From IMG/VR virus record IMGVR_UViG_3300045988_154913, positions 1-12,712 of that record: a DNA stretch of 12,712 nt. The stretch is one strand, 5' to 3'. This document shows, piece by piece, positions 1 through 12,712 of the stretch (positions are counted from its first letter, which is position 1; the number at the start of each line of letters is the position of its first letter). The notes under the pieces are model-generated. The model was not told the DNA's origin. It saw nothing but the letters and a program-made list of their open reading frames with translations, and did no database searches. The stretch comes from a virus. The translations under genes were made by a program, and so were the position numbers.

Positions 1-34
1 TACCCCCTCCTCTCTAGCAAGCAAGGCAATTTCC

Positions 35-120
35 CACTTTAGCATGGTAAAGTGCTAAAGTGCTAAAGCGTCAGCAATGCTTTAGTGTAGTAAAGTGCTA
101 AAGCGGTAAAGCGAGTACAA
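35..120. repeat. Two ~43-bp tandem units inside the ITR, each with one inverted CTTTAG element followed by three tandem 8-mers TAAAG(T/C)G(C/G)
   Basis: TAAAG starts at 48, 56, 64 and at 91, 99, 107. Inverted CTTTA lies at 37-41 and 80-84. Unit 35-77 aligns with unit 78-120 at roughly 70% identity. A small hairpin is possible: CACTTTA (35-41) with TAAAGTG (48-54). Mirrored at 12593-12678. Confidence 0.8.
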
Positions 121-185
121 ATAATTGGACTGATAGTAAGTACAAATAATTGGACTGATAAAGTGTACAAATATTTGGACTAATC
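115..185. repeat. Three iteron-like direct repeats GTACAAATA(A/T)TTGGACT(G/A)AT(A/C), phased at exactly 25 bp
   Basis: 21-mers start at 115, 140 and 165. The first two are identical and the third has 3 mismatches. Mirrored at 12528-12598 in the right ITR. Confidence 0.85.
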
Positions 186-290
186 AGAAAATAAAAAATA
201 ATACCCTTACGCAATAAAGAGCAAAAATATTTAGTTAAATAGAATTAACAAATACATAAAAGAAAAAATATAATGTTTACAATTTATTCA

Positions 291-319
291 TTGACAATTG
301 CGGTGTGGTGTGATATACT
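291..319 (+). promoter_or_regulatory. Near-consensus sigma-A/sigma-70 promoter in the left ITR, pointing inward
   Basis: TTGACA (291-296), 17-nt spacer, TATACT (314-319), with a TG at the extended -10 position (tgaTATACT). It lies ~65 nt upstream of the first RBS, AGGAGG (371-376). Confidence 0.7.
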
Positions 320-385
320 ATATATAGAGTTAAGGGAGAGGAACAAAAGAAAAAAACCTTAACAATAAAAAGGAGGTAAGCAGAA

Positions 386-601
386 ATGAAAAGACTTTTT
401 GTTTGTGAATGGTGTGACAAAATATTTGACGATGAGCATGAAGCCAAACAGTGTGAAAGAAGTCATTTGATACCCGTGAATGTAAACCCCACATTTTATA
501 CAGAGGGTGCTAAAATTCCAGAACTTGTAAAAGTTGATTTTGGAGCAGAGGAAGCAATTTACAGACGTATAAAAGGTGCAACAATGCCACAGGGGGAGTA
601 A
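386..601 (+). CDS. Small Zn-ribbon/zinc-finger-like protein (71 aa), function unknown, first gene behind the ITR promoter
   Basis: AGGAGG RBS 9 nt upstream of the ATG. Residues C7-x2-C10-x12-C23-x3-H27 (FVCEWCDKIFDDEHEAKQCERSH) have the spacing of a C2H2-type finger, with Cys in place of the first His. Confidence 0.75.
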   Translation: MKRLFVCEWCDKIFDDEHEAKQCERSHLIPVNVNPTFYTEGAKIPELVKVDFGAEEAIYRRIKGATMPQGE

Positions 602-603
602 AC

Positions 604-765
604 ATGAAGATAACAATAAAATCAATCGTAACAATCCTACTAACGGCTGTATTTTGTTTGTTATCACTAGCCGGAAAGATAACAAGTGAACAGTACATGA
701 CAGTTTTTACAACTGTAATTGCGTTTTACTTCGGAACTCAGTTTTCAAAAAATGGTAAAGTCTAA
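604..765 (+). CDS. 53-aa two-TM membrane protein, holin candidate (not in the supplied ORF track)
   Basis: Hand translation: MKITIKSIVTILLTAVFCLLSLAGKITSEQYMTVFTTVIAFYFGTQFSKNGKV. GGGGGAG RBS 5 nt upstream. Two hydrophobic segments and a short charged C-terminus. The stop overlaps the next start (TAATG at 763-767). Lies upstream of the endolysin. Confidence 0.6.
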   Translation: MKITIKSIVTILLTAVFCLLSLAGKITSEQYMTVFTTVIAFYFGTQFSKNGKV

Positions 766-974
766 TGTGGAGCACGATAATAGTTGCAGTGCTATCCCTG
801 ATAGGTACATTTATTGGTAGTTATTCAGGGTTTAAGCTAACAGAGTACCGAGTGCAACAGCTGGAAAAACGAGTAGCAGAGCATAACAATTTTGCTAGAA
901 GATTGCCAGTAGTTGAAGAGCAAATAAAAGTAATTAACCATAGATTAACAGATTTAGAGGTAAAAGAAAAATGA
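765..974 (+). CDS. 69-aa protein with N-terminal TM anchor plus coiled coil, holin-like or lysis accessory (BhlA/UviB-like architecture)
   Basis: The hydrophobic N-terminus (WSTIIVAVLSLIGTFIGSY) is followed by a heptad-like charged helix. Translationally coupled on both sides (TAATG upstream, ATGA downstream). Confidence 0.6.
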   Translation: MWSTIIVAVLSLIGTFIGSYSGFKLTEYRVQQLEKRVAEHNNFARRLPVVEEQIKVINHRLTDLEVKEK

Positions 975-1639
975 CATTTAAGGAATATATTTCTAAAACC
1001 CTAGGAAAATCAATTGAGTTTGACGGGGTTTACCCGTATCAGTGTTGCGACTTAGTTAATGATTATATGCAAAAATGTTTTAACGTTTTTACATACTATC
1101 CATATAATTTTAATGCTCAACAGTATTTTACACGCTTCGAAGAGGTATCGGCTCTTGTAAAGAATTTTACAAAAATTTCAAATACTCCTGAGTTTGTACC
1201 AATGCAGGGTGATATATGTATTTTTAAGTCGGCTGATAATATCGGGCATATCTCAATAGCAACGGGCGATGGAAACACAAGCTATTTTTACAGTTATGAC
1301 CAAAATTGGAATGGGCATAACTTTGTAGCAAAAGAGAGGCACACGTATACTAATTTTTTAGGTGTTCTGAGATATAAAGGCAATTCACTTGACAATTCAG
1401 GACTAAAACGTGGGGATAACAATGCAGGGGTTTACGCTTACAAAATGATGTTAAAATTGGCAAAAACTTGTAAAATAATTAGTACAAGTGTTGATTTTAA
1501 CGGCATTTATGGTAAAGGCACTGAAAAAGCTACAAATGAGATTTTGCGAAAACTGAAAAAGAAAGAGAATGGAATAGCAGGAGCGAAACTAATTAATGCA
1601 CTTTATGAAGCCATTCTTGACAAAATAGTTAATTTTTAA
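971..1639 (+). CDS. Endolysin: N-terminal CHAP peptidase/amidase domain plus C-terminal putative peptidoglycan-binding domain (PG_binding_1-like)
   Basis: CHAP signature: catalytic Cys context YPYQCCDLV, His context NIGHISIA, then YSYDQNW. The C-terminal part (LKRGDNNAGVYAYKMMLKLA...FNGIYGKGTEKATNEILRKL) resembles PG_binding_1 repeats. Confidence 0.85.
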   Translation: MTFKEYISKTLGKSIEFDGVYPYQCCDLVNDYMQKCFNVFTYYPYNFNAQQYFTRFEEVSALVKNFTKISNTPEFVPMQGDICIFKSADNIGHISIATGDGNTSYFYSYDQNWNGHNFVAKERHTYTNFLGVLRYKGNSLDNSGLKRGDNNAGVYAYKMMLKLAKTCKIISTSVDFNGIYGKGTEKATNEILRKLKKKENGIAGAKLINALYEAILDKIVNF

Positions 1640-1725
1640 CAGTTAATACGTTATGTGAGCATTTAACAATACAACAGCAAATTGATAATAATTAACATTT
1701 ACAAAATAAGAGTGCTAAACCGCTA

Positions 1726-1755
1726 TTGTTATCTAACGTACATAACTATTATATT
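1726..1755 (+). promoter_or_regulatory. Weak candidate promoter just upstream of the poly(A) tract
   Basis: TTGTTA (1726-1731), 18-nt spacer, TATATT (1750-1755). A start near 1762 would put the A52 run at the 5' end of the SSB-candidate mRNA. The match is weak and chance is plausible in AT-rich DNA. Confidence 0.25.
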
Positions 1756-1765
1756 AAACAAATTA

Positions 1766-1819
<54 letters not shown>

Positions 1820-1839
1820 ATGGAAAGAGGTTTTAAAAC

Positions 1840-2178
1840 ATGAATGGTTTTAATGTGAACATGAGCAAAAAGGATATTTTTAACGCTAAGAGTGGAAGTA
1901 TTTCAATCAAGACAACAGAAGCGAGCGAGTGGCACACTGTTTCAGGCTGTGCAGTGGTAGAAAATGGTGGACTTGATAGAGATAAGAAACCATGTGATAT
2001 TGGCTACATCGCTACAGACATTGGAGTTTTTGGGTTCTCTTCTAAGGTTTGTCTTGACCACATGGAAGAATTGGCAGACATTCTCAGCGAGTGCCTAAAC
2101 GCAGGCGAAGAAGTAAAGGTAAGATTTGTCAAAGGCAAGTCAACCAATGGTGAATTTTACTCAATCCAGATACAGTAA
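1840..2178 (+). CDS. Candidate single-stranded DNA-binding protein, phi29 p5-like (112 aa)
   Basis: GAGG RBS 9 nt upstream. Length and several local motifs (DIFNAKSGS; FSSKV...ELADIL; VKVRFVKGKSTNGEFYSIQIQ) resemble phi29 p5 as I recall it (KIFNAQTGG; SAISKT...ASDLIDL; FKVKVVQGTSSKGNVFFSLQL). The similarity is from memory and unverified. Confidence 0.45.
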   Translation: MNGFNVNMSKKDIFNAKSGSISIKTTEASEWHTVSGCAVVENGGLDRDKKPCDIGYIATDIGVFGFSSKVCLDHMEELADILSECLNAGEEVKVRFVKGKSTNGEFYSIQIQ

Positions 2179-2209
2179 ATAACAAAATCGGCAGAACGTG
2201 GTAATAAAA

Positions 2210-2225
2210 GTTGCCACGTTGCAAC
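2210..2225. promoter_or_regulatory. Palindromic 16-mer element, one-mismatch copy (GTTGCCACGTTGCAAC)
   Basis: 15/16 match to GTTGCAACGTTGCAAC. Located 23 nt upstream of the portal ATG, just 5' of its RBS. Confidence 0.7.
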
Positions 2226-2248
2226 CGATTGAAAAAAGAGGTGAAAAA

Positions 2249-3190
2249 ATGGGTTCAAAAATAAAGCCATGGAACTGGAGCGAATTTGGAGTTTCAAACA
2301 TAGACAAAACACAACTAACTAGCTACTATTACAAAATGTTGCTAAATCGTGTTATCAATATGTTTACATGGGATAACTTACCAGATACCATTGATGAACA
2401 GGTGATGAACTTTTGGCTATTTGTGGCAGGAAGAGTTGTGTTCACTGAGTTCAATGGGAAACTATATGCACTAAATGGAAATTATGGAGGTTATCCTAAC
2501 GAGTATTATTTGCCTACAGAATTTGTTATTGCCAATCCAATTTTAGGAAGTAAAATTGTAAAGTTAGACGTTGACGGAGTGGCAATGTTTAACAGTGATA
2601 CCGACAAATATCCCACACAAACAATGACAGGTGGTTTGTATCCTATACTAACACTAACAGCAAATATGCTAGCCGATTGTGTGGTAACAATATCCAGTGC
2701 ATTGAAAAACGGCAGAGTTCAGACCGCATTTTTGTGCAAAGATGATACAGTGAGAATTGCAGGTGAAAAAGTTCTAAAACAGTTATATAACGGCAATCCT
2801 GCTGTTATGATTGACGACACAATTTTAAACTGTATTACACCGATAAAAATGGCAGATAATACAAGTGTTGCTACAATCCTACAGCAGACTGTTGAAACGT
2901 ATCAATTTTGGCTTGCAAATTTTTACAATTCAATCGGAGTAAATGCAAATTTTAACATGAAACGAGAACGGCTAAATACAGCAGAGGTTAATATTAATGA
3001 TAGTGCATTATTTGTAAATGTTATTAATATGTTGAATAACCGACAGCAGGCAGTTGATAAAATTAACAAAATGTTTGGTACAAACATAACTGTTGAAATT
3101 TCTGAGGAATGGAAAGACTTAACAGAAACTGAGGAACCCCCTACAGAGGAAGAGGGAAAAGACAATGCGGAAGATAATAACGCTGAATGA
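2249..3190 (+). CDS. Portal / head-tail connector (upper collar), phi29 gp10-like (313 aa)
   Basis: Start moved from the track's GTG at 2198 to the ATG at 2249, which has a GAGGTG RBS 7 nt upstream; the upstream extension merely translates the palindrome. FTWDNLPDTID resembles phi29 gp10 FEWENLPPTIN, and IGVNANFNMKRERLNTAEV resembles LGIKNANLEKKERMVTDEV. The length matches gp10 (309 aa) and the C-terminal tail is acidic. Confidence 0.8.
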   Translation: MGSKIKPWNWSEFGVSNIDKTQLTSYYYKMLLNRVINMFTWDNLPDTIDEQVMNFWLFVAGRVVFTEFNGKLYALNGNYGGYPNEYYLPTEFVIANPILGSKIVKLDVDGVAMFNSDTDKYPTQTMTGGLYPILTLTANMLADCVVTISSALKNGRVQTAFLCKDDTVRIAGEKVLKQLYNGNPAVMIDDTILNCITPIKMADNTSVATILQQTVETYQFWLANFYNSIGVNANFNMKRERLNTAEVNINDSALFVNVINMLNNRQQAVDKINKMFGTNITVEISEEWKDLTETEEPPTEEEGKDNAEDNNAE

Positions 3191-3842
3191 GTGGGTTGAA
3201 AAGTTTCCCACTATAAATACTATCTTTGACAAGGTATCAGCAGACTTGAAATTATTTACAGTTTTTACATCGGCTGAAATGTTCTCATATTTTGTAAACA
3301 AGTTTGGTGAGCGTGGTTTTTATCTGTATTATGATAGCGAAAATGTCACAAATAATACTAATAGAGTGAAACAGGCAAGCGACTATATAGCATTATATGG
3401 TAAATCTCACAAATACGAGTACGACAAGTTAGTTGATACTCTATCATTGGAATATAATCCCATTGAAAACTATTCCATGACAGAAAAAGGAGCAGACACA
3501 AGAACACCAAACATCACGCAAACAAACAGGGGTGTAAATACAAATACTGTAGGGGTTGACACGTCAATTACAACTGGAAAGACAACTTTTGACAAATCTG
3601 ATAGTTTTATCAATGATACAAAAACTACCAATACGGGAACTAATACCGATACGCAGGATATAAACACTACAGTTACCACGGCAGGAGATGAAAAAACTGT
3701 ACATGAATTTACAAGAAGTGGTAATATAGGAGTTACCACGTCACAGCAGATGATTGAAAGTGAACGTCAATTAGCCATGTTTTCTGTAGTTGATTTATTC
3801 GTCAAGGCAATTGCCGATATAATTCTAATCGGAGTATATTAA
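3165..3842 (+). CDS. Lower collar / tail-tube candidate (phi29 gp11 position), 225 aa
   Basis: Immediately follows and overlaps the portal gene by 26 nt, the same gene order as phi29 10-11. Contains an EYNPIENY motif, a long Thr/Asn-rich beta-type stretch and GNIGVTTSQQMIESE near the C-terminus. The assignment is mainly positional. Confidence 0.5.
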   Translation: MRKIITLNEWVEKFPTINTIFDKVSADLKLFTVFTSAEMFSYFVNKFGERGFYLYYDSENVTNNTNRVKQASDYIALYGKSHKYEYDKLVDTLSLEYNPIENYSMTEKGADTRTPNITQTNRGVNTNTVGVDTSITTGKTTFDKSDSFINDTKTTNTGTNTDTQDINTTVTTAGDEKTVHEFTRSGNIGVTTSQQMIESERQLAMFSVVDLFVKAIADIILIGVY

Positions 3843-3845
3843 AAA

Positions 3846-4133
3846 ATGCAAAAAGTGAGAAGCCCGACATATGCGGAAAATTATGTCAATCTTGCAAGAG
3901 CAGTTGTGTTAAAAGTAGTAGTAGATACACTCCAAGGCAAGAAAGATTTAAAAGACTATATTTTATATAGTGATGATTTTGTGTTTTGGTTATGCCTTGC
4001 AGATTGGTTAAAATATGAAAATGTTATTAAAGATAAGTTTTCATGTTTTAAAGGGATTGACAATACGTTGAGAAAGAAACTAAACACATATTATCGCCTT
4101 AAAGGTGAAGAAATAAAGAGAGGTAAATTATAA
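3846..4133 (+). CDS. Hypothetical protein (95 aa); occupies the scaffold-gene position upstream of the capsid gene but is not scaffold-like in composition
   Basis: The ORF fills the gap exactly and its stop overlaps the capsid start (TAATG at 4131-4135). The sequence is basic and rich in aromatic residues, unlike the acidic helical phi29 gp7. Confidence 0.6.
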   Translation: MQKVRSPTYAENYVNLARAVVLKVVVDTLQGKKDLKDYILYSDDFVFWLCLADWLKYENVIKDKFSCFKGIDNTLRKKLNTYYRLKGEEIKRGKL

Positions 4134-5287
4134 TGGAAGTTACACAAATTGCCACAATTTTGAATGAAGCACAGCAGGAAATAATCGGTGAGGGTGCTAT
4201 AACAACGGAAAATCTTGAAAACGTTGTCGACATGGGCAAGCAGATACTTGAAGTGACAGATGTTGACAATTACGTCCGTAAACTGATTGATAAAGTCGGT
4301 AGGACGACTTTTGTTGACCGAGTTTACAATTCGACAGCTCCCGACATTTTGGTGGATAATTGGAAGTATGGTTCTGCGATGCAAAAAGTTCGTTGTGAAA
4401 TGCCTGATGCTGTTGAGAATGACAGCTGGAAACTAACCAATGGTCAAAGTTATGACCCATTCGTATTTACTGCACCTAACGTTCAGTCAAAATTTTATGA
4501 TAGCAAGGTAACGTACGAAGTGCAGATGTCATTTACAGAAATGCAGGTCAAGAGTGCATTTAATTCACCTGCTGAAATGAATAGCTTTTTTGCTATGATT
4601 GAAAACAGAATACGTTTTAAGCTCACTTTGTCAAATGACATACTTAAAACACGAACTGTTAATAATCTTATCGCAGAGAAGATACACAGCAATAACAATG
4701 TTGTTAATCTTTTGACAATGTATAACACAGAGTTTACTCAGCCCCTGAAAGCGGACCACGCTCTTATGGATAAAGATTTTCTAAGATATGCAATTGGCAA
4801 AATCAAGGAGTATATCAAGTACATTCAGCGTCCGTCAATGCTGTTCAATGACGGCGGTTACACAACTTTCACTCCTGAAAGTGACATGAAAATGGTGCTT
4901 TTGTCACGATTTGTAAATACTGCTGAGGTTTATCTACAGAGTGACACGTTCCACAATGACCTTGTGAAGCTAAGTGGGTATTCTGAGGTTCCATACTGGC
5001 AGGGTAGCGGAACGGGTGAAACGTTTGATTTTGCAGAAATTTCAAAAATCGATGTTACAACTGCTAGTGGTAACAAGGTATCTCAGTCGGGTATTATTGG
5101 CACTATTTTTGACCGTGATGCCTGCATGGTATGTAACGCCAATCCGAGAGTTACAAGTATTTACAATCCAAAAGGAGAATATTGGAATTATTTCTACAAG
5201 TACGATGCAAGCTATTTCAATGATACCATGGAAAATTGTGTTGTATTTATAGTAGCAGACACGTCAAAAAACAGCATAACAAAATGA
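4133..5287 (+). CDS. Major capsid protein, phi29 gp8-like (384 aa)
   Basis: GAGAGG RBS. The C-terminal motif NPKGEYWNYFYKYD...NCVVFIV resembles phi29 gp8 NPRGLYWNYYYHVW...NAVAFV as I recall it. Size and position are appropriate. Confidence 0.8.
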   Translation: MEVTQIATILNEAQQEIIGEGAITTENLENVVDMGKQILEVTDVDNYVRKLIDKVGRTTFVDRVYNSTAPDILVDNWKYGSAMQKVRCEMPDAVENDSWKLTNGQSYDPFVFTAPNVQSKFYDSKVTYEVQMSFTEMQVKSAFNSPAEMNSFFAMIENRIRFKLTLSNDILKTRTVNNLIAEKIHSNNNVVNLLTMYNTEFTQPLKADHALMDKDFLRYAIGKIKEYIKYIQRPSMLFNDGGYTTFTPESDMKMVLLSRFVNTAEVYLQSDTFHNDLVKLSGYSEVPYWQGSGTGETFDFAEISKIDVTTASGNKVSQSGIIGTIFDRDACMVCNANPRVTSIYNPKGEYWNYFYKYDASYFNDTMENCVVFIVADTSKNSITK

Positions 5288-5296
5288 TAGTTAAAA

Positions 5297-5331
5297 ACGT
5301 TGCAACCCTAAAAAAGTTGCAACGTTGCAAC
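5297..5331. promoter_or_regulatory. Composite palindrome site after the capsid gene: half-site GTTGCAAC (5299-5306) plus perfect 16-mer (5316-5331)
   Basis: ACGTTGCAAC (5297-5306) is the reverse complement of GTTGCAACGT (5316-5325), giving a potential 10-bp stem with a 9-nt loop. The 16-mer ends 19 nt before the ATG at 5351. Confidence 0.75.
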
Positions 5332-5350
5332 TATATTGAGGTGAGAAAAA

Positions 5351-5842
5351 ATGCCAATTATAACAACGTATCAATGTTCGCAGGACGTACGGACAGTTCA
5401 AAAAACATTAACAAATGCAATTAATTATAATTGTGAAATACTGGATACTATGAACAGTTTTACACCCCGTATACGATTATTCTGTACGTCTGAAACGTTT
5501 AACGCAAATATGGTGTATATACCATTTTTTGATAGATACTATCACATAATTTCAGCGGACATTGAGAGTGCAGAAACTATTATTTTACAGTGTGAATTTG
5601 ATATATTTACATATTCAGTAGCACTATTATCTAGCGAATTTTTAGTTACTAGAAATGAAAATATTGGAAGTACATATATCCCTGATACAATGTTACCATT
5701 AAAAGGTAATAAGGAAATGAAAGTAATAGAGTTTACTGGTGGAGATTTTAACCTTGACACTGCTACGGTAAATAGTTACAATTTTGTGCTAAATGTGGCA
5801 GGTGGTGGAAGTAATCAGGGAACTGCGGAGAATGGAGTGTAA
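5351..5842 (+). CDS. Tail protein (163 aa) resembling the N-terminal domain of phi29 gp9-type tail knob proteins
   Basis: GAGGTGA RBS. The pattern NMVYIPFFDRYYHIISADIESAETIILQCEFDIFTYS resembles the gp9 N-terminal region ([41 protein letters not shown], from memory). Confidence 0.45.
   Translation: MPIITTYQCSQDVRTVQKTLTNAINYNCEILDTMNSFTPRIRLFCTSETFNANMVYIPFFDRYYHIISADIESAETIILQCEFDIFTYSVALLSSEFLVTRNENIGSTYIPDTMLPLKGNKEMKVIEFTGGDFNLDTATVNSYNFVLNVAGGGSNQGTAENGV
5754..5782 (+). promoter_or_regulatory. Candidate internal sigma-A promoter upstream of the 682-aa tail gene
   Basis: TTGACA (5754-5759), 17-nt spacer, TACAAT (5777-5782), 65 nt upstream of the ATG at 5847. It matches 11/12 consensus positions, but one such hit by chance is not unlikely in AT-rich DNA. 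Confidence 0.3.
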
Positions 5843-5846
5843 TTAA

Positions 5847-7895
5847 ATGAAACTAAATACAGAAATATGGGGAACAGGTGAACAAATATCAGGAGCTCCA
5901 GAGGGTTTTAAAGGATTGCGTGCAGATTTTCCAAGATTAGCCGAATGGATTGAACAAGGAAAGGTAGCACTAAACCAGCATTTTGACCAATCGTTTTTAA
6001 TCGGAACAAATTTCAAAAATCCAAATTCTATAATGATGTGGTGCGATAAATACAATCGTGACCCATCATTAAATACATTTTCTGACCCTATCGACACAGG
6101 AGTGTTTTTGGCAGGTACTGACCGTATGTCAAACTATGGTGCATTTTTTGAGGTTTCGCAGTGGAGGGTTGCATATGACCAAACAGAAACGTCATATATT
6201 AATTATAAACCGCTTTTGAAATTTCCATTTAAAGGTTTATGTTTTTTACCCGTTATACATTCATGTATTAACAAATCAGTAACTAACGATATACACCAGT
6301 TTTCAATAAACGATTATTATAATGGTGAAAACGAAAATACGTATCCATATATCATAGGAATAGAACTCCGCCCATATATTGGTAATTCAACTACACGTGG
6401 CTGGTATTTAAACGACTTTATTGGCAGAATAACCCCCTGTATGTATGGAGATTTTCAAAATTTTAGAAAGGATACATCGTATACTAATGCTGAAATGTTT
6501 CCTATGGGTGGAAATTTATTTGTTGACCGTTTAACATGGGGTTTGATGAACAGTAGCGTTTATTATGAATCAGGATATAATACCACAGATTGGTTAGTTA
6601 ATACCCCATATGGTGACAAGTTATGGGAATTTGTGGCAGGAATAAGAGTTCACACCCATTTTAAGGGAACGAAAAAAGACATTTTTAAAATGTGTGCGAA
6701 TACGGGGTGCTATTGTGCATTATCTGAAAATGCAGCTAAGCGTGATGATTTGAACAATCCGAGCGACGATATAATTATTGGAAAAATGGGTGAAGATGGC
6801 TCAATTTCTGACACTGTTTTACAGGGCGATGGCATTAAAGATAACACACAGCAAGACAAATGGAATGAACCTGATGATACAGGAGACGGATTTAACGGAA
6901 TTGAAAATACTGACCCGAACAACTACACAGACAAAATAGATTTGAATAAACCTACACTATCAAATGTGAACGTTTTTAACCGCAGTTTTGCAGTTAATGC
7001 AAATACTGTAAAAAATTTGGCGGATTTTTTATGGAACGCAGACGAAACAAAATTTCAAGAAATTGTAAAAGGGTTAGCGTTAATGGGTGAAAATCCTATG
7101 AACGGCATAATTGATTTGCGTTTATTTCCGTTTAATGTAGCTTTGAAAAATTCGGCTACGCAAGCTGAACCGATTGTAATCGGCAGAACAAACACGGGTG
7201 TAAATGGTATTAAACTAACGGAAAATGTAAACAGTTTAATTGATTTAGGTGAATGCACATTTTTTACTAAATTCAAAAATTTCCTAGATTATGAACCATA
7301 CACGACAGCCCAGCTATATATTCCATATATTGGCGTTGTACCAGTATCAACAGCTGAATTTATGGGGCATAGAATTTCAGTAAAAATGATAGTCGACTAT
7401 ACCACGGGTGCAGGAACGGCAATTGTATTTAAAGACGATATACCATTCATTTACAGAAATGGTGTAGTAGGCGTATCGATTCCAATGACTGGAAACGACA
7501 GTACAAGTTATGCAAATACAGTTATCGGAAATGTGGTTAGCGGTGTAGTAGGTGGTGTAACATCAATTGCTAGCGGAAATATTGGCGGTATGGTTAGCAG
7601 TGCCGAGAAATTGTATAGCGGTTTTGCGACTGGTACTAATTACCAAGAAGCGAGTGCAAGTTCGCCGTCTGTTGCAACGTGGCAACCTCAACATTGTTAT
7701 TTCATAATTGACAGACCGATTTTAAACGTGCCTGACAATTACGGGAGAACTGTAGGTTATGCTTGTGAAAAAACTGAAAAACTATCAGATTTTAAGGGGT
7801 TTACAGTTGTTAGCAACCCTGAAATAAATTTCAGGTGTACAGACAGCGAAAGACAATATATAGTAAATATGTTACAAGGCGGTGTATTTGTATGA
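5847..7895 (+). CDS. Tail knob / distal tail protein (682 aa): C-terminal half gp9-like with a Gly-rich hydrophobic segment, N-terminal ~330 aa unassigned
   Basis: GGAGTG RBS 7 nt upstream. LYIPYIGVVPV..., then GNVVSGVVGGVTSIASGNIGGMVSS (compare the phi29 gp9 Gly-rich membrane-active loops), and a C-terminal ...TDSERQYIVNMLQGGVFV ending resembling the gp9 C-terminus. An acidic linker lies around aa 300-360. Confidence 0.5.
   Translation: MKLNTEIWGTGEQISGAPEGFKGLRADFPRLAEWIEQGKVALNQHFDQSFLIGTNFKNPNSIMMWCDKYNRDPSLNTFSDPIDTGVFLAGTDRMSNYGAFFEVSQWRVAYDQTETSYINYKPLLKFPFKGLCFLPVIHSCINKSVTNDIHQFSINDYYNGENENTYPYIIGIELRPYIGNSTTRGWYLNDFIGRITPCMYGDFQNFRKDTSYTNAEMFPMGGNLFVDRLTWGLMNSSVYYESGYNTTDWLVNTPYGDKLWEFVAGIRVHTHFKGTKKDIFKMCANTGCYCALSENAAKRDDLNNPSDDIIIGKMGEDGSISDTVLQGDGIKDNTQQDKWNEPDDTGDGFNGIENTDPNNYTDKIDLNKPTLSNVNVFNRSFAVNANTVKNLADFLWNADETKFQEIVKGLALMGENPMNGIIDLRLFPFNVALKNSATQAEPIVIGRTNTGVNGIKLTENVNSLIDLGECTFFTKFKNFLDYEPYTTAQLYIPYIGVVPVSTAEFMGHRISVKMIVDYTTGAGTAIVFKDDIPFIYRNGVVGVSIPMTGNDSTSYANTVIGNVVSGVVGGVTSIASGNIGGMVSSAEKLYSGFATGTNYQEASASSPSVATWQPQHCYFIIDRPILNVPDNYGRTVGYACEKTEKLSDFKGFTVVSNPEINFRCTDSERQYIVNMLQGGVFV
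7671..7686. promoter_or_regulatory. Palindromic 16-mer element, one-mismatch copy (GTTGCAACGTGGCAAC) inside the tail gene
   Basis: 15/16 match. It is in frame and encodes V-A-T-W-Q-P. Located 205 nt upstream of the ATG at 7892. Confidence 0.6.
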
Positions 7896-8443
7896 TGAAT
7901 GAATTTTATGCAAGTGGTTTAACAAATGAGCAATTGAAAGCGGAGATTTTAAGGCAAGGGCGTAAAGCAAATTTACGCCTTAGTCAATTGAAAAAAAGTG
8001 GAATGTACGGCAAGAACCCTATAATTTCTAGTAAATGGAATACGTTCCTACACGAAAGTAAATTTTCAACAAAAAAGAATTTTTTTAAGACGGGGTCAAA
8101 AGGCGAAAGCAGAGCAGAACTACTAAAACACTATGTACAGATTAGACAGTTTCTAGGACAGAAAACAACAGTGAAAGAAACAAAAGCTATCATGTCAAAA
8201 CACGCAAAACGTTTAAATATTTCTGAGGAAAATGTTGATAGAGTTTTATCAATTTTTGGTAATAGCGGAATAAGTGCAGAGTTACCGAATAGTGATTTTG
8301 TGCAACAATTTATTGCTGAAATGGTTGAAAACGGGTTTAGCGATAATGAAATAAATTCATTGTTGAACCGCCTTGAAAGTTCAGCACAAACACAAAATGA
8401 AATGTACGATTTAATGCGTGAACAATTACAAAAGCTTGAATAG
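7892..8443 (+). CDS. Candidate terminal protein (183 aa), assigned by position immediately upstream of the protein-primed polymerase
   Basis: Start set at ATG 7892, which overlaps the upstream stop as ATGA and has an AAGGCGGTG RBS. The track's 7835 start lies inside the tail gene. The N-terminal half is basic (RKANLRLSQLKKSG..., compare phi29 TP KAKIARTKKKYG) and the C-terminal half is acidic and helical. No direct homology was established. Confidence 0.35.
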   Translation: MMNEFYASGLTNEQLKAEILRQGRKANLRLSQLKKSGMYGKNPIISSKWNTFLHESKFSTKKNFFKTGSKGESRAELLKHYVQIRQFLGQKTTVKETKAIMSKHAKRLNISEENVDRVLSIFGNSGISAELPNSDFVQQFIAEMVENGFSDNEINSLLNRLESSAQTQNEMYDLMREQLQKLE

Positions 8444-8458
8444 TTGCAACGTTGCAAC
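8443..8458. promoter_or_regulatory. Palindromic 16-mer element, perfect copy
   Basis: GTTGCAACGTTGCAAC begins at the last base of the upstream stop codon (TAG 8441-8443) and ends 26 nt before the polymerase TTG start. Confidence 0.8.
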
Positions 8459-8484
8459 TATTCTTTTAAAAAGGGGTGTAATAG

Positions 8485-10620
8485 TTGATAAGTGTAAACG
8501 ATTTTGATTTTAACATTTTAAAAAATAATTTACAAACAGTTACAACCCGTACACGAGACAATCAATTTATAGAATATTACAATGCGCCTTTTGCGTTTGA
8601 CATTGAAACGTCCTCTTTTTACGACGGCGAAAACAAAAGAGCGTGTATGTATATTTTTATGTTTTCATTAAATGGAAATTATGTATACGGCAGAACATGG
8701 GAAGATTTTGATTTTACATTGAATAAGTTAAAAGAAGTATTGCAATTAAATGAATATAGAAGAATTATAATATATATTCACAATTTAGGTTATGAGTTTC
8801 AATTTCTAATCGGTCATGAACGTTTCAAAGATGTTTTTGCTAGAAATGCACGTCACCCTATTAAATGTACTATGAATGATTGTTTTGATTTAAAATGTAG
8901 TTTAATGCTTAGTGGCATGAATTTAGCAAAGACAGCGGACGACTTAACAAGCGTAAAAATACAAAAATTAACAGGTGATTTAAATTACAAACTTTTAAGA
9001 ACTTGGAAAACATTACTGACAAAAGAAGAATTAGGATATTGTGAGCATGACGTAAAAATTTTACATTATTTTATACTTGAAGAAATGGCAAAAAATGATA
9101 ATGATATAACAAAAATCCCATTAACAAAAACGGGATATGTTAGAAAATATTGCCAAAACTACATTAAAAAACAGACATATTATCCAAAATATAGAGAGAA
9201 GATTAAGAAGATAGCCCCCGTTGATAAAGACTTATTTTGCCTATTGCATAAAAGTTTTATGGGTGGTTATACCCATGCTAACTATATGTATGTGGGAATG
9301 GTAATGGAAAATGTTGCAAGTATTGATTTTACAAGTTCTTATCCCTCTGTTATGATTAGGAAGAAATATCCAATGCAACCATTTACAAAAGTTCACATAA
9401 AAGATTTAACAGATTTTAGATATTGTATTAAAAATTATCCTTGCGTTTTTGAAGTTGAATTAACTAACGTTATTGCTAAAAAATGTAATCACATTTTATC
9501 ACGTTCAAAATGCTCCGTTTGTAATAATGCAATAGTTGACAATGGGCGAATTGTATCAGCAGATAAAATATTTATATATTTTACAGATATTGATTTTAAG
9601 GACTTTGAACAATTTTATTCTTATGAACATTTATCAATTGGTAAATTTTACACGTCAAGTTATGGATATTTGCCCAAACAGATTATAGAATGTGCGTTAA
9701 AATTTTACAACGACAAAACCTCACTAAAGGGTGTGATAGGAAAAGAAGTTGAATATCTAGTCGGCAAAGGTATGCTAAATAGTTTATTTGGAATGTGCGT
9801 AACCAATCCAGTAAATGACGATATTGTTTTTGACGGCAAAGAATGGAATACAGAAAAAAAAGATATTGCAGAAGCATTACAAGAAAATTACATAAAGAAT
9901 AAAAAACAGGTATTAGTATATCAGTGGGGTGTGTGGATTACTGCATGGGCTAGGCACGAACTTTTTAAAGGTATATTGAAAATTAATGAAGATGTTATTT
10001 ATTGTGATACGGATAGTATAAAATTCTTAAACTATGAAAATTACAAAAACTGGATAAATGAGTATAACAAAAACTGTATTAATGAGATTAACAAAACATT
10101 AAACTATTATGAAATTGATTTGAATTTAGCTAAACCTAAAACAATTAAAGGACTTGAAAAACCTCTGGGGATATGGGATTTTGAGGGAGTTTACGCCCAT
10201 TTCAAGACACTAGGTGCAAAGCGTTATGCTTATGAGCAGGACGGGAAATTTAATATAACAGTTTCTGGATTAAATAAAAAGTGTGCTGTTCCGTATATAG
10301 TTGCAACGTTGCAACCATTTGAATTTTTTGATAATGAAATGTATATACCGAAAGAGTATACAGGCAAAAATACATTGACATATATTAATGACCCATACAA
10401 AATTATGGTAAAAGACTATCAAGGAAATTATGCCGAAGTATCTGAAAATAGCTACATACACATGGAGGAACAGGATTATAACATGTCACTATCCGAACAA
10501 TTCATATATTATTTAATGTGTGGTACAAATTTCGGTAGCGGTGCAAAAGAGCATACATTATTTGAGAAAAGTCAAGAATTGGCTACAAATTTCTGGGAGT
10601 GTGATTTTAATGAAAAATGA
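8485..10620 (+). CDS. Protein-primed family-B DNA polymerase (711 aa)
   Basis: ExoI FDIETS, ExoII HNLGYEFQF, ExoIII YCEHDVKIL, motif A DFTSSYPSV, motif B KGMLNSLFG, motif C YCDTDS, and KxY in GAKRYAY. The TTG start (8485) with an AAGGGGTG RBS is required, because the first in-frame ATG lies downstream of ExoI. Confidence 0.95.
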   Translation: MISVNDFDFNILKNNLQTVTTRTRDNQFIEYYNAPFAFDIETSSFYDGENKRACMYIFMFSLNGNYVYGRTWEDFDFTLNKLKEVLQLNEYRRIIIYIHNLGYEFQFLIGHERFKDVFARNARHPIKCTMNDCFDLKCSLMLSGMNLAKTADDLTSVKIQKLTGDLNYKLLRTWKTLLTKEELGYCEHDVKILHYFILEEMAKNDNDITKIPLTKTGYVRKYCQNYIKKQTYYPKYREKIKKIAPVDKDLFCLLHKSFMGGYTHANYMYVGMVMENVASIDFTSSYPSVMIRKKYPMQPFTKVHIKDLTDFRYCIKNYPCVFEVELTNVIAKKCNHILSRSKCSVCNNAIVDNGRIVSADKIFIYFTDIDFKDFEQFYSYEHLSIGKFYTSSYGYLPKQIIECALKFYNDKTSLKGVIGKEVEYLVGKGMLNSLFGMCVTNPVNDDIVFDGKEWNTEKKDIAEALQENYIKNKKQVLVYQWGVWITAWARHELFKGILKINEDVIYCDTDSIKFLNYENYKNWINEYNKNCINEINKTLNYYEIDLNLAKPKTIKGLEKPLGIWDFEGVYAHFKTLGAKRYAYEQDGKFNITVSGLNKKCAVPYIVATLQPFEFFDNEMYIPKEYTGKNTLTYINDPYKIMVKDYQGNYAEVSENSYIHMEEQDYNMSLSEQFIYYLMCGTNFGSGAKEHTLFEKSQELATNFWECDFNEK
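10300..10315. promoter_or_regulatory. Palindromic 16-mer element, perfect copy inside the polymerase gene
   Basis: It is in frame and encodes V-A-T-L-Q-P. Located 294 nt upstream of the ATPase ATG at 10610. Confidence 0.7.
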
Positions 10621-11701
10621 ATACTATTCACTAAAAAAGATTAATAAGTTAAACGCACTATACAATTTAATTATAGGGCAACGTTCAAACGGTAAAACAT
10701 ACGCAGTATGCAAACAAGAAATAGAGGGATATTTCAAAAATAATTTTAGATTGGCATATATTAGAAGATACGATGAGGAAATTATGCCGAAAAATATCCA
10801 AAGTTTGTTTAAACCACATTCAGCATTAATTGAAAAACTATCCAATGGCCGGTTTAACAGCACTACATACAAAAATAGGGAATTTTTCCTATATAATACA
10901 GATACTGAGGAAAAATGTGAACAAAGTTTTTGCAAGTGCTTTTCTTTAAATGCCTGGGAGCGTACAAAAGGTGCAGATAACGGATATTTTAAATATATTC
11001 TATTTGATGAATTTATGACCCGTTCTTTTTATCTTAATAATGAATTTGTTATATTTACTCAACTTTTATCCTCTATTATGCGTGATAGAGATAACACTGT
11101 TATTTACATGATAGCAAATACTGTCAATCAATACTGCCCATATTTTGCCGAGATGGGCTTAGGTAAAATTTCAGATATTAAACAGGGTGACTTGAAGTTA
11201 TTTACATATGGTGATAGTGAATTAACCTTAGCTCTGGAATACTCAGACAGCAGGGGCCAAACTGGAAAAGTTAGTAAATACTTTGCGTTTGACAACCCAC
11301 AATTGAAAATGATAACTACAGGTCAATGGGAAATAAAAAATTACCCACACGCACCATTTAAAATTAAAAAGGAAAATATTGTATATAGGGCTTATATATT
11401 TTTTGATAGTGATATTATAGCTTGCAATATTGTACATTATAACAATAGCGTATTTCTATTTTTTAACATTCAAACAAAAACGGAAAATCTCGATTTAAAA
11501 AAGAAGATTGTATACAGTTTTGAAACTGATACGAACCCCCTACACGTCCAGTCACTAGCAGAACAGCCGACAGACGTACATAAACTTATTAATAATTTAA
11601 TAACATTTAATCGTGTGTTTTATGCAGATAATTCAGTAGGTGAAATTGTTAGAAACTGGATAAACGCACAAAGCAAACACGCTATCAGTTTGAGAACATA
11701 A
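10610..11701 (+). CDS. DNA packaging (encapsidation) ATPase, phi29 gp16-like (363 aa)
   Basis: Start set at ATG 10610 (GGGAGTG RBS, 11-nt overlap with the polymerase gene). Walker A is GQRSNGKT and Walker B is YILFDEF. The size is close to gp16. Confidence 0.85.
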   Translation: MKNEYYSLKKINKLNALYNLIIGQRSNGKTYAVCKQEIEGYFKNNFRLAYIRRYDEEIMPKNIQSLFKPHSALIEKLSNGRFNSTTYKNREFFLYNTDTEEKCEQSFCKCFSLNAWERTKGADNGYFKYILFDEFMTRSFYLNNEFVIFTQLLSSIMRDRDNTVIYMIANTVNQYCPYFAEMGLGKISDIKQGDLKLFTYGDSELTLALEYSDSRGQTGKVSKYFAFDNPQLKMITTGQWEIKNYPHAPFKIKKENIVYRAYIFFDSDIIACNIVHYNNSVFLFFNIQTKTENLDLKKKIVYSFETDTNPLHVQSLAEQPTDVHKLINNLITFNRVFYADNSVGEIVRNWINAQSKHAISLRT

Positions 11702-11707
11702 AAATAA

Positions 11708-11740
11708 CCCCGTGAGATTTTCTCATGGGGATTATTTTTT
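11708..11740. terminator. Bidirectional rho-independent terminator between convergent transcription units
   Basis: The stem CCCCGTGAG (11708-11716) pairs with CTCATGGGG (11722-11730), giving 9 bp including one G-T wobble, around the loop ATTTT. It is followed by ATTATTTTTT on the + strand and by TTATTTT on the - strand. Confidence 0.8.
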
Positions 11741-12023
11741 ATAATACATATTCTCTTAATACTGCCTGAATATTCGTCATTGTAGGTTTTACATACTCTT
11801 TATCATACGCATCACACAATAAATCACTTATGTTTTCATATCTCAAATAGCCGTTAGGTGCTATTTCCTGATTATCTAAAAACCACTCAACAGCCACACA
11901 CTCAACTGTATTTGTTATAGTGTCAAATATAATCATCACAATGGGTTCACCTGATTTGTTTGCACTGTTATATCTGCCTACTGCCTTTTTAATTCCCTTA
12001 ACCTCAGTACCATTAATTTTCAT
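11739..12023 (-). CDS. Hypothetical small protein (94 aa), right-arm leftward gene
   Basis: Start set at MKINGTEVKG (ATG 12023-12021), with an AAAGGA RBS and the palindrome 18 nt upstream. The track's longer version merely translates through the palindrome (LQRCN). Confidence 0.7.
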   Translation of the reverse strand: MKINGTEVKGIKKAVGRYNSANKSGEPIVMIIFDTITNTVECVAVEWFLDNQEIAPNGYLRYENISDLLCDAYDKEYVKPTMTNIQAVLREYVL

Positions 12024-12072
12024 AATATTCGTTTCCTTTCTGTTGCAACGTTGCAACTTTAAAATTTTTATT
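12017..12072 (-). repeat. Copy 1 of a 56/57-bp direct repeat (leader cassette: AT-rich box, palindrome, RBS, ATGAAAA)
   Basis: 12017-12072 equals 12295-12351 except for one extra A in an A-run (AAAA versus AAAAA). Confidence 0.9.
12042..12057. promoter_or_regulatory. Palindromic 16-mer element, perfect copy
   Basis: Lies 18 nt upstream of the 94-aa gene start on the minus strand. Part of a duplicated 56-bp leader cassette. Confidence 0.8.
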
Positions 12073-12076
12073 TCAC

Positions 12077-12301
12077 TTATAAAGTGGGCAGTGTTTTTAT
12101 TTCTTTCCAGTCCCACCAATTACAATTGGTGTTTTCGGTTATATAATCAAAAACATCTTTTTCCTTAACGTGTGTAGGATTAACTCTATAGCCATTTAAT
12201 CTTAAATCACTAATAAAATCGCTTTTGCGATTGTATTCACTTTCAATTATTACATACCGCTTTGTGTCCTTGTCATATACGCTTGCTTTGTAGGTTTTCA
12301 T
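12077..12301 (-). CDS. Hypothetical small protein (74 aa), first gene behind the right ITR promoter
   Basis: Start set at MKTYKASVYD (ATG 12301-12299), with the same RBS and leader as the 94-aa gene. No recognisable motif. Confidence 0.7.
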   Translation of the reverse strand: MKTYKASVYDKDTKRYVIIESEYNRKSDFISDLRLNGYRVNPTHVKEKDVFDYITENTNCNWWDWKEIKTLPTL

Positions 12302-12351
12302 AATATTCGTTTCCTTTCTGTTGCAACGTTGCAACTTTAAAAATTTTTATT
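12295..12351 (-). repeat. Copy 2 of the 56/57-bp leader cassette; its distal 8 nt extend into the right ITR
   Basis: See copy 1. The offset between copies is 278 nt. Confidence 0.9.
12320..12335. promoter_or_regulatory. Palindromic 16-mer element, perfect copy
   Basis: Lies 18 nt upstream of the 74-aa gene start and 8 nt inside the inner edge of the right ITR. It is therefore between the ITR promoter and the gene. Confidence 0.8.
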
Positions 12352-12712
12352 GTTAAGGTTTTTCTTTTGTTCCTCTCCCTTAACTCTATATATAGTATAT
12401 CACACCACACCGCAATTGTCAATGAATAAATTGTAAACATTATATTTTTTCTTTTATGTATTTGTTAATTCTATTTAACTAAATATTTTTGCTCTTTATT
12501 GCGTAAGGGTATTATTTTTTATTTTCTGATTAGTCCAAATATTTGTACACTTTATCAGTCCAATTATTTGTACTTACTATCAGTCCAATTATTTGTACTC
12601 GCTTTACCGCTTTAGCACTTTACTACACTAAAGCATTGCTGACGCTTTAGCACTTTAGCACTTTACCATGCTAAAGTGGGAAATTGCCTTGCTTGCTAGA
12701 GAGGAGGGGGTA
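12344..12712. repeat. Right inverted terminal repeat (ITR)
   Basis: Reverse complement of nt 1-371 with a 2-nt homopolymer length difference. The window ends exactly at the repeat end. Confidence 0.95.
12394..12422 (-). promoter_or_regulatory. Mirror copy of the ITR promoter in the right ITR, pointing inward (leftward)
   Basis: The minus strand reads TTGACA (12422-12417), 17-nt spacer, TATACT (12399-12394). It is upstream of the two minus-strand genes. Confidence 0.7.

Follow-up and report, generated by a model that had tools for sequence, protein, structure and literature searches.

A 16-base palindrome, GTTGCAACGTTGCAAC, is repeated along the genome of a small tailed phage. On balance it is probably the double-stranded DNA site of a dimeric, DUF3102-like helix-turn-helix (HTH) protein that would serve as a genome-wide regulator, and at three gene junctions it would in addition form part of an RNA stem-loop. 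The window, by which we mean the whole stretch of DNA analysed (12,712 nucleotides), is a complete 12.7-kb phi29-like podophage with 16 genes and inverted terminal repeats of 354 bp. The name p220 is used for the DUF3102-like HTH protein, which has about 220 amino acids (example sequence P0121). Judged from the sequences of the window and its relatives, a ParB-like protein of the p220 type is the most likely binder of the 16-mer.

The repeat in the window is real and not due to chance. Five perfect copies start at 5316, 8443, 10300, 12042 and 12320, and two more copies have one mismatch each, just as an earlier note on this DNA had counted them; a search of the window with up to 3 mismatches found no additional match. 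The chance expectation is 0.10 copies (mean of shuffles), and none of 200 shuffled sequences reached seven. The octamer GTTGCAAC occurs 13 times against 0.28 expected. One of these, described earlier as an extra octamer at 5299, is present, but it stands as the right half of a degenerate upstream copy, GTTAAAAACGTTGCAAC, at 5290-5306. Five of the seven sites, none of which is assigned to a strand, lie at module boundaries as had been claimed: the variant GTTGCCACGTTGCAAC (2210-2225), 23 nt before the portal gene (ATG 2249); the perfect copy at 5316-5331, 19 nt before ATG 5351 of a 163-aa gene downstream of the major capsid gene; the perfect copy at 8443-8458, between the terminal-protein candidate and PolB, whose first base is the last base of a TAG stop codon and which ends 26 nt before TTG 8485; and the perfect copies at 12042-12057 and 12320-12335, each 18 nt before a minus-strand gene (of 94 and 74 aa, respectively), the latter between this gene and the terminal-repeat promoter. 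The spacing of 18-26 nt reported earlier was thus reproduced. The remaining two are intragenic: the tail gene (682 aa) contains the variant GTTGCAACGTGGCAAC (7671-7686), with 205 nt left to the gene of the terminal-protein candidate, and PolB contains the perfect copy at 10300-10315, about 295 nt before the packaging ATPase gene. These two share a reading frame and code for VATWQP and VATLQP, the latter in a length-variable loop.

How would these gene blocks be transcribed? Near-consensus sigma-A-type promoters with a TG extension are present only in the terminal repeats of the window, as matches to the consensus: one in the right repeat (TTGACA-17-TATACT, 12394-12422, minus strand) and its twin at 291-319 on the plus strand. 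With promoter matches confined to the terminal repeats, long polycistronic transcripts are plausible. The copy at 12320 would fall at about +53 to +68 of the transcript from the right-repeat promoter, and one clear intrinsic terminator lies at 11708-11730. The 16-mer itself was tried as a consistent terminator and rejected: the sense-strand scan listed only 10300, as a weak candidate, 2210, 5316 and 8443 were flagged only in antisense, and the minus-strand copies are followed by AGAAAGG and no U run. It was also compared with the p4 site of phi29, an A-tract inverted repeat beside an A3-type late promoter, to which its sequence is unrelated; PHROG and Pfam scans of the window gave no p4-like protein.

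Site positions are kept across about 20 close relatives, which answers the search proposed in the earlier note. Conservation of the 16-mer is 0.99 versus 0.87-0.93 in the flanks (19 genomes, the two intragenic copies included), and even the A6>C variant at the 2210 position is found in all relatives. In all 18 IMG/VR relatives both terminal repeats have a copy at their inner edge, and another is within the first left-arm gene; the left arm had been described as free of copies, which is true of the window but of none of these 18. In these clade genomes one site lies between the left promoter and the p220 gene, and 7-9 more lie at gene-block starts. The relatives also keep a site just before the 95-aa gene that is deleted from the window (3840-3850, about 3846). 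Distant relatives carry other 16-bp palindromes at the same junctions, namely GTTCGGACGTCCGAAC, GTTGCG-N4-CGCAAC and TTGCGC-N2-GCGCAA. The arms at homologous junctions read GTTGCA in the window, GTTCGG in lineage L226 (10 sites), GTTGCG in L231 and TTGCGC in L213/L214, and the central 2-4 nt differ among copies in L213/L214 and L231. These 6-N4-6 and 6-N2-6 forms are not tandem octamers, so the proposal of a tandem octamer bound by a dimer of dimers does not hold in general.

Which protein might read the palindromes? Among the 44 family genomes compared, every one in which hmmsearch found a p220 homologue has 5-9 copies of one 6-N2/4-6 palindrome, and those without it have at most two, except for the window's subgroup, which is nested inside the p220-bearing clade. 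Between lineages, p220 and the palindrome appear to change together. The gene that comes directly after the left terminal-repeat promoter is p220 in 18 of 18 IMG/VR clade genomes, and a site lies directly 5' of it in the window's clade, L226 and L231. The AF2 model of p220 has a pLDDT of 79.8 overall and about 95 over residues 40-140. Its predicted fold is closest to the DNA-binding domain of Spo0J/ParB/Noc, a weak similarity: the best PDB matches by Foldseek are the Spo0J-parS complex 4umk (probability 0.99) and Noc 7ng0, followed by ParB 6t1f, 1vz0 and 7bnr and by VirB 3w2a, at E = 0.14-4 and TM 0.3-0.4. Structural matches in BFVD are DUF3102 proteins, and two p220 cluster members are labelled DUF3102 in nr. 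The L226 homologue matches the PHROG "ParB-like partition protein" (E = 2e-4), and 2 of 44 family representatives match Pfam DUF3102 (PF11300; best 2e-4); P0121 has no match to this profile at E <= 1, and no sequence match of p220 to solved structures in the PDB was obtained. The N-terminal ParB/Srx CTPase domain had no Pfam match in the 8 or the 44 family members scanned, and the model has only about 60 helical residues ahead of the HTH. No ParA-type ATPase is present in the window's 16 genes or among the relatives' called genes, and no KorA-like partner of p220 was found. The 71-, 74- and 94-aa proteins had been put forward as binders; none of them has a DNA-binding signature, tblastn gave no hit for the 71-aa protein in several motif-bearing relatives, and for the 94-aa protein identity drops to 31-48% with no change in the motif. 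The operator hypothesis of the earlier note is the best supported in kind, with the correction that the candidate binder is a protein of about 220 aa absent from the window.

Then why are the sites retained in the window? Here the p220 gene has been replaced by the 74-aa gene (12077-12301, minus strand), which occupies the slot of "first gene after terminal repeat"; in relatives this slot holds the HTH gene of about 220 aa (left arm) or a 94-aa-like gene (right arm). Sites without p220 are also seen in at least three contigs besides the window (L248-L250), which means either a p220-independent function or a recent loss. We suggest that p220 would be made early, bind the palindromes in dimeric form, control its own gene and impede RNA polymerase wherever a new block begins, as KorB does on OB sites or the L5 repressor on stoperators, and the outcome may be repression, partition or other. 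With p220 and one site lost, the seven sites left in the window are orphans. They could be read only in trans, by the p220 of a co-infecting relative or by a homologue of the same specificity.

At three junctions the 16-mer has a further property. The alignments support it at 2210, 5316 and 8443 as one strand of a predicted, conserved sense-strand RNA stem-loop. The structure at 2187-2229 (plus strand, from folding and covariation) has an outer helix ATCGG/CCGAT and an 11-bp inner helix AACGUGGUAAU / GUUGCCACGUU, whose 3' strand corresponds to nt 1-11 of the 16-mer. Its MFE is -17 kcal/mol (z = -5.1), RNAalifold gives -21.9 kcal/mol, and 98.8% of alignment cells are paired overall (100% in the inner helix). 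Seven of the 11 pairs vary, always on one side only and via G.U: all 23 one-sided changes retain pairing in this way, and would give A.C on the other strand. On the 5' arm, 6 of 7 wobble-capable positions vary versus 0 of 4 wobble-incapable ones (7/462 = 0.015). The stem-loop at 5287-5334 (plus strand; RNAalifold -21.2 kcal/mol) consists of an outer helix AUAGUU/AACUAU and an inner helix AACGUUGCAAC / GUUGCAACGUU; 100% of cells are paired, and 4 genomes show a U-A to G-C double change together with a C-G to U-G change. At 8438-8463 (plus strand) the centred palindrome is extended to an 11-bp stem (GAATA...TATTC; -14.6 kcal/mol), with the fifth flank pair being G-C in 5 genomes, A-U in 7, G.U in 6 and mismatched in 3. 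Such G.U-tolerant covariation indicates that RNA pairing is under selection, something not expected if the element acted purely as DNA. The stem-loops might work independently of p220, in mRNA processing, stabilisation or attenuation between gene blocks. An RNA hairpin had been suggested before; the idea survives in these longer structures and not in the 6-bp hairpin then described.

Could the motif then be mainly an RNA element? In that case the intercistronic stem-loops would be processing sites (RNase III- or RNase Y-type), 5'/3' stabilisers or attenuators, and the DUF3102-like protein would be irrelevant or itself RNA-binding. The wobble bias, the double change and the stem-loops at 2210 and 5316, whose alignments fold at -21 to -22 kcal/mol, speak for it, as do the drift of the 5' arms opposite a fixed 16-mer strand, the retention of sites in p220-less genomes and the plausibility of long transcripts. 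However, the part common to all sites is merely a 6-bp hairpin (-5.6 kcal/mol), and 10 of 200 shuffles fold equally well. The right-arm and intragenic copies have no stem extension, and a structural hairpin needs neither identical copies, nor a palindromic loop, nor co-occurrence with an HTH protein. In addition, only 1 nt separates the motif from the AUG in the L088 group, in genes that have no Shine-Dalgarno sequence, and a hairpin at this place would prevent initiation. We regard a mainly RNA-level function as possible but rather unlikely.

An independent test of p220 as the binder is given by its distant homologues called "e3", which adjoin cro in GenBank temperate phages of Streptococcus, Staphylococcus and Bacillus. 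Seven of the 12 e3 genes sampled contain a 14-16-bp ACGT-centred palindrome at a fixed codon position just past the HTH (six perfect, one with a single mismatch; for example CGTTCAACGTTGAACG, TTCGAAACGTTTCGAA, CTGACAACGTTGTCAG, TCCACGACGTCGTGGA and AGTCGACGTCGACT). The palindrome varies between homologues, the peptide follows the DNA, and the exact 16-mer of the window is among the variants. It lies about 222 nt into an e3-like gene in 18 of 88 IMG/VR loci, all of which were retrieved solely via the exact 16-mer, at 43-92% protein identity, and it is also found within homologues from a Spirochaete MAG and a 54%-GC genome contig. All 149 family representatives lack the peptide VATLQ, so it is not the peptide that is conserved. 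Temperate Streptococcus-type phages have GTTGCAACGTTGCAAC once, in the e3 gene; the tiny lytic family has it 8-10 times and other phage groups 9-15 times. In the unrelated multi-copy phages (L088 group and others) the stretches fetched gave no p220 homologue.

More doubtful is a wider reading, that 16-bp ACGT-centred palindromes are addresses of a large, uncharacterised family of DUF3102-like phage proteins with a ParB-type DNA-binding domain, each inside or beside its own gene, and that the window is read by foreign proteins only. With one address shared by unrelated phages, one phage's proteins could bind another's genome, and if the foreign-protein reading is true, it could amount to silencing by a resident prophage or to sensing of prophage induction.

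The remaining explanations are far weaker. A site for a host protein (a parS variant or a transcription factor) or a generic dispersed host repeat seems very improbable. The 16-mer is parS-like in length and ACGT centre, some relatives, in other lineages of the family, carry a true, perfect host-type parS, TGTTTCACGTGAAACA, and in phi29 spore entrapment depends on Spo0J and five parS sites of the host type (PMC2731898). Against this, the 16-mer matches the parS consensus TGTTNCACGTGAAACA at just 6 of 16 positions with centres aligned, and related phage lineages have different palindromes, in step with a phage gene; the host factor proposed earlier is not supported. The genome scan covered 185,579 species, and almost all of the 120 genome stretches fetched hold a single copy, in unrelated phyla; more than two copies were seen in only one scanned contig, a Treponema MAG. 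Single copies scattered across phyla rule against a REP-like repeat and settle the host-repeat check raised before. We likewise give little credence to a promoter, or core promoter element for a phage-redirected RNA polymerase, with transcripts starting right after the motif (with a short Shine-Dalgarno leader here, and the ATG 1 nt on in L088). The motif is always 5' of gene blocks (18-26 nt from start codons here, 1-19 nt in L088/L043), no sigma-A promoter is near the sites, and one related lineage encodes a 103-aa sigma-70 region-4/GerE-like protein. However, a perfect palindrome would fire both ways, the would-be -10 reads GCYRGC in L213 and GACGTC in L226, the window encodes no sigma-like or RNA polymerase protein, the right-arm site is about 50 nt downstream of a consensus promoter, and some copies are within coding regions. 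No fixed-register -35/-10 pair at 16-18 nt spacing surrounds the motif, as had been noticed before, and 7671 alone gives a chance-level 9/12 match. Equally hard to credit is a recombination linker, in which identical border sequences would allow cassette exchange among related phages: the motif and an identical leader of about 40 bp flank the 74-aa cassette, whose place is the right arm in the window and L250 but the left arm in L248 and L249, and the pairwise-identity breakpoint signal is at the 95th percentile at 8443 and the 85th at 7671, but 4 of 6 core sites show no signal (14th-53rd percentile), the strongest breakpoints are in the tail gene away from the sites, and 16 bp is short for homologous exchange. 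Such recombination is probably a by-product.

What would binding by p220 mean? Among the smallest tailed phages, phi29 is nearly the sole case in which regulation is understood in detail (p4, Spo0A, host parS). The 12-13-kb phi29-like phages, a large family that is mostly uncultured, appear to use another scheme, in which one phage-encoded ParB-like protein would act on a palindrome of its own, present 5-10 times at the borders of gene blocks. This gives a first functional lead for DUF3102-like proteins, common early genes beside cro in temperate Gram-positive phages, each of which appears to carry its cognate palindrome at a fixed place in the coding sequence. Such natural protein-site pairs make the specificity code directly testable, and cognate palindromes in homologous phage genes would explain why one 16-mer is seen in unrelated phages. 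The window, a natural deletion of p220 with the sites kept, is a ready-made control separating the DNA role from the RNA role.

Several known systems may be compared. Stable stem-loops between cistrons are known from the intercistronic RNase III sites of T7 and SP82 and from REP elements; the outer helix, internal loop and 11-bp inner helix at 2210 and 5316 resemble the RNase III sites, but the helices here have 16-17 bp at most, most copies have no extended stem, and cleavage is only putative. In the linear prophage N15 the SopB centromere sites are dispersed, and in lambda the origin is within the initiator gene O. Palindromic phage-protein sites scattered among expression units recall N15, and e3-like homologues share with lambda O a cognate site embedded in the binder's own coding sequence; plasmid-like maintenance and theta/sigma replication are not evident here, where replication is protein-primed from the genome ends. 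The stoperators of mycobacteriophage L5 are reportedly asymmetric 13-mers in one orientation that block elongation (Brown et al. 1997). Alike are the many repressor-site copies in short intergenic gaps of long operons, one of them at the early promoter region; L5 is temperate with a monomeric repressor, whereas this is a lytic-type protein-primed phage. An L5-type stoperator was rejected, the 16-mer being a perfect palindrome and the window having no integrase or repressor in Pfam/PHROG scans of its 16 genes. In B. subtilis, parS is located inside spo0J, and the present system likewise has a 16-bp ACGT-centred palindrome with several sites over a phi29-like genome, a site inside or beside the gene of its candidate binder, and in p220 a predicted DNA-binding domain whose fold similarity, though weak, is closest to the Spo0J-parS complex. 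It differs in that the 16-mer is not parS, p220 is phage-encoded with neither the ParB N-terminal CTPase nor ParA, the sites are at gene starts and not near genome ends, and the window has lost the protein. The KorB-OB system of plasmid RK2 exerts genome-wide transcriptional control by a ParB-family protein (PMC11790492). KorB is a CTP-dependent sliding clamp working with KorA, unlike p220, which has no recognisable CTPase or KorA-like partner, and a regulatory effect of the window's sites is a matter of inference. Both systems nevertheless place about a dozen copies of one short palindrome across a small replicon, at varying distance to the gene starts.

All seven copies of the 16-bp perfect palindrome GTTGCAACGTTGCAAC (the 16-mer) reported in the earlier note were found again at the same positions, five of them perfect (5316, 8443, 10300, 12042 and 12320) and two with one mismatch (2210 and 7671), whereas 0.10 copies with at most one mismatch are expected by chance. 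The octamer GTTGCAAC occurs 13 times in the window against 0.28 expected. Five copies do lie 18-26 nt ahead of start codons, immediately 5' of the Shine-Dalgarno (SD) sequence, as had been described; the remaining two are intragenic, in the tail gene and in PolB, and both are translated V-A-T-(W/L)-Q-P. The 74-aa and 94-aa genes share a near-identical leader of ~55 nt (12020-12075 and 12298-12352, minus strand), consisting of an A/T tract, the 16-mer, an SD sequence and ATGAAAA. Are these sites kept in evolution? The earlier note had proposed a search in related phages; an exact-16-mer scan of IMG/VR recovered 18 genomes 85-90% identical to the window, and positions are kept across all 18. Each window site has a same-place counterpart, and the counterparts of the two variant sites show the window's own substitutions; the two natural variants are A6>C and T11>G. 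Conservation across the 19-genome alignment is 0.99 in the columns of the 16-mer, compared with 0.87-0.93 in the 40 nt on each side. The comparison indicates that the 16-mer sites are under selection. The relatives have further sites, one at the inner border of either terminal repeat, one inside the first left-arm gene and one ahead of the 95-aa gene; the last of these and the left-arm sites have been lost from the window.

The window is an entire phage genome with a perfect inverted terminal repeat of 354 bp. It encodes a phi29-type connector, a major head protein, a protein-primed PolB, a gp16-like packaging ATPase and a CHAP endolysin, and its two small rightmost genes are the only ones on the minus strand. 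With the entire window as query, megablast gave no match among GenBank phages. Identity to staphylococcal phages is ~29% for the CHAP domain, and identity to Astrithr-like, Acinetobacter, Vibrio and Amedibacillus phages is 31-45% for the capsid; together these point to no single host. Rfam finds no pRNA in the window, its sole match being a sub-threshold miRNA on the 5316 hairpin. An unbroken run of ~55 A (1765-1818) immediately precedes the 112-aa gene within the 200-nt non-coding gap behind the endolysin gene, and could be real (slippage or spacer) or an artefact of assembly. Replication or terminal proteins may bind the arrays of short direct repeats in the terminal repeat (40-185, mirrored in the right one), which contain about five TAAAGTGCTAAAG-like units and three of GTACAAATAATTGGACTGATA. 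Between the converging ATPase and 94-aa genes is a strong hairpin that resembles a bidirectional terminator (CCCCGTGAGATTTTCTCATGGGG with a T run, 11708-11730).

Which protein might read the palindrome? The 71-, 74- and 94-aa proteins had been offered as binders, an idea that fails in Pfam and PHROGs, where none has an HTH or DNA-binding signal; the 95- and 112-aa window proteins were rejected with the same result. The 71-aa protein, from the first left-arm gene (386-601), has a zinc-finger-like motif CxxC-x12-CxxxH, with tblastn matches in most clade genomes and none in L025, L029, L034 and L215. In 18/18 close relatives the left arm opens with a gene of ~220 aa (p220), with a motif copy 15 nt ahead of its ATG, and the window is without such a gene. 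Capsid homologues run to thousands, and distant genomes were sampled at 70, 60, 57, 55, 43, 36 and 25-28% capsid identity. Here other palindromes are repeated: GTTCGGACGTCCGAAC ten times in L226, (G)TTGCGC-YR-GCGCAA(C) five times in L213 and L214, and GTTGCG-NNNN-CGCAAC five times in L231. Nearly all lie a few nucleotides 5' of the SD sequence, for example at junctions behind the capsid gene and ahead of PolB. Their arms differ symmetrically from lineage to lineage, and the central 2-4 nt differ among copies within L213/L214 and L231. No repeated palindrome of this kind was found in L211, L224/L225, L227-L230 or the 16-17-kb phages. The palindromes are lineage-specific. A p220 profile run on the family genomes matched L226, L213/L214 and L231 alone, precisely the lineages with 5-9 palindrome copies. 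Across 44 family genomes the p220 gene coincides with at least five copies, the sole exception being the window's own subgroup. This survey indicates that palindrome sites co-occur with the p220 protein.

Other elements were seen in the distant relatives. The perfect bacterial parS consensus TGTTTCACGTGAAACA is present at 36-60% capsid identity (L209, 5707 and 5729; L223, 744 and 5594; L231, 9113, with a one-mismatch copy at 4876), and its 14-mer core GTTTCACGTGAAAC is in L221 (5620 and 5644), usually behind the capsid gene or immediately ahead of an SD sequence. A parS-bearing lineage encodes a 103-aa HTH protein of sigma-70 region-4/GerE type (Pfam E = 1e-11; L209, 1308-1619; L223, 1233-1544), and in its terminal region a palindrome GTTACAAAATTGTAAC is just upstream of a TTGAAT-17-TATAAT promoter.

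p220 contains an HTH-like segment with weak Pfam HTH matches; one homologue matches the PHROG "ParB-like partition protein", and two family members are labelled DUF3102 in nr. An earlier AF2 model from a shallow alignment was unusable (pLDDT 47), and a 44-sequence alignment from a representative search gave a model with pLDDT 79.8. Its best solved structures in Foldseek, with weak statistics, are the Spo0J-parS complex, Noc, several ParB and VirB, and its best viral matches are DUF3102 proteins. The predicted fold is closest to the ParB DNA-binding domain, at weak scores, and the ParB N-terminal domain is absent from the model. Profile searches against PDB sequences returned coiled-coil noise only, three scans of viral collections with distant representatives gave no matches, and a third homologue search found close relatives only.

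The p220 profile also matched ORFs in loci that had been fetched solely for one 16-mer copy. In these single-copy loci the 16-mer lies within the homologue's own gene, directly behind the HTH, where it encodes V-A-T-L-Q. By tblastn, 18/88 IMG/VR loci are of this kind, with the 16-mer ~222 nt into the gene and protein identity of 43-92%. Thus the single matches of the viral scan are not due to chance, since the 16-mer sits inside p220-homologue genes. The same gene, DUF3102-like, called e3 and annotated as hypothetical, adjoins cro in 245 GenBank phages, mostly of Streptococcus. Twelve e3 homologues were picked regardless of the motif, and seven have an ACGT-centred palindrome of 14-16 bp at the same codon position (six perfect, one with a single mismatch). 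These lie at codons ~74-79 of the gene behind cro (L251-L260, GenBank Streptococcus, Staphylococcus and Bacillus phages) and are mutually different (CGTTCAACGTTGAACG, TTCGAAACGTTTCGAA, CTGACAACGTTGTCAG, TCCACGACGTCGTGGA, AGTCGACGTCGACT, GTTGCGACGTTGCAAC and others), and the peptide varies with the DNA (RSTLN, FETFR, LTTLS, STTSW, KSTST, VATLQ). VATLQ occurs in 0/149 family representatives, so it is the DNA and not the peptide that is conserved. Phage 20617, whose e3 gene has CGTTCAACGTTGAACG, contains its palindrome once, and so does each of the 18 IMG/VR loci within the stretch fetched. Homologues of p220 thus carry their own palindrome within their own gene. The finding of one 16-mer in unrelated phages would be explained if it marks a single specificity class within a widespread family of proteins.

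Contigs unrelated to the window also contain the 16-mer, with 2-15 copies per stretch when one mismatch is allowed. One phage group of 44-56% GC includes L043, L088, L009, L067, L081, L020, L033 and L040; others are L022, L030 (66% GC), L024/L086 and L108 (a Treponema MAG). Motif copies in the L088 group often stop 1 nt short of an ATG that has no SD sequence, and partial second copies would form long hairpins there (L067, 758; L009, 258). The stretches fetched from the multi-copy contigs contained neither a DUF3102-like gene nor a relative of any window protein.

There is a further question, why are the sites retained in the window? A profile search found no p220 homologue there, and by its gene content the window is a natural loss of p220. 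Its right arm has a 74-aa gene found in 0/18 relatives; the same gene is present in three other samples, where L248 and L249 have it in the left-arm slot and L250 has it in the right arm, and all three retain the motif at every standard place within the fetched stretches. Since the sites are kept without p220, their role may be independent of p220, they may be read in trans, or the loss may be recent.

One possible role is in RNA. The 16-mer by itself folds weakly (-5.6 kcal/mol). On the sense strand, at 2210 and 5316 an upstream partial copy pairs with nt 1-11 of the 16-mer and an extra outer helix completes a stem-loop of ~45 nt (2187-2229 and 5287-5334); RNAalifold recovers the same structures at -21 to -22 kcal/mol. 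In the 11-bp helix at 2210 every cell is paired in 16 distinct sequences. Seven pairs show one-sided variation, giving G.U in every case, and variation falls on 6/7 wobble-capable and 0/4 wobble-incapable positions (7/462 = 0.015, own count). Because G.U pairs would be A.C on the opposite strand, the constraint acts on sense RNA. At 5316, four genomes have a U-A to G-C double change together with a C-G to U-G change, a combination that could have arisen in one step or through gene conversion by the unit at 2210. The palindrome at 8443 (8438-8463) is lengthened by five flank pairs, the fifth being G-C, A-U or G.U in 18/21 genomes. These patterns indicate that three sites double as RNA stem-loops. 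The 5' arms, at 2195-2205 and 5296-5306 in the window, pair with the 16-mer and drift while the 16-mer strand is fixed. This would fit selection on the sequence of the 16-mer itself and, in its partner, on pairing. Neither the right-arm nor the intragenic copies show a stem extension. That RNA is the main function of the element seems to us rather unlikely.

The reading we favour, with some confidence, is that the 16-mer is the DNA site of a p220-type protein. A p220 dimer would bind the palindrome and serve as a genome-wide regulator in this phage family, regulating its own synthesis through the terminal-repeat promoter and impeding transcription at gene-block borders; the stem-loops would have their effect on the mRNA. 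The window's DNA sites would be orphaned, and the RNA layer alone would be able to act in cis. Each terminal repeat has a near-consensus promoter match with a TG extension, ~50 nt upstream of the right-arm copy.

The remaining readings receive small weights. A general recombination hot spot tested positive at 1-2/6 sites only; the 74-aa cassette nonetheless moves between arms at the motif. The view that the element is not simply a promoter holds, as no sigma-A hexamers are in register with it, and a scan of the 16-mer sites gave no consistent terminator. The possibility of a host repeat, also raised before, is contradicted by a one-genome-per-species scan, which gave single matches scattered over phyla. 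The known sites for ECF sigma (-35 TGCAAC), sigma-54, CRP/FNR and LexA, as well as the LacI-family core (cre, PurR box), were compared by eye and rejected, the register being wrong.

Is such a system already known? Literature searches with the motif string found nothing and with DUF3102 nothing useful, and a 2024 review of phi29-like phages mentions neither palindromes nor parS nor ParB. In mode of working, the closest likeness would be to KorB-OB of RK2 (PMC11790492) or the L5 stoperators. In site shape and in the predicted fold of the protein it resembles ParB-parS; however, it is not a member of that system, since a CTPase domain and a ParA partner are lacking here and the site differs. phi29 itself has five host parS sites, used with host Spo0J (PMC2731898), and some relatives of the window likewise have perfect parS. 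We file the element as a set of palindromic operators, dispersed over the genome and paired with a DNA-binding protein of ParB-like type, a variant on a known kind of system.
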